Positions 1 through 64,000 of a DNA stretch of 64,000 nt are shown one piece after another. Below the pieces are notes generated by a model that was not told where the DNA came from, ran no database searches, and saw only the letters and a program-made list of their open reading frames with translations. The translations under genes were made by a program, and so were the position numbers. How positions within the stretch are numbered: the first letter of the stretch is position 1; the number at the start of each line of letters is the position of its first letter. Origin of the DNA: Candidatus Saccharimonadota bacterium (GTDB lineage: Bacteria; Patescibacteriota; Saccharimonadia; Saccharimonadales; UBA10212); assembly GCA_025934715.1 (NCBI GenBank), contig JAICWR010000001.1, positions 8,387 to 72,386 on the forward strand. Direction: 5' to 3'.

Positions 1-2
1 CG

Positions 3-500
3 TTGGGCAGCGGCTTGAGCCAGGCGGCCGGAATGGCGCTAGGTCTGCGCATGGATAAGCAACAGCACCGTTGGGTTTATGTGGTGATGAGCGACGGGGA
101 ACAGGACGAAGGCAATATTTGGGAGGCCGCCATGCTGGCCGCCAAATATAAGCTCAATAATATAATTGCCATCACCGACCGCAATAACATCCAAATCGAC
201 GGGCCGACAGAAAGCGTTATGCCACTCGAAAACCTGCGGGACAAGTGGGAAGCCTTCGGCTGGCACGTGTTGGAGATAGACGGCAATGATATAGAAGCAG
301 TGATAGACGCCTGCCAGATGGCTAAAGCCATCGTCGAAAAACCGGTCATGATCATCGCCCACACCGTGCCTGGTAAAGGCGTTGATTTCATGGAATACGA
401 TTTTCACTGGCACGGCAGCCCGCCTAATCATGAGCAAGCAATTAAAGCCCTGAAAGAATTACGAACCTTAGGCGGTAAGATCCGGAGCGAACATGAATGA
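3..500 (+). CDS. transketolase, N-terminal (TPP-binding) subunit; 5' end runs off the window
   Basis: The frame is open from the window edge. The translation (..VVMSDGEQDEGNIWEAAMLAAKYKLNNIIAITDRNNIQIDG..) looks like the N-terminal half of split transketolases. It overlaps the next subunit gene by 8 nt. Confidence 0.9.
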   Translation: MGSGLSQAAGMALGLRMDKQQHRWVYVVMSDGEQDEGNIWEAAMLAAKYKLNNIIAITDRNNIQIDGPTESVMPLENLRDKWEAFGWHVLEIDGNDIEAVIDACQMAKAIVEKPVMIIAHTVPGKGVDFMEYDFHWHGSPPNHEQAIKALKELRTLGGKIRSEHE

Positions 501-1473
501 GCTGCATCTAGCCACCCGCCAAAAGGAGCCGGAACCGATCCGGCGCGGTTTTGGCATGGGCCTGTTGGAAGCCGGCAAAGCGAATGAAAATGTGGTTGGC
601 ATTTGCGCGGATTTGACTGAATCGACCAACATGCACTTTTTCGCCGAAGCTTTTCCCGACAGGTTTATCGAAGCCGGTGTGGCCGAGCAAAACTTGGTCA
701 CGGTTGGCAGCGGCCTGGCGGCGGTGGGCAAAATCCCCTTCGTTAGCAGCTATGCCGCCTTTAACCCTGGCCGCAACTGGGAACAGATCCGCACCACTAT
801 TGCGCTGAACGACCAGCCGGTAAAGATTGTCGGCTCGCACGCCGGGTTATACACCGGCGCCGACGGCGCCACCCATCAGATGCTGGAGGACCTTTCAATT
901 ATGCGGGCCATGCCCAATATGGTGGTGCTGGCGCCCTGCGATAGCGTTGAGGCCCTAAAAGCCACCATGGCCATGGCCGCTGACAAACGGCCGAATTACC
1001 TCCGCGTAACCCGCGAAGCCACGCCGGTCATAACAACCGATCATACGCCGTTCCAGATCGGCCGGGCTTACATTTTCCGCGATGGACGTGATGTCAGCCT
1101 AGTGGCCACCGGCACCATGACGGCTAAGGCCATGGAGGCCGCCAAAATGCTAGCTAAAGACGGCCTGCAGGCTGAGGTTGTCCATGTGCCCACGATCAAA
1201 CCGATTGATTACGCGACAATTCTAAAGAGCGCCGAAAAAACTAGGCATGTCGCGACCATTGAGGAGGGCCAAATAAATGGCGGACTGGGCGGGGCTGTGG
1301 CAGAGCTGCTGGGCGAGAACCTTCCAACCCCGCTTTTACGGGTCGGTATGAACGACCATTTCGGCGAATCCGGCAAACCCGACGAATTATTAAAACATTT
1401 CGGCCTGGACGAAAACCACATCGCCATGGCCGCCCACCGATTATTAATGGACCACTCTAACCATAAGCACTAA
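493..1473 (+). CDS. transketolase, C-terminal (pyrimidine-binding) subunit
   Basis: 326-aa ORF with motifs typical of the transketolase C-terminal half (FIEAGVAEQNLV, SHAGLYTGADGATHQ). It is coupled to the upstream subunit gene. Confidence 0.9.
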   Translation: MNELHLATRQKEPEPIRRGFGMGLLEAGKANENVVGICADLTESTNMHFFAEAFPDRFIEAGVAEQNLVTVGSGLAAVGKIPFVSSYAAFNPGRNWEQIRTTIALNDQPVKIVGSHAGLYTGADGATHQMLEDLSIMRAMPNMVVLAPCDSVEALKATMAMAADKRPNYLRVTREATPVITTDHTPFQIGRAYIFRDGRDVSLVATGTMTAKAMEAAKMLAKDGLQAEVVHVPTIKPIDYATILKSAEKTRHVATIEEGQINGGLGGAVAELLGENLPTPLLRVGMNDHFGESGKPDELLKHFGLDENHIAMAAHRLLMDHSNHKH

Positions 1474-2384
1474 TGACAGCAGATTACGCTAAAGCTAAAA
1501 AAGATTGCGCGGCCGCCCGCGAGGCTTTTGAACGGGCCCGCAAAGGCCACTACGCCCTGGGAGCTTTCAACCTGGACAACCAAGAAACCCTGAAAGCGGT
1601 TGTCCAAGCCGCCAAAAGGAAGAACGCGCCGGTGCTGGTCGAGGTTAGCCACGGCGAGGTGGAAGCCCTCGGCTTGGATAACGTCCGCGACATGGTCGAT
1701 AATTACAAAGCGGACTACGGCGTGGAGATGTATGTGAATCTTGATCATAGCCCTTCGGTGGAAGCCGCCATTGCCGGCATAGCCGCCGGCTTTGAGTGCA
1801 TCCACATCGATATTTCGCAAGCTAACCACGATGCCACCGACGAAGAGATAATCGCCGACACCAAACAAGTTGTCAAAGCCGCTAAGATGACTGGGGCCAT
1901 GGTCGAAGCCGAACCGCATTATTTTGGAGGCTCATCCAACTTCCACCCTGAAAAAATTGATTACGAGGAAATTAAAAAGACCTTCAGCACGCCCGAGGGT
2001 TCTAAAGAATTCGTCGAGGCCACTGGCATAGACACTTTCGCCGCGGCGATAGGCAACCTGCACGGCAAATACCAAGTCCCCAAGCGGCTAGATTTGGATT
2101 TGCTCCGGGAAATACGCGCCGCTATTGGTTGCAACATCTCCCTGCATGGCGGGAGCGACACACCCGGGCATTATTTCGTGGAAGCCGTTAAAATCGGCGT
2201 GACCAAGGTGAATATCAATAGTGATATGCGTTATGCCTACCGCGAGACGCTCGAAAAAGTACTTCAAGAGAATAAAACCGAATATGCCGTGGTAAAGCTC
2301 ATGGATGAGGTAATCGCGGCTGTGCAAAAGGTCGTTGAAAGCAAGATCGACACCTTTAATTCCGCTGGCAAAGCCCGCGTTTAA
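1473..2384 (+). CDS. fba: class II fructose/tagatose-bisphosphate aldolase
   Basis: 303-aa ORF with family-like N-terminus (..YALGAFNLDNQETLKAVVQAA..), NLDHS and LHGGS motifs. Its ATG overlaps the upstream stop (TAATG). Confidence 0.85.
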   Translation: MTADYAKAKKDCAAAREAFERARKGHYALGAFNLDNQETLKAVVQAAKRKNAPVLVEVSHGEVEALGLDNVRDMVDNYKADYGVEMYVNLDHSPSVEAAIAGIAAGFECIHIDISQANHDATDEEIIADTKQVVKAAKMTGAMVEAEPHYFGGSSNFHPEKIDYEEIKKTFSTPEGSKEFVEATGIDTFAAAIGNLHGKYQVPKRLDLDLLREIRAAIGCNISLHGGSDTPGHYFVEAVKIGVTKVNINSDMRYAYRETLEKVLQENKTEYAVVKLMDEVIAAVQKVVESKIDTFNSAGKARV

Positions 2385-2439
2385 GCGGTAAAATAAGCGT
2401 AAGTATGATGCTAATAAAAAACGGGCAAACCGGTTAAAT

Positions 2440-3447
2440 ATGTCACAAAAACAACTCGATGTCTTATCGGTCGGCGATGTCGTCATTGACGCATTCATAA
2501 AATTGCTGGACGGCGAAGAAAAGCTGGTTAAAGACGGCGACGGCTTTGACCTGGCCATCCCGTTCGGCACTAAAATACCCTTTGACCATGCCGATGTGGT
2601 CCCAGCGGTCGGCAATGCCAGTAACGCTTCGGTGGCCTTCGCCCGTTTGGGCTTGGGTTCAGGGCTGGTCAGTAATATCGGCAATGACGATAACGGCCGG
2701 CAGATCCTGGCCCGTCTAAGTGAAGAAAAGGTGGATGATCGTTTCGTCCATGTCAACCACGGCAAAAAAAGCAACTACCACTATGTGCTTTGGTACAAAG
2801 ACGACCGGACAATTTTGATTAAACATGAAGAATACGATTACCATTGGCCGCGGTTCCGCATAATCGACATCCCAAAGTGGATTTATTTCAGCTCTATCAG
2901 CGAACACGCCATGGAATACCATGACGAAATGGCCGCCTGGTTGGAGTCGCATCCGGCCGTCAAGCTGGCTTTCCAGCCCGGCACCTTCCAGATAGAGGCC
3001 GGCACCAAAAGGCTCAAGAAAATATACGAACATAGTGAAGTTTTAGCCGTGAACCGCGAAGAAGCCACCGAGATTTCGCATGGCGACCACCATGACATCC
3101 ACGACTTGTTTGATAAGCTGCACGCTCTCGGCCCGAAAATCGTGGTGATCAGCGACGGGCACGCCGGCGCCTACGCCAGCGACGGCGCCCAGTGTTACAA
3201 AATGCCGATTTACCCGGATCCTAAACCGCCGTATGACCGTACCGGCGCCGGCGACGCCTTCACATCAACGTTTGTGGCTGCCCTCGCCAAAGGGGCCGAT
3301 ATCCAGGGAGCTTTGCTTTGGGCCCCCATAAATTCGATGAGTGTCGTCCAGAAAGTCGGCGCCCAAGCCGGGTTGCTGACCCAAAAAGAATTGGAAAAAT
3401 ATCTACGGGAAGCGCCTCATTGGTACCACCCCGAAAGGATCAAATGA
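2440..3447 (+). CDS. PfkB-family carbohydrate kinase
   Basis: 335-aa ORF with the C-terminal PfkB signature DRTGAGDAFTSTF and a ribokinase-like N-terminus. Confidence 0.8.
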   Translation: MSQKQLDVLSVGDVVIDAFIKLLDGEEKLVKDGDGFDLAIPFGTKIPFDHADVVPAVGNASNASVAFARLGLGSGLVSNIGNDDNGRQILARLSEEKVDDRFVHVNHGKKSNYHYVLWYKDDRTILIKHEEYDYHWPRFRIIDIPKWIYFSSISEHAMEYHDEMAAWLESHPAVKLAFQPGTFQIEAGTKRLKKIYEHSEVLAVNREEATEISHGDHHDIHDLFDKLHALGPKIVVISDGHAGAYASDGAQCYKMPIYPDPKPPYDRTGAGDAFTSTFVAALAKGADIQGALLWAPINSMSVVQKVGAQAGLLTQKELEKYLREAPHWYHPERIK

Positions 3448-4484
3448 GCCAGCGCATTGCCAGGCTTTTAGATGAGCCCGAAACAAGGGTGGCCAAACTA
3501 GTTTCTAAAATGGAAGATAACAACGGCTACCCCAGCCATGATGCCAGGTTTTTAGCTGAAACAATCCAAAAAATCCGGTCTAAATTAGCAGATTTAAACC
3601 TGGACCCTGATGACACCACGGCTGAGGAGCTTCATCATGCCTTACAGGTTAAATTCGAGCGCGACAGCCAATTGTTCGATGAATATTTTGGCGCTCTAAA
3701 TTTGGATTTTGGCCAAAAAGTCGCCAAAGCAGAGAGGCTATTAGAAGCCTACTCCAAAGAGGCGCGCCAGTGGGGCCTAAAAAATAAATTCGCCAAAGAC
3801 ATATTGCGCAGCCTTCCGCCTAAAAGACTTATGAAGCACTTAAATTATCGCTCTGCAGAATCCATGCTAAAAAGAGAAGACCTGGCCGAAATTTATCTTG
3901 CCGCTAGCCGGCTGGAATCAAATAACTGGCTGAAAGCCCACAAACGGCTGGTTTCCAAACTCGACCAAACCGCTTTCGAAATAAGGAATGTCAAACTTAT
4001 GAACCTGGATGCCAAAAAGTGGGAAAGTATAGCGGCTCCAGCAGGCTTCATGGTTCAAAATGAGGAAATTGCCGCCCTGGGCGTGTGGCCGTCGGAAGCA
4101 GCCCAAAAAGCGTCCCTGCTAAACTTGGTCTTAATGCTGGCTGACACTCTCGGGCAATACGCTGATGTCAGGGCTTCACGAGCCGCCGCCCACCTAAACG
4201 GGATCGTGGCATGGTGGGCGGACATGGACCATTTAGTCGCTGAACTTTATAATGAGCCGGTTTCGCTGAACTTAAAAGACTGTTCAGCAAATTGTCTGAA
4301 CGGGGACGCTTTCGAATCCAGAAGCCTAGAGCACGGGCGCAAGGCTTTTTGGCAAGAATTAGTCAGCCGATACGAAAACCTCCCGGACATTGACGGTCTG
4401 TTTGACGAATCGGTTAGGCGAAAAATTGCCGGCCTGAAATTAGCGGCGCCTGAACCGGCTTACGAATTCGTGGAGGATTTTTAG
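3444..4484 (+). CDS. hypothetical protein (346 aa), no family recognised
   Basis: The long ORF in the track starts at 3318 but overlaps the PfkB gene. The in-frame ATG at 3444 overlaps the PfkB stop (ATGA) and is the more likely start. It abuts the next gene with no gap. Confidence 0.6.
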   Translation: MSQRIARLLDEPETRVAKLVSKMEDNNGYPSHDARFLAETIQKIRSKLADLNLDPDDTTAEELHHALQVKFERDSQLFDEYFGALNLDFGQKVAKAERLLEAYSKEARQWGLKNKFAKDILRSLPPKRLMKHLNYRSAESMLKREDLAEIYLAASRLESNNWLKAHKRLVSKLDQTAFEIRNVKLMNLDAKKWESIAAPAGFMVQNEEIAALGVWPSEAAQKASLLNLVLMLADTLGQYADVRASRAAAHLNGIVAWWADMDHLVAELYNEPVSLNLKDCSANCLNGDAFESRSLEHGRKAFWQELVSRYENLPDIDGLFDESVRRKIAGLKLAAPEPAYEFVEDF

Positions 4485-5054
4485 GTGGGCAAATATCAGA
4501 TATGCGTGTCCGGCGCCGCTAAAGGAGAGAGCGCTCAACAGGGAAAAGAACTGGCCCAGGCCGCTGGGGCGGCTATCGCCAAAGCCGGCCACAGCCTGAT
4601 GACCGGCGCTACCACCGGACTGCCCAACGAGGCCGCTATAGGCTATAAGAAAGCCGGCGGCGGCATGAGCCTCGGTATCAGCCCGGCATCCACCAAGGTG
4701 GAACATGTCTTAAAATATCGCCTGCCCATCGGGAGTTACGACTCTATTTTGTATAGTGGCTTGCACTACTCAGGCCGCGACGCGCTCCTGATAAATTCGG
4801 CTGACGCCGTGGTAAGCATTGGCGGCCGGCTGGGCACCCTGCATGAATTCACGATTGCCATGGAAACCCACACTCCATTCGGCCTCCTGCACGGCGCCGG
4901 TGGCGTCGGTGAACAGATTGAGATGCTACTAAAAATACTGCCAAACGCCGACCCGGACCTGGTTGTTGCCGACAGCGACCCCGACAAGCTGGTAGAAAAA
5001 CTGACCAGGATGCTTGATAAGACCCACGCACAGTATCGCGACCTCTATAAATAG
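4485..5054 (+). CDS. LOG/TIGR00725-like Rossmann-fold nucleotide-binding protein (SLOG superfamily)
   Basis: GTG start immediately after the upstream stop. N-terminal ICVSGAA and the GGRLGTLHEF motif (PGGxGTxxE-like) are typical of the LOG/DprA-related family. Confidence 0.7.
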   Translation: MGKYQICVSGAAKGESAQQGKELAQAAGAAIAKAGHSLMTGATTGLPNEAAIGYKKAGGGMSLGISPASTKVEHVLKYRLPIGSYDSILYSGLHYSGRDALLINSADAVVSIGGRLGTLHEFTIAMETHTPFGLLHGAGGVGEQIEMLLKILPNADPDLVVADSDPDKLVEKLTRMLDKTHAQYRDLYK

Positions 5055-5093
5055 TTATTGCATTTTTACAACAGCTTACTTATGTTTAGAAGT

Positions 5094-5681
5094 ATGAAGA
5101 AAAATCAAAAAGGCATTGCCCTAATCGAAACACTACTCATAATCTTAATATTGGTAATAATCGGCTTTGGCGGCTACTATGTATGGCACACCCAGAAGCA
5201 AACAGACAAAATACTTAATCAGGCAGCCGCAACCAGCCAAAAAACGACTGCCACTAAGCCGGCGCAAAAGTACTTCACAATAAAAGAATGGGGCGTAAGA
5301 GCGGCATATAACGGAAAATTTACACTCAATTATACTATTCAAGATAATGGTACCGAACCGGCCCTCGCATTATTTAGCTCAAAACAGCTCGAGGCCTCAG
5401 ATTCTGCTTGCAGTGCCAACAATGGAGATGGAGGTATTGTTCAGAGATATCGGTCGACTGATGAAATTTTCCTTGAAGACGGCACAGACAGTAAACAGTC
5501 GGCTGCTGATTTTGCAAACACATTAAACAAGTCAGATTATGGCCATGCGGGCAACTACTACTATTTCTTTAAAGGACCACAAGCCCAATGTGGGGTTAGC
5601 CAAAACAGCGGTGATATTCAGACCCAGACGGTAGGTACGGTTAAAAGCCTTCTGGCGAAATTGCAGGCCATACCTCAGTAA
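5094..5681 (+). CDS. type IV pilin-like protein (prepilin-type N-terminal signal)
   Basis: MKKNQKG|IALIETLLIILILVIIG has a G cleavage site, Glu at +5 and a hydrophobic helix. The track ORF starts at TTG 5058, but ATG 5094 gives the canonical short leader peptide. The region is low in G+C. Confidence 0.65.
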   Translation: MKKNQKGIALIETLLIILILVIIGFGGYYVWHTQKQTDKILNQAAATSQKTTATKPAQKYFTIKEWGVRAAYNGKFTLNYTIQDNGTEPALALFSSKQLEASDSACSANNGDGGIVQRYRSTDEIFLEDGTDSKQSAADFANTLNKSDYGHAGNYYYFFKGPQAQCGVSQNSGDIQTQTVGTVKSLLAKLQAIPQ

Positions 5682-5704
5682 TTTCTTCTTGCTACAATTA
5701 GGGG

Positions 5705-7663
5705 ATGGCTAAGTTCGGGCTTAAGAGTGATTATAAGCCGATGGGCGACCAGCCCGCGGCGATTGCCGAGCTGACTAAAGGTCTGGAGAAAGGCGAGAAG
5801 AACCAGGTCCTGCTGGGTGTGACCGGCAGTGGCAAAACGTTCAGTATGGCCAATATAATCCAAAATACCCAAAAGCCCACGCTTGTCTTAAGCCATAACA
5901 AAACGCTGGCGGCCCAGCTTTATAACGAATTCCGGCTGTTCTTTCCGAATAACGCCGTCCATTATTTTGTCAGCTACTTCGACTATTACCAGCCGGAAGC
6001 TTACATGCCGCGCACGGACACATATATCGAGAAAGACAGTGATATTAATGAGGAGATTGACCGGCTGCGCCATGCGGCCACGGCCGCCCTTTTGAGCCGC
6101 CGGGATGTCATAATCGTGGCCAGCGTCAGCTGTATTTACGGCATCGGCTCGGTTGAAGACTATGAGGGAATGTCCATCCATGTAAAAACCAATGAGCGCC
6201 GGGTCCGCGATAAGCTGCTGCGCCAGCTGACTGATATCCAGTACCGCCGCAACGACATGGACTTCCACCGCAGCACCTTCCGGGTCAGGGGAGACGTGGT
6301 TGATATCTTCCCGGCCAGCGAAGAGTCCGCGTACCGGCTAGAGTTCTTTGGCGACGAGCTGGATCGAATCACTCAAATAAATCCGTTAACCGGCGAGATT
6401 GAGAAAATACTCAAGCAAGTTACTATTTTCCCGGGCAGCCACTACGTGACACCGCACGAAAAGCTTTTGAAGGCACTTGAGTATATAAAAGAAGAAACCA
6501 CCGAACGACTGGCATTGTTCCAAAAACAGGGCAAACTGCTGGAAGCCCAGCGTTTGGAACAGCGCGTTAATTTTGACGTCGAGATGCTCGAGCAGACCGG
6601 CTTTGTGAAAGGCATTGAAAATTACAGCCGCTATTTGACCAACCGCGAGCCGGGCGAACAGCCGGCGACCTTGCTTGATTACTTCCCGGATGACTATCTG
6701 ATGTTTATCGACGAATCGCATATGACCATCCCGCAGGTGCGCGGTATGTACCACGGTGATAAAGCCCGCAAAGAAGTGCTGGTTGAACATGGGTTCCGCC
6801 TGCCGAGCGCGCTGGATAACCGGCCGCTGACCTTCACCGAGTTTGAAAAGCACATGAATCAAGTACTTTATGTCAGCGCCACGCCGGCTGAGTACGAACT
6901 GACCCGCAGCCCGGAGCCGGCCCAGCAGATTATACGGCCCACCGGTTTGCTAGACCCAGTCATTGAAGTCCGGCCGGTTGAAGGCCAGATTGACGATTTG
7001 ATCGCCGAAATCAAATCAACGGTTGCAAAACAACAGCGGGTGTTAGTGACAACTCTTACCAAAAGGATGTCCGAGGACCTGGCGGAATATCTGCAGGAGC
7101 TAGGTATAAAAGTGGCTTACATCCACAGCGAGATAGATACACTGGAGCGGACGGACATCCTGCGCGACCTGCGACTAGGTGTTTATGATGTGCTGGTCGG
7201 CATCAATCTGCTGCGCGAAGGCCTCGATTTGCCCGAAGTCAGCCTGGTGGCGATACTAGATGCCGATAAAGAAGGCTTCTTGCGTAGCGAGCAGGCCCTG
7301 ATTCAAACTGTCGGGCGGGCCGCCCGCCATGAGGAGGGGCGCGTCGTAATGTACGCCGACGTCATAACTGGTAGTATGAAACGGACAATTGACGAGACCA
7401 ACCGCCGCCGAGAAGTCCAGGATAAATATAACAAGAAGCATGGCATCACGCCGCGCGGCATCAGCCGTGAGGTCGGCGAAATGCTGCCGAGGGAGGCCAA
7501 AGAGGAAAAACCAAAGCTCGACCTGCGCAAAATTCCCAAAGACGAATACAGCCAGCTTATTAACGACCTCACATCGCAGATGCATTTGGCTTCTGCCAAC
7601 TTAGAATTCGAAAAAGCCGCAGAACTACGCGACCTGATTGCCGAAATCAAAGAAAAATTGTAA
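5705..7663 (+). CDS. uvrB: excinuclease ABC subunit B
   Basis: 652 aa with Walker A GVTGSGKT, helicase motifs and the C-terminal UVR motif (FEKAAELRD). Confidence 0.97.
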
Positions 7664-7673
7664 AGTATAATTT

Positions 7674-8309
7674 ATGATGAGTTTGGAGCAAGCGCTCGAC
7701 ACTACTAATTTTGAGCTGAATTTTGGCGAGTACATCCAAGCCATTCGAGATCTCAGAATACTGGGACTAAGCGCCCTAGCCGGCTACTTTGAAGATAAAT
7801 TCCAGCCTGATTATCCTAACTTTGTGCGAGCTCGATGGTGCAGGGTAAAAAATATCGTGCCACAAGACCATGTCTCCAGAGAGGCAGGAAAAAGGCCAGA
7901 TTGGAAAACTGTTAACCCGAAGACGGGTGGAGGACGGATATCGAAAACTAAGGACATGGCCGTTATTTTAGGGACCGAGACTGCATATGAGGATTTTACC
8001 TGGGAGCACGATAGGTGGGATATGCTGCCTGCTGCTGTATTTTCGTACAGGGGAGTAGCTCGTGTGGGAATTCTTCCTGGTAGCTTTGGACAGTTAGACA
8101 ATTATCGCAATGCAGTGGCGATGCTTATCGGCAGGAATCAATTTGAAGCCGCAATGGGTACTATGTACTTAAGAATAAAAAACCACGGTGAATCGAAATA
8201 TCCTAGCCGTGCGGATTTTCGCTTTGGCACGCTATTCATTCCAAATGGGATTGAGCTATTAGATGTGGTAAAAGCTGATGAACTGCCAGAGACCGTCCCC
8301 TTAGTTTAA
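7674..8309 (+). CDS. orphan hypothetical protein (211 aa) inserted between uvrB and gatC
   Basis: Stop-free 636-nt frame in DNA of lower G+C than its neighbours (~45% in one sampled 60-nt line). No family recognised. A TATAAT box at 7666..7671 lies just upstream. Confidence 0.55.
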   Translation: MMSLEQALDTTNFELNFGEYIQAIRDLRILGLSALAGYFEDKFQPDYPNFVRARWCRVKNIVPQDHVSREAGKRPDWKTVNPKTGGGRISKTKDMAVILGTETAYEDFTWEHDRWDMLPAAVFSYRGVARVGILPGSFGQLDNYRNAVAMLIGRNQFEAAMGTMYLRIKNHGESKYPSRADFRFGTLFIPNGIELLDVVKADELPETVPLV

Positions 8310-8339
8310 CTGGTTTTTTTGTTATAATACACCTAAGAT

Positions 8340-8630
8340 ATGGCAAAATTAACAAGGGATGATGTCTTAAAATTGGCCGCTCTTTCAAAGCTTAGGCTTA
8401 CGGAAGAAGAGGTGGAAAAACTGCGGGGCGAGCTGTCGGAGATTTTGGACTATGTGGAACAGTTAGATAGCGTGGACACCAGCGGTTTGGAGCCGACATA
8501 TCAGGTGACGGGATTAAAAAATGTGATGCGGCCAGATGAAACTCGTGATTATGGTTATAAAACAAAGGACTTACTGAAAAATGCCCCGGCTGTCCAAGAC
8601 GGACAGTTCAAAGTGAAGAGGGTGCTTTAA
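8340..8630 (+). CDS. gatC: Asp/Glu-tRNA amidotransferase subunit C
   Basis: 96 aa with a typical GatC N-terminus (..VLKLAALSKLRLTEEEVEKL..LSEILDYVEQL), directly followed by gatA. Confidence 0.9.
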   Translation: MAKLTRDDVLKLAALSKLRLTEEEVEKLRGELSEILDYVEQLDSVDTSGLEPTYQVTGLKNVMRPDETRDYGYKTKDLLKNAPAVQDGQFKVKRVL

Positions 8631-10028
8631 GTGTCTATAGCCGAGCTTGCCAGCCAGGTTAAAAGCGGCCAAAGAAAAGCGGCTGATTTGGTTGATGAAT
8701 CGCTCAAAGCCCTGGAAAATAAGAAAGAATATGACTTTTTCATCAGCGATGTGGCGGACCGGGCCCGATCCAGGGCAGCCGAGGTTGATATGCAGCCGTT
8801 CGGCCGGCTGGCCGGCGTACCGTTTATAGCTAAGGATAACTTCTTAACATTCGGCGGCAAAACCACCGCTGCCAGCAACATTTTGCGTCCGTTCGATGCG
8901 CCGTACCAAGCCACGGCAATTGAGCGGCTGGAAGCTGAAGGGGCTATTTGCGTGGCCAAAGCCAACCTGGACGCCTTCGCCCACGGTTCCAGCACCGAAA
9001 ATAGCGATTGGTTCACTACCAAAAACCCGCACGACAAATCACGGGTTCCCGGCGGCAGCAGCGGCGGCTCGGCGGCGGCCGTGGCGTTAGGCGTCGTGCC
9101 TTTCGCTTTGGGCACCGACACTGGCGGCTCAATCCGTTTACCCGCCAGTTTTTGCGGAGTTGTCGGCTATAAGCCGACTTACGGATTAGTCAGCCGGAGC
9201 GGCGTTATCGCTATGGCCAGCAGCACGGATGTGGTCGGCCCCCTGGCAAAAAGCGTCGAAGATGCCGCCCTGGTCTTGGAAGTGATGAGCGGACGTGATG
9301 AGCTCGACAGCACGACCATCGACAGGGATGAAGCGCCATACATCAACCTGGAAAATGAAATCAAAGGCAAGAAAATCGGTGTCGTCCAGGAATATATGTC
9401 CAAGGGCCTGGAGCCAGACGTTAAAAAAATCATCGATGAATCAATAGAAAAATTCCGTCAAGCCGGGGCAGCGATTGAAGAATCCAGCATGCCCAGCCTG
9501 CCGCTGGCGCTGGCGGTCTATTATATTGTCTGTCCGGCGGAGGTCAGCAGCAACCTTAGCCGCTATGACGGCCAGCGTTATGGATTTAGCGCCACCGAAG
9601 CTAAAGATCTTGATGAGAGCTATGAGTTATCGCGCGAGCAAGGCTTCGGCGCCGAAGCTAAGCGCCGGATTATGATAGGGACGCATGTTTTAAGTAGTGG
9701 TTACTACGATGCATATTATAAAAAAGCCCAAATCGTACGCACCAAGATTATCAATGAGTTTGAACGAGCTTTTGAGAAGTATGATTTTTTGGTGGGGCCG
9801 GTGACGCCCAATGTGGCTTTTAAAATCGGCGAAAGGTCGTCAGACCCGCTTCAGATGTATCTCTCGGATATCATGACGGTCGCCGCCAATATGTCGGGCA
9901 ACCCAGCTATCAGCGTTCCGGCTGGTACGAGTGACGGCTTGCCCGTGGGATTGCAGATTATCGGACCAATGCGCGGCGACCGCGGATTGCTAGGTGCTGC
10001 CAGAGCCTTTGAGGGACTAAACCGATGA
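8631..10028 (+). CDS. gatA: Asp/Glu-tRNA amidotransferase subunit A
   Basis: 465 aa with the amidase signature GGSSGGSAAAVA..GTDTGGSIRLPA. GTG start abutting the gatC stop. Confidence 0.95.
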   Translation: MSIAELASQVKSGQRKAADLVDESLKALENKKEYDFFISDVADRARSRAAEVDMQPFGRLAGVPFIAKDNFLTFGGKTTAASNILRPFDAPYQATAIERLEAEGAICVAKANLDAFAHGSSTENSDWFTTKNPHDKSRVPGGSSGGSAAAVALGVVPFALGTDTGGSIRLPASFCGVVGYKPTYGLVSRSGVIAMASSTDVVGPLAKSVEDAALVLEVMSGRDELDSTTIDRDEAPYINLENEIKGKKIGVVQEYMSKGLEPDVKKIIDESIEKFRQAGAAIEESSMPSLPLALAVYYIVCPAEVSSNLSRYDGQRYGFSATEAKDLDESYELSREQGFGAEAKRRIMIGTHVLSSGYYDAYYKKAQIVRTKIINEFERAFEKYDFLVGPVTPNVAFKIGERSSDPLQMYLSDIMTVAANMSGNPAISVPAGTSDGLPVGLQIIGPMRGDRGLLGAARAFEGLNR

Positions 10029-10429
10029 TTGGATTTTTGGTTGGCATCATCGTTTTTGGGCTACTCGTTTTGTGGCTGCTGGCTAGGTTCAAACCACGGC
10101 AGGCGGCCAGGATAGACCAAGAGTATTTCCAGCAAAAATGGGCTGAATTGTTACTGAGGGTCAAAACTCCTGAAGGCATGATGCTGGCGGTTATTGACGC
10201 TGATAAACTGCTTGATGAGGCTTTGAAAAAGCACCACCTCAAAGGCAAGACGATGGGCGAAAGGCTGGTGTCTGCCCAGCGCCTACTACACGACAATGAC
10301 GCGGTTTGGTTCGCCCACAAATTGCGTAATCGTTTAGTCCATGAACCGAACGTCAAGCTTAAACAAACTGAGGCCAAAAATGCTCTGGCTGGGTTTAGGC
10401 AGGGACTAAAAGATCTTGGGGCGCTCTGA
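10025..10429 (+). CDS. small membrane-anchored hypothetical protein (134 aa) between gatA and gatB
   Basis: N-terminal TM helix (IGFLVGIIVFGLLVLWLLA). Start overlaps the gatA stop and stop overlaps the gatB start. Confidence 0.6.
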   Translation: MIGFLVGIIVFGLLVLWLLARFKPRQAARIDQEYFQQKWAELLLRVKTPEGMMLAVIDADKLLDEALKKHHLKGKTMGERLVSAQRLLHDNDAVWFAHKLRNRLVHEPNVKLKQTEAKNALAGFRQGLKDLGAL

Positions 10430-11892
10430 TGGCCGTTAGCGAAGCGGTAAGAAAACAATACGTGCCGTCGATCGGCATTGAGACGCACGTCCAGCTCAAC
10501 ACTAACACCAAATTATTTTCGGCCGTCGGCAATGACGCCCGCGGAGCCCTGCCGAACAGCCTTATCAGCCACATTGACACCGCTATGCCTGGCGCGCTAC
10601 CGGTGTTGAACCGAGCGGCCATAGGGCTTTGTGTCCGGGCGGCACTGGCGCTGAACACCCAGCCGCAGAAATTCAGCCGGTTTGAGCGAAAACACTATTT
10701 TTATCCTGACTTGCCCAAGGGTTACCAGATAACCCAGTATGAAGCTCCGATTATAATTGGCGGATATTTGGACGTACCAGAGCAACATGGGAGTTTTAAA
10801 GTCGGGATTGAGCGGGCCAACCTTGAAGAAGACGCCGGCAAAAACACCCACCCCGAAAACGCCGATTATTCTCTGGTTGATTTAAACCGGGCCGGCACCC
10901 CGCTGCTGGAAGTCGTCAGCCAGCCGGATATCCATAGTCCCGCCCAAGCTAAAGCGTTTGCCAGGGAAATGTGGCTGACCATGAAGTATAGCGGTGTGAC
11001 TGACGGGGATTTGTATTTGGGCCAGGTCCGTTTTGACGTTAACATAAGTGTCAGCAAGGATTCTGGCAAGCTGGGCACACGGAGTGAAATCAAGAACCTC
11101 AATAGCTTTAGAATCGTCGAAAATGCTGTCGCTTACGAAATTGGCCGGCAGATCGAGCTACTCGAAAAAGGCCAAAAGGTAGTCCAAGAGACCCGCGGCT
11201 GGGACGAAGCCAAACAAAAAAGTCTCAGCCAGCGCGGTAAAGAAGAAGCCCAGGACTACCGCTATATGCCGGAGCCGGATATCCCGCCACTGGATCTGGA
11301 AGACGAATTCATAAAAGAGGCAGGAAAAGACTCGCCCAAATTACCAAATGACTATAGAGAGAGCTTTAAAGAACTAGGCATTGATCCAAAAAATATTGAA
11401 GATATTGTTTCAGTTCAAGACATGACCGAAGCTGTGCAGGATATAAAGACTAAAGCAGGACCTGCTCATGCTCGGAGAATCGCTTTCTGGCTTCATTGGA
11501 AGACTGGTATATACGAGGAAGAGGGAAGAGTTAAGCCGGCTCCCGTTGCCACCCTAATTAGCCTTGATCGTATGATTAAGTTGTCGCAAATGGTGGAGGA
11601 TAAGAGACTAAGCTCTACTGCGGCCAAGGATGTCTTTTATGAAATGATAAACGATAAAAGAGAACCGCAAGAGATTGCTGAATCTAAAAATCTTATTCAG
11701 GTTTCCGATGAAGGAGAAATTGAGAAAATCGTATCGGAGGTTTTGTCCCAAAACGCCAAAGCCGCTGAGGACGTTAAAAAAGGTGAGCTGAAAGCAATCG
11801 GGTTCCTGGTCGGCCAAGTCATGGCCAAAAGCCAGGGCAAAGCCAATCCTCAGTTGGCGCAAGATATCATAAAAAAGCAGTTGGGTTTGTGA
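10429..11892 (+). CDS. gatB: Asp/Glu-tRNA amidotransferase subunit B
   Basis: 487 aa with typical GatB N-terminus (IGIETHVQLNT..KLFS) and a C-terminal GatB/YqeY domain. Confidence 0.95.
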   Translation: MAVSEAVRKQYVPSIGIETHVQLNTNTKLFSAVGNDARGALPNSLISHIDTAMPGALPVLNRAAIGLCVRAALALNTQPQKFSRFERKHYFYPDLPKGYQITQYEAPIIIGGYLDVPEQHGSFKVGIERANLEEDAGKNTHPENADYSLVDLNRAGTPLLEVVSQPDIHSPAQAKAFAREMWLTMKYSGVTDGDLYLGQVRFDVNISVSKDSGKLGTRSEIKNLNSFRIVENAVAYEIGRQIELLEKGQKVVQETRGWDEAKQKSLSQRGKEEAQDYRYMPEPDIPPLDLEDEFIKEAGKDSPKLPNDYRESFKELGIDPKNIEDIVSVQDMTEAVQDIKTKAGPAHARRIAFWLHWKTGIYEEEGRVKPAPVATLISLDRMIKLSQMVEDKRLSSTAAKDVFYEMINDKREPQEIAESKNLIQVSDEGEIEKIVSEVLSQNAKAAEDVKKGELKAIGFLVGQVMAKSQGKANPQLAQDIIKKQLGL

Positions 11893-11943
11893 GAAAAGTA
11901 ATATATTTGCAAGCGCGCATAGGATAGGCTTATACTGCTAATT

Positions 11944-12204
11944 ATGGATACAGCGGCACAAGTTTTGCTAATTATAGTCAGCGCCGTGCTGGCGATTTTC
12001 CTGGCTTTTTTAATAGTGACGCTGATATACGTGATTAAGATTCTAAAGCAGGTCAAAAAGATCACGCATCACGCCGAGAACGTGGTCGATTCAGTCGAAG
12101 CTGCGACCTCGGCCTTTGAGCGGGCCGCTTCACCGCTGGCTGTGCTTAGGATCATCGGCAACATAATCGAGCAGACAGCTAGGGTAAGCAGAAAGAAGAG
12201 GTGA
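11944..12204 (+). CDS. small membrane protein (DUF948-like)
   Basis: 86 aa with a single N-terminal TM helix followed by an amphipathic helix. Paired with the downstream YtxH-like gene. Confidence 0.55.
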   Translation: MDTAAQVLLIIVSAVLAIFLAFLIVTLIYVIKILKQVKKITHHAENVVDSVEAATSAFERAASPLAVLRIIGNIIEQTARVSRKKR

Positions 12205-12206
12205 AT

Positions 12207-12623
12207 ATGGCTCTCAGACGCAATCCGCACACCGGACGTAAAGTGGCAATTGGCTCGGCGCTGGCCGGGGCCGCCGGGTATTTAGCCGGCATATTAACCG
12301 CGCCAAAGACGGGCGAACAGACCAGAAAAGACATCACAAACAAGGCGTCTGATATCGGCTCAGACACTGTTAGCCAACTACAAGACCTAGAGACTGAGCT
12401 CAAAGAAGTGATCAAAGCCACTAAGGTAAAAACTGTGGCTATGAGCTCCAGCGCCCGAACTGAGTTCAATGAAGCCGTGGTTAAAGCAAAGGATGCCCAG
12501 AACAAAGCCAGCCAAGTCATAAAGGCCGCTAAAGCCGGCGAGGCATCCGACCCTGATCTCAATAAAGCCGCCAAACAGGCTCGCCAGGCACTAAAGAACC
12601 TTAGCAAATTCCTCAAAAACTAA
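12207..12623 (+). CDS. YtxH-like general-stress-type protein
   Basis: N-terminal GSALAGAAGYLAGILTAPKTGEQTRKD matches the YtxH motif as I recall it. ATG at 12207; the track begins at GTG 12201. Confidence 0.6.
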   Translation: MALRRNPHTGRKVAIGSALAGAAGYLAGILTAPKTGEQTRKDITNKASDIGSDTVSQLQDLETELKEVIKATKVKTVAMSSSARTEFNEAVVKAKDAQNKASQVIKAAKAGEASDPDLNKAAKQARQALKNLSKFLKN

Positions 12624-12686
12624 AACCGCCTTTTTTACTACACTTACCCGACGTCCAGTCCGCCGGCTTGGCTTATAATAAAGCTA

Positions 12687-15600
12687 ATGGAAAAGGCGGT
12701 GGAAAAGCTGACAGCTGGTGATTATGTGCACCTGCATAACCATACACAGTATTCTTTATTAGACGGGCTGACCAAGATTCCGGCGCTGATGAACCGCGTC
12801 TCAGAACTGGGGATGCACTCTTTGGCCATCACAGACCACGGCACAATGAGCGGTGTGATTGATTTTTACAAAGCCGCCGAAGCGGCCGGCATAAACCCGA
12901 TAATCGGTATGGAGGCCTACATATCGCCGCGGAAGATGTCGGATAAGGATCCAGCTAAAGACCGCCAACACTATCATCTGACTCTGCTGGCTATGAATAA
13001 CCGGGGCTACCAGAACCTAATGGCCTTATCAACTATAGCCAATCTAGAAGGCTTTTATTACAGGCCGCGCATCGATCGTGAAACCCTTAAAAAATATAGC
13101 GCAGGATTGATAGTTCTGAGTGGCTGCATCGGCGGGGAGCTCAGTGATGCCCTGCGCCAGGAACAGTACGATTCGGCAAAGAAAATCGCCCGGTGGTACA
13201 AAGGCGTGTTTGGCGACCGTTATTACATAGAGCTGCAGGACCATGGCCATCCTGAGCACCCCTCTGCGTGGGACGAGCAGGATAAGGTTAACCAGCAACT
13301 GCTGAAACTGGCAGGCGAACTGGAGATCCAGCCTGTGGTCACTTGCGATGCCCACTACCTGAAACACGAAGACCAGGAGGCTCACGAAATTTTACTGTGT
13401 ATCCAAACCGGCGCTTTCTTAAGCGACGATGAGCGCTTCAGCCTGAAAGACTTTGAATTGCATGTGGCGGATCCTAAAGACGTCATTAAACGCTGGGGTA
13501 AAAAACACCCGGAGCTGATAACTAACTCAGCTAAAATCGCCGCCAGGTGCAAGGTCCAAATAGAGCTGGGCAAGATTCTCATACCTAAATTCCCAACCCC
13601 AAAAGGCATGGACGAAAAAAGCTATCTGGAGCAGCTGACCTGGCAGGGGCTGGCCTGGCGTTATGCGGGTGTCGCAAGGGAAAGTTTGGGTAAGTTATCT
13701 GTTAAAAAAGCCCAAGGGATGCTTGGCAAAGAAATCATTGACCGGGCCGAATATGAGCTTAGTGTCGTTAATAAGATGGGCTTTAACGGCTACTTTTTGA
13801 TCGTCCAGGATTTCATTAACTGGGGGAAGGACCGGGGTATCGTATTTGGTCCCGGGCGCGGCAGCGCTGCTAGTTCGATTTTAGCCTACGCCCTGCGCAT
13901 CACAGATATAGACCCGCTTAAGTACGACCTGCTTTTTGAGCGTTTCTTGAATCCCGACCGGATCAGCATGCCGGACATGGACATAGATATTCAGGACAGC
14001 CGCCGCGACGAGGTCATTAACTACTGTATCGAAAAATACGGCCACGACCGGGTGGCGAACATCGTTACTTTTGGCCGGATGGCCGCCCGCAACTCGGTGC
14101 GCGATGTCGCCAGAGTGCTACAAGTGCCCTATGCGGAGGCCGACCGGTACGCAAAAATGATTCCACCGCCAGTGCAGGGGCGCCACACTCCATTAAGCAC
14201 CCATCTTAAGCAAGTGCCCGAGCTCAAGGCCGAATACGCAAAAGTCCATTCTAAAAAGGTCTTCGACCTGGCCGTTCACTTAGAAGGCACTATTCGTAGC
14301 CACGGCGTGCATGCCGCGGGCGTGGTTATAGCGCCGGCCGACATCGTCAACTACGTGCCGCTGGAACTTGCCCAGAAAGGGGTGGTCGCCACCCAGTACT
14401 CGATGGGGCCAGTCGAGGACCTGGGCCTGTTAAAAATAGATTTTCTCGGCCTTTCCAACCTGACCATCATTAAAAACACGCTGCGTATAGTCAAAAAAGT
14501 CTACGGCAAAGATATTGATATCAGCCAGATCCCGCTTGATGACAAAGAGACTTTCGGCTTACTGCAAAAGGCTGATACAACCGGGGTGTTCCAGCTGGAA
14601 TCCGCCGGCATGCGCCGTTATCTCAAGCAATTGAAGCCGACTGTCTTTGAAGATATCATCGCAATGGTCGCTCTATACCGGCCCGGCCCGATGCAATGGA
14701 TCGATGATTTCATCGCCCGCAAACACGGCTTGCGAAAAATTGAATACATACACCCGCTGATGCAATCAGCCCTTGAGAACACTTACGGCGTTATTGTCTA
14801 CCAGGAACAGGTTATGCAAATAAGCAAAGACCTGTGCGGTTTCAGCGGCGGCCAGGCCGACACGCTGCGCAAGGCGATCGGTAAGAAAATCCCAGAAGTC
14901 ATGGCCAAGCTGAAAGAGGAATTCATTGAGGGGGCCGTCAAGCATTCCAAAGCTGACCGGAAAAGTATGGAGAAATTCTGGACCCAGCTAGAAGACTTCG
15001 CGGCCTATTGCTTCAATAAGGTGCACTCCGCCTGTTACGCGCTGATCGCCTATCAAACAGCCTACCTCAAAGCCCATTACCCGGACGCCTATATGGCCGC
15101 GCTGATGACAAGCGACTATGATAACACTGACCGGTTGGCGATTGAGATAACCGAATGCCGCCATATGGGTATCGAGGTTTTACCGCCGGACGTCAACGAG
15201 TCTTTCCATGAGTTCGGCGTGTTGGGCGGCCAAAACAAAATCCGTTACGGGCTGGATGCCATTAAAAACGTCGGGCACGGCGCCGCCGAAGAAATTTTAC
15301 GGGCCCGGGCAGAATCAGGGGGCCGTCTTGCCACGTTAGGCGACTATTGCCGTTTGGTCAGCCCGCGGATCGTTAACCGTAAAGCCCTTGAAAGCCTAAT
15401 CAAGGCCGGCGCTTTTGATAGTTTTGGCGACCGCAGTTCACTTGTCGACAACATTGATAACATCCTGGCCTTTTCAGTGAAGGTGCAAAAAGAAGCGGCT
15501 GCCGGCCAAGTGGACTTGTTCGGTGGAAGCAGCGATGATAAATTTGCGCCGGCTTTTGAGTTTGAGAAAACGGCCCCGGAATATCCGGTGTCGCAGCAAC

Positions 15601-16280
15601 TGGCTTGGGAGCGCGAACTACTAGGGCTATATCTTAGCCATAATCCGCTAGAGCCGTACCAGAAAACCTTAGCGAACATAGCCATGCCGATTAGCGCAAT
15701 AACCCGTGAGAACGATGGTACATCTGTGGCCATCGGCGGTTCGATCACAGAAGCGCGGGAGATCTCGACCAAGAACGGAGCTAAGATGTCCTTTTGCCAA
15801 TTAGCGGATAACGCTGCCAGCATAGAAATCGTCGTTTTCCCCAAACTATACGCCCTGACGGCAGAGCTATGGCGGCGTGATAATGTACTGGTGGTCCGCG
15901 GCAAAGTGGATTACAGCCGGAGCGATGAGCCTAAGCTGCTGGCCGAAGAGGTCGCCAGGATAAATGAAGATGGCATGGATGATTTTATTAAAAAACCTGG
16001 CGGTAGGGCCCGTCCGGCAAATGACAGCGCTGCTGAAACTTTGCAGCACTTCGCCAAACAACGGCTCTACATCCGTATGGCAAATACCCAGGACCAGCCT
16101 CTTCTGATGACGCTTAAAGAGAAAATCGATGGGCACAGCGGTGAAACCGAAGTGGTGCTGGTCACTGGCGCAAACGATCAAAAGCAGGTCATTAAACTCC
16201 CCCAAATGATTGAAGTTAACGAGCAGAGCTTACGGGAGCTGGCGGGAATATTCGGCTCCACGAACGTCGTGGTCAAATAG
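12687..16280 (+). CDS. dnaE: DNA polymerase III alpha subunit
   Basis: 1197 aa with N-terminal PHP domain (HLHNHTQYSLLDG), polymerase core and a C-terminal OB-fold region. Confidence 0.97.
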   Translation: MEKAVEKLTAGDYVHLHNHTQYSLLDGLTKIPALMNRVSELGMHSLAITDHGTMSGVIDFYKAAEAAGINPIIGMEAYISPRKMSDKDPAKDRQHYHLTLLAMNNRGYQNLMALSTIANLEGFYYRPRIDRETLKKYSAGLIVLSGCIGGELSDALRQEQYDSAKKIARWYKGVFGDRYYIELQDHGHPEHPSAWDEQDKVNQQLLKLAGELEIQPVVTCDAHYLKHEDQEAHEILLCIQTGAFLSDDERFSLKDFELHVADPKDVIKRWGKKHPELITNSAKIAARCKVQIELGKILIPKFPTPKGMDEKSYLEQLTWQGLAWRYAGVARESLGKLSVKKAQGMLGKEIIDRAEYELSVVNKMGFNGYFLIVQDFINWGKDRGIVFGPGRGSAASSILAYALRITDIDPLKYDLLFERFLNPDRISMPDMDIDIQDSRRDEVINYCIEKYGHDRVANIVTFGRMAARNSVRDVARVLQVPYAEADRYAKMIPPPVQGRHTPLSTHLKQVPELKAEYAKVHSKKVFDLAVHLEGTIRSHGVHAAGVVIAPADIVNYVPLELAQKGVVATQYSMGPVEDLGLLKIDFLGLSNLTIIKNTLRIVKKVYGKDIDISQIPLDDKETFGLLQKADTTGVFQLESAGMRRYLKQLKPTVFEDIIAMVALYRPGPMQWIDDFIARKHGLRKIEYIHPLMQSALENTYGVIVYQEQVMQISKDLCGFSGGQADTLRKAIGKKIPEVMAKLKEEFIEGAVKHSKADRKSMEKFWTQLEDFAAYCFNKVHSACYALIAYQTAYLKAHYPDAYMAALMTSDYDNTDRLAIEITECRHMGIEVLPPDVNESFHEFGVLGGQNKIRYGLDAIKNVGHGAAEEILRARAESGGRLATLGDYCRLVSPRIVNRKALESLIKAGAFDSFGDRSSLVDNIDNILAFSVKVQKEAAAGQVDLFGGSSDDKFAPAFEFEKTAPEYPVSQQLAWERELLGLYLSHNPLEPYQKTLANIAMPISAITRENDGTSVAIGGSITEAREISTKNGAKMSFCQLADNAASIEIVVFPKLYALTAELWRRDNVLVVRGKVDYSRSDEPKLLAEEVARINEDGMDDFIKKPGGRARPANDSAAETLQHFAKQRLYIRMANTQDQPLLMTLKEKIDGHSGETEVVLVTGANDQKQVIKLPQMIEVNEQSLRELAGIFGSTNVVVK

Positions 16281-17309
16281 CTATTGGATGAGCCCCGCGG
16301 TTTGGCTGAGGATGAATAGCAGGCAGCCGATCACCAGGATGCCGATATCCGTGAGCGGATGGCGGATAGCATAGTGCTCGCCTTTTAAGAAGAATTTACG
16401 CAGCGCCCTCAAATGGCGGCTGGCCCAATAGCCGAGCAATAATATAGCGACGATAATCGTGGGTCCAGAGGCATCCGCCGGCACTTTAGAGCTGGCCAGC
16501 GCCACTTGCGCCCGGGTTGTTTTAACCGGAGGCGCCGTTTTATTCGTGGTGGTGTTAGTGGCCACCGGCTGTGCTTTGGGTTTAGCCGCCAACGCTGGCT
16601 TCGCCGGCTTAGCGGCCGGCGGTGAAGTCGTTGTTGGCTGTGAAGCCACGGGAGTGGGGGTGGGCGCCGGAGCGGATTTAGTTGGGGTCGCCGCGGCTAA
16701 AACTTGAGGTTCCCCGTAAAAAGCGACGACGATTGTCATTGGACCACCGCCGGCCGCCGTGTAATTGGGGTCATTGGCGAACCCGAAGCCGACATCTTTG
16801 AAAGATGGGTCGAGCATATTTGCACGATGCTCAGGGCTGGCCATCCAGCCGTTGATTGTGGATTGTTCATCACTGAATCCAGTCGCCAGGTTCTGTCCCA
16901 GCTTTTCATAGGCGTAACCCTGGTTAGTCACCCAAATCCATGGCGGATTGCCATCTGGCGTATAGTGGCTCCAATAATCACGCGCGACCATGTCGTCGGC
17001 GTTAGCCTGGGCGGCGGTATCTAGTTTGCTATTCAGTTTAAGCGACGCCACGCCGTTTGCCGACCTCGCGGCGTTGGTGTCAGATAGTAAGCCGCTGATG
17101 CTCATAGAAGTGGAATAACTCAGTACTCTGCCAAAGGGATGGCGGGCGTAAGCCTGCAGGCTGCCGGTGTTCGACCCGATGATCAATAACAAGCTGACCA
17201 CCAAGACTATAGGGATGTAAGGCCAATAAACCCGCTCAAAGGCTCTTTTATGGACACCTTTAGGTTTAGTTTGATGGCCGTCAGCCGGCCGGCTTTTTAT
17301 TTTTGCCAT
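16281..17309 (-). CDS. membrane-anchored CAP/SCP (PR-1-like) domain protein with Pro/Thr/Ala-rich linker
   Basis: CAP-domain motifs (YWSHYTPDG.., GWMASPEHRANML, VGFGFA), an N-terminal TM helix, a low-complexity P/T/A/K linker and C-terminal TM helices. Confidence 0.8.
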   Translation of the reverse strand: MAKIKSRPADGHQTKPKGVHKRAFERVYWPYIPIVLVVSLLLIIGSNTGSLQAYARHPFGRVLSYSTSMSISGLLSDTNAARSANGVASLKLNSKLDTAAQANADDMVARDYWSHYTPDGNPPWIWVTNQGYAYEKLGQNLATGFSDEQSTINGWMASPEHRANMLDPSFKDVGFGFANDPNYTAAGGGPMTIVVAFYGEPQVLAAATPTKSAPAPTPTPVASQPTTTSPPAAKPAKPALAAKPKAQPVATNTTTNKTAPPVKTTRAQVALASSKVPADASGPTIIVAILLLGYWASRHLRALRKFFLKGEHYAIRHPLTDIGILVIGCLLFILSQTAGLIQ

Positions 17310-17396
17310 TTTTTATCTGCCTAAACTTTCCATAATATTATGCATTGATGTGCAAAATAACTCAACCTAACGGAAAGTTTGGCAGCCGAAGTAAAC

Positions 17397-17936
17397 TTAA
17401 GAAGGGTTTTTGTCCAGGTGCCTAAGATGGTATAGGGCTATGGCGGCGGCCACTGACACATTAAAAGATTCTTTGGCGCCCATCATCGGAATCTGCAGCT
17501 GCATGTCCGTTAATTTCAAAGCTGGACCATCCAGTCCATCAACCTCGTTGCCCACAACCAAAGCCACTGCATCGCCCGGATGAAAGTCCGCCAAATCGCC
17601 GGCGGCGGCTGTTTGTTCCAGCGCGATAATCATAAATCCTTGGCCGGCTAATTCGTCCACACATTCCTGCAAATCACCATAATGCTTCCAAGCAAGGCTC
17701 TTTTCGGCCCCCAGCGCCGTTTTAGCGATGGCAGCTGATGCTTTGCGGCGGACATGCGGCGGCCGTTCATCAGCCGGCGCTTCCGGGTATGGAGTGTAAC
17801 CGGTAAATATGACCTGCTCGACGCCCATCCCATCAGCCGTACGCAGCAGGCTGCCGACATTGTGCGCTGAGCGTACATTGTGCACGATTAAGGCAAGTCT
17901 ACGGTTTGGGACTGACATTTGTGGTTTACCATACAA
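17397..17936 (-). CDS. SpoU/TrmH-family RNA 2'-O-methyltransferase
   Basis: 179 aa with SpoU motifs (HNVGSLLRTADG, LVVGNEVDG, IPMMGAKESFNVSVAAAI). Confidence 0.85.
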   Translation of the reverse strand: MYGKPQMSVPNRRLALIVHNVRSAHNVGSLLRTADGMGVEQVIFTGYTPYPEAPADERPPHVRRKASAAIAKTALGAEKSLAWKHYGDLQECVDELAGQGFMIIALEQTAAAGDLADFHPGDAVALVVGNEVDGLDGPALKLTDMQLQIPMMGAKESFNVSVAAAIALYHLRHLDKNPS

Positions 17937-17994
17937 TATCTAACGGTGGTTTACCACTCATCAGAGGTGGCTAAAACCGGTATAATGCTTACGT

Positions 17995-19602
17995 ATGCAA
18001 AGCGTGCGGCTGCAGGAGGAACAGATCACCGCCCAGCGGGCCCAAGTGCTGGGCCTTGATTATGTTGACACCTCTCAAATTCAGAAGCAGTTGTTTAAGA
18101 ATATCCTGCCGGTGCCTGAGCTGTATAAGCTGAAAATAGTACCGCTGGCCGCCGACGAGCACTACATCCAGTTCGGCATAACCACCACCACCTCCCAGCA
18201 GACGCTTAATAGCCTGCGCCAGCGTTTCAGCGACCAGCGAGTGACTTTCTCAATCATCTCTGATAGCGGCTACCGCGAATACATGGCTTTATATGACCCG
18301 CCAAAAAAGGTCGAATACGAGAACATTAAAATCACGTCCGATAAGGATACGAACGACAGCCAAGATATAATTGGACGCGTCAGCCAGACCCTTGAGCAGG
18401 TCAGGCCTGACGATATGCTGGCTTACTTAGTCCAGCAGGCTTACGCCCTAAAAGCCAGCGACATACATATGGAGTCGCAAAAAGACAACGTCCGGGTGCG
18501 TTTCAGAGTCGATGGAGTGCTACACCCGGTGGCCTATATCAGCGCGGAAAAATACCGGCACCTCGCCGCCTCCATAGCCAGCGCCGCCAATATCTCAACC
18601 AATGTCAGCGAACCCCAAAACGGCCATATCAGCCGCGAATACCGTTTAGCCACCGGTGAAGCCGTGACCGTCAATTTGCGTGTCGAAGCCGTGACGACCG
18701 TCCATGGTATAGACATTGTGATGCGCTTGTTCAACATGAAGCTGGAGATGCTCAAACTCGAAAACCTCGGCCTTAGTGAAGCTGAATCAAAGGTCGTGAA
18801 CGAGGTCATCCGGCACCCGACGGGCATGGTTCTAGTCGTCGGGCCGACAGGATCGGGCAAAACAACGACCCTCTATTCGATCATCAATACGCTGAATACG
18901 CCAGAGCGCAAAATCATCACGCTGGAAGACCCGGTGGAGTACAATATGCCCGGCATCATCCAAATCCCGGTGGAGGGAGAGCTAGAGGGACACGATTTCG
19001 CGGAGCGGCTCAGAGCTGTGCTAAGGCTGGACCCAGACGTCGTGATGGTTGGCGAGATCCGTGACCAGGACACGGCTAAAACCGCATTGCAAGGCGCGCT
19101 GACCGGGCATTTAGTGCTGAGCACATTTCACGGCTCTAGCGCCGCCGCCGCAATAACGCGTATGGCCGATATGGTCGGTATCAACCCTTTATTCGCCAGC
19201 GCCATGCATCTGGTGATGGCCCAGCGTCTGGTTCGACGGCTGGACGACAAGACCAAGCAGCCCTACCAGCCGGATGAGAACCTGAAAAGCAGGTTAAAAG
19301 CCGTCATCGACGGGCTGCCTCCGGGCACTGAGCGCCCTGACATCAATAGCCTAACCCTGTTTAAGCCGGGTAATTCGGCTGAAAACCCGTTCGGCTACGC
19401 CGGCCAGCTGGCCGTCCGCGAACAGCTGGTCATGACGCCGGGGGTGCAGCAATTGCTGCGCTTACCGCCCAACCAAATAACCACAACCGGCCTTCAGGCA
19501 AAAGCAGTCGAAGAGGGCATGCGCACCATGCTGCAGGACGGCGTGCTTAAAGCCATTGCCGGCCTAACGACAATCGAAGAAGTTTACCGTGTGACCGAGT
19601 AG
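17995..19602 (+). CDS. type IV pilus assembly / type II secretion ATPase (PilB/GspE family)
   Basis: 535 aa with Walker A GPTGSGKTTT, Asp box, Walker B and His box typical of GspE/PilB. Confidence 0.85.
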   Translation: MQSVRLQEEQITAQRAQVLGLDYVDTSQIQKQLFKNILPVPELYKLKIVPLAADEHYIQFGITTTTSQQTLNSLRQRFSDQRVTFSIISDSGYREYMALYDPPKKVEYENIKITSDKDTNDSQDIIGRVSQTLEQVRPDDMLAYLVQQAYALKASDIHMESQKDNVRVRFRVDGVLHPVAYISAEKYRHLAASIASAANISTNVSEPQNGHISREYRLATGEAVTVNLRVEAVTTVHGIDIVMRLFNMKLEMLKLENLGLSEAESKVVNEVIRHPTGMVLVVGPTGSGKTTTLYSIINTLNTPERKIITLEDPVEYNMPGIIQIPVEGELEGHDFAERLRAVLRLDPDVVMVGEIRDQDTAKTALQGALTGHLVLSTFHGSSAAAAITRMADMVGINPLFASAMHLVMAQRLVRRLDDKTKQPYQPDENLKSRLKAVIDGLPPGTERPDINSLTLFKPGNSAENPFGYAGQLAVREQLVMTPGVQQLLRLPPNQITTTGLQAKAVEEGMRTMLQDGVLKAIAGLTTIEEVYRVTE

Positions 19603-19605
19603 GGG

Positions 19606-19634
19606 TTGAAAATAAGGGGTTAATGGTCTAAAAT
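19606..19634 (+). promoter_or_regulatory. sigma70-like promoter upstream of rplS
   Basis: TTGAAA (19606..19611), 17-nt spacer, TAAAAT (19629..19634). The rplS ATG lies 9 nt downstream of the -10 box. Confidence 0.5.
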
Positions 19635-19643
19635 TTACAGGTT

Positions 19644-20234
19644 ATGGCAAGTGTTGCAGAGCTGATTAGCGCTAAGCAGAAAAAGAAAGCCGTGGTCGAT
19701 GTACGTCCTGGTGACACTGTGCGCGTACACCAAAAAATCCGCGAAGGCGGCAAAGAGCGCATCCAGGTCTTCGAGGGCCTCGTCATTAAAGTATCACGTA
19801 AAAACAGCCTAACCAGCCGTTTTTTGGTCCGGCGCATCGCCAGCGGCATCGGCGTGGAAAAAAGTTTTTTAATCCACTCGCCGGCTATATTAAAAGTTGA
19901 AGTAGTCCGCCGGGCAAAAGTCCGCCGCAACTACATGACATACATGAGAGAACTCACTGGCAAGAGCGCCCGCCTAATGGGCGTCGATTTTGATAAAGAA
20001 GCGGTTAATGCCATCCACGACGAAGCCGCCGAAGCCGAAGAGGAGCGAATCCACGAAGAGCAAGTCGAAGCTTACGACCCCGAGTCCGCCAAGGCCGAAA
20101 AAGAAGCCGAGAAGGCCGAGGCCGATGCTGCCACGGCCGATGAACCAAAGTCCGAAGCCGCCAAAATCGAAGACCAGCCAAAAGAAAAGGCCGAAGCCAA
20201 AGCCCCAGCCCCCGAGCAAAACAAAGAAAAATAG
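19644..20234 (+). CDS. rplS: 50S ribosomal protein L19 with ~80-aa acidic/Lys-rich C-terminal extension
   Basis: L19 core (VRVHQKIREGGKERIQVFEGLVI..IHSPAILKVEVVRR) followed by a low-complexity E/A/K tail. Confidence 0.93.
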   Translation: MASVAELISAKQKKKAVVDVRPGDTVRVHQKIREGGKERIQVFEGLVIKVSRKNSLTSRFLVRRIASGIGVEKSFLIHSPAILKVEVVRRAKVRRNYMTYMRELTGKSARLMGVDFDKEAVNAIHDEAAEAEEERIHEEQVEAYDPESAKAEKEAEKAEADAATADEPKSEAAKIEDQPKEKAEAKAPAPEQNKEK

Positions 20235-20465
20235 CTCGCCCCTGTCTTCTCCGAACGCGTCGCCAACACAGATGCATCCGTCGTCAAAAACAGGCTTGCA
20301 AAAGAACTCCTCATAAAAACAGTTCCCAGTTGTTTGTCTTCGTCAGACAAGCTTTTGCACCAAGGGCGCCACTTTTTCACGACATCTACTCAGGTTGGCT
20401 CCTTATTGTTTGTCAAAGACAGGGGCTCGCTTACCGAAAGAAATAGACAGCCCGTCAAATATACT

Positions 20466-20494
20466 TTGACATAACTTGTATATTGTGATATTAT
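20466..20494 (+). promoter_or_regulatory. near-consensus sigma70 promoter driving the ncRNA locus
   Basis: TTGACA (20466..20471), exactly 17-nt spacer, TATTAT (20489..20494). Confidence 0.6.
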
Positions 20495-20500
20495 AACTTC

Positions 20501-20990
20501 GTGATGCCCGCCACGCGTGCGAAGTAGCCACTCGGGAACTGGCTTGACGCGGGACGGCCTAGGGGAGGCTGACTCTGCGCGACGCCCTTATCCCCAGGGG
20601 CGATCGCATTTGCCAGAGGCGCAACCTGCTTCTTAGGAAGCCGGACGGTGCGCCCCAAGGGCTGGGTACAAGTGCCGGCTAACAAGCCGGTGAAGTAGCG
20701 CACCGAAGGGTTGCGTTGACAGCCGCCAGAGAAGCGCGGCTGACCCTTCTAAGAGAAGTCGGTGCCAGTGGCGATCCCAGCGCCGTTCCGACTTCTCCCA
20801 GGCTGTTCGCACCAGCCGCTTGGGTAAAACTTTCGTGGGATCCCAATGTTGGCGGCCCAAGCGCCAATACCCACATCTGTTACCGGAGGACTTTTCGAGA
20901 GAGCGCCGCCTTGTTTTCAGGGCGATTCCTCTGGCGCCTTAGGCGCTCTCTCATCTCAACCCCCTTAGCCAACGCGCTTAGGGGGCTCTT
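20501..20990 (+). ncRNA. ~490-nt GC-rich structured RNA; RNase P RNA-like motifs but class unresolved
   Basis: Bracketed by its own promoter and an intrinsic terminator. It has many perfect helices (e.g. 20753..20762/20788..20797 at 10 bp, 20897..20907/20942..20952 at 11 bp, and long-range 20612..20619/20928..20935 at 8 bp). AGGAAGCCGGAC, AGGGCUGGGU and GUGCCGGCUAAC..GCCGG resemble bacterial RNase P CR-I/P8 as I remember the E. coli sequence. The overlapping track ORFs look spurious. Confidence 0.6.
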
Positions 20991-20999
20991 TTCTTTTTA
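20960..20999 (+). terminator. rho-independent terminator of the ncRNA
   Basis: CCCCCTTAGC / GCTTAGGGGG stem (9 bp plus 1 mismatch) with loop CAACGC, followed by CTCTTTTCTTTTT. Confidence 0.7.
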
Positions 21000-21015
21000 A
21001 GCTTATAATAGAGGT

Positions 21016-21579
21016 ATGGTTGGTGTGGATGAAGTGGGCAGGGGGTGCTGGGCTGGTCCGTTACTTGTGGTAGCCGCGAGAGCCAATAACGAGCTGCCAG
21101 ACGGGCTGAAAGACTCTAAATTATTATCAAAAAAACAAAGAGATGAATTACTTAACATGTTAAGTAATTGCTGCACTTTTGGTGAAGGTTGGGTGAAAGC
21201 ATCGGAAATTGATAGACTTGGCCTGGCAAAAGCGCTGCGGCTTGGCATAAGACGGGCCCTCGCGGGAATCAAGGCAGATTCCACCGAGGAAATTATTCTC
21301 GACGGCAAAATTAATTATTTGCCCAAAAGGTTCAAGGAGGGGCGGGCGATAGTCGACGCCGACAACCGCGTGCCAATAGTCTCAGCGGCCAGCATTCACG
21401 CTAAGGTTACCCGCGACCGGTTTATGGCTGAACTTAGCAAAAAATACCCAGTCTATGAATTTGATAAGCACGTCGGCTACGGTACCAAAGCCCACATGCT
21501 TGCGCTAAAGAGCCACGGAGCTGTTAAATATGTCCATCGGTATTCATACGCGCCGATTGCCAAATTGACAGGAGCTTGA
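21016..21579 (+). CDS. rnhB: ribonuclease HII
   Basis: 187 aa with N-terminal GVDEVGRGCWAGPL (the DEVGRG catalytic motif). A TATAAT box at 21004..21009 lies 6 nt upstream of the ATG. Confidence 0.9.
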   Translation: MVGVDEVGRGCWAGPLLVVAARANNELPDGLKDSKLLSKKQRDELLNMLSNCCTFGEGWVKASEIDRLGLAKALRLGIRRALAGIKADSTEEIILDGKINYLPKRFKEGRAIVDADNRVPIVSAASIHAKVTRDRFMAELSKKYPVYEFDKHVGYGTKAHMLALKSHGAVKYVHRYSYAPIAKLTGA

Positions 21580-21923
21580 TTATTAAGACTACGGAACAGG
21601 GCCAAAAGGCTGAGCTAGCGGTGGCTGAATTACTCGAGCAGGAAGGCTTTGACGTCATTGATCGTAACTGGAAAACCAAAGTCTGCGAAATCGATATTGT
21701 CGCCCAGAGGAGTAAGGTTATTTATCTTGTTGAAGTGAAATATCGATCCAGCCAGTCTCAAGGCAGCGGCTTTGAATATATCGCCAATCAAAAATTGAAG
21801 AGAATGAAGTTTGCTGCCGAAATCTGGAAACAAACGTTCGGCTGGGCCGGCGACTATCGTTTGATGGCGGCCGCGGTCAGCGGCCCGGACTGCCAGGACA
21901 TTGAGTTGGTAGAGATTGAGTGA
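21576..21923 (+). CDS. yraN: YraN-family (UPF0102) endonuclease-like protein
   Basis: 115 aa with RNWKTKVCEIDIVA..LVEVKYR, typical of YraN. TTG start overlaps the rnhB stop. Confidence 0.85.
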   Translation: MIIKTTEQGQKAELAVAELLEQEGFDVIDRNWKTKVCEIDIVAQRSKVIYLVEVKYRSSQSQGSGFEYIANQKLKRMKFAAEIWKQTFGWAGDYRLMAAAVSGPDCQDIELVEIE

Positions 21924-21925
21924 GC

Positions 21926-24487
21926 CTAAAGCCTGCCAAGCCACTTTTTAACTGACGCTTCATTACGCTTGCGCCACTCAACTCGGGACTCGATCTCTTC
22001 AATACCTAGTTTGATGGGTCGTTCAAGCGCGATATTCGATTTCGGTACGAAAAAGGCTTTATATTCTTTGAGCTGTGACTGGTATGAAAAAGCGGCTGCC
22101 GCGTAGCGAGCGAACCGGTCGTATGATTTATCGTCGCCGAATTTCTCCTCAACCCATTTCCAATTAGCCTGCAGCCACGACCACGCCAAGTCACGGGAGT
22201 AGCGGTTACGCATCAACCAGGCGAACCAGGTCGGGACATCCTGGAGGCGAACTTCGTCGGTCATCATAGCCAGAAGGTGTTGGATTTTTTTTGGGTCGCG
22301 CGTATTAGTCAGTTCGGCTGAAACCTCTTCTTTCTCATCGGCGTTAGTTAGCGAACAATAAAGTTTGAGCAGCTTATTGTAATCGTCATCGTTGCCGTAT
22401 CGGACAGCGATATAGTAAATCACCGCCCGGATATCGGGTGCTAAATCAGCCGGGCGGCTGAATCCTTTAAACAGCTTTAAACCTTCTGCGATGACATCTT
22501 TATCTTCGGCGGCTGCAGCCATGCTGAGCGCCACGGCCCGCAGTTTTAGGGTCTGAGAGGTGTCTTTTTCGCCACTGCTCCAGCCCACGCTATTGACTAA
22601 CGGTGCTGCAATCGGCCGGACATAGGAATTAAGCCGCTCTTCCAGGCCGGCGTCTTTATCTATCAAGGCCCGGACACTGCCGATTGTTCCCGATAGCATG
22701 CCCCACACCGCTTCATCGCGCTCGTTAGCGTAGGCGTCCAGCAGCTGAAGGTTCTCAAGGGTTGAAACCCGTCCGGCCCGCTCTAACAACAGGCTATTTT
22801 GGACTAGCAAAAGCCGGTCGGTTGGCGACAATACATCCTTTTTGACCGCGACCAGCAGGGAATCCATGTGGCCCTTGTTATAGCGGACTACGAGGTAGCT
22901 GCGGCCATCGTGGTTAAGCGTCAAGGGGTGGCCAGTTTGCTTAGCTAGCTTGAAGCTGGCGGATTCTGATCCCAAAAGTTTTTTATCGGTTGGCTGTGAA
23001 GCGGCAAGCGGCACTTGCCAAATTGTTTCATCTTGGCTTTTGCCGACCACCAGACGCTGCTGGCGGGCGGAGAATGTATTCTTTTGAGGTTCGTGCTCAA
23101 CTTCTATCACCGGAAAGCCGGGCTTCTCCAGCCAATTTTTCATGACCGCCTCAATATCGGTCCCGCTGGCTTGTTTCAGGTGGCGCCATAAATTAGCTGC
23201 AGTGGTGTTCTGGTACTGGAACTCCTTAAAATAGCTGTTCAAGCCTTTTCTAAAGCTGTCTTCGCCAACCAACCAGCGCACCATATTAAGCAAGCAGCCG
23301 CCCTTGGCGTAGACGATCGCCGGGTCGAACAGCGCGCCTAGCTCGTCGGGATGGTTAACCTCGGTTTTCACAGCCTGCACATTCGGCAGGGCGTCGCGGC
23401 TAAGCGCCATGCTAAGCTCTCGCTGTACGAAGTCCTTCCAAATGTTCCACTCCGGGAAAAGCGCGTCGACCGCCTGGTATTCCATCATGTTGGCAAAGCT
23501 CTCATTCAGCCACAAGTCGTTCCACCACTTCATTGTCACCAGATTGCCAAACCACTGGTGCGATATCTCGTGGCAAATAACCATGGCCACGACCTGCTTG
23601 GTCTCGATAGAGCTGTGTTGCGGGTCAACATAGTAAACCTGCTCACGGAATGTTATTAAGCCCCAATTCTCCATGGCGCCGGCGCTGAAATCAGGCAGAC
23701 CTAACAGGTCCAGCTTAGGCAGGGGATACGCCACACCGTAATAATCTTCGAAAAATTCCAAGCAACGGGTGGCGACATCGAGCGCGAAATCCGTCAACTC
23801 CAACTTATCGGGGGTGGCGAACACCCTGATATCGACACCACCGCTTGTCTTGGCTTGTTTGTGCTTCAAATCGCCGAAAGCGAACGCCAAGAGATAAGTG
23901 CTCATTTTGGGTGTTTTATCAAATTCGGTGACGAGCCTGCCTTTAACCGTTTTTTGTTTCTTGACCGGGGTGTTAGCGATGACGGTTTTACCGGCCGATG
24001 TCGACAACGTCAGCCCGAAAGTAGCTTTAGCTTCAGGTTCATCAATGCATGGAAAGGCTTCACGAGCGTGATGGCTTTCAAACTGGGTTGCAACCAGCTG
24101 CTTCTTTTGGCCATTAAGTTCAAAATTACATGGGTAAATGCCGTGCATGGGCTCGGTGATTTTGCCGCTGAATTCAAGCTCAATTTTGTACTTGCCAGCA
24201 TGAAGCAGCTGCTTGGTGTGCAGCCGCAGCTCGTCGTAGCTTTTTTGAATGTTCATCCGGTCGATGCTTATTACGGCCTCGCCGGTTTTGTCGAGCTTTG
24301 TGATCTTAGCGCTTTTGATTTTCAAACCCTTGGAATGCAAGGTTATCCGCTGGCTCGGCCGACCGGCTTTGTAGCCATCGATTACCACCTTTCCGCTAAA
24401 AACCGATTTGTCTCGGTCCGGCTCTAAAAGCAGCTCGTAATGCTCCGGCTTAAAATCCGCGAAAAGCCTTTTTACTTTCTTCACCAC
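21926..24487 (-). CDS. pepN: M1-family aminopeptidase N
   Basis: 853 aa with GAMENWG and the HEISHQWFGNLVTMKWWNDLWLNESFA (HExxH-18-E) zinc motif. Confidence 0.9.
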   Translation of the reverse strand: MVKKVKRLFADFKPEHYELLLEPDRDKSVFSGKVVIDGYKAGRPSQRITLHSKGLKIKSAKITKLDKTGEAVISIDRMNIQKSYDELRLHTKQLLHAGKYKIELEFSGKITEPMHGIYPCNFELNGQKKQLVATQFESHHAREAFPCIDEPEAKATFGLTLSTSAGKTVIANTPVKKQKTVKGRLVTEFDKTPKMSTYLLAFAFGDLKHKQAKTSGGVDIRVFATPDKLELTDFALDVATRCLEFFEDYYGVAYPLPKLDLLGLPDFSAGAMENWGLITFREQVYYVDPQHSSIETKQVVAMVICHEISHQWFGNLVTMKWWNDLWLNESFANMMEYQAVDALFPEWNIWKDFVQRELSMALSRDALPNVQAVKTEVNHPDELGALFDPAIVYAKGGCLLNMVRWLVGEDSFRKGLNSYFKEFQYQNTTAANLWRHLKQASGTDIEAVMKNWLEKPGFPVIEVEHEPQKNTFSARQQRLVVGKSQDETIWQVPLAASQPTDKKLLGSESASFKLAKQTGHPLTLNHDGRSYLVVRYNKGHMDSLLVAVKKDVLSPTDRLLLVQNSLLLERAGRVSTLENLQLLDAYANERDEAVWGMLSGTIGSVRALIDKDAGLEERLNSYVRPIAAPLVNSVGWSSGEKDTSQTLKLRAVALSMAAAAEDKDVIAEGLKLFKGFSRPADLAPDIRAVIYYIAVRYGNDDDYNKLLKLYCSLTNADEKEEVSAELTNTRDPKKIQHLLAMMTDEVRLQDVPTWFAWLMRNRYSRDLAWSWLQANWKWVEEKFGDDKSYDRFARYAAAAFSYQSQLKEYKAFFVPKSNIALERPIKLGIEEIESRVEWRKRNEASVKKWLGRL

Positions 24488-25161
24488 CTTATTTTATCAG
24501 TGTCGGCGGGGAGATAGTTATAAGGGTGATCGATACTGTCGAACATTCCCGTTTGTATGCCGTGGATATAGTTTCCGAATTCTCTTCGCTCCTTAAGGCT
24601 ATCAGGATGTCCTGCGGATGGAGCGATCTTAACCACCATCAAGCCGTCACTTAATCTATCAGTTCCTTTTACGACCCCCGGATAAATATCTGTTTCCGTT
24701 TCAAGCGCGGCAGTCAGAACCCCGCTGTTTACCCTGCCAGGTTTTTGTCCTGGTGTTCGGGAATTCGGGGATCCAAAAACTATCTCTAACTGCTCTTTGT
24801 TAAGTGGCTGCTTCATAGTTTCAACGGATTGGCGCAATGCCTCCCTTCCGGCGTTCTCCTTGCCTACATCAACGGCGATTGCGCCGAGTTTTCGAAAATA
24901 CGGCCCTAAAATCGGATGCTCCACGTACTTACGCCTTCCAATAACAACGGCGAAGCGGGGAATTGCGCAGGGCGCTAAAATAACATCCTTGCCGCTTAGA
25001 TGATTGAATAAGACAATTCCCCTGCCTTTTTCGGGCAAGTTCTCGGTGCCTTCAGATCTGAAATTGGCCAATAGCCACGCAAGACCGTAAAACAGAGCAT
25101 GATTAGCAGCATAAAACAACTGGTCTGCTTCTGAACCGATTTCCTCATATCTCTTTAACAT
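24481..25161 (-). CDS. lysophospholipid (1-acyl-sn-glycerol-3-phosphate) acyltransferase-like protein
   Basis: 226 aa with the NHLSGKD (Hx4D) acyltransferase motif. Overlaps the pepN start by 7 nt. Confidence 0.75.
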   Translation of the reverse strand: MLKRYEEIGSEADQLFYAANHALFYGLAWLLANFRSEGTENLPEKGRGIVLFNHLSGKDVILAPCAIPRFAVVIGRRKYVEHPILGPYFRKLGAIAVDVGKENAGREALRQSVETMKQPLNKEQLEIVFGSPNSRTPGQKPGRVNSGVLTAALETETDIYPGVVKGTDRLSDGLMVVKIAPSAGHPDSLKERREFGNYIHGIQTGMFDSIDHPYNYLPADTDKIRW

Positions 25162-25312
25162 ATGGTGAAAGGTTATTAGGTTATTGTCCCGGTGTCCAAA
25201 GCTTGTGTTTATTTAGTTAGTCTGTACATTCTGAGGATTCTATGTTAAATTAATTATGAACACGTCCGGCCGGCAGGTCGGATTTTTTCATGAAAAGGAG
25301 ATACCAAACCAT

Positions 25313-26494
25313 ATGGAGATGGATTTTAAACAGCTGGCGCAGGCCATCAAGTTAATAGCCGAAGAAAAGAATTTGCCGGAAGATCAGGTGCAAGACGTTG
25401 TCCAGCAGGCCCTCGCGGCGGCATGGCGCCGGGATTATGGCGACCGGGAACAGGACGTCCGCGTCACAATGAACCTCAACACCGGCGATGTGACAGCATA
25501 TGTGAATAAAGAAGTCGTCGAAGAAGTTGAAAATCCGCATATGCAAATCAGTTTGCCTGAAGCACAGGTAATCCGCAAAAACGCCAAAGTCGGTGAGACG
25601 GTTGAGATTGTGCAGCCGGTCCAGGATTTCGGCAGAGTGGCCGCCCAGACTGCTAAGCAAGTTATTTTGCAGCGGCTGCGCGAAGCCGAGCGGGAAATCG
25701 TGCTGGCTGAATACGAAGATAAAATCGGCGGCATTGTCAACGGGACAGTCACCCGCGTGGAAGGCCGACTGGTGAGAGTTGAACTGGGCCGGGCCCAGGG
25801 CATTATGCCGGTCAGCGAGCAAATCCAGAACGAGCGATATTATCCGGGCCAGCGGCTGAAGTTTTATCTAAAGGACGTCGAAAAAGGTTTTCGCGGTCCT
25901 CAGCTGATAATCAGCCGCGGTTCAAAGGAGTTTATCGAGCTATTGTTCAGGGCTGAGGTGCCCGAGATGGAGAGTGACGCTGTGGAGATCAAAGCCGTGG
26001 CCCGCGAAGCCGGCGTTCGGTCTAAAATAGCAGTCGCCAGCAACGTGCAGGGGGTGGATCCGGTCGGGACTTTCGTCGGCGGCCATGGCACCCGTATCAA
26101 CGCCGTTCGTGATGAGATCGGCAGCCAGGAAATGATAGACATTGTGGTTTGGGACGAAGACAAACAAGCATTTATCGCCAATGCCATGAAGCCGGCTAAT
26201 GTAACTAAGGTTGAGATAAAAGGTGAAAAAGCTTTGGTTATCGTACCCGAAGACCAACTGAGCATTGCTATCGGTAAAGCCGGCCAGAACGTGCGCCTAG
26301 CCGGCAAGCTGACCGGCCATGAGTTAGACGTTGAAGCTGAGAAAGCAGCCGACGGGGCGAAAGATGATAAGAAAGAAGAAAAGCCGGAAGAGCAGGGCGT
26401 GGAATCCAAGCCGGTCCAGCAGAAGCTCAAGAAGAAAAGTGAGCTAGAATCGTCCTTACTAGAAGCCATAGAAGAACACGGCACCGATAAATAG
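25313..26494 (+). CDS. nusA: transcription termination/antitermination factor NusA
   Basis: S1 and KH domains with a typical N-terminus (..LAQAIKLIAEEKNLPEDQV). AAGGAG lies upstream of ATG 25313; the track ORF begins at 25256. Acidic/Lys-rich C-terminal tail. Confidence 0.93.
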   Translation: MEMDFKQLAQAIKLIAEEKNLPEDQVQDVVQQALAAAWRRDYGDREQDVRVTMNLNTGDVTAYVNKEVVEEVENPHMQISLPEAQVIRKNAKVGETVEIVQPVQDFGRVAAQTAKQVILQRLREAEREIVLAEYEDKIGGIVNGTVTRVEGRLVRVELGRAQGIMPVSEQIQNERYYPGQRLKFYLKDVEKGFRGPQLIISRGSKEFIELLFRAEVPEMESDAVEIKAVAREAGVRSKIAVASNVQGVDPVGTFVGGHGTRINAVRDEIGSQEMIDIVVWDEDKQAFIANAMKPANVTKVEIKGEKALVIVPEDQLSIAIGKAGQNVRLAGKLTGHELDVEAEKAADGAKDDKKEEKPEEQGVESKPVQQKLKKKSELESSLLEAIEEHGTDK

Positions 26495-26502
26495 CGCTCC
26501 AC

Positions 26503-26628
26503 ATAACCTTAAAACCAAACCGCTCACGCGCGGACGGTGCGCCGCCTGGGCTGCTAAGAAATTCTAGCATCCCCACGCCGCACCGACCCGGCTCCGCTGG
26601 GGGATGTAGAGTTTAGTTTTAAGGTTAT
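26503..26628. repeat. 126-nt long-hairpin element (18-nt AT-rich inverted termini, GC-rich core); structured RNA or MITE-like
   Basis: ATAACCTTAAAACCAAAC (26503..26520) pairs with GTTTAGTTTTAAGGTTAT (26611..26628) in 17 of 18 positions. The core has CGGTGCG/CGCACCG and CATCCCC/GGGGATG pairings and shares CGGACGGTGCGCC with the ncRNA at 20642..20654. Confidence 0.6.
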
Positions 26629-26812
26629 GGCTCGCTTAGCCTACTAAATTCATCTGTTTTCTTGGGGTTTGCCGTCTGAAGGGGCTCGCTCAAAGTCAGT
26701 GACTATGACGCTTATTTGCTCAGGCAGTCTTGGTAGCGTTTGCGGATAATATAGGGGCTCGCTCGCTGAAGATCAATGTTGCTAAATTCATAAAAGATGG
26801 TACTATATTATA

Positions 26813-27109
26813 ATGCACTTTGAAGATGGAAAAGTAGTCGGCGACACGGCTGAAGAATCGCTTGTAATTGCTGAGGCTGAAATTATCGGCGCGGCCCCTT
26901 GGGAGTCCAACAGATATCCTTACCCGGCTTACTATAAGACACCCTCTCAATATCGTTTAAACTTAATAAAAACTCTCGAAGATGGCAGTAGAGCCGGGCA
27001 ACATCTTGTAATTAGAGGCCTCTCTAGAATTGCAATGTCACAACGAAAACTGGCATTTGCGGCACTTGATGTGCTTACTCAAGTGGCTGATAGGTCTATG
27101 ACTCCGTAA
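26813..27109 (+). CDS. orphan hypothetical protein (98 aa)
   Basis: Stop-free frame in an AT-rich intergenic island between nusA and clpC. No family recognised. The stop lies 2 nt before the clpC CIRCE element. Confidence 0.45.
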   Translation: MHFEDGKVVGDTAEESLVIAEAEIIGAAPWESNRYPYPAYYKTPSQYRLNLIKTLEDGSRAGQHLVIRGLSRIAMSQRKLAFAALDVLTQVADRSMTP

Positions 27110-27111
27110 AA

Positions 27112-27138
27112 TTGGCACTCTTGACATGAGAGTGCTAA
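27112..27138 (+). promoter_or_regulatory. CIRCE (HrcA-type) operator upstream of clpC
   Basis: TTGGCACTC-N9-GAGTGCTAA has one mismatch to the consensus TTAGCACTC-N9-GAGTGCTAA. The N9 spacer contains TTGACA (27121..27126). TGgTATAAT lies at 27143..27151. Confidence 0.8.
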
Positions 27139-27219
27139 TTTCTGGTATAATGGAATTACGCTTAATCAGTTAAACTGGTTACAGCGAAATGTAAGAATCT
27201 GAGGGTATAAAATAAGCAT

Positions 27220-29715
27220 ATGATCCCTAATAGTCCGGATTTCCAAGAATTTTTATCGCATCTGACTAATAACGCGCTGCATAGTTTGCGGCACGCCGAC
27301 GCCATCGCCCGGGCCAGCGGCAGCGCTTATATTGGCACCGAGCACCTGCTGCTAGGCGTTCTGGCGCAGGAAGGCAGTATGGGCGCCAAAATACTCGAAG
27401 GCGCCGGGGTGACGCTGGACCGGGCCCGCCTGGCGCTCAACTTAACGCCCAAGACTTTAGTTATTAATATGGGCGGCAAAGGTCTGTCTGAAACCGCCAA
27501 ACTCACCCTTAAAATGGCTTGGGAAATCGCCCAGGAATTCAGCCAGGACTACTGTGGCACCGAACATGTCCTCTACAGTATTTTGAGCCAAAAGAACGCC
27601 CGTGCCACCACATTGTTGCGTGATATGAGCGTAGACGTCGACGCCCTTAGCGGCGAGGTCGAGCAATTTTTGCAGCGCCAGCAGTATGAGGGCGACGGCT
27701 CACCATCCGGCGATGGCCGCCGCCGAGGCAAAAACGCTAAAAAAAGTGCTCTGGAGTTCTTTGGCACGAATCTCACAAAATTGGCCCAGGAGGGTAAGCT
27801 AGACCCAGTGGTTGGACGTGAGCCTCAGATTAAGCGTGTCATAACTATCCTAAACCGCCGCACCAAGAACAACCCGGTGCTGATTGGTGAACCAGGAGTC
27901 GGCAAGACTGCGATCGTTGAAGGGTTGGCCCAGCGCATAATTAATGAAGAAGTGCCCGACAGCCTGCTGGAAAAGAAAATCATAACTCTCGATCTGGCCG
28001 GAATGATCGCCGGCACCAAGTACCGGGGCGAGTTTGAGGAACGGCTCAAAAAAGTCATTGCCGAACTCGAACAGGATAAAAATATCATTGTGTTCATTGA
28101 CGAGCTGCACCTGATCGTCGGCGCTGGTGCCGCCGAGGGCAGTATGGACGCCGGAAACATCCTAAAGCCGAGCCTAGCCCGCGGCCGTATCCAAATGATT
28201 GGCGCCACCACCACCGACGAATACACCCGTTATATCGAAAAAGACGCCGCTTTAGAGCGCCGTTTCCAGCCGATCCAAGTGCCGGAAGCCACACAGCCTG
28301 AGACTTTCGCTATCTTAAAAGGCTTGCGAAAACACTACGAAGACTTCCACGGCGTCAAAGTCAGCGACGAAGTGCTGCAAGACACCGTGCAGTTCGCGCG
28401 CCGCTATATCAATGACCGCTACATGCCAGATAAAGCCATAGACTTATTGGACGAAACCTCTGCTTATTTACGTGTCAATAAAGGCAAAACGCCCCCGGAA
28501 CTGCGCCAGCTTCAGAAAGAACTCCGGCTGGTTAACAGTCGGATAGACGAGGCGGTAGAGAGTGAAGACTATGAAAAAGCTGCCCGGGAAAAACAGCGCG
28601 CCAGCCAGATAAATGATGAAATTAAAAAACTCCAGGCCACTACCCGTACTGGCAAGCCTATAACCATCACCTCGGACGATGTCGCTGAAACCGTAGCCCG
28701 CATAACCGGAGTGCCGGTGACCAAAGTTATCCGGAGTGAAGCTAAATATCTGGTGAATCTGGAGAAAAACCTCGGCAAGTACATCATTGGCCAGGACGAA
28801 GCCGTTGAGACAGTGGCTAAAGCCGTCCGTCGTAGCCGGTCCGGTATTTCCAGCGAGACCCGGCCGATCGGCTCATTTATTTTCCTGGGTCCGACGGGGG
28901 TTGGTAAAACTGAACTCGCCCGGGTGCTGGCTAGGGAGTTCTTCGGCAGCACTGAGGCACTGGTAAAGATTGATATGAGCGAGTTCTCAGAGCGGCACAC
29001 TGTCGCCCGCCTGATTGGCGCCCCGGCCGGCTATGTCGGCTATGACGACCCCGGCCAGCTGACTGACCGCATCCGCCGCCAGCCCTACAGCGTGGTGCTT
29101 TTCGACGAGATTGAAAAAGCCCACCCCGATGTCTTCAATATGCTGCTGCAAATCCTTGAAGACGGAGTCTTAAGTGACTCTAAAGGGCGGAAAATCGATT
29201 TCACCAACACAATCGTCATCATGACCAGTAATGTAGGGGCCGAGAAATTGCAAAAAGAAGCTAGTTTCGGTTTTGGCGCCGTGAATGCAACAGACTTTGA
29301 TAACTTGGACGATTTGCACGAGGCCAATAAAGACAAGGTCTTGGACGAGCTCAAAAAGATGATGCGGCCCGAGCTTTTGAACCGGATTGATAAAATAATC
29401 GTCTTTAGAGCGCTGACCAAAAAAGACGCCCTGAAGATTCTTGACTTGCAGCTGGATGATTTGCGCGTCCGCCTCATTAAGAAAGGGATCGGGCTACAGG
29501 TCAGCCCCAAAGCTAAAGAATATCTCATGGAACGCGGCTACGACGCCCATAACGGCGCCAGGCCCATGCGCCGGCTGTTGCAGGAAACGGTCGAGGATGC
29601 CATAGCGGCCGGCTTACTCGACGAAAGTTACCATACGGGAGATGTGGTCACGGTGAACGCAAAGCATGGCAAAGACAAAGACGCTGAACTAATCTACGCT
29701 GCAGCAGTGGAATAG
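27220..29715 (+). CDS. clpC: ATP-dependent Clp protease ATP-binding subunit ClpC-like (class I AAA+)
   Basis: 831 aa with N-terminal Clp repeat domain and two AAA+ modules ([13 protein letters not shown]; [12 protein letters not shown]). Confidence 0.92.
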
Positions 29716-29727
29716 ACATTATACTAA

Positions 29728-30705
29728 GTGGTAATGAGAACTTTTAACCGGACACTTGGATATCTTTTTCTGCTGGCTTTGGTCGCCGCACCGATACTGC
29801 TTTACTTTAATGCCCAGGCGATCAGTGACTGGTGGGCGCTGCGCGGCTATGTGCCTCCGGCGGCCGTAGCCGCCTTGGCTAACCGCGACACCATGACTAC
29901 GTATGCTAAGCACGTTTTCTACGTTAATCATCCCGACCTTGAATCTAATGTCAACCAATTCAGAAGCGACTGTCATGAAACTGAAAAGACAATTGTGCTG
30001 GGTTGTTATCATTCCAGCCAGGACGGCATTTTTGTCTATAATGTGCAGGACAGCCGGCTGGCCGGTGTCCAGGAAGTAACCTCCGCCCATGAGATGTTAC
30101 ACGCCGTCTACGACCGTTTAAGCTCGAAGGAAAAGGATTATATTGACGGACTGCTGCAGAATTATTACAGCCACGACCTGCACGACCAGCGGATTATCCA
30201 AACCATCAATGAATATAAAAAAAGCGAGCCCAATGATGTGGTTAACGAAATGCACTCGATTTTCGGCACTGAAATCTCCAGCCTGCCAGCTCCGCTGGAG
30301 GCTTATTATAAAAAGTACTTCACCGATCGCAAGGTGGTGACTGATTACGAGGACTCTTACCAGGCGGAATTCACTAGCCGCGAAGACAAAATACAGGCTG
30401 ATGACGCCCAGCTGGCGCAGTTGCGGTCACAGATCGACAGCGAAGAGCAATCCCTCAAGCAGCAGCTTAGCCAGATAAATGGCGACAGATCCCGGCTCAG
30501 CGGGGTGCACGATTCCCAACAATTTAACTCTGAAGCGGACAGCTTCAACGCAGAAGTCGCTTCATACAATGCCGCGGTTGATAGGCTGCGTAACGACATT
30601 AGTTCCTATAACCAGCTGGTCGATTCTAGGAACTCTATCGCCAAGGAACTGACCAGTCTCGACCAGTCGATCGACACGCGCTTGACAACCCAACAGCCTC
30701 AGTAA
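29728..30705 (+). CDS. membrane-anchored hypothetical protein with HEMLH (HExxH) motif and Q/S-rich coiled-coil tail
   Basis: N-terminal TM helix (LGYLFLLALVAAPILLY), TSAHEMLHAVY, and a C-terminal ~100 aa with heptad-like Q/S/D/L composition. The track starts at GTG 29728; ATG 29734 is an alternative start. Confidence 0.6.
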   Translation: MVMRTFNRTLGYLFLLALVAAPILLYFNAQAISDWWALRGYVPPAAVAALANRDTMTTYAKHVFYVNHPDLESNVNQFRSDCHETEKTIVLGCYHSSQDGIFVYNVQDSRLAGVQEVTSAHEMLHAVYDRLSSKEKDYIDGLLQNYYSHDLHDQRIIQTINEYKKSEPNDVVNEMHSIFGTEISSLPAPLEAYYKKYFTDRKVVTDYEDSYQAEFTSREDKIQADDAQLAQLRSQIDSEEQSLKQQLSQINGDRSRLSGVHDSQQFNSEADSFNAEVASYNAAVDRLRNDISSYNQLVDSRNSIAKELTSLDQSIDTRLTTQQPQ

Positions 30706-30725
30706 TCTGTTAAACTAGAAACCAC

Positions 30726-32072
30726 ATGGCCAGGAAGCTTGGAGTTCAATACGTTTGCTCGAATTGCGGCGCTTCATACGGAAAGTGGCAAGGCCGCTGC
30801 AGTGTGTGCGGGCAGTGGAACACGCTAATAGAACAAGTCGAGGTTGGCACGGCCGTCGCTGGTTCTTCGGGCAGGGCCTTAAAAGCATCGGATATCGCCA
30901 ATGCGCTCAAAAGCCGCACCAGCCGCTTGCCGAGCGGTTTGGTGGAAGTCGACGAGGTGTTAGGCGGCGGATTTGTACCAGGCAGCGTGAGCCTGCTGGC
31001 CGGCGAGCCCGGTATCGGCAAAAGCACTCTGCTATTGCAGCTTGCCGATAACGCGTCAAAAAAGCATAAGGTTTTATATGTCAGCGGTGAAGAATCAGCC
31101 CAGCAAGTGGCCCTAAGGGCCGAGCGGCTTAAAATCAGTGATAAGTCGCTGCAGCTGGCGACTGCGACGATTGCAAACGATATCGCCGCTACGATTTCAG
31201 GAGGGGGTTATGAGCTGGTGGTCGTTGATTCCATTCAGACCGTCGCGGTCAATGAGATAAACTCCGCCGCCGGAAATGTCAGCCAGGTGACCAATAGCGC
31301 CCAACTGCTTAGCGCGGCCGCCAAATCCAGAAATACCGCGTTAATATTGGTGGGCCACGTCACTAAAGAAGGCAATATAGCCGGACCGAGACTGCTAGAG
31401 CATATGGTTGATGTTGTTTTGCAGCTGGAAGGCGACCGTTACGGTGGTTTTAAGATCCTACGCAGCGCCAAGAACCGTTACGGCTCCACAAATGAGGCGG
31501 CCATTTTTGAGATGACTGATATAGGCATGAGACCGGTCGATAATCCTTCCGCGGCTTTACTGGCGGAACGCCAAGCCAGCGATGGGTCCGTAGTGCACGC
31601 CACCATGGAGGGCAGCCGTCCTTTGCTTGTGGAAATCCAGGCCCTGGTGAATCCAACTAGCTATGGCTATCCGAAGCGCACTGCCAGCGGCATCGACCTT
31701 AACCGGGTCAACTTATTAATCGCCATGCTGGAACGCCGCACCAAGCTAAAGCTATCTGATAAAGATATTTACGTGAACATCGTCGGCGGTATCCGTCTGG
31801 CGGAGCCAGCGGCCGACCTGGCGGTGTGTATGGCCATCGCCAGCGCCGCGAAAGGCATGCAACTGAAAAAGAACGCCGTGGTGTTCGGTGAAATCGGTTT
31901 ATCAGGCGAAGTCCGCCACGTGCCGTTTTTGGAAAAGAGGCTTTCCGAAGCCAAGAAACTTGGTTTTGAAGCCGCCATCGGCCCGAGAGTCCGTTCTGGC
32001 AGGAAGCCTGGGCTATTGATGCCGGTGACCGACATCCGCAGCGCCCTCAATACTTTCCTCGAAAAAGACTAA
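30726..32072 (+). CDS. radA: DNA repair protein RadA/Sms
   Basis: 448 aa with N-terminal zinc ribbon CSNCG..CSVCG, Walker A GEPGIGKST, KNRYG motif and a Lon-like C-terminus. Confidence 0.95.
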   Translation: MARKLGVQYVCSNCGASYGKWQGRCSVCGQWNTLIEQVEVGTAVAGSSGRALKASDIANALKSRTSRLPSGLVEVDEVLGGGFVPGSVSLLAGEPGIGKSTLLLQLADNASKKHKVLYVSGEESAQQVALRAERLKISDKSLQLATATIANDIAATISGGGYELVVVDSIQTVAVNEINSAAGNVSQVTNSAQLLSAAAKSRNTALILVGHVTKEGNIAGPRLLEHMVDVVLQLEGDRYGGFKILRSAKNRYGSTNEAAIFEMTDIGMRPVDNPSAALLAERQASDGSVVHATMEGSRPLLVEIQALVNPTSYGYPKRTASGIDLNRVNLLIAMLERRTKLKLSDKDIYVNIVGGIRLAEPAADLAVCMAIASAAKGMQLKKNAVVFGEIGLSGEVRHVPFLEKRLSEAKKLGFEAAIGPRVRSGRKPGLLMPVTDIRSALNTFLEKD

Positions 32073-35071
32073 GGCTTAGCTGGTCCGCTTACACTATCGC
32101 CACCGGTGTCTGAAATGGTTATATTTGTATTGGGATTCACTGAGGAGCTGTAAGTACAGCTGGTTGCTCCGGCTGGCGCAGTACATAATTGCTTGTTATG
32201 GTCGGTATCTGTAACTGTATAAGTACCGCTACCGCCACTCCAACTAGCCTTAGTGGTGCCTATGTTTGTGATGGTTAGCGGCTGGGCCGCTCGCGTAAAA
32301 TTTACGGATTTGCTGTCGCTTCCACTGTAAAGCACACTATCAGTGACCGTAGCCGTTATCGTTCCAGACCCGCTGAACGTCGGTTTATACCCGCACTGTA
32401 CGGGTACCCCATCATTAATTTTGGAAGAGCTGCATATCTGACGGCCATTGACAGATATTGTGACCGTGCCCGGGTACTGGGGATAAGTGCTATCGTTCAG
32501 CGGATGGGTGCCGCTAAAAGGTGTCGCTGATATCGTACAGCTTGTATTGCAGTCAGAGGCGGTGATCCTTATTGTCGGCGGGCTGTCGCCGCAGTGGTGG
32601 ACATTGTCCGACGCGGCGACGGTCACATTCGACGCGCTGGGGTGACCGGGCGGGTAGAACTGATCAATCGACATCGAACTCAGGGCTGAACCGCCTCCGA
32701 GAAACTGCTTGGCGAGTGCAGGAGTGCAGTTAGTCGCTAGCAGTCCTGATACTTTGTCTATGGTCTGGGTTTGCGAACTACCCGACTTTTGCTTGAACCA
32801 GCTTGGGAAAATATCAGTTGACGGCGGCGGACCCTGTGAGTTATAAGCGATACGACTGCGATAGACAGGTAGAGTCTGGATACCAGGCGGCTGCTTCCAG
32901 TTCACCGGGCCAGTTTTCACGGTGTCGAGCGCGGATTCGATCACGTTGCGCGTTATTGGCATTGTTAAGTTTTCCATCTCGGCGTTCAATGAAACCTGCC
33001 TGGTATGGTAGCCCACCCAGGTGCCCACTGCGTACTTTGTGGTCCAGGCCATCATCAAGCCGTCGAAGTTATCATTAGTGGTGCCTGTTTTGACAGCGAT
33101 ATCCCAACCATTGTAGTGCTGGAATTTAGTGCCGTAAGCGAAGTACGAAGCCTGCGGGTCGGACAGCATATTGTTTAGTATATAAGCTGTCTGTGCGTCC
33201 ATCACTTTCTTTGCTTGGGGTTGGGTCCATTGGTAGAACGGTTTGGTGTTGGTGCCATGATAAATCTTTAAAATATAGGTGGCAGGGATGGCTTCGCCCA
33301 TGCGGCCGAGCGTGGATAGGCCATTCAGATGCTGGTCAAGGTGCAGGTAACCGCCGTCGCCGATACCGGACGAAGGCGTGCAGGGAGCCTGGTCGGCCAC
33401 AGACGCCTGGGTAACGTTAACCCCATCTTTATAACAGTGGTAACCGACATTGCCGTCCATCATGGCGTCGGCGAGATTATCCACCTTGTTTATGGATGCC
33501 TGCTGGTTACCGGGCACTACCGAGAGAGTGGCTTTGACCGCCGGTATGTTTCTCGAGCCTCCTAGTGCGTAGCGGATGGTCATCGGGCCAGGCGAGCGCC
33601 GGTCAAAATCCCACAGGCAATTGCCGTGGGGCGGCAGCTGCCGGCTAGTGCAGGGGTAACCCGGTAGCGGATCGACAATATCATAAAGTATGGAGCCGGC
33701 GCCGGCGTTAGTGTTCCCGATTAAAGCGCTGTAGTCGTATGGCTTGATGCTGGAGCCAGGAGAGATGGGCCACTGAGCATAATTTATCTGCCCGTAAGTG
33801 GAATTGTTAAAGTTAGTACCGCCGACTAAAGCCATCATCTGGCCCGTCTGGACATCTTCCGTGACCGTCGCCTCTTCATCGCCACCGGCGAACTGGACGT
33901 TGGGCAGATTTTCTGCCACTCGTTGTTCGGACACTTTCTGCATGTTCATATCCAGCGTGGTGATGACTTTCCAGCCGCCGACGTTAGCGGTTTCACCGGC
34001 GAAACGCTGGTCGAGCTCCCGCTTTGCGGCTAGCACGAAGTAAGGCGCCCTGATACCGGCGTATTTGGTTTGCTGCGGCTGGACTTCGGCTAAGACGTCG
34101 TGCTGCTTGGCGGCCTTGGCCTGGACCTGGGTGATTTTATGCTGCGAGGCCATCTGGTCGAGCACATAGTCGTAGCGGGCCATAAAGAGCTTTTGATCAA
34201 AATCAGCCTTGTCGTAGGGCGAGTACAAAGAAGGCGCTTTAGGTATAGCGGCCAGCATCGCCGCCTCTGGAAGGGTCAGCTGACTGGCGTTTTTATGGAA
34301 ATAATCACCAGCCGCCGCCTGGGCGCCGTAATCAACGCCGCCGTAAGGGACCACATTAAGGTAGCTGGTCAAGATCTGGTCTTTAGTATAGGAACGTTCC
34401 AGCTCGACGGCCAATATCAGCTCCTTGAGTTTTAAAGCTATCGTCCGTGGCTGGTTGTAATCCCGCGTCAGCTTCACCAGCTGCTGAGTGATGGTCGAGG
34501 CGCCCTGGGTGCCGCCGTGGTGCAGAACGTCGGCCACCGAAGCCCTTATATAGCCTTTGGGGTCAAACCCACGCTCCGAGTAAAAATTCTTGTCCTCCAC
34601 GGCGACTGTGGCATCTTTCAGGTAAGGGCTGATTTCATTGCTTTGGACGGGAACCCTCTTAACAGCATTGTAGTCCTGCCAAAGCAGGATTTTGCCGGTC
34701 CGGTCGTAATAACTGATGCTGCCTCCCAGGTTGCTGCCGGAAATATCAGAGATACTTTTTAGGTCCTTGCGGAAATAGGCGAATATACCAAGCGTGATGA
34801 TAAACAACACCATGATAAATATACCGACCACCTTGAGGGCCATGATAGCGCCGTCGCGGCTGAACCAATATTCAGCCAGCCGGCGGGGGTGCATGCGCCA
34901 GGCGAGCCTTTTTATCCTGGATTTGGGCAGGCCTCGCATCCGGTTCACTTTTCTTAAGGCTTTGGCCTGGCGCATAGCGTTGTAGTGCTCGCCCAGCGAG
35001 CGGTTCACTTTAAGAACCTTGCCGCTCCGCGTGGTGATCGGCTTAGACGATGGTCTGACTGGTCTTCTCAT
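32069..35071 (-). CDS. bifunctional class A penicillin-binding protein (PBP1A-like) with long C-terminal beta-rich extension
   Basis: 1000 aa with TM anchor, glycosyltransferase motifs (EDKNFYSERGFD, GASTITQQ), a transpeptidase module and a ~230-aa S/T/G-rich C-terminal region. Confidence 0.9.
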   Translation of the reverse strand: MRRPVRPSSKPITTRSGKVLKVNRSLGEHYNAMRQAKALRKVNRMRGLPKSRIKRLAWRMHPRRLAEYWFSRDGAIMALKVVGIFIMVLFIITLGIFAYFRKDLKSISDISGSNLGGSISYYDRTGKILLWQDYNAVKRVPVQSNEISPYLKDATVAVEDKNFYSERGFDPKGYIRASVADVLHHGGTQGASTITQQLVKLTRDYNQPRTIALKLKELILAVELERSYTKDQILTSYLNVVPYGGVDYGAQAAAGDYFHKNASQLTLPEAAMLAAIPKAPSLYSPYDKADFDQKLFMARYDYVLDQMASQHKITQVQAKAAKQHDVLAEVQPQQTKYAGIRAPYFVLAAKRELDQRFAGETANVGGWKVITTLDMNMQKVSEQRVAENLPNVQFAGGDEEATVTEDVQTGQMMALVGGTNFNNSTYGQINYAQWPISPGSSIKPYDYSALIGNTNAGAGSILYDIVDPLPGYPCTSRQLPPHGNCLWDFDRRSPGPMTIRYALGGSRNIPAVKATLSVVPGNQQASINKVDNLADAMMDGNVGYHCYKDGVNVTQASVADQAPCTPSSGIGDGGYLHLDQHLNGLSTLGRMGEAIPATYILKIYHGTNTKPFYQWTQPQAKKVMDAQTAYILNNMLSDPQASYFAYGTKFQHYNGWDIAVKTGTTNDNFDGLMMAWTTKYAVGTWVGYHTRQVSLNAEMENLTMPITRNVIESALDTVKTGPVNWKQPPGIQTLPVYRSRIAYNSQGPPPSTDIFPSWFKQKSGSSQTQTIDKVSGLLATNCTPALAKQFLGGGSALSSMSIDQFYPPGHPSASNVTVAASDNVHHCGDSPPTIRITASDCNTSCTISATPFSGTHPLNDSTYPQYPGTVTISVNGRQICSSSKINDGVPVQCGYKPTFSGSGTITATVTDSVLYSGSDSKSVNFTRAAQPLTITNIGTTKASWSGGSGTYTVTDTDHNKQLCTAPAGATSCTYSSSVNPNTNITISDTGGDSVSGPAKP

Positions 35072-35184
35072 TAATTAACCTTATACTCCGTTCGCAATAA
35101 TTATACCAAAAGCAATAAGTATAAAATGGTGAAAATATTCCGTTATACTAATGTAATAAAAGGTAATTTTCTGAGAATGAGCTT

Positions 35185-36429
35185 ATGAGCCTATCCGACG
35201 ATCTGGTTTGGCGCGGCCTGATAAAAGATAAGACCTTTGCTGACAACCGGTGGCTGGACAAACCCCAAAAATTTTATCTTGGTATCGATGCCAGCGATAG
35301 CAGCTTAACCATTGGCAATTTAGCCGTAATAATGCTGGCCCGGCGCTTTTTGGAAGCCGGCTGGGAAACAATTCTTTTGGCCGGTGGAGCAACCAGCCTA
35401 GTTGGGGATCCGGGAGGGAAAGAAGAGGAGAGGCAGTTACAAAGCCGGGAAGAGATCGCCAAAAACATCGAAGGCATCAAAACCCAGATGGAAAAGCTAT
35501 TTTCAGGCAAAGAATACGAACTGGTGAATAATTTAGATTGGCTTGACAATCTAAAATACTTGGATTTTTTGAGAGACATCGGTAAAAGCTACGCTATGAC
35601 GGAGTTGTTGCAGCGGGAATTTGTCGTTGCCCGCGTAGGCGAAGGCTCTAGTGGTATAAGTTACGCGGAGTTTAGCTATTCGCTGTTGCAGGGTTATGAT
35701 TTTTGGTGGCTATTCAACAATAAAAGCGTGGTGATGCAGATTGGAGCCTCAGACCAGTGGGGTAATATGCTGTCAGGGGTGGCTTTAATCCGCAAAAAAG
35801 ATGGCAAAGAGGCTCATGCCATGAGCATGCCCCTGGTCATCGACAAGGTTTCAGGGCGAAAATTCGGCAAAAGCGAAGCCGGGGCAATCTGGCTGGACCC
35901 TCAGCGCACTTCGCCGACCCAGTTCCATCAATTCTGGATGAATGTTGAAGACTCTGAGGTTGAAGAATTTCTCAAGATTTACACATTGCTGTCCAAAGAA
36001 GAAATCGGGAGAATTGTTAGCGAGCATGCAAAAAATCCGCAGGCCCGGTCTGGCCAGAGCCGGCTGGCCCAAGAGCTCACAAAGCTGGTCCATGGTGATC
36101 AGCCAGCAGCCTTCGCAGAGAAAGTCGCTGATTATTTGACTGGAAAACAGCCGATTGGCCAAGCGGACAAACAGGTGCTGGCAGAAGTCCGGCAGTCTAT
36201 ACCGAATCTAAAAGTACAACCCGGCAGCTCTATAACCGACGTGCTGACGGATTCAGGGCTCGCTGAATCAAAATCTGATGCCCGGCGTTTGGTCCAGGGC
36301 AGGGCGATTTATGTCAATGGCGAACCTTTTGATAAAGACCACCTTGAAGCCGGGGATTTCAAAAACGGGCATCTGATGCTCCGCCGTGGCAAGGCCTTCA
36401 AAGATTCCGCCCTTATAGAGCTCGCCTAG
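35185..36429 (+). CDS. tyrS: tyrosyl-tRNA synthetase (HIGH motif replaced by TIGN)
   Basis: 414 aa, collinear by eye with bacterial TyrS (GGATSLVGDPGGK, GASDQWGN, KFGKS). C-terminal S4 domain. Confidence 0.92.
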   Translation: MSLSDDLVWRGLIKDKTFADNRWLDKPQKFYLGIDASDSSLTIGNLAVIMLARRFLEAGWETILLAGGATSLVGDPGGKEEERQLQSREEIAKNIEGIKTQMEKLFSGKEYELVNNLDWLDNLKYLDFLRDIGKSYAMTELLQREFVVARVGEGSSGISYAEFSYSLLQGYDFWWLFNNKSVVMQIGASDQWGNMLSGVALIRKKDGKEAHAMSMPLVIDKVSGRKFGKSEAGAIWLDPQRTSPTQFHQFWMNVEDSEVEEFLKIYTLLSKEEIGRIVSEHAKNPQARSGQSRLAQELTKLVHGDQPAAFAEKVADYLTGKQPIGQADKQVLAEVRQSIPNLKVQPGSSITDVLTDSGLAESKSDARRLVQGRAIYVNGEPFDKDHLEAGDFKNGHLMLRRGKAFKDSALIELA

Positions 36430-36430
36430 T

Positions 36431-37699
36431 ATGCAGGATTTCCTTGGCACACTGATAGGCAAGGCCGTTAGGCTGATTTTGTCCTACCGCACGGGCGGCG
36501 GCCACGCTTTACCGGGCCTAGTGGTTGAAAAACTTTTCCCCCGCTATGTCAGCTCTATGCTCTCCCAGATCCCGGGAGGGGTTGTCATCATAACAGGTAC
36601 TAATGGCAAAACCACCACCACAAAGATCGTCTCGCACCTGCTCAACTCCAACGGCCTGCGGGTTTTGACTAATCCCACCGGCAGTAACTTGACACGTGGT
36701 ATCGCGTCGTCATTGGCCCAGCACGCTAATGCCTTTGGCAGGCTCAAATACGACATTGCCATTTTAGAGGTTGACGAAGCGACTGCGCGCCGTCTGGTTG
36801 GGCTTGTTGCGCCCCGTTGGGTTTTAGCCCTGAATGTCAGCCGCGACCAACTTGACCGTTATGGCGAAGTGGACACCATCGCCTCATATATAGGGTCGGC
36901 TCTGGAAGCTGCCACAGAGGGGGTGATAGTAAACGCTAACGATCCTCATTTGTCCGAACGGGTTAAAAAAGTTAAAAAGCCGGTGTACTATTTTGGCGCA
37001 TCTCCTAGACTAAGCAAGTTCTTCCCGAGTGATTATGATCTGGCCGCTGTTGATTCCAGTATCGAAAAAGCGACAAAATCGCACAAAACAGATGTGGAAT
37101 TATATAGGTTCAATGGCCAAAAGGTAGAATACCTGGTTGGCGGCAAGAAATATGCGGCTAATTTGCAGCTGTCCGGCCAACACAACTTCTTAAATGGCGC
37201 GGCGGCTTTGGCGCTTTGCCGCCGGCTATTGCCGCCTGAGAAGGCGCAGGGCCTGGTGGCTGAGCTTTCCAGGGTTTCCTTAGCGTTTGGCCGGGGCGAG
37301 AAATACCGCCTGAAAAATGGCGCCGAAGTTGAGCTGGTGCTAGTCAAGAACCCGGCTAGCTTCACGCAAGCCCTCTTGTCTTATGGTGGCGCGGGCGCCC
37401 ACTTAATGATCGCTATCAATGATAATATTGCCGATGGCCGTGATGTGTCATGGCTTTGGGATGTGGACTTCTCGCCGCTTAATGGGCACGGAGTGCGTCT
37501 GACCAGCGGCAAACGGGCCGCAGATATGGCACTCCGCCTGCGCTACGACGGAATCGAAACCCAAAAAATCGAGCCCCAACTGCAGCCGGCGCTCCACGCC
37601 TTAAGCCTTGGTTCCGGCCGCAAAGTCATCCTCTCGACTTACACCGCAATGCTGCAGCTGTATAACTACTTGAACAAAAACGCCGAGAAGATCACATGA
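36431..37699 (+). CDS. murT: lipid II isoglutaminyl synthase subunit MurT (Mur-ligase family)
   Basis: 422 aa with GTNGKTTTT P-loop and a Mur-ligase middle domain. Directly followed by, and overlapping, the GatD-like amidotransferase gene. Confidence 0.85.
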   Translation: MQDFLGTLIGKAVRLILSYRTGGGHALPGLVVEKLFPRYVSSMLSQIPGGVVIITGTNGKTTTTKIVSHLLNSNGLRVLTNPTGSNLTRGIASSLAQHANAFGRLKYDIAILEVDEATARRLVGLVAPRWVLALNVSRDQLDRYGEVDTIASYIGSALEAATEGVIVNANDPHLSERVKKVKKPVYYFGASPRLSKFFPSDYDLAAVDSSIEKATKSHKTDVELYRFNGQKVEYLVGGKKYAANLQLSGQHNFLNGAAALALCRRLLPPEKAQGLVAELSRVSLAFGRGEKYRLKNGAEVELVLVKNPASFTQALLSYGGAGAHLMIAINDNIADGRDVSWLWDVDFSPLNGHGVRLTSGKRAADMALRLRYDGIETQKIEPQLQPALHALSLGSGRKVILSTYTAMLQLYNYLNKNAEKIT

Positions 37700-38409
37700 A
37701 AGAAATACATATTCTCCATCTTTATCCTAACGAATTAAACACTTACGGTGATCACGGGAACCGGCTGGTCCTAATGAAACGACTTGGATGGACCGGCTAT
37801 GAGCCGGTGGTTCACCACCACCACCCTGGGGACAGCCTGGCGAAACAAATTGATTTTGTCATCGGTGGCGGAGGCCAAGATTCAGCCCAGGCCGACGTGC
37901 AGGCCGACATTTTAAAAATCGGCGATGGCTTGCGAAAACTGGCGGAGTCGGGCGTGCCGATGCTGACGATCTGCGGCACCTACCAGTTATTTGGCCACCG
38001 GTTCGTGACTAACACCGGGCAAGAAGTCAAAGGTATCAGCATTTTTGACCTGGAAACCGTCGGCAGCGATAAGCGCATGATAGGGAACGTGATGGTCAAG
38101 TCCGAGTTTGGCACGATCTTTGGATTTGAAAACCACAGCGGCCAGACCTTTTTGGGAGAGAACCAGGCGCCGCTGGCTAAAGTGTTGCGTGGCAATGGCA
38201 ATAACGGTAAAGATAAGACCGAGGGCGCCCGCAGCCTGAATGTTTTTGGCACTTATCTGCACGGGCCTATCCTACCCAATAATCCGGCTTTTTGCGACGA
38301 GCTTATAAAGTTGGCCGTCGAGAATCATTATGGTGAATTCAGCCGTCGAAAAATCGATGATTCGCTTAGCGAAATGGCCCGTGCCACTGCCCGGCGCCGG
38401 CCATACTAG
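37696..38409 (+). CDS. gatD: lipid II isoglutaminyl synthase glutaminase subunit GatD (CobQ-type GATase)
   Basis: 237 aa with TICGTYQLFG (catalytic Cys) and GTYLHGP. Start overlaps the murT stop. Confidence 0.85.
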   Translation: MKEIHILHLYPNELNTYGDHGNRLVLMKRLGWTGYEPVVHHHHPGDSLAKQIDFVIGGGGQDSAQADVQADILKIGDGLRKLAESGVPMLTICGTYQLFGHRFVTNTGQEVKGISIFDLETVGSDKRMIGNVMVKSEFGTIFGFENHSGQTFLGENQAPLAKVLRGNGNNGKDKTEGARSLNVFGTYLHGPILPNNPAFCDELIKLAVENHYGEFSRRKIDDSLSEMARATARRRPY

Positions 38410-38433
38410 GCATTAGTTGCTAAACTGTTAACT

Positions 38434-40467
38434 GTGGAACTATCCAGCCCGGTGGCAGAGCTTAAAGGGGTGGGCAAAGAGGTGGCTAAAAAGCTGGCCG
38501 GATTAGGCGTGGAGACCGTAGGCGGCCTGATTGGTAACTTCCCGCGCCGATATGATGATTACTCTAATGTCTTGCCTGTGAGGGGACTACGGCCTGGGAA
38601 TGTCACGATTGAAGTGAAAGTGGGCCAAGTCGCCGGGCGGTATGTCCGCCGCGGCCTTCATATCACAGATGCCATAGCCAGCGACTCGACCGGCAGTGTC
38701 AGGCTGGTGTGGTTCAACCAGCCTTACCGGTCCACCGCTATCAAACAAGGGCAGTTATATTTCGTGGCCGGCGAATATGGCTTGCGGCGGGGCCGTTTCA
38801 GCATCCTCAATCCCTCGATGGAATTGGCCAGCAGTTTCCCGATAAACACTGCCAGAATCATACCGATTTACCGCGAAGCCAAAGGCCTGAAGTCCTATAC
38901 GGTACGCAAGCTTGTGCGTGAAGCGCTGCGCGAGCTCAAAGACCTGAAAGAGTATTTACCTGCGTGGCTATTGGCTGATAAAAACCTGATGGCCTATCCG
39001 CAGGCGGTCAAGCAGATCCATTTTCCTAGTTCGCCGGAAGCTCTCGCCCAAGCCCGAGCCCGCTTGGGGTTCGAAGAAGTTTTCGTTTTAACTTTGGCCG
39101 CTCTGATTAACAAACAGGAAAATCTGGCGGAAAGGGGTGTATCGATCCCATACAACGAAGTTTTGGCCAAAGAATTCGTGGCTAAACTGCCTTTTAAGCT
39201 GACTGACGCCCAGCGCAAAGCCGCCTGGCTAATTTATCAAGATATGAATAAAAACCAGCCGATGAACCGGCTGTTGGAGGGCGACGTAGGATCTGGCAAA
39301 ACGGTGGTGGCGGCAATGTCGGCTTTGATGGCCATCGAACAGGGATTCCAAGTCGCCCTTATGGCTCCGACGGAAATCTTAGCCCGCCAGCACGCTGACA
39401 CCTTGCTCTCGCTGCTTAGCCGGGTGGGCTATGGGGAGCAGGTGCGACTGTTGGTTGGCAGCTTGTCCCCTGACCAGAAAAAAACTGCCCACGCCATGAT
39501 AGCGAACGGCGATATTAGATTGATGGTTGGCACCCACGCTTTGATAGCCGAGAAAGTCGATATGCGCAGATTAGGTTTAATAATAATTGACGAACAGCAC
39601 CGCTTCGGTGTCGAGCAGCGCAAAAAGTTGCAGGCCAAGGCCGGCCACATGCCGCACGTTCTGCATATGACGGCCACGCCAATTCCGCGCAGCTTAGCTC
39701 TGACGCTTTACGGCGAGCTGGACATTTCGATTTTGGACGAAATGCCGCCCGGCCGCCACAAGATAAAAACCGAGATCGTTTCTCCTCACGCCAGAGCTGA
39801 TTTGTACGCCAAAATCGATGAGGAATTGGCGGCCGGGTGGCAGATGTTCGTCGTCTGCCCGCTGATCACAGATTCTGAGACAAGCGGCGGCTTGTCCGCA
39901 GAAGAAGTCTATGGGCGTTTAAGCGGCAGAGATTTTAAGCATCGCCGGGTCGGCCTGCTTCACGGACGACTGAAATCGCAAGACAAAGATGAAGTTATGC
40001 AAAAATTTATCAATCATGAATATGACATCCTGGTGAGCACTACGGTCATAGAGGTGGGCGTGGATGTGCCAAATGCCAGCATTATGCTAATCGAAGGCGC
40101 AGAACGCTTCGGTCTAGCCCAAATCCACCAGCTGCGAGGCAGGGTCGGCCGCGGCGCCCACCAGAGTTATTGTTATTTGATTCCCAGCAGCGTCCAGGCG
40201 CCAACGCCGCGGCTGCGGGCACTGGTGACCACTGCAGACGGTTTCAAGCTGGCCGAACTGGACCTCGACATCCGCGGCCCCGGCGCCATTTACGGCACAC
40301 TCCAGCACGGCGCATTAGATCTGCGGATCGCCAAGCTCAGTGACACGAAGCTGATCGCCGGTGCCCGCTCAGCCGCCCAAACTTTCTTAGAACGCGAAAA
40401 CCTCAAAAAATATCCAATTCTGCAAGACAGGGTGAAGTCACTGCGCGCCGTTACAAACTTGAATTAA
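38434..40467 (+). CDS. recG: ATP-dependent DNA helicase RecG
   Basis: 677 aa with wedge/OB N-terminus and SF2 helicase motifs (GDVGSGKT, DEQHRFG, QLRGRVGRG). GTG start. Confidence 0.93.
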   Translation: MELSSPVAELKGVGKEVAKKLAGLGVETVGGLIGNFPRRYDDYSNVLPVRGLRPGNVTIEVKVGQVAGRYVRRGLHITDAIASDSTGSVRLVWFNQPYRSTAIKQGQLYFVAGEYGLRRGRFSILNPSMELASSFPINTARIIPIYREAKGLKSYTVRKLVREALRELKDLKEYLPAWLLADKNLMAYPQAVKQIHFPSSPEALAQARARLGFEEVFVLTLAALINKQENLAERGVSIPYNEVLAKEFVAKLPFKLTDAQRKAAWLIYQDMNKNQPMNRLLEGDVGSGKTVVAAMSALMAIEQGFQVALMAPTEILARQHADTLLSLLSRVGYGEQVRLLVGSLSPDQKKTAHAMIANGDIRLMVGTHALIAEKVDMRRLGLIIIDEQHRFGVEQRKKLQAKAGHMPHVLHMTATPIPRSLALTLYGELDISILDEMPPGRHKIKTEIVSPHARADLYAKIDEELAAGWQMFVVCPLITDSETSGGLSAEEVYGRLSGRDFKHRRVGLLHGRLKSQDKDEVMQKFINHEYDILVSTTVIEVGVDVPNASIMLIEGAERFGLAQIHQLRGRVGRGAHQSYCYLIPSSVQAPTPRLRALVTTADGFKLAELDLDIRGPGAIYGTLQHGALDLRIAKLSDTKLIAGARSAAQTFLERENLKKYPILQDRVKSLRAVTNLN

Positions 40468-40476
40468 AATAAAATC

Positions 40477-41016
40477 ATGAGGATCATCGCGGGCAGCCAC
40501 AAAGGACAGCAATTCAGCTCGCCCCACGGACACCATACCCACCCGATGAGCGACAAGGCCCGCGGCGCGCTGTTCAATGTGCTTGGCGATGTCGAAGGCC
40601 TGAGCTTTCTGGATGCCTTTGCGGGCAGCGGCGCCCTGGCTTTTGAGGCCGCCAGCCGCGGCGCTAAGGCCGTAGTGGCAATCGACAAGGATACTGCGGC
40701 CCACTCCGCTATCGAGAGGAACGTGAAGGACTTGCGTCTGCAAAAGCAGGTCAAAGTGATTAAAGCCAATGCCGGCGGCTGGAGCATCCACAACATGGAA
40801 AAAAAATTCGATATTGTGCTATTGGATCCGCCGTATGATGATATCCAGACTAATCTAATGACCACCATCGCTATAAGACATACAAAGCGCGGCGGTTTAA
40901 CCGTTCTGTCGCTGCCGCCCAAGAAAGACTTCCAACTTGATGAAACCCGATTCAAGCTCGAAACATCTAAATCTTACGGTGACGCTTCACTGGCCTTTTA
41001 CCGCAAATTAAAGTAA
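40477..41016 (+). CDS. rsmD: 16S rRNA (guanine966-N2)-methyltransferase RsmD
   Basis: 179 aa with MRIIAGSHKG N-terminus, DAFAGSGALAFEA SAM motif and DPPY. Confidence 0.85.
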   Translation: MRIIAGSHKGQQFSSPHGHHTHPMSDKARGALFNVLGDVEGLSFLDAFAGSGALAFEAASRGAKAVVAIDKDTAAHSAIERNVKDLRLQKQVKVIKANAGGWSIHNMEKKFDIVLLDPPYDDIQTNLMTTIAIRHTKRGGLTVLSLPPKKDFQLDETRFKLETSKSYGDASLAFYRKLK

Positions 41017-41031
41017 AATTACCTCTGTTAC

Positions 41032-41116
41032 GGGCGGATGGCGGAACTGGTAGACGCGCATGCCTTAGGAGCATGTACCGTAAGGTGTGGAGGTTCAAGT
41101 CCTCTTCCGCCCACCA
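41032..41116 (+). tRNA. tRNA-Leu (anticodon UAG), CCA encoded
   Basis: Hand-folded cloverleaf: 7-bp acceptor stem GGGCGGA/TCCGCCC, anticodon loop CTTAGGA, long variable arm (ACC-GTAA-GGT), T-arm GGAGG-TTCAAGT-CCTCT, then ACCA. Confidence 0.95.
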
Positions 41117-41120
41117 AAGC

Positions 41121-41149
41121 CCAGCGACTGCTGGATATTTTTTGTTTTT
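41121..41149 (+). terminator. weak intrinsic terminator after tRNA-Leu
   Basis: CCAGC-GACT-GCTGG hairpin (5 bp) followed by ATATTTTTTGTTTTT. Confidence 0.45.
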
Positions 41150-41166
41150 GATGTTATAATTAACAC

Positions 41167-41712
41167 ATGTCGACAATGAGACATGAAGGAGTGCCTGAAC
41201 GGGCAAATGAGATTGAGCTAAGTGTCAGCCTCGATGAAGCACGCCGGGAAGTGGCTGACGTCACTGAGTCAATTATTGGGGCCAGTCTGGACAAAGCGAT
41301 GAAAATTTTCATGGTCGGTTTCGACAAGCTTGACGCAGTGGTTAATAACGATGGCGAGATTTTGACCGAAGAATTCGATGGGCTGCCCAGTAAGAGCCGA
41401 AGGCTGCTGACGGCAATTAGCGAGCTCAGAAAAAGAATGAAGAAACTTTCTGAAGGTATCCGGCCAGATGTGACCAACGATGAACTGGTAAAATTAGTTG
41501 ACGAACTAGCCGGCCTAAATGAACAATGGAAAGCTTACGTCGGTGATGACAGCCTTATAAAAGACGCCGAAAGCCTGATTGCTGTAATGGAACATACCCC
41601 CGACGCTCTGCAGAGGAAATTTCTGCCCACCAACGAAAAAGGTGAGAAAGAAAGGATACTCCTTACAGACGAATGCCTGGAAAAACTAAGGTCGCCAATT
41701 AAACCCATATGA
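41167..41712 (+). CDS. orphan hypothetical protein (181 aa), acidic and helical, adjacent to tRNA-Leu
   Basis: Stop-free frame. TATAAT at 41155..41160 lies only 6 nt upstream of the ATG, suggesting a leaderless transcript. No family recognised. Confidence 0.5.
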   Translation: MSTMRHEGVPERANEIELSVSLDEARREVADVTESIIGASLDKAMKIFMVGFDKLDAVVNNDGEILTEEFDGLPSKSRRLLTAISELRKRMKKLSEGIRPDVTNDELVKLVDELAGLNEQWKAYVGDDSLIKDAESLIAVMEHTPDALQRKFLPTNEKGEKERILLTDECLEKLRSPIKPI

Positions 41713-41787
41713 ATAAAAATGCAGCAATAAGTCCGCAGTCTCTGGCTGTATAATATTTCTGGGTTACTGAACAAAAAGGAGGGGCAA

Positions 41788-42984
41788 ATGCTGGATAGCG
41801 CGCAAAAACTGATTAGGGACGCCGGGGGAAAACTGGGGCTCGGTGACGAGCAAATAGAGGCGCTTATTAGCACTAACGCTGAGCATAAATTCGAGATAGC
41901 TCTCACTAACGGCGAAAAATACCAGGCTTTCCGGGTGCAGCACAATAACAAGCGGGGGCCATATAAGGGCGGTATTCGCTTTCACCCCCAGGTTGACTAT
42001 GACGAAGTCAGGGCCCTAGCTACTCTTATGAGCTTTAAAACGGCCGTATCTGGTATTCCAATGGGCGGCGGCAAAGGCGGCGTGGCCGTTGACCCTAAGA
42101 AATTATCCGAAGAGGCGCTCGAAGAGCTGTCGCGCAAGTATGTGAAAGGGCTGTATAAGAACATCGGGCCCGATAAGGACGTACCGGCGCCAGACGTTAA
42201 CACTAATGCCAAAATCATCGATTGGATGGTCGACGAATACGAAAAGCAAACTGGCGACAAGACCAAGGCCAGCTTCACAGGTAAGAGTATTGAAAACGGC
42301 GGCAGCCTGGGCCGAGACGCGGCGACCGGTAGGGGCGGCGTTATAGTTCTGCGGGAAATACTTAACAAGTTAAGTATTAACGGTCCGATAACTATCGCCA
42401 TGCAGGGCTGGGGGAACGTCGGCTCTTACTTCGCGCTGATATCTGAAGCCGATCACGCTGATTGGAAACTGGTTGCCGCGACGGATTCGAGCGGCGGCCG
42501 ATATGACACGGCCGGCCTGTCGGCCAAAGAGCTGGATAAATATAAAAAATCACGCGGGCGTCTGGTCGAATTCAAAAAGGGAAAAGAAATCACTAACGAA
42601 GACCTGATCGGGCTGGATGTTGACGTGCTGGTCCTGGCCGCGCTCGAAGACGCGGTTAATAATGATAACCAGCCTAAGATTAAAGCAAAACTCATCCTGG
42701 AACTGGCCAACGGACCCGTGACTTATGATGCCTACAGGTCGCTAAGCGGCAGAGACATAATTGATGTGCCGGACATTTTGGCCAACGCCGGCGGCGTGGT
42801 CGTCAGCTACTTGGAGTGGGTCCAAAATAAAAAAAGCGAACAGTGGCCTGAAGACCGGGTTAACCGGGAACTCGAAAACTATTTAGCCAAAGCCGCCGAC
42901 AAGGTTTATATGCGTATGAAAAAAGAAAACATACCCCTCAAGGAAGCCGCCTTCGCCGAGGCGATCGTCAAGCTAACTTCTTAA
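41788..42984 (+). CDS. gdh: Glu/Leu/Phe/Val-family dehydrogenase (glutamate dehydrogenase-like)
   Basis: 398 aa with KGGIRFHP..MGGGKGGV catalytic-region motifs and a Rossmann GWGNVG. AGGAGG ribosome-binding site upstream. Confidence 0.92.
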   Translation: MLDSAQKLIRDAGGKLGLGDEQIEALISTNAEHKFEIALTNGEKYQAFRVQHNNKRGPYKGGIRFHPQVDYDEVRALATLMSFKTAVSGIPMGGGKGGVAVDPKKLSEEALEELSRKYVKGLYKNIGPDKDVPAPDVNTNAKIIDWMVDEYEKQTGDKTKASFTGKSIENGGSLGRDAATGRGGVIVLREILNKLSINGPITIAMQGWGNVGSYFALISEADHADWKLVAATDSSGGRYDTAGLSAKELDKYKKSRGRLVEFKKGKEITNEDLIGLDVDVLVLAALEDAVNNDNQPKIKAKLILELANGPVTYDAYRSLSGRDIIDVPDILANAGGVVVSYLEWVQNKKSEQWPEDRVNRELENYLAKAADKVYMRMKKENIPLKEAAFAEAIVKLTS

Positions 42985-43708
42985 GCTGACCGTAGCGCAT
43001 AGCCGGAGCAACCGAGTATAGGCCACCAAGGGCAAATGACAATAAGCCGCCGATCAGCGGGATGATGTTCAACAGTCCGATTAAGAACATGACTCCCATG
43101 ATACCCCAGACAGATCCGGTGTTAATTCTACTGAGCTCAGCGCTCTTAGCTAAAGATTCACGGATGCTGCCCCGTTCATCTAGCATCACATAGGGTGCCA
43201 GCAGATAGCGCCTGACCATAATAAGGCCGGGGACAATCAGAAGTATAAATCCAACGGCGATTATCACGAACATAGCGATATAAAGACCAAGCATTCGCCA
43301 GCCGATTTCCCTGACAGTGGCCCATAGTTTGCCGTAATCAAGCCTGCGCCGCCGCACTGCTTCCAGCTGGGCCTCCTGCGACATTATTTGGGCGATGGCG
43401 CCGACCGCTAGTGTGATCAATAGCCAGATTACAGAAAAACCGACCACTGCGAATGTCATATAGGTCGGCAGCGGACTGCCGGGCCACCCGGCGCTGAAAC
43501 CGTCGCTATGCTCCCACCACGGATATTTTTGGAAAGCGGTTGGGGAATAAATCCAGTTATGAATATAAAAAAGCAACGACACTGCATAGAGCGGCCCAAA
43601 GATCCAGATATTTTTCAGGACTAGTTCTTTGCTGGGAGTGAATAAATCAAAAGCGCCGGGTAAATACAGATGAGAACTATGGCGGGCACGACTGCTGGTT
43701 CTGGCCAT
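42968..43708 (-). CDS. multi-pass membrane protein, function unknown
   Basis: 246 aa with 5-6 hydrophobic segments. Convergent with gdh, overlapping it by 17 nt. Confidence 0.6.
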   Translation of the reverse strand: MARTSSRARHSSHLYLPGAFDLFTPSKELVLKNIWIFGPLYAVSLLFYIHNWIYSPTAFQKYPWWEHSDGFSAGWPGSPLPTYMTFAVVGFSVIWLLITLAVGAIAQIMSQEAQLEAVRRRRLDYGKLWATVREIGWRMLGLYIAMFVIIAVGFILLIVPGLIMVRRYLLAPYVMLDERGSIRESLAKSAELSRINTGSVWGIMGVMFLIGLLNIIPLIGGLLSFALGGLYSVAPAMRYGQLKKLA

Positions 43709-43782
43709 TACAGACTTAATTATATATCCTTAATCACCAATTTTTGTCCGATTAATTTTAAGAAGTATAATGTTGCTTATAT

Positions 43783-45027
43783 ATGAGCCTGCCGACCCAA
43801 CCCTATAAAGGCGCGCGCGACTTCTACCCGCAAGATAAGCGCGTGCAAAAATATATGTTCGCTAAAATACGCCATGTGGCGGAAGCTTTCGGATACCAGG
43901 AATACGACGCCCCGCTGCTCGAACCGCTGGAACTTTACCAGGCCAAAACTGGCGACGAAATCGTCAATGAGCAGACCTACGCTTTTAGAGACCGCGGCGG
44001 GCGGCAGGTCGCTATCCGGCCGGAAATGACCCCGAGCGTCAGCCGCATGGTGGCCGCCCGCCGCCAGGAGCTGGCCTATCCGCTGCGCCTTTATAACATC
44101 GGCCAGCGCATGCGCTATGAGCGCCCGCAACGCGGACGGAACCGGGAGTTCTGGCAAGCTGACATTGATTTATTCGGCGTTGAAGGGATAGAAGGCGATG
44201 CCGAGATCATCCAAATCGCCAGTGGTATCCTAAGGTCTTTAGGGGCCAGCCCCGCAATGTACCGGATTAATATCAACAGCCGGCAGTCTATGGTCAAATC
44301 CCTGCAAGATATGGGAATCGCTGAGGCCGAAATAAAGGCCGCATATAAGCTGATTGATAAGATGCCCAGAATGGACGAAGGCCAGTTTGACCAATTGATG
44401 GCCGACCAGCTAGGCGCGGAGAAGGCGGCGAAACTACAATCTTTTCTGAAATCAGACCAGCCACCCGAGAACGTCAAGCGATTACTCGATCTTCTGAAAT
44501 CTTCCGGGGCGGAATCAGTGTACTACGAACCAAGCGCTGTCCGTGGCATCGATTATTACACCGATATAGTGTTTGAGGTTTTTGACACGGACCCGGAAAA
44601 TGCCAGGTCGCTATTCGGCGGGGGCCGCTACGACGGCCTGGTCGGCCTTTTCGGAGTAGAGCCTGTGGCGACGGTCGGCTTCGCGGTGGGCGATGTAACC
44701 CTGCAAAATTTCCTGGAATCGCACAACCTGCTGCCGAAGCAAGAGAGCGATACCGAAGCGTCGGTTATCTTAGTCGGCGATGTTTATGCCCAGTCCCAAG
44801 AGCCGATCGGGCGCCTCAGGGAGGCGGGAGTAAGAATAGCTGTTGACCCCACTGACCGAAAGCTCGATTTCAAGATAAAAAGCGCCGTTAAATCAGGTGT
44901 GCGCTATGCAATTTTCATCGGCGAGAAAGAATTGGCAGCCAATCAATTCACTCTGCGGGATTTGAACTCCGGCGAAGAAAAGACCTTGACCATAGACCAA
45001 ATCGCCGCGGCCATCAGGCCAAACTGA
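43783..45027 (+). CDS. hisS: histidyl-tRNA synthetase
   Basis: 414 aa with class II motifs (FRDRGGRQVAIRPEMT, RYERPQRGRNREFWQ, GGGRYDGL) and an anticodon-binding C-terminus. Confidence 0.95.
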   Translation: MSLPTQPYKGARDFYPQDKRVQKYMFAKIRHVAEAFGYQEYDAPLLEPLELYQAKTGDEIVNEQTYAFRDRGGRQVAIRPEMTPSVSRMVAARRQELAYPLRLYNIGQRMRYERPQRGRNREFWQADIDLFGVEGIEGDAEIIQIASGILRSLGASPAMYRININSRQSMVKSLQDMGIAEAEIKAAYKLIDKMPRMDEGQFDQLMADQLGAEKAAKLQSFLKSDQPPENVKRLLDLLKSSGAESVYYEPSAVRGIDYYTDIVFEVFDTDPENARSLFGGGRYDGLVGLFGVEPVATVGFAVGDVTLQNFLESHNLLPKQESDTEASVILVGDVYAQSQEPIGRLREAGVRIAVDPTDRKLDFKIKSAVKSGVRYAIFIGEKELAANQFTLRDLNSGEEKTLTIDQIAAAIRPN

Positions 45028-45041
45028 TATAATAGCCGTCT

Positions 45042-46322
45042 ATGCGAGTTGCGAGGCAGGATAACAGTCCGACTAATATAACTTTGACCGTTGCGGGCGA
45101 AGCGGCTGACCTGGAGCCGATCCGCCGGCATGTGCTCGGTCATTTTAAGAACACCGTAAAAGTGCCGGGATTCCGCGAAGGCAAAGCGCCGCTCGAGATG
45201 GTCGAAAAATACGCTAACCAGCAGAGAGTTATGGACGAGTTTATGGAGCACGCCCTCAATGAACTCTATCGCCGAGCAGTCGATGATGAGCAAATCCGGC
45301 CGGTCAGTACCCCAAACGTCAAACTCAAGAAATTCGTGCCTTATACCGAGCTGGAATTCGAAGCCGAAACCGAGATTATCGGGCCGGCAAAACTGCCGGA
45401 TTATAAAAAACTGAAGCTGGCCAAACCAAAGGTCGATATTACCGCCAAGGACGTGAACGAAGTTATAAAATCCCTGCAGACCCGGCTGGCAGCGCGCGAG
45501 TCGGTGGATCGTCCGGCTAAAGACGGAGATGAATTAATCATTGATTTCTCGGGTAGCGATAGCGCCGGCAAAGCCATCCAGGGCGCCGACGGCAAGGATT
45601 ACCCGCTGATCTTAGGCAGCAAGCAATTCATTCCAGGATTCGAGGAAAACCTGGTCGGAGCAAAAGCCGGTGACACGAAGAAATTCGATGTGACTTTCCC
45701 CGAGGACTACGGTGTAACTGCCCTCCGAAGCAAAAAAGTGACTTTTAAAGTTGAGGTGCAGAAAGTCCAGGAACTGAAAGAGCCTAAAGTTGATGATGAT
45801 TTCGCCAAAAAAGCCGGGCCGGTTCAAACGCTGGCCGAGCTGAAATCAGACATTAAAAAGCAGCTGAAAGAAGAGCGGCAGCGCCAAGCTGAAGCCGAAT
45901 ACCAGAACGAGCTGGTGCGCCGGATTGCCGAAAAAACCGTCATGGAAGTGCCTAAAAGTCTTATCGAAGAAGAAATCGGGCGGATGGAAGACCAGGAAAA
46001 GCAGAACCTGGCCTACCGCGGCCAGACCTGGCAAGAACATCTGAAAGACGAGGGCATTACAGAGGCGCAGCACCGTGAAAGGCAGCGGCCGGATGCTGAA
46101 GGCCGTGTCAAGGCCGGTTTGATATTAAGCGAGATTGCCGAACGAGAAGGCGTTAAAGTAACCCCGGAAGAACTGGAAATCCGCCGGCAAATATTAAAAG
46201 GCCAATACCAGGACCCGCAGATGCAAGCCGAGCTGGACAAGCCCGAAAACCTGCGCGACATCGAGTCCCGCCTCCTTACCGAAAAAACCCTCGCCAAGCT
46301 TACCGAGTACGCCAGCAAGTAA
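45042..46322 (+). CDS. tig: trigger factor
   Basis: 426 aa with N-terminal ribosome-binding motif (GFREGKAP), a central FKBP-like PPIase region and a helical C-terminal arm. Confidence 0.93.
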   Translation: MRVARQDNSPTNITLTVAGEAADLEPIRRHVLGHFKNTVKVPGFREGKAPLEMVEKYANQQRVMDEFMEHALNELYRRAVDDEQIRPVSTPNVKLKKFVPYTELEFEAETEIIGPAKLPDYKKLKLAKPKVDITAKDVNEVIKSLQTRLAARESVDRPAKDGDELIIDFSGSDSAGKAIQGADGKDYPLILGSKQFIPGFEENLVGAKAGDTKKFDVTFPEDYGVTALRSKKVTFKVEVQKVQELKEPKVDDDFAKKAGPVQTLAELKSDIKKQLKEERQRQAEAEYQNELVRRIAEKTVMEVPKSLIEEEIGRMEDQEKQNLAYRGQTWQEHLKDEGITEAQHRERQRPDAEGRVKAGLILSEIAEREGVKVTPEELEIRRQILKGQYQDPQMQAELDKPENLRDIESRLLTEKTLAKLTEYASK

Positions 46323-46338
46323 ACCGCTCCTGCTTGCA
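46320..46338 (+). repeat. direct repeat, left copy (tig stop plus 5' half of terminator stem-loop)
   Basis: TAAACCGCTCCTGCTTGCA matches 18 of 19 positions of TAAAACGCTCCTGCTTGCA at 46889..46907. Confidence 0.8.
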
Positions 46339-46369
46339 TCCAAATGCCCAGACGACTTTAATTAGTTGA

Positions 46370-46867
46370 ATGGAAACTCAGCACCTAGTATTCAGTAATC
46401 AATACAGTCAACGCACTATTGAAGGTCATCCATCAGAATTTGGAAGAGCAATAGCCGAGGCAAGAGCTAGATATGATGATTTGCTTCAGGCTCTCGGCAA
46501 GCATGGAACAGAAGTTCTACGCAATAGGACCTTGGAAACTGATCCAGATATCTTTCCTTACCAATATGTACGACATGCAAAACATAAGTTTATCTTTCCG
46601 CCGCAAAAGGTAGAAATCGTCGTTGATCCGGAATCTGGAGAACTATCGGGTACAAGACCTTACACCTTGGTTGACGAGAGCTACAGCGCGGAGTACGACC
46701 AATCAAAAGTCCAGAGGATTGTAGAAGTCAGATATGATGATGCGTGCAATCGCGCGGATTTTGAAATAGAGCCGATTTTCCCAAAATCAGAATTGCCACC
46801 TGAGATAGAAAAAGATGTCAAAATGGCGGTAGGTCCACTTTCAATCAAGCCCTCCCAACAGGATTAG
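46370..46867 (+). CDS. orphan hypothetical protein (165 aa) between tig and clpP
   Basis: Stop-free 498-nt frame. No family recognised. It is bracketed by the 19-nt direct repeats. Confidence 0.5.
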   Translation: METQHLVFSNQYSQRTIEGHPSEFGRAIAEARARYDDLLQALGKHGTEVLRNRTLETDPDIFPYQYVRHAKHKFIFPPQKVEIVVDPESGELSGTRPYTLVDESYSAEYDQSKVQRIVEVRYDDACNRADFEIEPIFPKSELPPEIEKDVKMAVGPLSIKPSQQD

Positions 46868-46888
46868 CGCTCTAGCTTGACGAGCGAT

Positions 46889-46907
46889 TAAAACGCTCCT
46901 GCTTGCA
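46889..46907 (+). repeat. direct repeat, right copy; here the hairpin is complete (GCTCCT-GCTTGCA-AGGAGC)
   Basis: See the left copy. Only this copy is followed by the complementary AGGAGC arm (46908..46913). Confidence 0.8.
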
Positions 46908-46947
46908 AGGAGCTTAATTCCTAATAGAATTATTTTTAGGAGATAAT

Positions 46948-47361
46948 ATGCCAATTGAAGGGTTCGTGGAAAAAAAGCAAGCCGAAATTATAGCTGAACA
47001 AGAACATACAAATTATTCAAAAACAGCAAAAACACTTTGCAGACATATCTTTTCGAAAGTCGATGCAGAAAATAAGGAGGGCGAACCTATAAATGCTAAG
47101 ACAGAGGTATGCGAAACTGAGCTTGGTGTTTGCGCCTCGTTGAGGCAAATACCTCACGAAGACCGTAGCGGAGTAAAAGAATATAATCTATATTTCGAAG
47201 TTGAAGGCATTCTTTGCTTGTATGCAAGCATTGGAAGTTTCGGGATAACCTACGGCGAAGACGCTAAACCATTGATAAGCTCCAGAAAAGAAGCTCACCT
47301 AGAGGTAATTGGTGTGCTTAACGATATAGCTGAAGCAGTCAACACACAAAACATAAATTAG
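46948..47361 (+). CDS. orphan hypothetical protein (137 aa) between tig and clpP
   Basis: AGGAG ribosome-binding site 6 nt upstream. Stop-free frame in ~32% G+C DNA (sampled line). The stop codon lies inside a duplicated CIRCE half-site. Confidence 0.5.
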   Translation: MPIEGFVEKKQAEIIAEQEHTNYSKTAKTLCRHIFSKVDAENKEGEPINAKTEVCETELGVCASLRQIPHEDRSGVKEYNLYFEVEGILCLYASIGSFGITYGEDAKPLISSRKEAHLEVIGVLNDIAEAVNTQNIN

Positions 47362-47414
47362 CACTCTGGGTTGACCCTTCGGCAAGCTCAAGGCAAACGA
47401 GTGCAAGTTGGGAA

Positions 47415-47441
47415 TTAGCACTCTTGACAGTAGAGTGCTAA
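47415..47441 (+). promoter_or_regulatory. perfect CIRCE (HrcA-type) operator overlapping the clpP promoter
   Basis: TTAGCACTC-TTGACAGTA-GAGTGCTAA. TTGACA (47424..47429), 17-nt spacer, TAGAAT (47447..47452). The clpP ATG is at 47461. Confidence 0.85.
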
Positions 47442-47460
47442 TTTCATAGAATTAATTCAT

Positions 47461-48105
47461 ATGGATAAAGTTTCTAAGCCGACTTCGCAAATTTTAGTGC
47501 CCACGGTCATTGAGCAAGAGGGCCGTTTTGAGCGGGCTTATGACATTTACAGCCGCTTGCTGCGCGACCGGGTCATTTTCTTAGGTAGCGACGTCAACGA
47601 GCATTCTGCTAACCTAATAATCGCCCAGATGCTTTTTCTGGAAAATCAGGACCCCAACAAGGACATTATTTTTTATGTGAATAGCCCCGGTGGCAGCGTC
47701 TATGACGGCTTGGCCATCATTGACACCATGAACTACGTCAAGTGTGACATCCAAACCGTTGGTGTGGGTATGCAGGCCAGCATGGGCGCCGTTCTGCTTA
47801 GCAACGGCACAAAAGGCAAACGGATGATATTACCTAACAGCAAAGTAATGATCCACCAGCCGTGGAGCACCGGGCGCGACCGAGCCTCAGTAACAGAGAT
47901 GGAAATCACCCTGCGCGAAATGCAGGACATCAAGAAGCGTCTGGTCGACATAATTGCCAGGAACACCGGTAAGAGCCGCGATAAAGTAGAAAAAGACGCC
48001 GACCGCGACTTTTGGATGAGCGCCGAAGAAGCCACCAAATATGGCATAGTTGATAAAGTCATCGATACCCGAAAATTAGCCGATTCCATCCAAAAAAGCG
48101 CTTAG
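47461..48105 (+). CDS. clpP: ATP-dependent Clp protease proteolytic subunit
   Basis: 214 aa with [30 protein letters not shown] and the catalytic Ser context GMQASMGA. Confidence 0.96.
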
Positions 48106-48132
48106 CGTGACGAATATCACCCAGATACAGTG

Positions 48133-48161
48133 TTGACACAGCCGCCAAAGTGCTTCAAAAT
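48133..48161 (+). promoter_or_regulatory. candidate promoter upstream of rpoB
   Basis: TTGACA (48133..48138), 17-nt spacer, CAAAAT (48156..48161), followed by a ~120-nt leader. Confidence 0.45.
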
Positions 48162-48282
48162 GGAGCCAAGAAGTAGTGTACTTTGGTGCTTGCTGTGGCA
48201 AAAAATTTATGGCACGCCGAACGTAGTGGGCTTCGCTTAAGCGACAACTAATTTATAAAAACTAGAGGAGATCTGCTTTTTT

Positions 48283-51200
48283 ATGGCAAAAAGCATGGGG
48301 ACTATTGCACAGCGCACGCACTTTACAAACCAAGACGACGTAATTGCACCACCTAATTTAGTAAGCCACCAGAACGACTCATTCCAATGGTTCGTGGAGG
48401 AAGGCCTTGGGGAGCTACTGGCTGAAATCAGCCCGATCGAAGATTACACGGGCACAAAGTTAAGCCTGTCTTTCAAGGACTATCATTTTGACGACCCCAA
48501 GATGGCCGAAGCCGAAGCCCGGGAAAACAATGTCAGCTTTGAAGCGCCGCTTAAGGCTACTGTCGAGCTGACCAACAAGGTGACCGGCGAGATAAAAGAG
48601 CAGGAGATTTACCTTGGCGACTACCCGTGGATGACTAGCCGAGGCACTTTCGTTATAAACGGCGCCGAGCGGGTTGTCGTCAGCCAGCTGATCCGCTCCA
48701 GCGGTGTTTTCTTCACAGCCGATCCGCATGGCACCACTAATGTCTACGGAGCCAAAATTATACCGACCCGGGGGGCTTGGCTGGAGTTTGAAACGTCAGC
48801 TGCCGGAGCGTTATTTGTCAAGATAGACCGCAAACGCAAAATCGCGGTCACCACTCTGCTCAAAGCTCTCGGCATGGATGTACAGCAGATTAAAGACGCC
48901 TTTAAACATGTTGACCAGGGAGAGGTCAGTTACATAGACGCAACTCTGGAAAAAGATCCAACTGCCGGCACCAATGAGGCGCTGATCGAGGTTTACCGAC
49001 GTTTGCGGCCGGGCGACCTAGCGACTGTCGATAATGCCCGCAGTCTTCTGGAAAACATGTTTTATAATTTCAAGCGCTTTGATTTTGGCCGCGTCGGCCG
49101 CTACAAAATCAACAAGCGACTGGACCTGAAAGTCCCCAACACCATAGATAACCGCGTCATGCGGATCGAGGACCTAAAAGCAGTCATCGCCGAGATTATC
49201 CGTCTGAATGTTACGCAGGATCCGGCCGACGAGATTGACAGTCTGGCCAACCGCCGTGTCAAACTGGTTGGCGAACTGGTCCAGCGCCAGTTCCGAATCG
49301 GCCTGCTGCGAATGGAACGCAACGCCAAGGACCGCATGAGTATGAGCGAGATAGAGACTGTCACGCCGGCTCAGCTGATCAACGCCCGGCCGGTCGTCGC
49401 CGCTGTGCGCGAATTCTTCGCCAGCTCCCAGCTGAGCCAGTTCATGGACCAAATCAATCCGCTGTCCGAACTGGCCCACAAACGCCGCTTAAGCTCGATG
49501 GGCCCCGGCGGCCTGTCCCGCGAGCGGGCCGGCTTTGAGGTGCGCGACGCCCATGCCACCCACTACGGGCGGATTTGCCCAGTCGAAACGCCCGAAGGTG
49601 CCAACATCGGTTTGGTCCTGAACCTCGCCAGCTTCGCGCGTATAAATGAGTATGGATTCATTGAAACTCCTTATCGTAAAGTGATTAACGCCGTGACGGC
49701 CAAAGAGGCCGCCGGTCATATAGCCCGCACCGACTTGGCCAACGAAAAAGGGGCCGTTATCGTCAAAGCGGGAGCGGTCATAACCCCAGCCGCCGCCAAA
49801 CGGTTGGCCGCGGTGAAAAATCAAGCAACCTGGCCGGTTAAAGCCAAAGTCACGAACAAAATTGACTATCTAGACGCTGATCAGGAGGCCGCCGCGGTCA
49901 TCGCCGGCGCTGGGAATGAGATTGATAATAACGGCTACTTTTTGGAAGGCCGCGTCAGCGCCCGTTCACATCTGGAAGCCGGCGAAGTTGACGCTGACGA
50001 AATAACTTACATGGACGCCGCCCAAAGCCAGACCATTGGCTCCAGCGCCGGCTTGATACCCTTTGTTGAAAAGAACTACGTGCTGCGCAGCCTGATGGGT
50101 TCTAACCAGCAGCGCCAGGCCGTGCCTTTAATCGTGCCCCAATCCCCCATCGTAGGTACTGGAATGGAGTCGGTGGTCGCTCATAACACCGGCCAGCTGA
50201 TTGTAGCCGAAGACGACGGGACTGTCGAAAAGGCTACCTCCGAAGAGGTTATTGTTAGCTATAAGAAAGCCGGCAAACGCACCTACCATCCGGTGCATTT
50301 TATGCGCAGTAACGAGGGCAGCTCCATCAACCAGGTGGTGGTGGTCAGCAGCGGTGACAAAGTCAAAGCCGGGCAGCCGCTCATCGAGGGTATGAGTATC
50401 GCCAATGGCGAACTGGCCTTAGGGAAAGATTTGCTGGTGGCCTTCATGCCATGGGCTGGCTACAACTTTGAAGACGCTATCATCATTAGCCGTAAACTAG
50501 TCGAAGACGACACCCTAACTTCTATCCATATCGTCGATTATATGACTGAAGTCCGGGAGACCAAGCTCGGCCCCGAAATAGTCACCCGCGACATCCCGAA
50601 TGTTTCCGAAGAAGCCCTCCGCCACCTCGACGAAGACGGAATTGTCCGCATTGGAGCCGAAGTTCACCCCGGAGACATCCTGGTCGGCAAAATAACGCCA
50701 AAAGGCGAACAAGAGCTCTCCAGCGAGGAACGTTTGCTGCGGGCTATTTTCGGCGAAAAAGCCAAAGAAGTGCGTGACACGTCTCAGCGTATGAGCACTG
50801 GGCGTCATGGCAAAGTCGTCGGTGTTAAGGTGTTCAGCCGGGCCACCGGCCATGAATTGAAAGCCGGCGTGATTATGCAAATACAAGTGTTCGTCGCCCA
50901 AATGCGTAAAATCAGCGTTGGCGACAAACTGGGCGGCCGCCATGGTAATAAAGGCGTGATTGCCCGGATTTTGCCGGCTGAAGACATGCCCTTCACCGAA
51001 AACGGTACGCCGATTGACGTGATTCTAAACCCACTGGGTGTTCCCAGCCGTATGAATATCGGCCAGCTGTTTGAAACCCACCTTGGAATTGCAGCACGCG
51101 CCCTGGGCATTAAAGTTAGCAGCCCGGCTTTCAGTGGTGTCCCTATTGAGAAGATCCAGGACCTTTTAAAACAGGCTGGGCTGCCCGAGGACGGCAAGCA

Positions 51201-51825
51201 ACAGTTATACGATGGTCGCACGGGAGTGGCTTTCTCCGAACGGACCACAGTCGGCAGCATGTACATAATCAAGCTCAATCATATGGTCAGCGACAAGATC
51301 CACGCCCGCTCGACCGGGCCTTACACAATGGTCACTCAGCAGCCGCTGGGCGGTAAAGCCCAGAACGGCGGACAGCGGTTTGGCGAAATGGAAGTCTGGG
51401 CCCTAGAGGCCTACGGAGCCGCTAACACCTTACAGGAAATGCTCACCATTAAGTCTGACGATGTTTACGGCCGGGCGAAAGCTTACGAGTCGATAATCAA
51501 GGGTACGCCCATTCAGGGTCCCAAGGTCCCCGAAAGCTTTAACGTGCTTGTGAAGGAACTGCAGGGACTGGGCCTCAAAGTCGACTTGCTCAAAGAGGAT
51601 GAAGTCATCGATGCCGAACAGATTTTAGCCCAAAGTATTAAGGAAGAGGCCAAGCGCGAGCCAATCGTTTCGCCAGCCGGTGCGACGGTGGATGACGCCG
51701 TAATCGTTGACGACACAGTGGCCAATGACCTGGCGGCCATGGGAGACTCCGGCGTGCAGATAATGGATGCCGAGACAGAAAGCCAGGATCTGGAGAACCA
51801 ATCTATAGAAGAGGAGGCTAAATAA
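48283..51825 (+). CDS. rpoB: DNA-directed RNA polymerase subunit beta
   Basis: 1180 aa with canonical beta-subunit blocks (e.g. GDKLGGRHGNKGV, NPLGVPSRMNIGQ). Confidence 0.98.
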   Translation: MAKSMGTIAQRTHFTNQDDVIAPPNLVSHQNDSFQWFVEEGLGELLAEISPIEDYTGTKLSLSFKDYHFDDPKMAEAEARENNVSFEAPLKATVELTNKVTGEIKEQEIYLGDYPWMTSRGTFVINGAERVVVSQLIRSSGVFFTADPHGTTNVYGAKIIPTRGAWLEFETSAAGALFVKIDRKRKIAVTTLLKALGMDVQQIKDAFKHVDQGEVSYIDATLEKDPTAGTNEALIEVYRRLRPGDLATVDNARSLLENMFYNFKRFDFGRVGRYKINKRLDLKVPNTIDNRVMRIEDLKAVIAEIIRLNVTQDPADEIDSLANRRVKLVGELVQRQFRIGLLRMERNAKDRMSMSEIETVTPAQLINARPVVAAVREFFASSQLSQFMDQINPLSELAHKRRLSSMGPGGLSRERAGFEVRDAHATHYGRICPVETPEGANIGLVLNLASFARINEYGFIETPYRKVINAVTAKEAAGHIARTDLANEKGAVIVKAGAVITPAAAKRLAAVKNQATWPVKAKVTNKIDYLDADQEAAAVIAGAGNEIDNNGYFLEGRVSARSHLEAGEVDADEITYMDAAQSQTIGSSAGLIPFVEKNYVLRSLMGSNQQRQAVPLIVPQSPIVGTGMESVVAHNTGQLIVAEDDGTVEKATSEEVIVSYKKAGKRTYHPVHFMRSNEGSSINQVVVVSSGDKVKAGQPLIEGMSIANGELALGKDLLVAFMPWAGYNFEDAIIISRKLVEDDTLTSIHIVDYMTEVRETKLGPEIVTRDIPNVSEEALRHLDEDGIVRIGAEVHPGDILVGKITPKGEQELSSEERLLRAIFGEKAKEVRDTSQRMSTGRHGKVVGVKVFSRATGHELKAGVIMQIQVFVAQMRKISVGDKLGGRHGNKGVIARILPAEDMPFTENGTPIDVILNPLGVPSRMNIGQLFETHLGIAARALGIKVSSPAFSGVPIEKIQDLLKQAGLPEDGKQQLYDGRTGVAFSERTTVGSMYIIKLNHMVSDKIHARSTGPYTMVTQQPLGGKAQNGGQRFGEMEVWALEAYGAANTLQEMLTIKSDDVYGRAKAYESIIKGTPIQGPKVPESFNVLVKELQGLGLKVDLLKEDEVIDAEQILAQSIKEEAKREPIVSPAGATVDDAVIVDDTVANDLAAMGDSGVQIMDAETESQDLENQSIEEEAK

Positions 51826-51826
51826 G

Positions 51827-54800
51827 ATGCGCCAGTACTCACAAGGGACCAACATAGCCGACTTCGACGCCGTGCGGCTAGCTATCGCTAGCCCGGATGA
51901 TATCCAGGAGTGGAGCTATGGCGAAGTCACTAAGCCCGAAACAATCAACTACCGCACCCAAAAGCCGGAGCGCGATGGCCTCTTCTGTGAGCGGATCTTC
52001 GGTCCGGTGAAAGACATCAACCCTCATGACGCCAAGTATAAAGGTGTGCGCAGCCGGGAGGCAGCCGTCGATAAGAATGGCGAGCTGGTCACCCGCAGTA
52101 TCGTCCGCCGCGAGCGGATGGGCCATATCAGCCTGGCGACACCCGTCGCCCATATCTGGTTTTTGCGCGGGACACCCAGCGCAATGGGGTTGCTGCTGGG
52201 CATGACGGTCAAGAATCTGGAGCGTGTCGCTTATTTTGCCAGCTACATCATTAAAAGCGCTGATTCAGGCGCGCGGGATAAAATCCGAGAAGACCGCAAA
52301 GCTGAATACGAAGCCGCCGAAGCAGCTATTAAAGCCCGCTACGAAAACGAATCAAAGAAAGAAGGCGCCGATGTCCACTCTTTGGCCGAAGCCCGGACCA
52401 AAGAACTAGATGAACTAAGCCGGGAATTGGAACAATTCAACGCCCAGCTCGACAGCCTAGAGAAATTCCGCCTGCTTTCTGAGACCGAGTACCGCAACTT
52501 GCCTGAAGAATTGCAGGCCCTGATAACGGTTGGAATGGGCGGCGCGGCCCTAAAGGATCTGCTTGACGAAGTTGACCTTGAAAAACTGATTGACGACCTG
52601 ACCAAGGAGGCCGAAGAAGCTAAAGGCCAACGGAAGAAGAAAATAATGAAGCGCCTGCGGTTGCTGGAAAGCATGCACCGGGCCGGCATCAAGCCGAGCA
52701 GTTTATGCGTCTCGGTTTTGCCGGTGATACCTCCCGACCTCCGGCCAATGGTGCAACTGACTGGTGGCCGGTTCGCCACCAGCGACCTAAACGACCTTTA
52801 CCGGCGCGTGATCAACCGTAATAACCGGCTTAAGAAGCTAATGGAACTCAACGCGCCGGAAGTGATCCGGCGCAACGAACAACGCATGCTCCAAGAGGCG
52901 GTGGATGCTTTGATCGATAATAACTCGACCCGTTCCGGCCGGGCCGTGGCCGCCACCGGCCAGCGCCGCCGGCTCAAGAGCCTATCCGATATGCTTAAAG
53001 GCAAGCAGGGCCGTTTCCGCCAGAACCTGCTTGGCAAGCGGGTAGACTATTCCGGACGATCGGTCATTGTGGCCGGTCCGGAACTGAAAATGTACCAGTG
53101 CGGCCTGCCTAAGACGATGGCGCTCGAGCTCTTCAAGCCGTTCGTCATTGGCCGCTTGATAGACCAGGAACTGGCCCACAATATCCGCAGCGCCACCCGC
53201 ATGATTGAATCGGGCGATGGTGCGGTTTGGGACGCGCTCGACGAGGTCATCAAGGGCAAGTACGTCTTGCTTAACCGCGCCCCCAGCTTGCACCGCTTAA
53301 GCATCCAGGCTTTCCAGCCGGTGCTTATTGAAGGTAAAGCTATTCAGCTGCACCCCTTGGTTTGCAAGGGTTTTAACGCCGACTTTGATGGGGACCAGAT
53401 GGCAGTGCACCTGCCGTTATCCATGGCTGCCCAGGCCGAGGCCCGCGACATCATGGCTTCTAATAAGAACCTGCTCAAACCAGCCGACGGCTCGCCGATT
53501 TTACACGTCGAACAGGATATCGTTTTGGGCTGCTACTACCTGACATATGAACGCCCCGGGACAAAAGAAGATAAGACGGCCCAGTTCAGCAGTGTCGATG
53601 AAGTGATTCTCGCCTTAGACGACAAGAAAATCACGCTGCAGTCCCGGGTTATGGTGCCGTTCCGCGGCGAAGTGCGGGACACCACAGCCGGACGCCTGTT
53701 GTTCAATGAAATTTTCCCCGAGGATTTCGAATATCAGAATGAACCGATGACCAGCCGCAAACTCGATAAAGTGATGAGCGCCATCTATCAGAAATACGGC
53801 CAGGACACCACTGCGCAGATTGCTGACGATCTAAAAGATTTAGGCTTCAGCCAAGCGACCGCCTCGGGTATCTCTATTGGGATGGATGATTTTTCCGACC
53901 TTAAGGTGCTCCACAAGATTGTGGATGAAGGCGAAAAGCGGGCCACCGAAGTTAGCCGCCAGTACAGTTCTGGTTTGATAACAGATGAGGAACGTTACCG
54001 GCTGACAGTCGAAGCCTGGACTGATGTCGACGCCCAGGTGGAAAAATCCCTGGCTGAGCAATTCGCCACCGAAGATAACACCATGTCCATCGCCGTGGCA
54101 TCCGGCGCCAGAGGCAACTTAAGCCAGATGAAAGACTCTGTCGGCATGATTGGTATCCGGGCGGATGCCACCGGCCGGGCCATGGAGCTGCCGGTCCGGT
54201 CCAATTACAAATATGGCCTTGATCCTCTCGAGTACTTCACCGCGACCCGTGGGACCCGCAAGTCATTAATCGACATAGCCCTGCGCACCGCCGACTCTGG
54301 TTATCTGACCCGCCGGCTGGTGGATGTGGCCCAAGATGTCTTCACAATTGACGCCGATGCCGAAGACCCTGGTTTTCCGGTTTACCGCTCTGATTCCGAG
54401 TTGATCGATGTCAGTTTCGGCAGCCGGCTAGAGGGCCGGTATACCGCTGAGAACGTCAAGCGGCACGTTAAGGCCGGCGAGCTGATCACCGCTCAAACCG
54501 CCAAAGCTATAGACCAAGACGAATCAGTCAGTGTGGTTAAAGTCATGAGCGTCTTATCCTGCTCTAACGCCCGCGGTGTCAGCCGTATGTCTTACGGCAT
54601 AGACCTAGCCACTGGCGAATTAGTGGCTTCGGATTACCCCATCGGGGTAATCGCCGCTCAGTCAATCGGCGAACCTGGCACCCAGCTTTCGCTTGATAGT
54701 AAGCACCGTGCCGGCGCTGTCACAGCTGGCGACGACGTCACACAAGGTTTGACGCGCGTGGAGGAAATCCTGGAAGTCCGAACCCCTAAAGGCCAAGCCT

Positions 54801-55666
54801 ACCTGACCGATATTGCCGGCAAAGTTAATGTCTGGGAAGAAGGCGACCACTTCATTGTTCAGGTCACCGCTAAGCGCCAAAAACCGGTGGAAATCGAACT
54901 GAACGGCCGGATTGCCCAGGTGGCTGACGGCGACGAAGTCAGTATTGGTGATGTGATCGCTTCACAAGAAGACGGCAGCCAGCCCATCACCGCCCCGATG
55001 ACCGGTAAAGTCAATATCAAGAAAAAAATAATCACCGTGTCGCCAACCGCCAAAACGATGATGCGCTATGAGATACCGGCTTTCCGGCAAATGCTGGTCA
55101 AGGATGGCGACGATGTGGCGGCCGGCCAGCGACTGACCAACGGTTCAATTAACCTGCACGACCTCATGCGACTGCAGGGAATCGAAGCTACGCAGCGCTA
55201 TATAATGACTGAAATCCTGTATATCTTCGCCAGCCAAGGGCAGAATATTGCCGATAAGCACCTCGAAGTGATTGTCCGCCAGATGTTCAGCCGCGTCCAG
55301 ATCGAAGATGCCGGAGATAGTGAATTCATCACTGGCGATATCGTCAGCAAACTGGCTGTGGAGGACGCCAACGCGCGTCTGGCCAAAGAAAGGAAGCACC
55401 AAATCAAGTACATCCAGCTTTTGCTTGGTATAACCAAAGCTTCTTTGAGCACTGATTCCTTCTTATCCGCCGCCAGTTTTCAGGATACTACGCGCGTGCT
55501 GATCGCGGCCGCCACCAGCGGCAAAGTTGACCACCTTTACGGCTTAAAAGAGAACGTCATTCTGGGGCGCCGGATTCCGGTTGGCACAGGGGTTATCCAA
55601 AATGAGGAAAGCGACACCGGGGAAATGGCCGAAATGGCTCCGGACACGGTTGCCCCGAAGGAGTAG
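51827..55666 (+). CDS. rpoC: DNA-directed RNA polymerase subunit beta'
   Basis: 1279 aa with the NADFDGDQMAVH catalytic motif. Starts 1 nt after the rpoB stop. Confidence 0.98.
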   Translation: MRQYSQGTNIADFDAVRLAIASPDDIQEWSYGEVTKPETINYRTQKPERDGLFCERIFGPVKDINPHDAKYKGVRSREAAVDKNGELVTRSIVRRERMGHISLATPVAHIWFLRGTPSAMGLLLGMTVKNLERVAYFASYIIKSADSGARDKIREDRKAEYEAAEAAIKARYENESKKEGADVHSLAEARTKELDELSRELEQFNAQLDSLEKFRLLSETEYRNLPEELQALITVGMGGAALKDLLDEVDLEKLIDDLTKEAEEAKGQRKKKIMKRLRLLESMHRAGIKPSSLCVSVLPVIPPDLRPMVQLTGGRFATSDLNDLYRRVINRNNRLKKLMELNAPEVIRRNEQRMLQEAVDALIDNNSTRSGRAVAATGQRRRLKSLSDMLKGKQGRFRQNLLGKRVDYSGRSVIVAGPELKMYQCGLPKTMALELFKPFVIGRLIDQELAHNIRSATRMIESGDGAVWDALDEVIKGKYVLLNRAPSLHRLSIQAFQPVLIEGKAIQLHPLVCKGFNADFDGDQMAVHLPLSMAAQAEARDIMASNKNLLKPADGSPILHVEQDIVLGCYYLTYERPGTKEDKTAQFSSVDEVILALDDKKITLQSRVMVPFRGEVRDTTAGRLLFNEIFPEDFEYQNEPMTSRKLDKVMSAIYQKYGQDTTAQIADDLKDLGFSQATASGISIGMDDFSDLKVLHKIVDEGEKRATEVSRQYSSGLITDEERYRLTVEAWTDVDAQVEKSLAEQFATEDNTMSIAVASGARGNLSQMKDSVGMIGIRADATGRAMELPVRSNYKYGLDPLEYFTATRGTRKSLIDIALRTADSGYLTRRLVDVAQDVFTIDADAEDPGFPVYRSDSELIDVSFGSRLEGRYTAENVKRHVKAGELITAQTAKAIDQDESVSVVKVMSVLSCSNARGVSRMSYGIDLATGELVASDYPIGVIAAQSIGEPGTQLSLDSKHRAGAVTAGDDVTQGLTRVEEILEVRTPKGQAYLTDIAGKVNVWEEGDHFIVQVTAKRQKPVEIELNGRIAQVADGDEVSIGDVIASQEDGSQPITAPMTGKVNIKKKIITVSPTAKTMMRYEIPAFRQMLVKDGDDVAAGQRLTNGSINLHDLMRLQGIEATQRYIMTEILYIFASQGQNIADKHLEVIVRQMFSRVQIEDAGDSEFITGDIVSKLAVEDANARLAKERKHQIKYIQLLLGITKASLSTDSFLSAASFQDTTRVLIAAATSGKVDHLYGLKENVILGRRIPVGTGVIQNEESDTGEMAEMAPDTVAPKE

Positions 55667-55709
55667 ATTTGCTAAACTCAAAGCTTGAATCTCAAGGAGT
55701 TTGAAGGAA

Positions 55710-56120
55710 ATGCCGACAGTTAACCAGCTGGTCCGTAAGCCGCGCCGCTCCGCCGGGACGAAAAGCAAGTCGCCGGCACTACGCCGCGTGGTCAATAATC
55801 TGCAGACCAAGAGTTACGAAAAAGACGCGCCGTTCAAGCGCGGCGTTTGCGTGCGGGTGACAACCAAAACCCCTAAAAAGCCTAACTCAGCGCTGCGTAA
55901 AGTCGCCCGTGTACGCCTGACCAACGGGCATGAAGTCTGGGCTTACATCGGCGGCGAAGGGCATAACCTACAGGAGCACGCTGTTGTATTGGTGCGCGGT
56001 GGCCGCGTAAAGGACTTGCCGGGAGTGCGTTATCACATTGTCCGTGGCTCCCTGGACCTGCAGGGGGTGCAAAATCGAAAACAGGGCCGCAGCAAATATG
56101 GCTCTAAGAGGCCTAAGTGA
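55710..56120 (+). CDS. rpsL: 30S ribosomal protein S12
   Basis: [13 protein letters not shown].. with AAGGAG upstream of ATG 55710; the track ORF begins at TTG 55701. Confidence 0.97.
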
Positions 56121-56308
56121 TGGAAGATTACCCTGAGCTCAAGAACAATCCTGGCACTCCATCTTATGATGAACATATCGAAATGCTGGTTGAGACTTGG
56201 TCAAATGGATTAACCTTAGAGCCTAAAGATATGCTAACTCTGATGGAGGCCCGTCCCGACTTATTTTCCGAAGACACTTTTTCAGGGGAAGGTCCTAATG
56301 CCGCGTAA
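56120..56308 (+). CDS. orphan acidic small protein (62 aa) wedged between rpsL and rpsG
   Basis: ATG overlaps the rpsL TGA (TGATG) and the 3' end overlaps the rpsG start by 11 nt. ~35% G+C in a sampled line. No family recognised. Confidence 0.5.
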   Translation: MEDYPELKNNPGTPSYDEHIEMLVETWSNGLTLEPKDMLTLMEARPDLFSEDTFSGEGPNAA

Positions 56309-56777
56309 AGTCACCAAATCCCTGGTCCGTCCGGTCCAGCCGGACCGGCTGTACAACAGCACGATGGTGGCCAAGCTTATCAACCGCGTGATGCAAAACG
56401 GTAAAAAGCAGTTGGCCGAACGGCTGGTTTATTCTGGCATGCAAAAAGCGGCCGATAAGCTAAAGGTCCAAAATCCCCTGGAAGTGTACGAGCAAGCCAT
56501 GAAGAACATCCAGCCGTACTTGGAAACCCGTTCCCGGAGGGTCGGTGGCGCCAACTACCAGATTCCCTTCGAGGTTAAAAGCCAGCGCCAGCAACACCTT
56601 ACCATAATGTGGTTTGTCGAGGCCGCCCGCGAGCGGAGCGGCATGCCAATGGATGAGCGTATAGCTGCTGAGCTAGTGGATGCCTATAACGAAACTGGTG
56701 CGGCTGTTAAGAAAAAAGAAGATGTACACCGGATGGCGGAGGCCAACCGCGCCTTCGCCCACTTCGCCAGGAACTAA
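56298..56777 (+). CDS. rpsG: 30S ribosomal protein S7
   Basis: 159 aa with typical S7 sequence (MPRK..., GANYQIPFEV). Confidence 0.97.
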   Translation: MPRKVTKSLVRPVQPDRLYNSTMVAKLINRVMQNGKKQLAERLVYSGMQKAADKLKVQNPLEVYEQAMKNIQPYLETRSRRVGGANYQIPFEVKSQRQQHLTIMWFVEAARERSGMPMDERIAAELVDAYNETGAAVKKKEDVHRMAEANRAFAHFARN

Positions 56778-56778
56778 A

Positions 56779-57033
56779 ATGACGCTTGATATTGAAAGGT
56801 GCGAGGGTTGTAATGGCGAATGCGATGACTTCTATCGCCGAACAGCCACGGATCTTCTTTTCCGGAAAAATATTAACAGTCAACTTTTGGGAGATAAGGA
56901 ACAGTTGCTAGTTCTACAGGTAAAAGAAATCGGCAAATGTGCGCTGACTGAAGAGCAAATCAGTAACAATTTAGAGGATTTAATCGGACTAACGGAAGAA
57001 TTAAATGGCAGAGAAGAAGTACGAACTAGGTAA
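56779..57033 (+). CDS. orphan small protein (84 aa, N-terminal CxxCxxxC) between rpsG and fusA
   Basis: ATG lies 1 nt after the rpsG stop and the 3' end overlaps fusA by 29 nt. The track ORF start at 56680 lies inside rpsG and is rejected. Confidence 0.5.
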
Positions 57034-59092
57034 AGTACGTAATATTGGCATCATTGCCCATATTGATGCCGGTAAGACCACAACTACAGAGGGCATACTA
57101 TATCGTACCGGCCTGAAGCACAAAATCGGCGCGGTGCATGAGGGTGAGACCACTACCGACTGGATGGCCCAGGAAAAAGAGCGCGGTATCACTATCACGG
57201 CGGCAGCCGTCACTTGCTACTGGAAAGACCACAAAATCAATATCATCGACACACCGGGCCACATCGACTTCACGGTTGAGGTGGAGCGGTCTTTGCGCGT
57301 GCTGGATGGCGCCGTGGTGGTTTTCGACGGCAAAATGGGCGTCGAGAGCCAATCTGAGACCGTCTGGCGTCAGGCCGATAAATATGGGGTGCCCCGCATC
57401 TGTTTCATCAACAAAATCAACCAAACCGGCGGCGATTTTTATAAAAGCCTGGACAGCATCCATAACCGCCTGAACAAGCGAGCCTTTCCCATCCACTTGC
57501 CGATTGGTTTTGAGCAGTCGGTGAAGGGCGTTGTGGACCTGATCGACATGAAATCATATAGCTATGACGAATATACCGACCATGAACTGAAGGTCGGCGA
57601 CGTCCCCGCCGACATGATGGACCAGGCCAAGAAGTACCGCAGCCTATTGGTGGAAAACGCCGTCGCAGAGGACGAGAAAGTCCTGGAACGCTACTTCGAA
57701 GTCGGCGAAGAAGGCCTGACCGAGGATGAAATCCGGCACGCCATCAGAGCCGCCACGCTAACCGGCAAATTTTTCCCCGTGACTGGCGGCGACGGGCGGG
57801 GCGTGATTGTTGAGAAACTGCTTGATGCCGTGAACGACTTTTTGCCAAGCCCTCCCGAAGTTGGTTCGGTTTGGGGGACCAACCCCAAAAACGGCGAGGA
57901 GATCGAGCGCAAACCTGACGCCGCCGAGCCGTTCGCTGCCCTAGCCTTTAAAATCGCGGCCGACCCATTCGTCGGCAAGCTAGCATTCTTTAGAGTTTAT
58001 TCAGGCAAAGTCACAGCCGGAAGTTATATTTTAAATAGCTCAACGGGGGAAAAAGAACGCGTGGGCCGCATCGTCCGCCTGCACGCCGATAAAAGGGAAG
58101 ACGTGGCAGAGGTTGAAGCCGGCGATATCGCCGCGATTGTCGGCCTAAAGGGAACCACAACCGGCAACACTCTTTGCGAGTCAAATAACCCGATAATACT
58201 TGAGAGCATCACCTTTCCGGAGCCACCGGTAAGTATCGCGATTGAGCCCAAAACCAAAGCTGACCAGGAAAAGATGAGCACCGCCCTACAGCGTCTGGCC
58301 GAAGAAGACCCCACCTTTAGGATGAAAGTCGACCACGAAACCGGCCAGACAATTATTTCAGGCATGGGCGAGCTGCACCTAGAGATAATCGTCGACCGCA
58401 TGAAGCGCGAATTCACAGTCGAAGCCAACGTCGGCCAGCCGCAGGTGGCTTATCGAGAGACTATCCGCAAAGACGCCGTCGAATCAGAGGGCAAATATAT
58501 CCGCCAAACCGGCGGCCGCGGCCAGTACGGCCACGTTTGGCTCCGATTATCCCAGAACGAGGCCGGCGAGGGCTTCGAATTCATAAACAACATTAAGGGC
58601 GGGGTGGTACCCCAGGAATACATCCCGGCCGTGCGCTCCGGTGTGGAAGAAGCCATGGCCAATGGCGTGGTCGCCGGCTATCCGGTGGTTGATGTTAAAG
58701 CCGAGCTTTACGATGGTTCCTACCACGACGTGGACTCCTCTGAAATGGCGTTCAAAATCGCCGGCTCCATGGCTTTGCAAGATGGCGTCAAGAAGGCTAG
58801 TCCGGTCCTGCTGGAACCGGTTATGAAGGTGGTGGTGGTCACACCCGAGGACTTCATGGGAGATGTCATTGGCGACCTGAACTCCAAGCGCGGCCGGGTG
58901 GAGAGCATGGAAGATTTGCAAGCCGGAATCAAAGAAATCACCGCGTTCGTGCCGCTGGGGGAGATGTTCGGCTACACCACGAACTTACGAAGTATGACCC
59001 AGGGCCGGGCCAGCTCTAGCATGGAGCTCGACCACTATGCTGATGTTCCGCCCAATGTCGCCCAGAATATCATCACCAAATCCGGCAAATAA
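57005..59092 (+). CDS. fusA: elongation factor G
   Basis: 695 aa with [13 protein letters not shown]1 motif and DTPGHIDF. Confidence 0.98.
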
Positions 59093-59110
59093 CGCGCAAA
59101 GGCTAAGTAC

Positions 59111-59536
59111 ATGCCTCGACGGCTAGAAAAAAATGATTTCACGACTCCGCAGGCAATTGCGGCCGAAGCAGTGGCTGCTCTTTTTTTAGCTTGGAAGTTG
59201 AAGGATAAATACTACCGGAAGGGAACACCTGAGTACTACCAGAGGGACGATACGCCGAGCGAGCCCGAGCCTAGCCCGTATCCCATGAATGAAAGCATCG
59301 GTGATACCGATGTATATCTTTATCCTGGTACGGAAACCGAACCCTTTGTGCTAGGATCCAGGAATCCGTCTGAAGGCTACACTGAGGTTCATGCGATGAT
59401 AGAAGATAATGGCACTGATAAGCCTAAGGTAACCGTTGATGAAAGTAGGTTAGACTCCGATCCGAGCCGGTTGAAGATACTAAGAGACCGGGTCACTGAA
59501 ATCCACCAAGCTTGGAGCAGTAGGGTTGGAGACTAG
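59111..59536 (+). CDS. orphan acidic protein (141 aa) between fusA and tuf
   Basis: Stop-free frame starting 18 nt after the fusA stop. P/E/D-rich. No family recognised. Confidence 0.5.
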   Translation: MPRRLEKNDFTTPQAIAAEAVAALFLAWKLKDKYYRKGTPEYYQRDDTPSEPEPSPYPMNESIGDTDVYLYPGTETEPFVLGSRNPSEGYTEVHAMIEDNGTDKPKVTVDESRLDSDPSRLKILRDRVTEIHQAWSSRVGD

Positions 59537-59544
59537 TCCTCTCT

Positions 59545-59573
59545 TTACAAAACGGTTAATTTCCGCTTATAAT
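59545..59573 (+). promoter_or_regulatory. internal promoter upstream of tuf
   Basis: TTTACA (59545..59550), 17-nt spacer, TATAAT (59568..59573). AAGGAG ribosome-binding site before ATG 59642. Confidence 0.55.
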
Positions 59574-59641
59574 ATCCGCAGATCGCATAGGTGGCTATTG
59601 CTAAATATGCTAAGAATTATTAACTAAAGGAGAACCTCTAA

Positions 59642-60826
59642 ATGGCAGAACAGTTCGACCGCAGCAAGCCGCATGTCAACGTAGGCACCATGGGCCATGT
59701 AGACCACGGTAAGACAACTTTAACCGCAGCTATAACCGCTGTCCTGGCTAAGAAACTGCCCAGCAATATTAATAAACCGGTGGCTTATGACCAGATTGAC
59801 AATGCGCCTGAAGAAAAGGCCCGTGGCATCACTATCGCCACTTCGCACCAAGAGTACGAAAGCGAGAAGCGTCACTATGCCCACGTCGATATGCCCGGCC
59901 ACGCTGACTACGTTAAGAATATGATCACTGGCGCCGCCCAGATTGATGGAGCTATTTTGGTCGTATCTGCCGCTGACGGCCCGATGCCTCAGACTCGCGA
60001 ACATGTGCTATTAGCCCGCCAGGTTGGTGTACCTAAGATATTGGTTTTCTTGAACAAAATGGATCTGGCCGATGCTGAGTTGGTCGAGCTGGTCGAAGAA
60101 GATGTGCGCGACCTGCTGGCTAAGTACGAGTTTGACCGCGAGGCGCCGATAATCAAGGGTTCCGCCACGAAAGCGTTAGAGGGCGATGGTCCAAACGAAG
60201 ACGCCATCATGGAGCTGGTCAAGGCCATGGATGACTACATCCCAGAGCCCGTGCGCGACCTCGACAAACCATTTCTTATGCCGATAGAAGATGTCTTTTC
60301 TATAAAGGGCCGCGGCACAGTCGCAACCGGCCGGGTGGAGCAAGGCATCGTGAAGGTAAATGACGAAGTAGAAGTGGTTGGTATCCGCAAGACCAGTAAA
60401 AGTGTGGTCACTGGTGTCGAGATGTTTAAGAAAAACCTCGACCAGGGGCAAGCCGGCGACAACGTCGGAGTCCTGTTGCGGGGCGTGGAGCGTGATGACA
60501 TCGAGCGCGGCCAGGTTTTGGCCAAGCCCGGTTCAATCACGCCGCATACCGAGTTTGAATCTGAAGTCTACATCCTGACCAAAGAGGAAGGCGGCCGTCA
60601 TACCCCGTTCTTCAAGGGCTATAAGCCACAGTTTTACTTCCGCACCACGGATGTGACCGGCGAGGTTGAACTGCCGGCTGACAAAGAAATGGTGATGCCT
60701 GGCGACACCATCACCTTTAAGGTCAAATTACTGGCGCCGATCGCCATGGACCAAGGCCTGCGCTTCGCTATCCGCGAAGGCGGCCGTACCGTCGGCGCCG
60801 GCGTTGTCACCAAGATCGAGAAATAA
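59642..60826 (+). CDS. tuf: elongation factor Tu
   Basis: 394 aa with [18 protein letters not shown] and NKMD motifs. Confidence 0.98.
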
Positions 60827-60828
60827 AA

Positions 60829-61083
60829 ATGTCACCTGAAGTCAGGCTCCCTCACGAAGATCCAGTCCGATCTAAACTTGAAGAATATTTGGCAGGTATG
60901 AGCGCAGTAAGAGGCCAGGTATTAGATGTGTATTTCATAGATGTGCATGACGATCTCAGTGTTAGAATAACTCCTGACAATGTTGATGCCGAAGAAAATA
61001 AATTAAGGACCCACTTTGCTGAAAGGTATCCTGATTTAGCACCAATTGGCGAAGAACCAAACATTGAACGAGGTGAAAATTAA
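60829..61083 (+). CDS. orphan acidic small protein (84 aa) after tuf
   Basis: ATG lies 2 nt after the tuf stop. Its TAA overlaps the ATG of the rpsJ 5' remnant (TAATG). No family recognised. Confidence 0.5.
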
Positions 61084-61139
61084 TGGCAGAGACAAAAGAA
61101 CACGAAGTCGAGCTCGGGGGGCGTAAAATAAGACCATGA
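61083..61139 (+). pseudogene. duplicated 5' fragment of rpsJ (18-codon remnant [21 protein letters not shown])
   Basis: 61083..61113 matches the true rpsJ start (61426..61456) at 26 of 31 positions, and the first five codons encode the same residues (MAETKE). Its TGA overlaps the ATG of the next ORF (ATGA). Confidence 0.65.
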
Positions 61140-61423
61140 GTTTAACGACCCAAGACTTAAAGCAAATCAGGACTGCAGTCCGCGAGGAGGCGGAATCTGT
61201 TATCAGCGCACGTGTCGAGCCACGGTTCGATAACCTGGATGGCCGCATAGAAGCACTGGGTAATGACGTTAAGGATATTTATAAAATGATATCCGAACTT
61301 CAAAAATTAACTCGACCAATTGCACATATTGAAAAGTATGATCTAGAGCAAAAAGTACTTAAAACTTATCGAAATGTTTTAGCAATAGCCAAGGACGCCG
61401 GAGTAACCTTACCCAGGGAGTAA
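61136..61423 (+). CDS. orphan small protein (95 aa, predicted helical) immediately upstream of rpsJ
   Basis: ~27% G+C in a sampled line. Stop lies 2 nt before the rpsJ ATG, and GGGAG within its 3' end serves as the rpsJ ribosome-binding site. No family recognised. Confidence 0.5.
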
Positions 61424-61425
61424 TC

Positions 61426-61755
61426 ATGGCAGAGACTAAAGAGCCGGAAGTCAAGCAACGGATCCGTATACGCCTAAAGGCCTATGACCACAAGGTCATC
61501 GACCAGTCAGCCAAGCAGATCGTTGATACCGCATTACGTACAGGAGCAAAAATTTCCGGTCCGATTCCTCTGCCAACCAAAAAAAGCACGTTCACTGTAG
61601 TCAAAAGCCCGCATGTTTATAAAAAAGGCCGCGAGCAGTTCGAGATGCGCATCCATAAGCGCTTGATTGATATCAGCGACCCGACGCCAAAGACTATCGA
61701 TTCATTAATGAATTTAAGTCTGCCCGCCGGCTGCGACGCCGAAATTAAAATGTAG
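61426..61755 (+). CDS. rpsJ: 30S ribosomal protein S10
   Basis: 109 aa with typical S10 core ([16 protein letters not shown].., GPIPLPTKK). Confidence 0.97.
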
Positions 61756-61759
61756 ATCA
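61744..61759 (+). repeat. direct repeat, left copy (last codons and stop of rpsJ)
   Basis: ATTAAAATGTAGATCA matches ATTCAAATGTAAACAA at 62086..62101 at 12 of 16 positions. Confidence 0.55.
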
Positions 61760-61762
61760 TCC

Positions 61763-62086
61763 ATGGAACTCCCAAGTGAATTCAAGCAGGCGCTACAGGC
61801 TGCGACGCCGGAAAACTGCATAGGTTGTAAGCGCTTAAAGAGCGTTGCTGAAGCACGCTATGAAGAAGCCAAGAGACGCCGCGCGGATGAAGAGAGCGCC
61901 ACAATGGCGGGACTGTCCGCAGTTGACTCTGCTTGTATTGGACAGACGGAACTCACTCCAGACGAATTATCGCAGCTTCCCTGCGGGACTCCTAATCCTG
62001 GCTGCAGCCGGCGAAAAGAACCCGGGTTTTCAAATAAAGCTGCTTATGCACTTCTGCTTTCGGCTGTTGAATTAGAGTCAATCTGA
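61763..62086 (+). CDS. orphan Cys-containing protein (107 aa; CxxC and Cx6C) separating rpsJ from rplC
   Basis: Starts 7 nt after the rpsJ stop. GC-rich (~63% in a sampled line), unlike the other inserts. No family recognised. Confidence 0.45.
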
Positions 62087-62101
62087 TTCAAATGTAAACA
62101 A
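62086..62101 (+). repeat. direct repeat, right copy
   Basis: See 61744..61759. Confidence 0.55.
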
Positions 62102-62189
62102 AATCACAGCTTTTCATATCATTATCACTTAGACTAAATACTACACAGGTGGAAAGCAGGAAGCCGCTAAGGCTTAAGCCCACCCAAAA

Positions 62190-62212
62190 AGAGCCCAAAA
62201 GAGGGCTCTTTT
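62190..62212 (+). terminator. intrinsic terminator between rpsJ-side genes and rplC
   Basis: AGAGCCC-AAAAGA-GGGCTCT followed by TTTTG. An A-tract upstream could make it bidirectional. Confidence 0.7.
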
Positions 62213-62401
62213 GCATTCCTTGCTGTTTACTTGGCCATGTAAAATTTGCAACGGGTTGACCGAGGTAGAAGTCATATGCTAATCTGTTAAGGACAGTACA
62301 GTTTGTGAGCTTGGTTTCGAATAGGTCTGCTCACTGGTAACAGGGGCAGAAACCGGCGGCGCCAGGCCTTTTAAAATGCTGTCGGAATAGAAAGGTAGCG
62401 G

Positions 62402-63022
62402 TTGAAAGCACTCATCACCAGAAAAATCGGCATGACCAGCGTGATTGGCGACAATGGCGAATTGCGGGCTGTTACTTTACTTTCAGCTAATCCGAATGTT
62501 ATCACCCAGGTCAAAAACGATGAAGACGACGGCTATCAGGCCGTCCAGCTAGGCGCCGAAGAAGCCAAGAAAGAAAAGATTGGTAAAGCGATGGGCGGGC
62601 ATCTAAAGCCCTCTGGCGCCCTGCCGAAAGTTCTTCGAGAGTTCCGGATTAGCGGCGATTTGGCAGAAAGTATTAAAGTCGGCGGAACAGTTTCCGCCGA
62701 TATTTTTGAGGTTGGTGACAGCGTGGATGTCACCGGCACCAGCAAAGGCAAAGGTTTTGCTGGAACTATTAAGCGCCATAACTTCCAGCGCGGCCGTAAA
62801 ACCCACGGCGGCCGCAGCTACCGTCGGCCCGGCTCAATCGGCTCCATGTATCCCCAGCACATATTTAAAGGCAAAAAAATGGCCGGCCACATGGGCCATA
62901 AGCAGGTGACCACCCGGCAGCTTAGGGTGGCCCTGGTTGATAAAGATCAAAGCGTGATTGGCGTGGCCGGCGCCGTTCCCGGCCCCCGAAAAGGTATCGT
63001 GCTGCTTAAGGAGGCCAAGTAA
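62402..63022 (+). CDS. rplC: 50S ribosomal protein L3
   Basis: 206 aa with TTG start, KIGMTSV.. N-terminus and the GKGFAGTIKRHNF motif. Confidence 0.95.
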   Translation: MKALITRKIGMTSVIGDNGELRAVTLLSANPNVITQVKNDEDDGYQAVQLGAEEAKKEKIGKAMGGHLKPSGALPKVLREFRISGDLAESIKVGGTVSADIFEVGDSVDVTGTSKGKGFAGTIKRHNFQRGRKTHGGRSYRRPGSIGSMYPQHIFKGKKMAGHMGHKQVTTRQLRVALVDKDQSVIGVAGAVPGPRKGIVLLKEAK

Positions 63023-63654
63023 TGGCCGTGGCGACTTATACCAAATCCGGCGCCAAGGCGTCTACGCCCGCCAAGCTCGATAAAGCGGTGTTTGCCGTCG
63101 GTGTTAAGGACCACCAGCTGCTTAAGGACGCTTACCTATCCTACTTAGCTAACGGCCGGACCAATAATGCCGTTTCTAAGCGGCGCGGGCAGGTCCGCGG
63201 TGGCGGCCGCAAGCCGTGGCGCCAGAAAGGCACCGGCAACGCCCGGGTCGGCTCCATCCGCGCCCCTCTATGGCGTGGCGGCGGCGTGATTTTCGGTCCC
63301 ACCGGCAATGAGAATTATTCGCGAAGGCTTAATTCGCCAGCTAAGCGCCAGGCCTTGTGCCAGGCTCTCAGCTTGGCTGCCAAAGAAGATAAGGTGGCCG
63401 TTATCGAATCACTGGCATTTGACGGCAAAACCAAATCAGCCGATAAGTTGCTGAGGAAGCTGGAACCCGGTCGCAAACTGCTGATAACAGCCGCTAAGGA
63501 CGAAAAGGTTGTCCGTTCAGTCCGAAACCTAGCGGACGCCAAACTAACAACTGCCGCCTATCTGAATACCTATGACGTGCTTAGCAGCGATCTGGTGATT
63601 ATAGAAAAGGCTGCGCTGGAACACATCAACCGGCGGCTTAAGGAGCCCAGCTAA
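63022..63654 (+). CDS. rplD: 50S ribosomal protein L4
   Basis: 210 aa with RGGGRKPWRQKGTGNARVGSIRAPLWRGGG. Start overlaps the rplC stop. Confidence 0.95.
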   Translation: MAVATYTKSGAKASTPAKLDKAVFAVGVKDHQLLKDAYLSYLANGRTNNAVSKRRGQVRGGGRKPWRQKGTGNARVGSIRAPLWRGGGVIFGPTGNENYSRRLNSPAKRQALCQALSLAAKEDKVAVIESLAFDGKTKSADKLLRKLEPGRKLLITAAKDEKVVRSVRNLADAKLTTAAYLNTYDVLSSDLVIIEKAALEHINRRLKEPS

Positions 63655-64000
63655 TGCGGACGATCAGAAGTAAAAAACCGGAAGTCAGGGACAGCAAAAA
63701 GTCCCAGCCGACAGCGCCCAAAAAAAAGTCTGTGGCGCAAAAGCACCCTGCTCTCAAACCGCGGGTCAGCGAGAAAGCCTACGCCTTAAGTGAGTCACGC
63801 AACACCTATATCTTTGACGTTGATTCCAGAGTTAATAAGCTTGATATCGCCCAGGCCGTAGGCGGCCAGTATGGTGTGGCTGTCGTGAATGTGAGGCTGG
63901 CGTCAGCGCCGGGAAAAGCGGTCCGGACTTATCGTCAAAAAGGCCGCCGCTCGGTAGGCGGCAAGCGTTCAGATGTCCGCAAGGCCTACGTGACCCTTAA
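63654..64000 (+). CDS. rplW: 50S ribosomal protein L23 (3' end beyond window), with ~33-aa basic N-terminal extension
   Basis: My own translation from ATG 63654 (overlapping the rplD TAA) gives ..LKPRVSEKAYALSESRNTYIFDVDSRVNKLDIAQAV.., an L23 core. The frame is open to the window end and is not in the ORF track because it has no stop. Confidence 0.85.
   Translation, partial: MRTIRSKKPEVRDSKKSQPTAPKKKSVAQKHPALKPRVSEKAYALSESRNTYIFDVDSRVNKLDIAQAVGGQYGVAVVNVRLASAPGKAVRTYRQKGRRSVGGKRSDVRKAYVTL

Follow-up and report, generated by a model that had tools for sequence, protein, structure and literature searches.

A lineage-private, hairpin-rich insertion in the rplS-rnhB spacer of a Saccharibacteria genome, carrying its own promoter and terminator and distinct from RNase P RNA

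The spacer between rplS and rnhB in the 64,000 nucleotides analysed here (the window) contains a GC-rich, non-coding and highly structured element, bracketed by a promoter and a terminator of its own. This element is neither an RNase P RNA nor a member of any Rfam family, and it is related to a second GC-rich structured insertion found 6 kb away. With confidence and doubt in about equal parts, it is proposed to be a self-contained, strongly transcribed orphan gene for a structured ncRNA that was delivered by a mosaic insertion element or is itself one, the latter part being drawn from the modules in common with the second private insertion. Its status as a functional RNA is not established, since it has no homologue for a covariation test and its structure signal is nearly equal on both strands.

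The insertion, its flanks and its signals

The rplS-rnhB spacer measures 781 nt here, against 29-88 nt at the ten most closely related loci (L081, L082, L134-L136, L001-L003, L005 and L006). Gene order around the pair was confirmed to be identical in the five nearest of them (L081, L082 and L134-L136). By this comparison the locus is read as a young insertion of ~765 nt in a spacer normally of 30-90 nt, private to one lineage of Saccharibacteria (Saccharimonadales). The insertion is a composite of a ~200-nt rod (20233-20431), a near-consensus sigma-70 promoter, a ~490-nt chain of GC-rich hairpins and an intrinsic terminator, which ends just ahead of the native -10 element of rnhB. The features of the locus are the following:

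19644-20234, + strand: rplS, encoding L19 with a long K/E/A-rich C-terminal tail; upstream flank (ORF; syntenic genes of relatives identified by tblastn and Pfam PF01245)
20233-20431, - strand: left module, a rod-like hairpin of ~200 nt closed by inverted repeat I1
20454-20470, no strand: palindrome GTCAAA-N5-TTTGAC, read from the sequence, overlapping the -35 hexamer and forming a 6-bp hairpin in folds
20466-20494, + strand: sigma-70-type promoter TTGACA-17-TATTAT, 11/12 positions, with extended -10 TG
20501-20998, + strand: predicted non-coding transcript of ~490 nt with 62% G+C, folding into successive stable local hairpins; start placed from the position of the -10 element
20647-20797, + strand: best-structured core, with a three-way junction (20647-53/20698-704 enclosing 20675-80/20685-90) and hairpins at 20705-49 (7+7 bp) and 20753-97 (10 bp)
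20897-20952, + strand: hairpin with an 11-bp stem (I4), segment z=-3.9
20960-20998, + strand: intrinsic terminator, with stem 20960-20985 (6+3 bp, -15.9 kcal/mol) and U-tract CTCTTTTCTTTTT at 20986-20998
21004-21009, + strand: TATAAT 5' of rnhB, at a conserved position in uninterrupted relatives (spacer comparison); putative promoter element
21016-21579, + strand: rnhB (RNase HII), downstream flank (PF01351; hundreds of Saccharimonadales homologues)

The left module is far more stable on the - strand (-89.6 kcal/mol, z=-5.0) than on the + strand (-65.9 kcal/mol, z=-3.0). Its closing repeat I1 (20233-20248/20416-20431) comprises 16 nt with 88% complementarity, one arm being an inverted copy of the native 3' flank of rplS. 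This repeat closes the left module only; the insertion as a whole is bracketed by no terminal inverted repeats and presents no clear target-site duplication. On the right, the TATAAT at 21004-21009 apparently marks the edge of the native spacer DNA, so rnhB would retain a promoter element of its own. The protein P0001 is 99% identical to the RnhB of the window.

The promoter and the terminator had both been proposed in a preliminary description of this DNA, and both are present. Three sites with 11/12 promoter positions were identified on the two strands of the window; that at 20466-20494 is the only one with the TG and has the best support of all promoter matches in the window. The terminator was missed by an automated terminator scan because of a 1x1 mismatch in its stem. 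Both signals lie on the + strand, from which transcription would proceed, and they bracket the GC-rich block precisely. The palindrome is a possible operator, with a putative regulatory role. Set between rplS and rnhB, the strong promoter and terminator would uncouple two genes that are probably co-transcribed in relatives, so that an ancestral rplS-rnhB unit appears to have been split by the insertion.

Composition and folding of the predicted RNA

The G+C content is 0.60-0.655 over 20500-20900 and 0.40-0.50 in the flanks, in agreement with the enrichment described earlier. By codon phase it is 0.61/0.61/0.63, without periodicity, and the region is therefore non-coding. Joined six-frame translations, meant to reveal a degenerate gene or, at related loci, an ORF called in error, resembled none of 5.8 billion proteins in any frame.

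Stems are in large excess over chance. Perfect 7-mer stems number 17 in the element and 2.8 +/- 2.2 in its dinucleotide shuffles; for 6-mer stems the figures are 34 and 10.3 +/- 4.2, and neither count was reached in any of 1000 shuffles. The minimum free energy of the element on the + strand corresponds to z = -3.5 and that of its core segments to z ~ -4, with coding and ordinary intergenic control segments near 0. The seven helices of the preliminary description are all perfectly Watson-Crick paired where it had placed them. Its long-range pseudoknot of 8 bp (20612-19/20928-35) stood in part: the pairing is present, but not beyond chance, as two long-range 8-mer pairings were observed against a shuffle mean of 2.1 and at least one occurs in 80% of shuffles. 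No excess structure is present in the initial 140 nt of the predicted RNA (z=-0.1). No GNRA or UNCG tetraloop was found among the hairpin loops read from the sequence, no target complementarity or unstructured seed region is evident in the element, and the tandem repeat finder gave no result.

The helices are almost purely Watson-Crick and both strands fold about equally. For segment 20641-20800 z is -4.2 (+ strand) and -3.7 (- strand), and the + strand is favoured in 20797-20895 (z=-1.3 versus +0.9). Over the whole element the energies are -221.7 kcal/mol (+) and -218.5 kcal/mol (-), a difference of -3.2 kcal/mol over 495 nt, compared with a median of ~ -19 in real RNase P RNAs. This near-equality fits young inverted repeats and not an old ribozyme. 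Perfect Watson-Crick inverted repeats are explained equally well by palindromes at the DNA level.

Comparison with RNase P RNA and other families

The preliminary description had seen RNase P-like motif blocks in the element and had offered a strongly remodelled RNase P RNA as one reading. Lui et al. 2021 (PMC8172020) reported, in some CPR genomes, strongly remodelled rnpB genes that standard models fail to recognise, and CPR rnpB genes can score below Rfam thresholds and lack P12-P18. Like class A RNase P RNA (RF00010), the element would be a GC-rich, structured, stand-alone gene of several hundred nt with promoter and terminator, and strings of 8-19 nt resemble CR-I, P8 and J5/15 in the order of E. 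coli M1. The motif strings occur where they had been placed, one of them shifted by a single base, and the block order, earlier taken as unusual, is in fact that of M1, six short blocks being collinear with it, although without statistical significance. A diverged rnpB of this type is nevertheless extremely improbable. RF00010, with a curated covariance-model threshold of 100 bits, gave no match at the gathering threshold, and at E<=10 it matched neither the isolated 751-nt locus nor the window as a whole, although searches at E<=10 list matches down to ~9-15 bits on a comparable stretch and 12 control class-A rnpB genes from four phyla, none of them Saccharibacterial, score 257-341 bits. An unfiltered nhmmer profile (--max) of the 12 class-A RNAs found nothing in the element at E<=1e5. 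Alignment to the verified M1 sequence is no better than for shuffles (z = 0.7-1.6; 19-86 of 300 score as well), whereas plain blastn with M1 finds RNase P members across phyla at 1e-10 to 1e-45; the likeness of the motif blocks is not beyond chance.

The core motifs are missing as well. CR-I, GAGGAAAGUCCGG (the 5' strand of P4, with the bulged U), is present in all 12 controls at <=1 mismatch and has no match at <=3 mismatches within 20501-20998; the CR-I-like string of the element, AGGAAGCCGG, misses one A and the bulged U. CR-V, ACAGAAnCCGGCUUA (the 3' strand of P4), has no match at <=3 mismatches in the element. The lack of a canonical P4 had been recognised before, and the candidate 3' strand, CCGG-AGGA-CUU, requires a 4-nt bulge in a P4 without the universally conserved bulged U. 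Unlike class A RNAs, the element has no P1/P2 closing helices, CR-I, CR-V or P4 core, forms local hairpins in a row where those RNAs have nested S and C domains, is private and not conserved, and lacks the typical strand asymmetry. An essential, ancient gene is also unlikely as a private insertion: the element is absent from this spacer in all relatives and nothing similar was found in about 80-86 Saccharibacteria loci. No other rnpB was identified in the 64-kb window with RF00010, which could speak for the element, but the window is ~6% of a genome assumed to be ~1 Mb, so none would be expected there. Two CR-I-like sites, in L066 and L075, were considered as Saccharibacterial rnpB and rejected, both lying inside ORFs of ~450 aa. 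By-eye likeness of motifs to RNase P in a GC-rich sequence is no evidence of membership, and the practical value of the analysis is mostly corrective, an rnpB annotation of this locus being unwarranted.

The search against Rfam that had been suggested earlier matched no family. The 4227 models returned only noise on the locus (Scr4115, E=4.5; HOXA11-AS, E=6.5), and the same was true at gathering and permissive thresholds for the whole window, the second island and the gaps of relatives. Class B and archaeal RNase P, SRP, 6S, group I/II introns, riboswitches and T-box had no Rfam model match, and neither tmRNA (ARAGORN) nor tRNA was identified in the element. No homologue was found by nhmmer and blastn in the about 80-86 related Saccharibacteria loci, nor any match in phage and plasmid collections (blastn, distant mode) or in two viral-contig scans. 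A metagenome scan with a three-motif gapped pattern built from internal half-repeats gave 51 matches, all due to chance in high-GC coding DNA. In the literature on structured ncRNAs of Saccharibacteria and CPR, nothing relevant was found except PMC8172020.

The alternative offered earlier, an unclassified large ncRNA, is compatible with the own promoter and terminator, the non-coding sequence and the richness in hairpins, but not established as regards function. With OLE, GOLLD, ROOL, HEARO and raiA, large structured ncRNAs whose functions are at most recently proposed, the element shares the size range (400-800 nt), a heavily structured predicted fold, transcription signals of its own and non-coding nature; none of their Rfam models matches it, and these RNAs are defined by wide conservation and covariation, whereas the element is without any homologue and bears no sign of selection on the RNA. 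It resembles orphan species-restricted sRNA genes in its own promoter, Rho-independent terminator, intergenic position, narrow lineage and lack of family assignment, but exceeds typical trans-acting sRNAs three- to fivefold in length. Any role at the RNA level, such as protein binding or sponge function, would be recent and not ancient.

The second insertion and the origin of the element

The second insertion lies in the nusA-clpC spacer and is also private to the lineage, being absent from L149 (a closer relative, with a 39-nt spacer) and from L081. It comprises:

26495-26778, no strand: second insertion, with a GC-rich three-way-junction island and three GGCTCGCT copies
26502-26629: GC-rich island with a closing stem of 14 bp (z of -4.1 for the + strand, -4.7 for the - strand); no Rfam match

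The two insertions share a 23-nt block, CGGACGGTGCGCC-N5-GGGCTG, at 20642-20664 (+), in which 20/23 positions are common with 26531-26553. Its Smith-Waterman score is 31 against 19.2 +/- 2.3 in shuffles, none of 500 reaching 31, and in both insertions it supplies the 5' strand of a GGUGCG helix immediately 3' of a small hairpin. The exact 11-mer AGGGGCTCGCT has three copies (20421-20431, 26680 and 26753), all on the + strand and all intergenic, and 4 of the 8 copies of GGCTCGCT in the window fall within the two insertions. Neither AGGGGCTCGCT nor GGCTCGCT was found in any related locus. Self-comparison of the 64-kb window gave the 23-nt and 11-nt matches only and no further copies of the element. 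Both insertions are present or absent at otherwise conserved sites in comparison with close relatives, as are mosaic repeats and MITEs.

REP/BIME of enterobacteria, BOX of pneumococci and Correia/NEMIS of Neisseria are lineage-specific, hairpin-rich, modular mosaic repeats of intergenic DNA. They insert in spacers within or between operons, vary in presence among close relatives and may bring promoters or terminators that rewire neighbouring genes. The element has in common with them its lineage specificity, hairpins, modularity and insertion in a spacer; it differs in being larger (490 nt of structured RNA plus the 200-nt rod), in the lack of demonstrated terminal repeats or target duplication and in the number of relatives within the 64-kb window, where there are two related insertions sharing just 23 + 11 nt.

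A selfish or neutral palindromic insertion of the REP/BIME, BOX, Correia or MITE type, in which the hairpins act as DNA or are by-products of inverted duplication, with the promoter and terminator incidental or carried along and no RNA function, is rather unlikely, despite a good deal that agrees with it: the perfect Watson-Crick helices with nearly equal folding energy on both strands, the presence/absence polymorphism against all relatives, the modules common to two independent spacer insertions, the left rod closed by the inverted copy of the rplS flank and a marginal in-register internal similarity at an offset of 171 nt (5/500 shuffles reach its score). The 23 + 11 nt shared by the two insertions are not the end-to-end similarity of a repeat family, however; neither the 64 kb nor any relative has more copies, clear terminal inverted repeats and target-site duplication are absent around the whole insertion, and an 11/12 promoter with TG and a proper terminator that bracket the GC-rich block are hardly an accident. 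Foreign high-GC DNA, for instance from an actinobacterial host, or a chimera of the MAG assembly, without a role in the organism, would account for a G+C 10 points over the genome average and for the occurrence in this assembly only, and Saccharibacteria are episymbionts of high-GC Actinobacteria. This origin is improbable: only the RNA body is GC-rich, the promoter, left module and terminator tail being native-like in composition; a tRNA of the window also has 60% G+C, as expected of structured RNA genes; plasmid records (including actinobacterial replicons), phages and metagenome matches contain no counterpart; there is no coding signal; the joins to rplS and to the rnhB promoter are clean; and the related second insertion is on the same contig.

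A long cis-regulatory leader, attenuator- or riboswitch-like, controlling rnhB-yraN through a terminator 17 nt before the start codon is very improbable, even if the layout, with a promoter followed by structured RNA, a terminator and then the start codon, is classically that of an attenuator. Riboswitch, T-box and leader families gave no match, rnhB is regulated in relatives without any leader, its conserved -10-like TATAAT is located 3' of the terminator, no alternative pairing was convincing as an anti-terminator, and 490 nt would be very long. An orphan structured ncRNA gene associated with a mosaic insertion element is the preferred reading. Were its RNA made and active, it would represent a rare case of a large structured RNA gene of recent origin in a CPR bacterium with a reduced genome, and would illustrate the acquisition of new transcription units inside the conserved operons of such genomes. 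A further extension, distinctly unlikely, makes the element and the 26502-26629 island the first visible members of a family of structured-RNA cassettes, expressed and specific to the lineage, that insert into the spacers of housekeeping operons; that family would constitute either a new type of mobile module carrying RNA genes or a new large ncRNA, one with a real role in the cells of an episymbiotic CPR bacterium.

The second insertion also contains ORF98, for which nothing was identified in Pfam, PHROGs or PADLOC; it has a single homologue, useful only for dating this insertion.

The rplS-rnhB spacer of the window

The window is from a Saccharibacteria genome (Candidatus Saccharimonadales, TM7); its RNase HII (RnhB), encoded just downstream of the rplS-rnhB spacer, is 65-76% identical to hundreds of homologues in Saccharimonadales. 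The spacer between rplS and rnhB was compared with 80 syntenic loci from species-representative genomes and with five closer loci obtained through the protein index. In the ten closest loci, with RnhB identities of 73-76% (L081, L082 and L134-L136) or 55-63% (L001-L003, L005 and L006), the gap is 29-88 nt vs 781 nt in the window, and the two genes are essentially contiguous in all relatives compared. The gene order, comprising a pilB-like ATPase, rplS, the spacer, rnhB, a yraN-like gene and then pepN on the opposite strand, is the same in the five nearest loci, and the flank alignment shows no damage to the end of rplS or to the -10 and start region of rnhB. From these short gaps and intact flanks the window carries an insertion of about 765 nt, and this status, as read from the alignments, is the key finding. 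No similar sequence was identified in any related locus fetched, and a three-motif scan of the metagenome collection for the element (the GC-rich predicted ncRNA block with its own promoter and terminator) gave chance matches only.

Features of the two private insertions and their surroundings (window coordinates)
19644-20234, rplS
20235-21015, rplS-rnhB spacer, 781 nt
20233-20431, left module of about 200 nt, rod-like hairpin with a 16-nt inverted repeat at its base
20233-20248, imperfect inverted copy of the 11-mer AGGGGCTCGCT
20454-20470, palindrome GTCAAA-N5-TTTGAC, overlapping the -35 hexamer of the element's promoter
20466-20494, promoter TTGACA-17-TATTAT
20960-20985, terminator stem
21016-21579, rnhB
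26502-26629, GC-rich island folding as a three-way junction, with an AU-rich closing stem of 14 bp, plus-strand z=-4.1
26629, copy of GGCTCGCT
20421, 26680 and 26753, plus strand, exact 11-mer AGGGGCTCGCT, all intergenic and in both private insertions

The insertion is composite and comprises, in order, the left rod, an AT-rich stretch with the palindrome, the promoter, a GC-rich hairpin chain and the terminator. The left module is much less stable on the plus strand (-65.9 kcal/mol) than on the minus strand (-89.6 kcal/mol, z=-5.0). The promoter agrees with the consensus at 11 of 12 positions, and its -10 is extended by a TG; only three sites in the whole window (both strands) reach 11/12, all intergenic and pointing at a downstream unit, and the TG is present only in this one. 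A repressor of the RNA may bind the palindrome. The terminator stem (-15.9 kcal/mol) is followed by CTCTTTTCTTTTT and was overlooked by the consensus terminator scanner because of one internal mismatch. The G+C of the block is 0.60-0.655 vs 0.40-0.50 in the flanks. Promoter, terminator and G+C excess had been proposed in the preliminary description and were all recovered, as were its seven helices, each a perfect Watson-Crick pairing.

The element contains 17 perfect 7-mer stems vs 2.8 +/- 2.2 in dinucleotide shuffles (0 of 1000 reach 17) and has an MFE z-score of -3.5. Most of the signal comes from 20641-20800 (z=-4.2) and 20896-20995 (z=-3.9); for coding segments and ordinary spacers used as controls z was near zero. 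An 8-bp long-range pairing formerly described as a pseudoknot is at chance level, with two such 8-mers vs a shuffle mean of 2.1 and at least one in 80% of shuffles. The element is considered non-coding since its codon-phase G+C (0.61/0.61/0.63) lacks periodicity and no reading frame has similarity to any of 5.8 billion proteins. Weak in-register similarity (about 50%, 171-nt offset) links 20501-20608 with 20672-20779, where GAAGTAGC, GGCTGAC and GGCGATC are repeated at the same spacing. Its score, equalled in 5 of 500 shuffles, is marginal, and it may represent an old internal duplication.

Two side observations concern this region in the group. Ribosomal protein L19, the rplS product, has 196 aa; about 80 of these form a C-terminal extension rich in K, E, A and P, which is conserved in related Saccharibacteria (L082, L135 and L136, with proteins of 191-196 aa). 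Two other Saccharibacteria MAGs (L046 2272-3500 and L031 578-1813) have in the rplS-rnhB spacer a block of about 1.2 kb that holds few ORFs and is conserved between them, with 75% identity over 788 nt. It is made up of alternating GC-rich and AT-rich segments, with two or three units of about 300 nt, each bounded by a promoter and a terminator on the minus strand. These blocks, with no match to Rfam, ARAGORN, the RNase P profile or the window's element, may be unannotated RNA or small-protein genes.

Comparison with RNase P RNA

The preliminary description had raised a remodelled RNase P RNA, and its motif strings were found in place (one shifted by a single base). The Rfam cmscan run it suggested gave no match to RF00010, the class-A model, in the locus or the window at gathering or permissive thresholds. 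In 10 of 35 closed CPR genomes rnpB was detected by RF00010 only at a lowered threshold, and many of those low-scoring RNAs lack helices (Lui et al. 2021, PMC8172020). Since CPR rnpB may thus fall under the threshold, plain Rfam negatives are not decisive alone and independent tests were built. On a stretch of comparable kind the permissive mode reports matches as low as about 9-15 bits, so a weak RF00010 match in the element would probably have appeared.

An E. coli M1 reference that matches annotated rnpB at 100% identity was aligned to the element (Smith-Waterman); z was 0.7-1.6 and 19-86 of 300 shuffles scored as well, which places the supposed motif resemblance within shuffle range. Searched by blastn against the plasmid collection, the same reference picked up rnpB (E 1e-10 to 1e-45) in chromosomes wrongly labelled as plasmids, from Pseudomonadota, Campylobacterota, Bacillota and Actinomycetota. 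Twelve of these matches, none saccharibacterial, were fetched and checked as controls, and score 257-341 bits on RF00010. Their nhmmer profile, with all filters off, had no match in the element at E<=1e5 and none in the window. The P4 core motif CR-I, near-invariant and present in 12/12 controls at <=1 mismatch, is absent from the element even with three mismatches allowed, as is CR-V. In 11 of the 12 controls the sense strand folds much better (median about -19 kcal/mol), whereas for the element the difference between strands is just -3.2 kcal/mol for 495 nt, both strands folding about equally. The remodelled-RNase P hypothesis is thereby largely refuted, and an RNase P RNA is a very improbable reading here.

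CR-I-like sites in two related loci were rejected as saccharibacterial rnpB, both lying inside ORFs of about 450 aa. Many records of the PLSDB plasmid collection (NZ_CP154629.1, NZ_CP119140.1 and NZ_CP141089.1 among them) are whole 2-5 Mb chromosomes with unannotated rnpB, which were useful as a control panel but are a caveat for users of that collection.

The second insertion and the readings of the element

The nusA-clpC spacer of the window has 725 nt and includes a 284-nt block (26495-26778), in place of which L149, a closer relative, has 39 nt; the block is also missing in L081. Its GC-rich island, 26502-26629, has no Rfam match and is still more stable on the minus strand (-70 vs -61 kcal/mol). 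A 23-nt stretch is common to the element and this second insertion in the same orientation (score 31 vs 19.2 +/- 2.3, 0 of 500 shuffles). AGGGGCTCGCT occurs in none of the 149 fetched loci and could be bound by a protein or act as a site of recombination; 4 of the 8 window copies of GGCTCGCT fall within the two insertions, about 1.6% of the sequence. The common stretch, AGGGGCTCGCT and this enrichment suggest that both insertions are products of the same process or family.

In the best-supported reading, held with evenly divided confidence, the element would be a young, lineage-private cassette encoding a strongly transcribed, hairpin-rich orphan ncRNA, related to the insertion between nusA and clpC. 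Its main rival, a palindromic or mosaic repeat inserted at the DNA level with incidental signals, is unlikely but draws on the almost pure Watson-Crick helices, the similar folding of both strands and the lack of a homologue for a covariation test. The earlier "unclassified large ncRNA" is compatible with the signals, hairpins, non-coding character and lack of an Rfam family; a function of the RNA is, on the same grounds, no more than possible. The remaining readings are less likely than this rival. Foreign DNA or an assembly chimera is improbable; no sequence similar to the insertion was found in phage, plasmid or viral collections. A cis-regulatory leader of rnhB is more improbable still, and shortly after the element's terminator rnhB retains a conserved TATAAT that resembles a -10.

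The orphan-ncRNA cassette would fit a known class, that of orphan ncRNA genes confined to one lineage and of structured insertions in intergenic DNA; the element is outside every described RNA family, conservation, the usual hallmark of function, is absent, and nothing points to a new kind of mechanism. The one fairly safe consequence is architectural, in that rplS and rnhB are now separated by a strong predicted promoter and a terminator. Of all this, only the occurrence of two related private insertions in spacers of housekeeping genes in a CPR genome merits further attention.

Also between nusA and clpC is ORF98 (26813-27109, 98 aa), with its own predicted promoter and no Pfam, PHROGs or PADLOC match; its sole homologue in 5.8 billion proteins, P0121, is 61% identical and lies at the corresponding place in L149. 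In three lineages (window 27113-27137, L081 about 6425-6450, L149 about 1022-1046) the clpC promoter has a conserved, perfect inverted repeat across its -35, (A)GCACTCT-TGAC(A/T)-TGAGAGTGCT, probably the operator of a repressor in the stress response.

Follow-up and report, generated by a model that had tools for sequence, protein, structure and literature searches.

Organization of the tuf–rpsJ locus

The window, meaning the whole 64,000-nucleotide stretch of DNA that was analysed, comes from a Candidatus Saccharimonadales genome and carries on its forward strand a run of translation genes with several small open reading frames (ORFs) between them. A sigma-70-like promoter (TTTACA-18-TATAAT, matching at 11 of 12 positions; 59544..59573) lies upstream of tuf and is the probable start of a transcript running through tuf, orf84, a short rpsJ stub, orf95, rpsJ and orf107; both this promoter and the tuf leader are also conserved in the related locus L078. 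The tuf gene (EF-Tu, 394 aa; 59642..60826) is 84% identical in nucleotides and 98% in amino acids to its L078 counterpart. It is followed by a 600-nt block (60826..61425), missing in the closest relatives, that comprises orf84, the rpsJ stub and the orf95 cassette. The putative first insert, orf84 (60829..61083; ‘orfX’ where same-slot ORFs of relatives are included), is a fast-evolving small ORF occupying the slot between tuf and rpsJ. Close to its end a Shine-Dalgarno (SD)-like GAGGTG, read from the sequence (61070..61075), stands 7 nt before the ATG of the stub and appears to be the former ribosome-binding site of rpsJ. The stub itself is an 18-codon ORF (61083..61139).

The limits of the orf95 cassette (61123..61423), which were taken from comparison with the related locus L008, extend from GTAAAATAAGAC through the orf95 stop. 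A −10-like TAAAAT (61124-61129) lies within GTAAAATAAGAC, 6 nt before the ATG of orf95 (95 aa; 61136..61423, stop codon 61421-61423). The last codons of orf95 contain GGGAG (61416..61420), 5 nt before the rpsJ ATG and, as read from the sequence, the present ribosome-binding site of that gene; GGGAG is found at the same place in L008 only, the cassette ends of L027, L028 and L039 being without it. Intact rpsJ (S10, 109 aa; 61426..61755) encodes a product that matches Pfam PF00338 (Ribosomal_S10) over residues 14-108 (E=1.2e-37; 128.6 bits, the cut-off being 21.2). Behind it lies orf107 (61763..62086), a Cys-containing small ORF and the last gene before a terminator-like hairpin with a T-run (AGAGCCC-aaaaga-GGGCTCT then TTTT; 62190..62213), which was read from the sequence and is not listed by the terminator scan because it has four T residues only. 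A 107-aa ORF occupies the position of orf107 in L078, L080, L081 and L082, with barely similar sequence. Between tuf and rpsJ the same scan found no terminator-like site with a convincing T-tail, its sole forward-strand match (61179-61194) lying inside orf95 and being followed by ATCTGTTATC. Rfam searches of the window and of loci with long rpsJ leaders matched no known RNA family, leaders included.

A second copy of the rpsJ start

The initial annotation held that the start of rpsJ is present twice, and the alignment bears this out: 61083-61113 and 61426-61456 are identical at 26 of 31 bases, in frame, and both encode MAETKE. The homology continues in frame through codon 10 and is thus not limited to the ATG and the context of the ribosome-binding site. 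A degenerate pattern covering both copies occurs at these two places only in the 64 kb, and two matches were obtained in 0 of 100 shuffles. The junctions described around the copies are likewise exact, with the orf84 stop (61081-61083) sharing a TAATG with the stub ATG (61083-61085), the stub TGA (61137-61139) lying across the orf95 ATG (61136-61138) as ATGA, and the orf95 stop, the GGGAG and the rpsJ ATG placed as claimed.

In an ungapped pairwise alignment identity falls to background after base 31 (29/40, 34/57); if a small indel is allowed, a weak CGG...GTA match stretches the repeat to about base 52. Stubs in two relatives are longer (~48 nt in L008, ~60 nt in L027) and reach the conserved KQRI(R/Q/K) core of S10, and on this account the sequences suggest that the original duplication spanned ~45-60 nt rather than 31. 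The same arrangement of stub, orf95 and rpsJ is found in four independent assemblies besides the window (L008, L027, L028 and L039), which shows that it is no assembly artefact. The stub has acquired non-synonymous changes (P>H, K>E), the only derived change of the intact rpsJ copy being synonymous, and in L028 and L039 a premature TAG ~20 nt before orf95 cuts the stub short.

Taken alone, the presence of two similar 31-mers 343 nt from each other might also be explained by a local tandem duplication of this gene start, with an ORF later arising de novo between the copies, by chance similarity or by misassembly. These explanations are refuted, leaving them with next to no probability: chance is excluded by the shuffles, misassembly by the recurrence of the layout in independent assemblies from different samples, and a de novo origin by the fact that orf95 belongs to an old and widespread family, with 293 representatives at many loci.

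Empty, intermediate and occupied sites in related genomes

Relatives of the window present the junction between tuf and rpsJ in three states. In the first, tuf and rpsJ are joined directly through TAATG (L076 and L078-L083, the latter encoding an S10 protein identical to that of the window); the L078-L083 junction reads ...GAGAAATAATGGCC with nothing between the two genes, and a global alignment of the window with L078 opens a single 600-nt gap that corresponds to window positions 60826-61425. In the second, an orfX is interposed and is itself joined to rpsJ through TAATG (L075, L073/74), L071 and L072 being alike save for a spacer of a few bases. The third, in which orfX is followed by stub, orf95 and rpsJ, is that of the window, L008, L027, L028 and L039. 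The TAATG junction was recorded in L073, L075, L076, L078-L083 and L009.

The proposal that orf84 was once coupled directly to rpsJ is upheld by small ORFs that occupy the same slot and end in TAATG in L075, L073/74 and L009. The L075 ORF is likewise 84 aa long and has an RYPDL motif in common with orf84, and orf74 of L009 is 36% identical to orf84 (tblastn E=1e-7) and also ends in RGEN*; same-slot homologues that abut rpsJ are represented by L009 orf74, L071 and L075. Searches of orf84 against Pfam, PHROGs, NCBIfam and PADLOC gave no family match, and a word-based search gave no word-sharing homologue. For orf107 and for orf141, which lies between fusA and tuf, the same four collections returned only sub-threshold coiled-coil noise. 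No flanking repeats were found at orf84 or at orf141.

As empty, orfX-only and orf95-filled relatives all exist, the three states predicted by two successive insertions are represented and that order of events is supported. The further claim, that the second insert landed inside rpsJ and that the 5′ end of the gene was rebuilt, agrees with the recurrence of the layout in L008, L027, L028 and L039; the entry point given for it, about 31 nt into the gene, is probably better placed at ~45-55 nt.

Synonymous sites are saturated in all comparison genomes, which leaves no basis for dating the order and number of events in the lineage of the window; even for the closest host pair, the window and L078, third-codon-position identity is only 0.53-0.57. 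Between the window and L008 this identity is 0.758 for orf95, 0.43 for rpsJ and 0.575 for the 3′ end of tuf (Fisher p=1.2e-5 for orf95 versus rpsJ; 6.6e-5 versus rpsJ and tuf pooled). By this measure the copy of the cassette in the window is evidently much younger than the genes around it.

The youth of the cassette is also what would be expected had the block of orf84, stub and orf95, or stub and orf95 alone, formed in another lineage of Saccharimonadales and entered in one step through natural transformation and homologous recombination in tuf and rpsJ, in which case the window would record the events without having hosted them. In the relatives nearest by S10 protein all 600 nt are missing and not orf95 alone, a block that recombination with a relative could have delivered whole, and the stub matches the rpsJ genes of relatives (23-25/31) about as well as its own (26/31), a comparison that covers 31 bases only. 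Set against this, the window and L008 diverge within a few bases of either end of the cassette, where a tract of homologous recombination would carry the identity on into the flanks; orf84 is without a close counterpart in any sampled genome; and import would leave the first origin of the structure, and the repeats at other targets, unexplained. We consider import distinctly less probable than entry of the cassette into rpsJ.

The orf95 cassette and its protein family

As judged from the sequence, the second insert is a module of ~300 nt, in which a leaderless-style ATGA start, with a −10-like box 6 nt upstream, opens the gene for a 95-aa protein with a single predicted helix. Between the window and L008 a block of 86% nucleotide identity extends from GTAAAAT to the orf95 stop, and the flanks diverge within a few bases of it. 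The start is ATGA in 38 of 40 family members. A −10-like hexamer lies 4-11 nt upstream of it in 35 of the 40 (20 of them with TGn; modal spacing 6), the control for this box being imperfect, as one is also present at 19 of 46 long ORFs of the window when the first ATG is taken as the start. An SD-like tetramer precedes the start in only 4 of 40 members and is lacking from orf95 itself. The A/T-rich left end of the cassette contains stop codons in all three frames.

Relatives of orf95 comprise 14 close homologues and 293 representative sequences at E<=1e-3; the family is unannotated, was found here only in Saccharibacteria and has members of 82-185 aa. An AlphaFold2 model places residues 5-87 in a single helix (pLDDT 72), and the protein is thus predicted to be one long helix. 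No significant match was found in Pfam, PHROG, NCBIfam or PADLOC, where only sub-threshold coiled-coil noise appeared, and the absence of any relative from the IMG/VR viral contigs leaves a phage origin without support. Two deeply different subtypes are represented in L008, L027, L028 and L039, with amino acid identities to orf95 of the window of 85% and 38-49%.

Searches in and beside the cassette brought up no recombinase, transposase, terminal inverted repeat or att-like core, and on inspection of the window/L008 alignment no inverted repeat was evident at its ends. Within 2-3 kb of seven cassette loci, where ORFs of at least 110 aa were listed and those adjacent to the cassette scanned, no integrase was present; the neighbouring ORFs encode an HD domain, a 2′-5′ RNA ligase-like protein, Ham1, an endonuclease/exonuclease/phosphatase and a dsRBD, and no recombinase. 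A literature search for a described Saccharibacteria element of this kind returned nothing relevant.

Other target sites and their flanking repeats

Members of the family occupy the rpsJ 5′ end, the intergenic region between tuf and the S10 leader, the tRNA-Gln region, the 3′ end of the RNase III gene (rnc) and other sites. At 8 of 39 loci the flanking direct repeats exceed the 99th percentile of mismatched flank pairs (p=5e-9). The rnc cassette (L048) is bracketed by a repeat matching at 31 of 34 positions (z=19.6), and further loci with target repeats are L045, L023, L019 and L046. In the tRNA-Gln region, 25-mers from the 3′ end of the tRNA gene, with 0-3 mismatches, lie 5-16 nt after the stop codon at L022, L041/42, L051, L053/54 and L056, a feature of these paralogous loci and not of the window; L022 forms an array of intact tRNA-Gln, an 18-nt fragment, a cassette and a 25-nt fragment. 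Empty sites in close relatives were seen at the tuf/rpsJ site only (L071-L074, L075, L076, L078-L083).

Because related cassettes sit between duplicated target sequence at several genomic sites, these sequences suggest that the family is a small and undescribed kind of movable gene. In common with transposable elements, the cassettes show target repeats, an empty site (tuf/rpsJ) and several unrelated sites with discrete ends, and they lack a transposase with terminal inverted repeats as well as a short duplication of fixed length and a multicopy state. Several observations count against mobility of this kind. The repeats run from ~18 to >60 nt and are thus neither fixed nor short, and they are absent or undetectable at 31 of 39 loci, including the many with the order tuf, terminator, orf95, leader and rpsJ. 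In the genome scan each representative genome gave a single hit, a pattern that does not resemble active transposition.

A more specific route would be integration by a tyrosine-type integrase acting in trans, with the T-arm of tRNA-Gln as its normal target and the RIRIR codons of rpsJ, which form a palindrome (CGGAT-nnnn-ATCCG), as a secondary attachment site. This would account for the tRNA-Gln 3′ fragments (GGTTCGAATCCCTCATCCCCAGCCA) directly after the stop codon at at least five loci and for the array at L022; in addition, TTAGAATCCGTC in rpsJ of L028 agrees with the T-loop TTCGAATCCCTC at 10 of 12 positions, the rnc repeat has CGAATCC, and the stubs end near the palindrome. The scheme is nonetheless improbable, as no integrase was found within 2-3 kb at any locus examined, the shared motif changes position (at the left end for tRNA, inside for rnc and at the right end for rpsJ) and the repeats of L019, L045 and L046 are without it. 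It would also need ~45 nt of rpsJ 5′ sequence to be carried on the cassette, and the identity of the window with L008 drops directly behind the stop.

Proposed origin of the arrangement

Taken together, we consider it likely, with a probability of roughly 80%, that the 31-base copy is an orphaned rpsJ 5′ end, left behind when a movable orf95 cassette entered rpsJ after an earlier insertion of orfX. Ancestrally, tuf and rpsJ would have been translationally coupled via TAATG, and orf84 would have been inserted first with its TAATG coupling to rpsJ kept. The ~300-nt orf95 cassette, a putatively movable unit with relatives at several unrelated targets, often bracketed by target duplicates, would then have entered rpsJ ~45-55 nt inside the gene, leaving the cassette flanked on each side by the stretch of rpsJ from the ATG up to the point of entry. 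With the right-hand copy rpsJ would stay intact, and the left-hand one would persist as a decaying stub with the old ribosome-binding site and ATG. In the present arrangement transcription from the tuf promoter would read through the whole block, ribosomes translating the stub may terminate on the orf95 ATG and reinitiate there, and rpsJ would draw its GGGAG from the end of orf95. A second transcript, of orf95 and rpsJ, may arise from the promoter of the cassette itself.

The stop/start relay

Overlapping stop and start codons such as TAATG and ATGA couple translation in operons for ribosomal proteins and elongation factors. The tuf-TAATG-rpsJ, orfX-TAATG-rpsJ and stub-ATGA-orf95 junctions have textbook geometries of this type (in the window, TAATG at 61081-61085 and ATGA at 61136-61139), but one link of the chain here is the start of a truncated pseudogene, and the overlaps appear to have been inherited rather than built. 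The relay is, on this evidence, mostly inherited or intrinsic, not evolved, and largely a by-product, since the TAATG derives from the older orfX/rpsJ junction and the ATGA (Met-Ser) is the conserved start of the cassette itself. For the same reason the ATGA overlap was given little weight as a selected trait, 38 of 40 family members starting with ATGA whatever their context. The GTAAAATAAGAC junction that the window and L008 share was rejected as proof of a single insertion event because GTAAAATAAGAC is the cassette's own left end.

Selection could instead have kept the stub as an upstream ORF bringing ribosomes to orf95, whose start has no SD, or tying orf95 to the control of rpsJ; the stub would then be a functional device and not debris. 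All five genomes with the layout retain the ATG of the stub, the stub stop overlaps the orf95 ATG (ATGA) in the window and L027 and lies 4 nt before it in L008, orf95 is without an SD of its own, and the region around the stub/orf95 junction is unstructured, RNA folding having found no stable structure there (z=+1.1). Yet the stubs measure 18, 19, 23, 10 and 12 codons in the five genomes, with frames and ends that differ, and so do not show the conserved peptide or ORF length of a leader peptide or upstream ORF, two of them being cut by the premature TAG. The stub peptide is not conserved, the frame in the window is changed relative to L008, the decay is non-synonymous, and the SD before the stub is lost in L008 and L028. 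Moreover, 35 of 40 family loci are without any such upstream ORF, and both the ATGA and the all-frame stops are intrinsic to the cassette. Selection for the relay is accordingly rather unlikely, and a remnant orphaned by entry of the cassette into rpsJ remains the preferred reading of the stub.

Comparison with known systems

Integrative elements that enter at the ends of tRNA, tmRNA or protein genes leave a displaced gene fragment as a direct repeat, and the tRNA sublocations that they use were reportedly reviewed by Williams (Nucleic Acids Res 2002). In common with such elements, the orf95 cassettes have an intact target on one side and an orphaned end-fragment on the other, repeats of tens of bases and, after several family members, tRNA-Gln 3′ fragments that begin at the T-loop, with a tandem array at L022. 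They differ in that the insert is only ~0.3 kb, encodes one 95-aa helical protein and is without an integrase; and that the target sites vary (rpsJ 5′ end, rnc 3′ end, tRNA-Gln and others). The restored gene end may also not be carried by the cassette, window/L008 identity dropping after the orf95 stop, albeit over a short stretch and with a stub about equally similar to its own and to foreign rpsJ.

Insertion sequences of the IS1634/IS1549 type make long and variable target duplications of 8-514 bp, for which there is no mechanistic model (PMC2266710). The long, variable-length direct target repeats that flank the orf95 cassettes resemble these; those elements, however, are 1.5-2 kb long and multicopy, with a DDE transposase and terminal inverted repeats, whereas the cassette has none of these and looks single-copy.

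A likeness to integron cassettes lies in the single small ORF of a few hundred bases, without its own recombinase and presumably mobilised in trans, and in the arrays beside a fixed site (here the tRNA-Gln region). Integron cassettes are promoterless, end in attC and produce no target duplication, while the orf95 cassette has a −10-like box, no recognisable attC and target repeats; its stop codon lies 2-5 nt from rpsJ, which leaves no room for an attC, and no adjacent integron integrase was seen.

The seg/mob homing-endonuclease genes of T4-like phages are free-standing, selfish small genes with their own promoters that lie between essential genes. As with these, orf95 is a small, self-expressed ORF between conserved and highly expressed genes and is polymorphic in its presence among relatives; in contrast, orf95 is predicted as a single helix without the motif or fold of a nuclease, and its cassette stands between target duplications, which are not a product of homing.

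Tentatively, orf95 could represent a new class of minimal mobile gene in Saccharibacteria, in which a ~300-nt unit of promoter and leaderless ORF, without a recombinase of its own, is inserted by a host or unlinked activity into or beside translation-related loci (the tRNA-Gln T-arm, the rpsJ start, the rnc end) with long and variable target duplications. A unit that lands just within an essential gene and restores it in the process would become hard to lose and would gain read-through expression and translational coupling. This extension is a good deal less certain than the origin proposed for the stub.

Implications

The locus holds a caution for annotation: the 18-codon stub and the cassette were not found as called proteins in a collection of 15 billion proteins in which the neighbouring S10 is present. 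More broadly, the window offers an unusually clean record, with every step still living, of how new small genes can be wedged between two genes that rank with the most conserved and most highly expressed of bacteria and leave both unbroken. The second insert also draws attention to a previously undescribed family of helical proteins in bacteria of the Candidate Phyla Radiation, organized as units of promoter and ORF with long target duplications. If their mobility is confirmed, these cassettes would be a new and very small form of mobile DNA in a lineage whose genomes are tiny and from which few mobile elements are known, and would provide a natural insertion site and a cassette design for genetic tools in Saccharibacteria.

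Probable stepwise filling of the tuf-rpsJ slot

In the window, tuf (end at 60826) is separated from rpsJ (ATG at 61426), whose product is a normal S10 protein (PF00338, E=1e-37), by two small ORFs and an orphan copy of the rpsJ 5' end, termed here the stub. The first ORF, orf84 (84 aa, 60829-61083), stops in a TAATG overlap with the stub ATG at 61083, 7 nt upstream of which lies a GAGGTG (61070-61075). The stub runs for 18 codons (61083-61139) and its TGA (61137-61139) overlaps the ATG of the second ORF, orf95 (95 aa, 61136-61423), whose last codons contain a GGGAG (61416-61420) 5 nt before rpsJ. This layout is exactly that described in the initial annotation, which also took the sequence at 61083 for a copy of the rpsJ start; pairwise comparison agrees, with 26 of 31 positions identical and in frame (61083-61113 versus 61426-61456). 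A degenerate pattern of both copies matches only these two sites in 64 kb, and occurred twice in 0 of 100 shuffles. Beyond base 31, ungapped similarity is at background. As the S10 Pfam domain begins at residue 14, the stub spans the variable N-terminal extension.

Among the nearest relatives, retrieved using the window S10 as query, the slot exists in three states (L numbers denote comparison loci from other assemblies or metagenomes). In six contigs with an S10 protein identical to that of the window (L078-L083), and in L076, tuf and rpsJ overlap as TAATG with nothing between them. A single small ORF (69-84 aa) lies between the two genes in L075, L073/74, L071 and L072, its stop overlapping the rpsJ ATG as TAATG in L075 and L073/74. 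The window represents the third state, tuf-orf84-stub-orf95-rpsJ, and its global alignment with L078 shows one 600-nt gap, corresponding to 60826-61425. Window orf84 has motifs in common with the L075 and L071 ORFs (RYPDL; GLQAVK~GMSAVR), and an L009 homologue, 36% identical, also ends in RGEN before its stop and is also TAATG-coupled to rpsJ. Relatives without the 95-aa ORF thus include both empty sites and sites with the first ORF only, and the proposed history, in which orf84 was once coupled directly to rpsJ and a second insertion then fell inside the rpsJ start, is borne out by these states and the single gap. The exact window orf95 and orf84 proteins were not found in a 15-billion-protein collection, where the exact S10 protein is present (16 contigs by contig look-up, 5 by cluster listing); both inserts are missing from all six of the listed contigs with that S10, which makes the filled allele look rare or unsampled.

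The slot ORFs, whether between tuf and rpsJ (window 60829-61083; L071 152-383; L072 2765-2995; L073 2792-3001; L075 555-809) or between tuf and a stub (L008 414-656; L027 2627-2932; L028 2689-2976; L039 1084-1317), are 69-101 aa long and recognisably related only in some genome pairs, through the RYPDL motif or the window/L009 identity. The slot therefore holds either a hypervariable gene or one that is repeatedly replaced.

Four further assemblies carry the order small ORF, rpsJ stub, orf95 homologue and, after 2-5 nt, rpsJ. Their stubs read MADTERDPEVKQRIQIGVK in L008 (stop 4 nt upstream of the orf95 ATG), MADKKAEPEIKQRIKLMLEYSTL in L027 (ATGA overlap with orf95), MVKAKKPEVK in L028 (closed by a CAG to TAG change) and MADAKKMDAQRP in L039, the last two ending ~20 nt upstream of orf95. 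Judging from the longer stubs, which extend to the conserved KQRI core, ~45-60 nt were probably duplicated originally, the window copy having decayed with an indel past base 31; the second insertion does lie inside rpsJ, but probably deeper than the ~31 nt first estimated. The stub peptide is unconserved, with frames and lengths varying among genomes and a premature TAG in two stubs. When the five differences between the window copies are polarised with relatives, the derived changes in the stub are non-synonymous (Pro>His, Lys>Glu) and that in the intact gene is synonymous. The orf84-stub-orf95 block may alternatively have been imported from a relative by recombination, so that the events did not occur in this lineage; the window stub matches its own rpsJ start at 26/31 positions and foreign ones hardly less well, at 23-25/31, and synonymous sites are close to saturated in all relatives available.

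A widespread family of orf95 cassettes

The second insert has sharp boundaries. Nucleotide identity between the window and L008 is 86% from GTAAAATAAGAC, 16 nt upstream of the orf95 ATG, to the stop codon, and collapses within a few bases on either side. At third codon positions, identity is 0.758 in orf95 versus 0.43 in the adjacent rpsJ core (Fisher p=1.2e-5) and 0.575 in the tuf 3' end (pooled flanks, p=6.6e-5); the closest host pair, window and L078, reaches only 0.53-0.57. Judged by sequence divergence, the cassette is younger than its flanks, and it appears to behave as a discrete, movable unit.

No match to orf95 was found in Pfam, PHROGs, NCBIfam or PADLOC. Close homologues number 14 (57-85% identity), and an exhaustive profile search recovered 293 representative proteins; the second insert thus belongs to a widespread cassette family and is not a one-off. 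Scanning one genome per species gave 26 loci, whose lineage-named members are all Candidatus Saccharibacteria/Saccharimonadales (a few are named only "bacterium"), and metagenomes added 35; none occurred in the viral contigs searched. AlphaFold2 models orf95 as one long helix (residues 5-87, pLDDT 72). Some members reach 130-185 aa (L017 2995-3399; L026 2740-3201; L020 2737-3201; further profile-search representatives) because an N-terminal heptad-like segment (IRxIVREE...) is repeated, with 2-3 matched stretches per protein, which points to internal repeat expansion in a helical protein.

Two very different subtypes occupy stub-rpsJ sites, sharing 85% (L008) and 38-49% (L027, L028, L039) identity with the window protein, and the context inside rpsJ is polyphyletic in a neighbour-joining tree of which, given so short a protein, only the deep split is trustworthy. 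Other members lie between the tuf terminator and a long rpsJ leader (L001, L003, L004, L009, L010 and others), at the RNase III gene 3' end (L048), directly before tRNA-Gln 3' fragments, with GGTTCGAATCCCTCATCCCCAGCCA 5-16 nt after the stop (L022, L041/42, L051, L053/54, L056), or elsewhere. The L022 order is intact tRNA-Gln, 18-nt fragment, cassette, 25-nt fragment. Arrays of intact tRNA-Gln, single-gene segment and 3' tRNA-Gln fragment are seen at L022 2178-3308, with the orf95 homologue in the second fragment-bounded unit, and at L024 1469-2256, enclosing a Ham1-family NTP pyrophosphatase gene; such arrays suggest that, in Saccharimonadales, the DNA downstream of tRNA-Gln is a general hotspot for insertions accompanied by fragment duplication.

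Flanking repeats and mode of insertion

Repeats were sought by local alignment of the 160 nt upstream with the 300-400 nt downstream of each cassette, and 8 of 39 loci exceeded the 99th percentile of mismatched flank pairs (p=5e-9). That of L048 matches at 31/34, and either copy would serve to encode the C-terminus of RNase III; other significant cases are L045 and L023 (about 50 nt), L019 (17/18), L046, L022 and the rpsJ sites. Lengths range from about 18 to more than 60 nt, and most orf95-family loci have no detectable repeat. None was found at the orf84 insert or at that of orf141, between fusA and tuf; flanking repeats are not a general property of inserts in this region. No recombinase, inverted repeat or att-like core was found accompanying the cassette, which occurs once per genome in the genome scan.

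A GAATCC-like motif is common to three targets: the tRNA-Gln T-loop (TTCGAATCCCTC; L016, L022, L051), the rnc repeat (CCGAATCCGCC, CGAATCC; L048 246-279/579-612) and rpsJ codons ~12-17, where the RIRIR codons form a CGGAT-nnnn-ATCCG palindrome (window 61467-61480; L028 ~3393-3410). The L028 rpsJ sequence TTAGAATCCGTC matches the T-loop at 10/12 positions. This shared core could be a target preference or coincidence; its presence in all three targets would fit insertion by a T-arm-seeking activity, an unlikely explanation given that the motif's position differs among the repeats. As regards insertion with target duplication, IS1634 and IS1549 likewise generate long, variable duplications (8-514 bp) by an unknown mechanism (PMC2266710), although these elements are 1.5-2 kb and carry a transposase, unlike the orf95 cassette.

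The stop/start relay and present expression

An ATGA start (Met-Ser) is found in 38 of 40 family members. A TAnnnT hexamer (at least 4 positions matching TATAAT) ends 4-11 nt upstream of the ATG in 35/40, an imperfectly controlled figure since 19 of 46 long window ORFs also carry one; the modal spacing is 6, an upstream TGn is present in 20 members and an SD-like tetramer in only 4/40. This geometry would be that needed by a leaderless or near-leaderless transcript. The cassette left end, TAAAATAAGACCATGA in the window and L008, has a stop codon in each of three frames, so that any ORF reading into it must end at or just before the orf95 ATG. Accordingly, TAATG is the old orf84/rpsJ junction and ATGA the cassette's own start; neither overlap is likely to have been selected for, one being inherited and the other cassette-intrinsic, and the relay of overlapping stops and starts is mainly a by-product.

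A strong promoter-like site precedes tuf (59544-59573), and between it and rpsJ scanning revealed no candidate terminator with a convincing T-tail, the sole + strand match (61179-61194, inside orf95) having almost no T-run; downstream of orf107, the small ORF after rpsJ, there is a hairpin plus T-run at about 62190-62213. Hence tuf-orf84-stub-orf95-rpsJ-orf107 probably forms one transcript. The stub still has its ATG behind a good ribosome-binding site, and the stub/orf95 junction is unstructured. Translation probably proceeds through the stub and ends on the orf95 ATG, an arrangement that would permit reinitiation at this SD-less start; the orf95 end would then supply the GGGAG for rpsJ, and an additional transcript, orf95-rpsJ, may arise from the cassette -10-like box.

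Neighbouring variable segments and significance

Between fusA and the tuf promoter lies orf141 (141 aa, 59111-59536; segment 59092-59542), which has no family match and is missing from the closest relative, L078, where the tuf promoter and leader, both conserved, come almost directly after the fusA stop; it is another lineage-specific small-gene insertion. The rpsJ-rplC interval is also variable, comprising orf107, a terminator-like hairpin and about 190 nt of non-coding sequence in the window (61756-62401), an IMP-cyclohydrolase-like gene in L072, a 648-aa ORF in L071, an opposite-strand acyltransferase in L076 and three ORFs in L003. Expression of rpsJ in this clade appears to be tied to tuf and not to the remaining S10 operon. 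In genomes of the spaced layout, a conserved leader (GTAAACTAATCG..., ...GAGAACTTGGCGGTCACTCATAAC.CCGT.CAAGGTTAC) precedes rpsJ or the first small ORF (L001 4800-4990; L003 605-787; L009 863-976); it matches no Rfam family at the gathering threshold and is a candidate for an undescribed Saccharibacteria leader of the S10 operon.

Insertion with target duplication ordinarily leaves a scar of this kind, however neat the rpsJ example. The undescribed part seems to be the cassette family itself, with its long, variable target repeats in a CPR lineage; nothing comparable was found in the literature searched.
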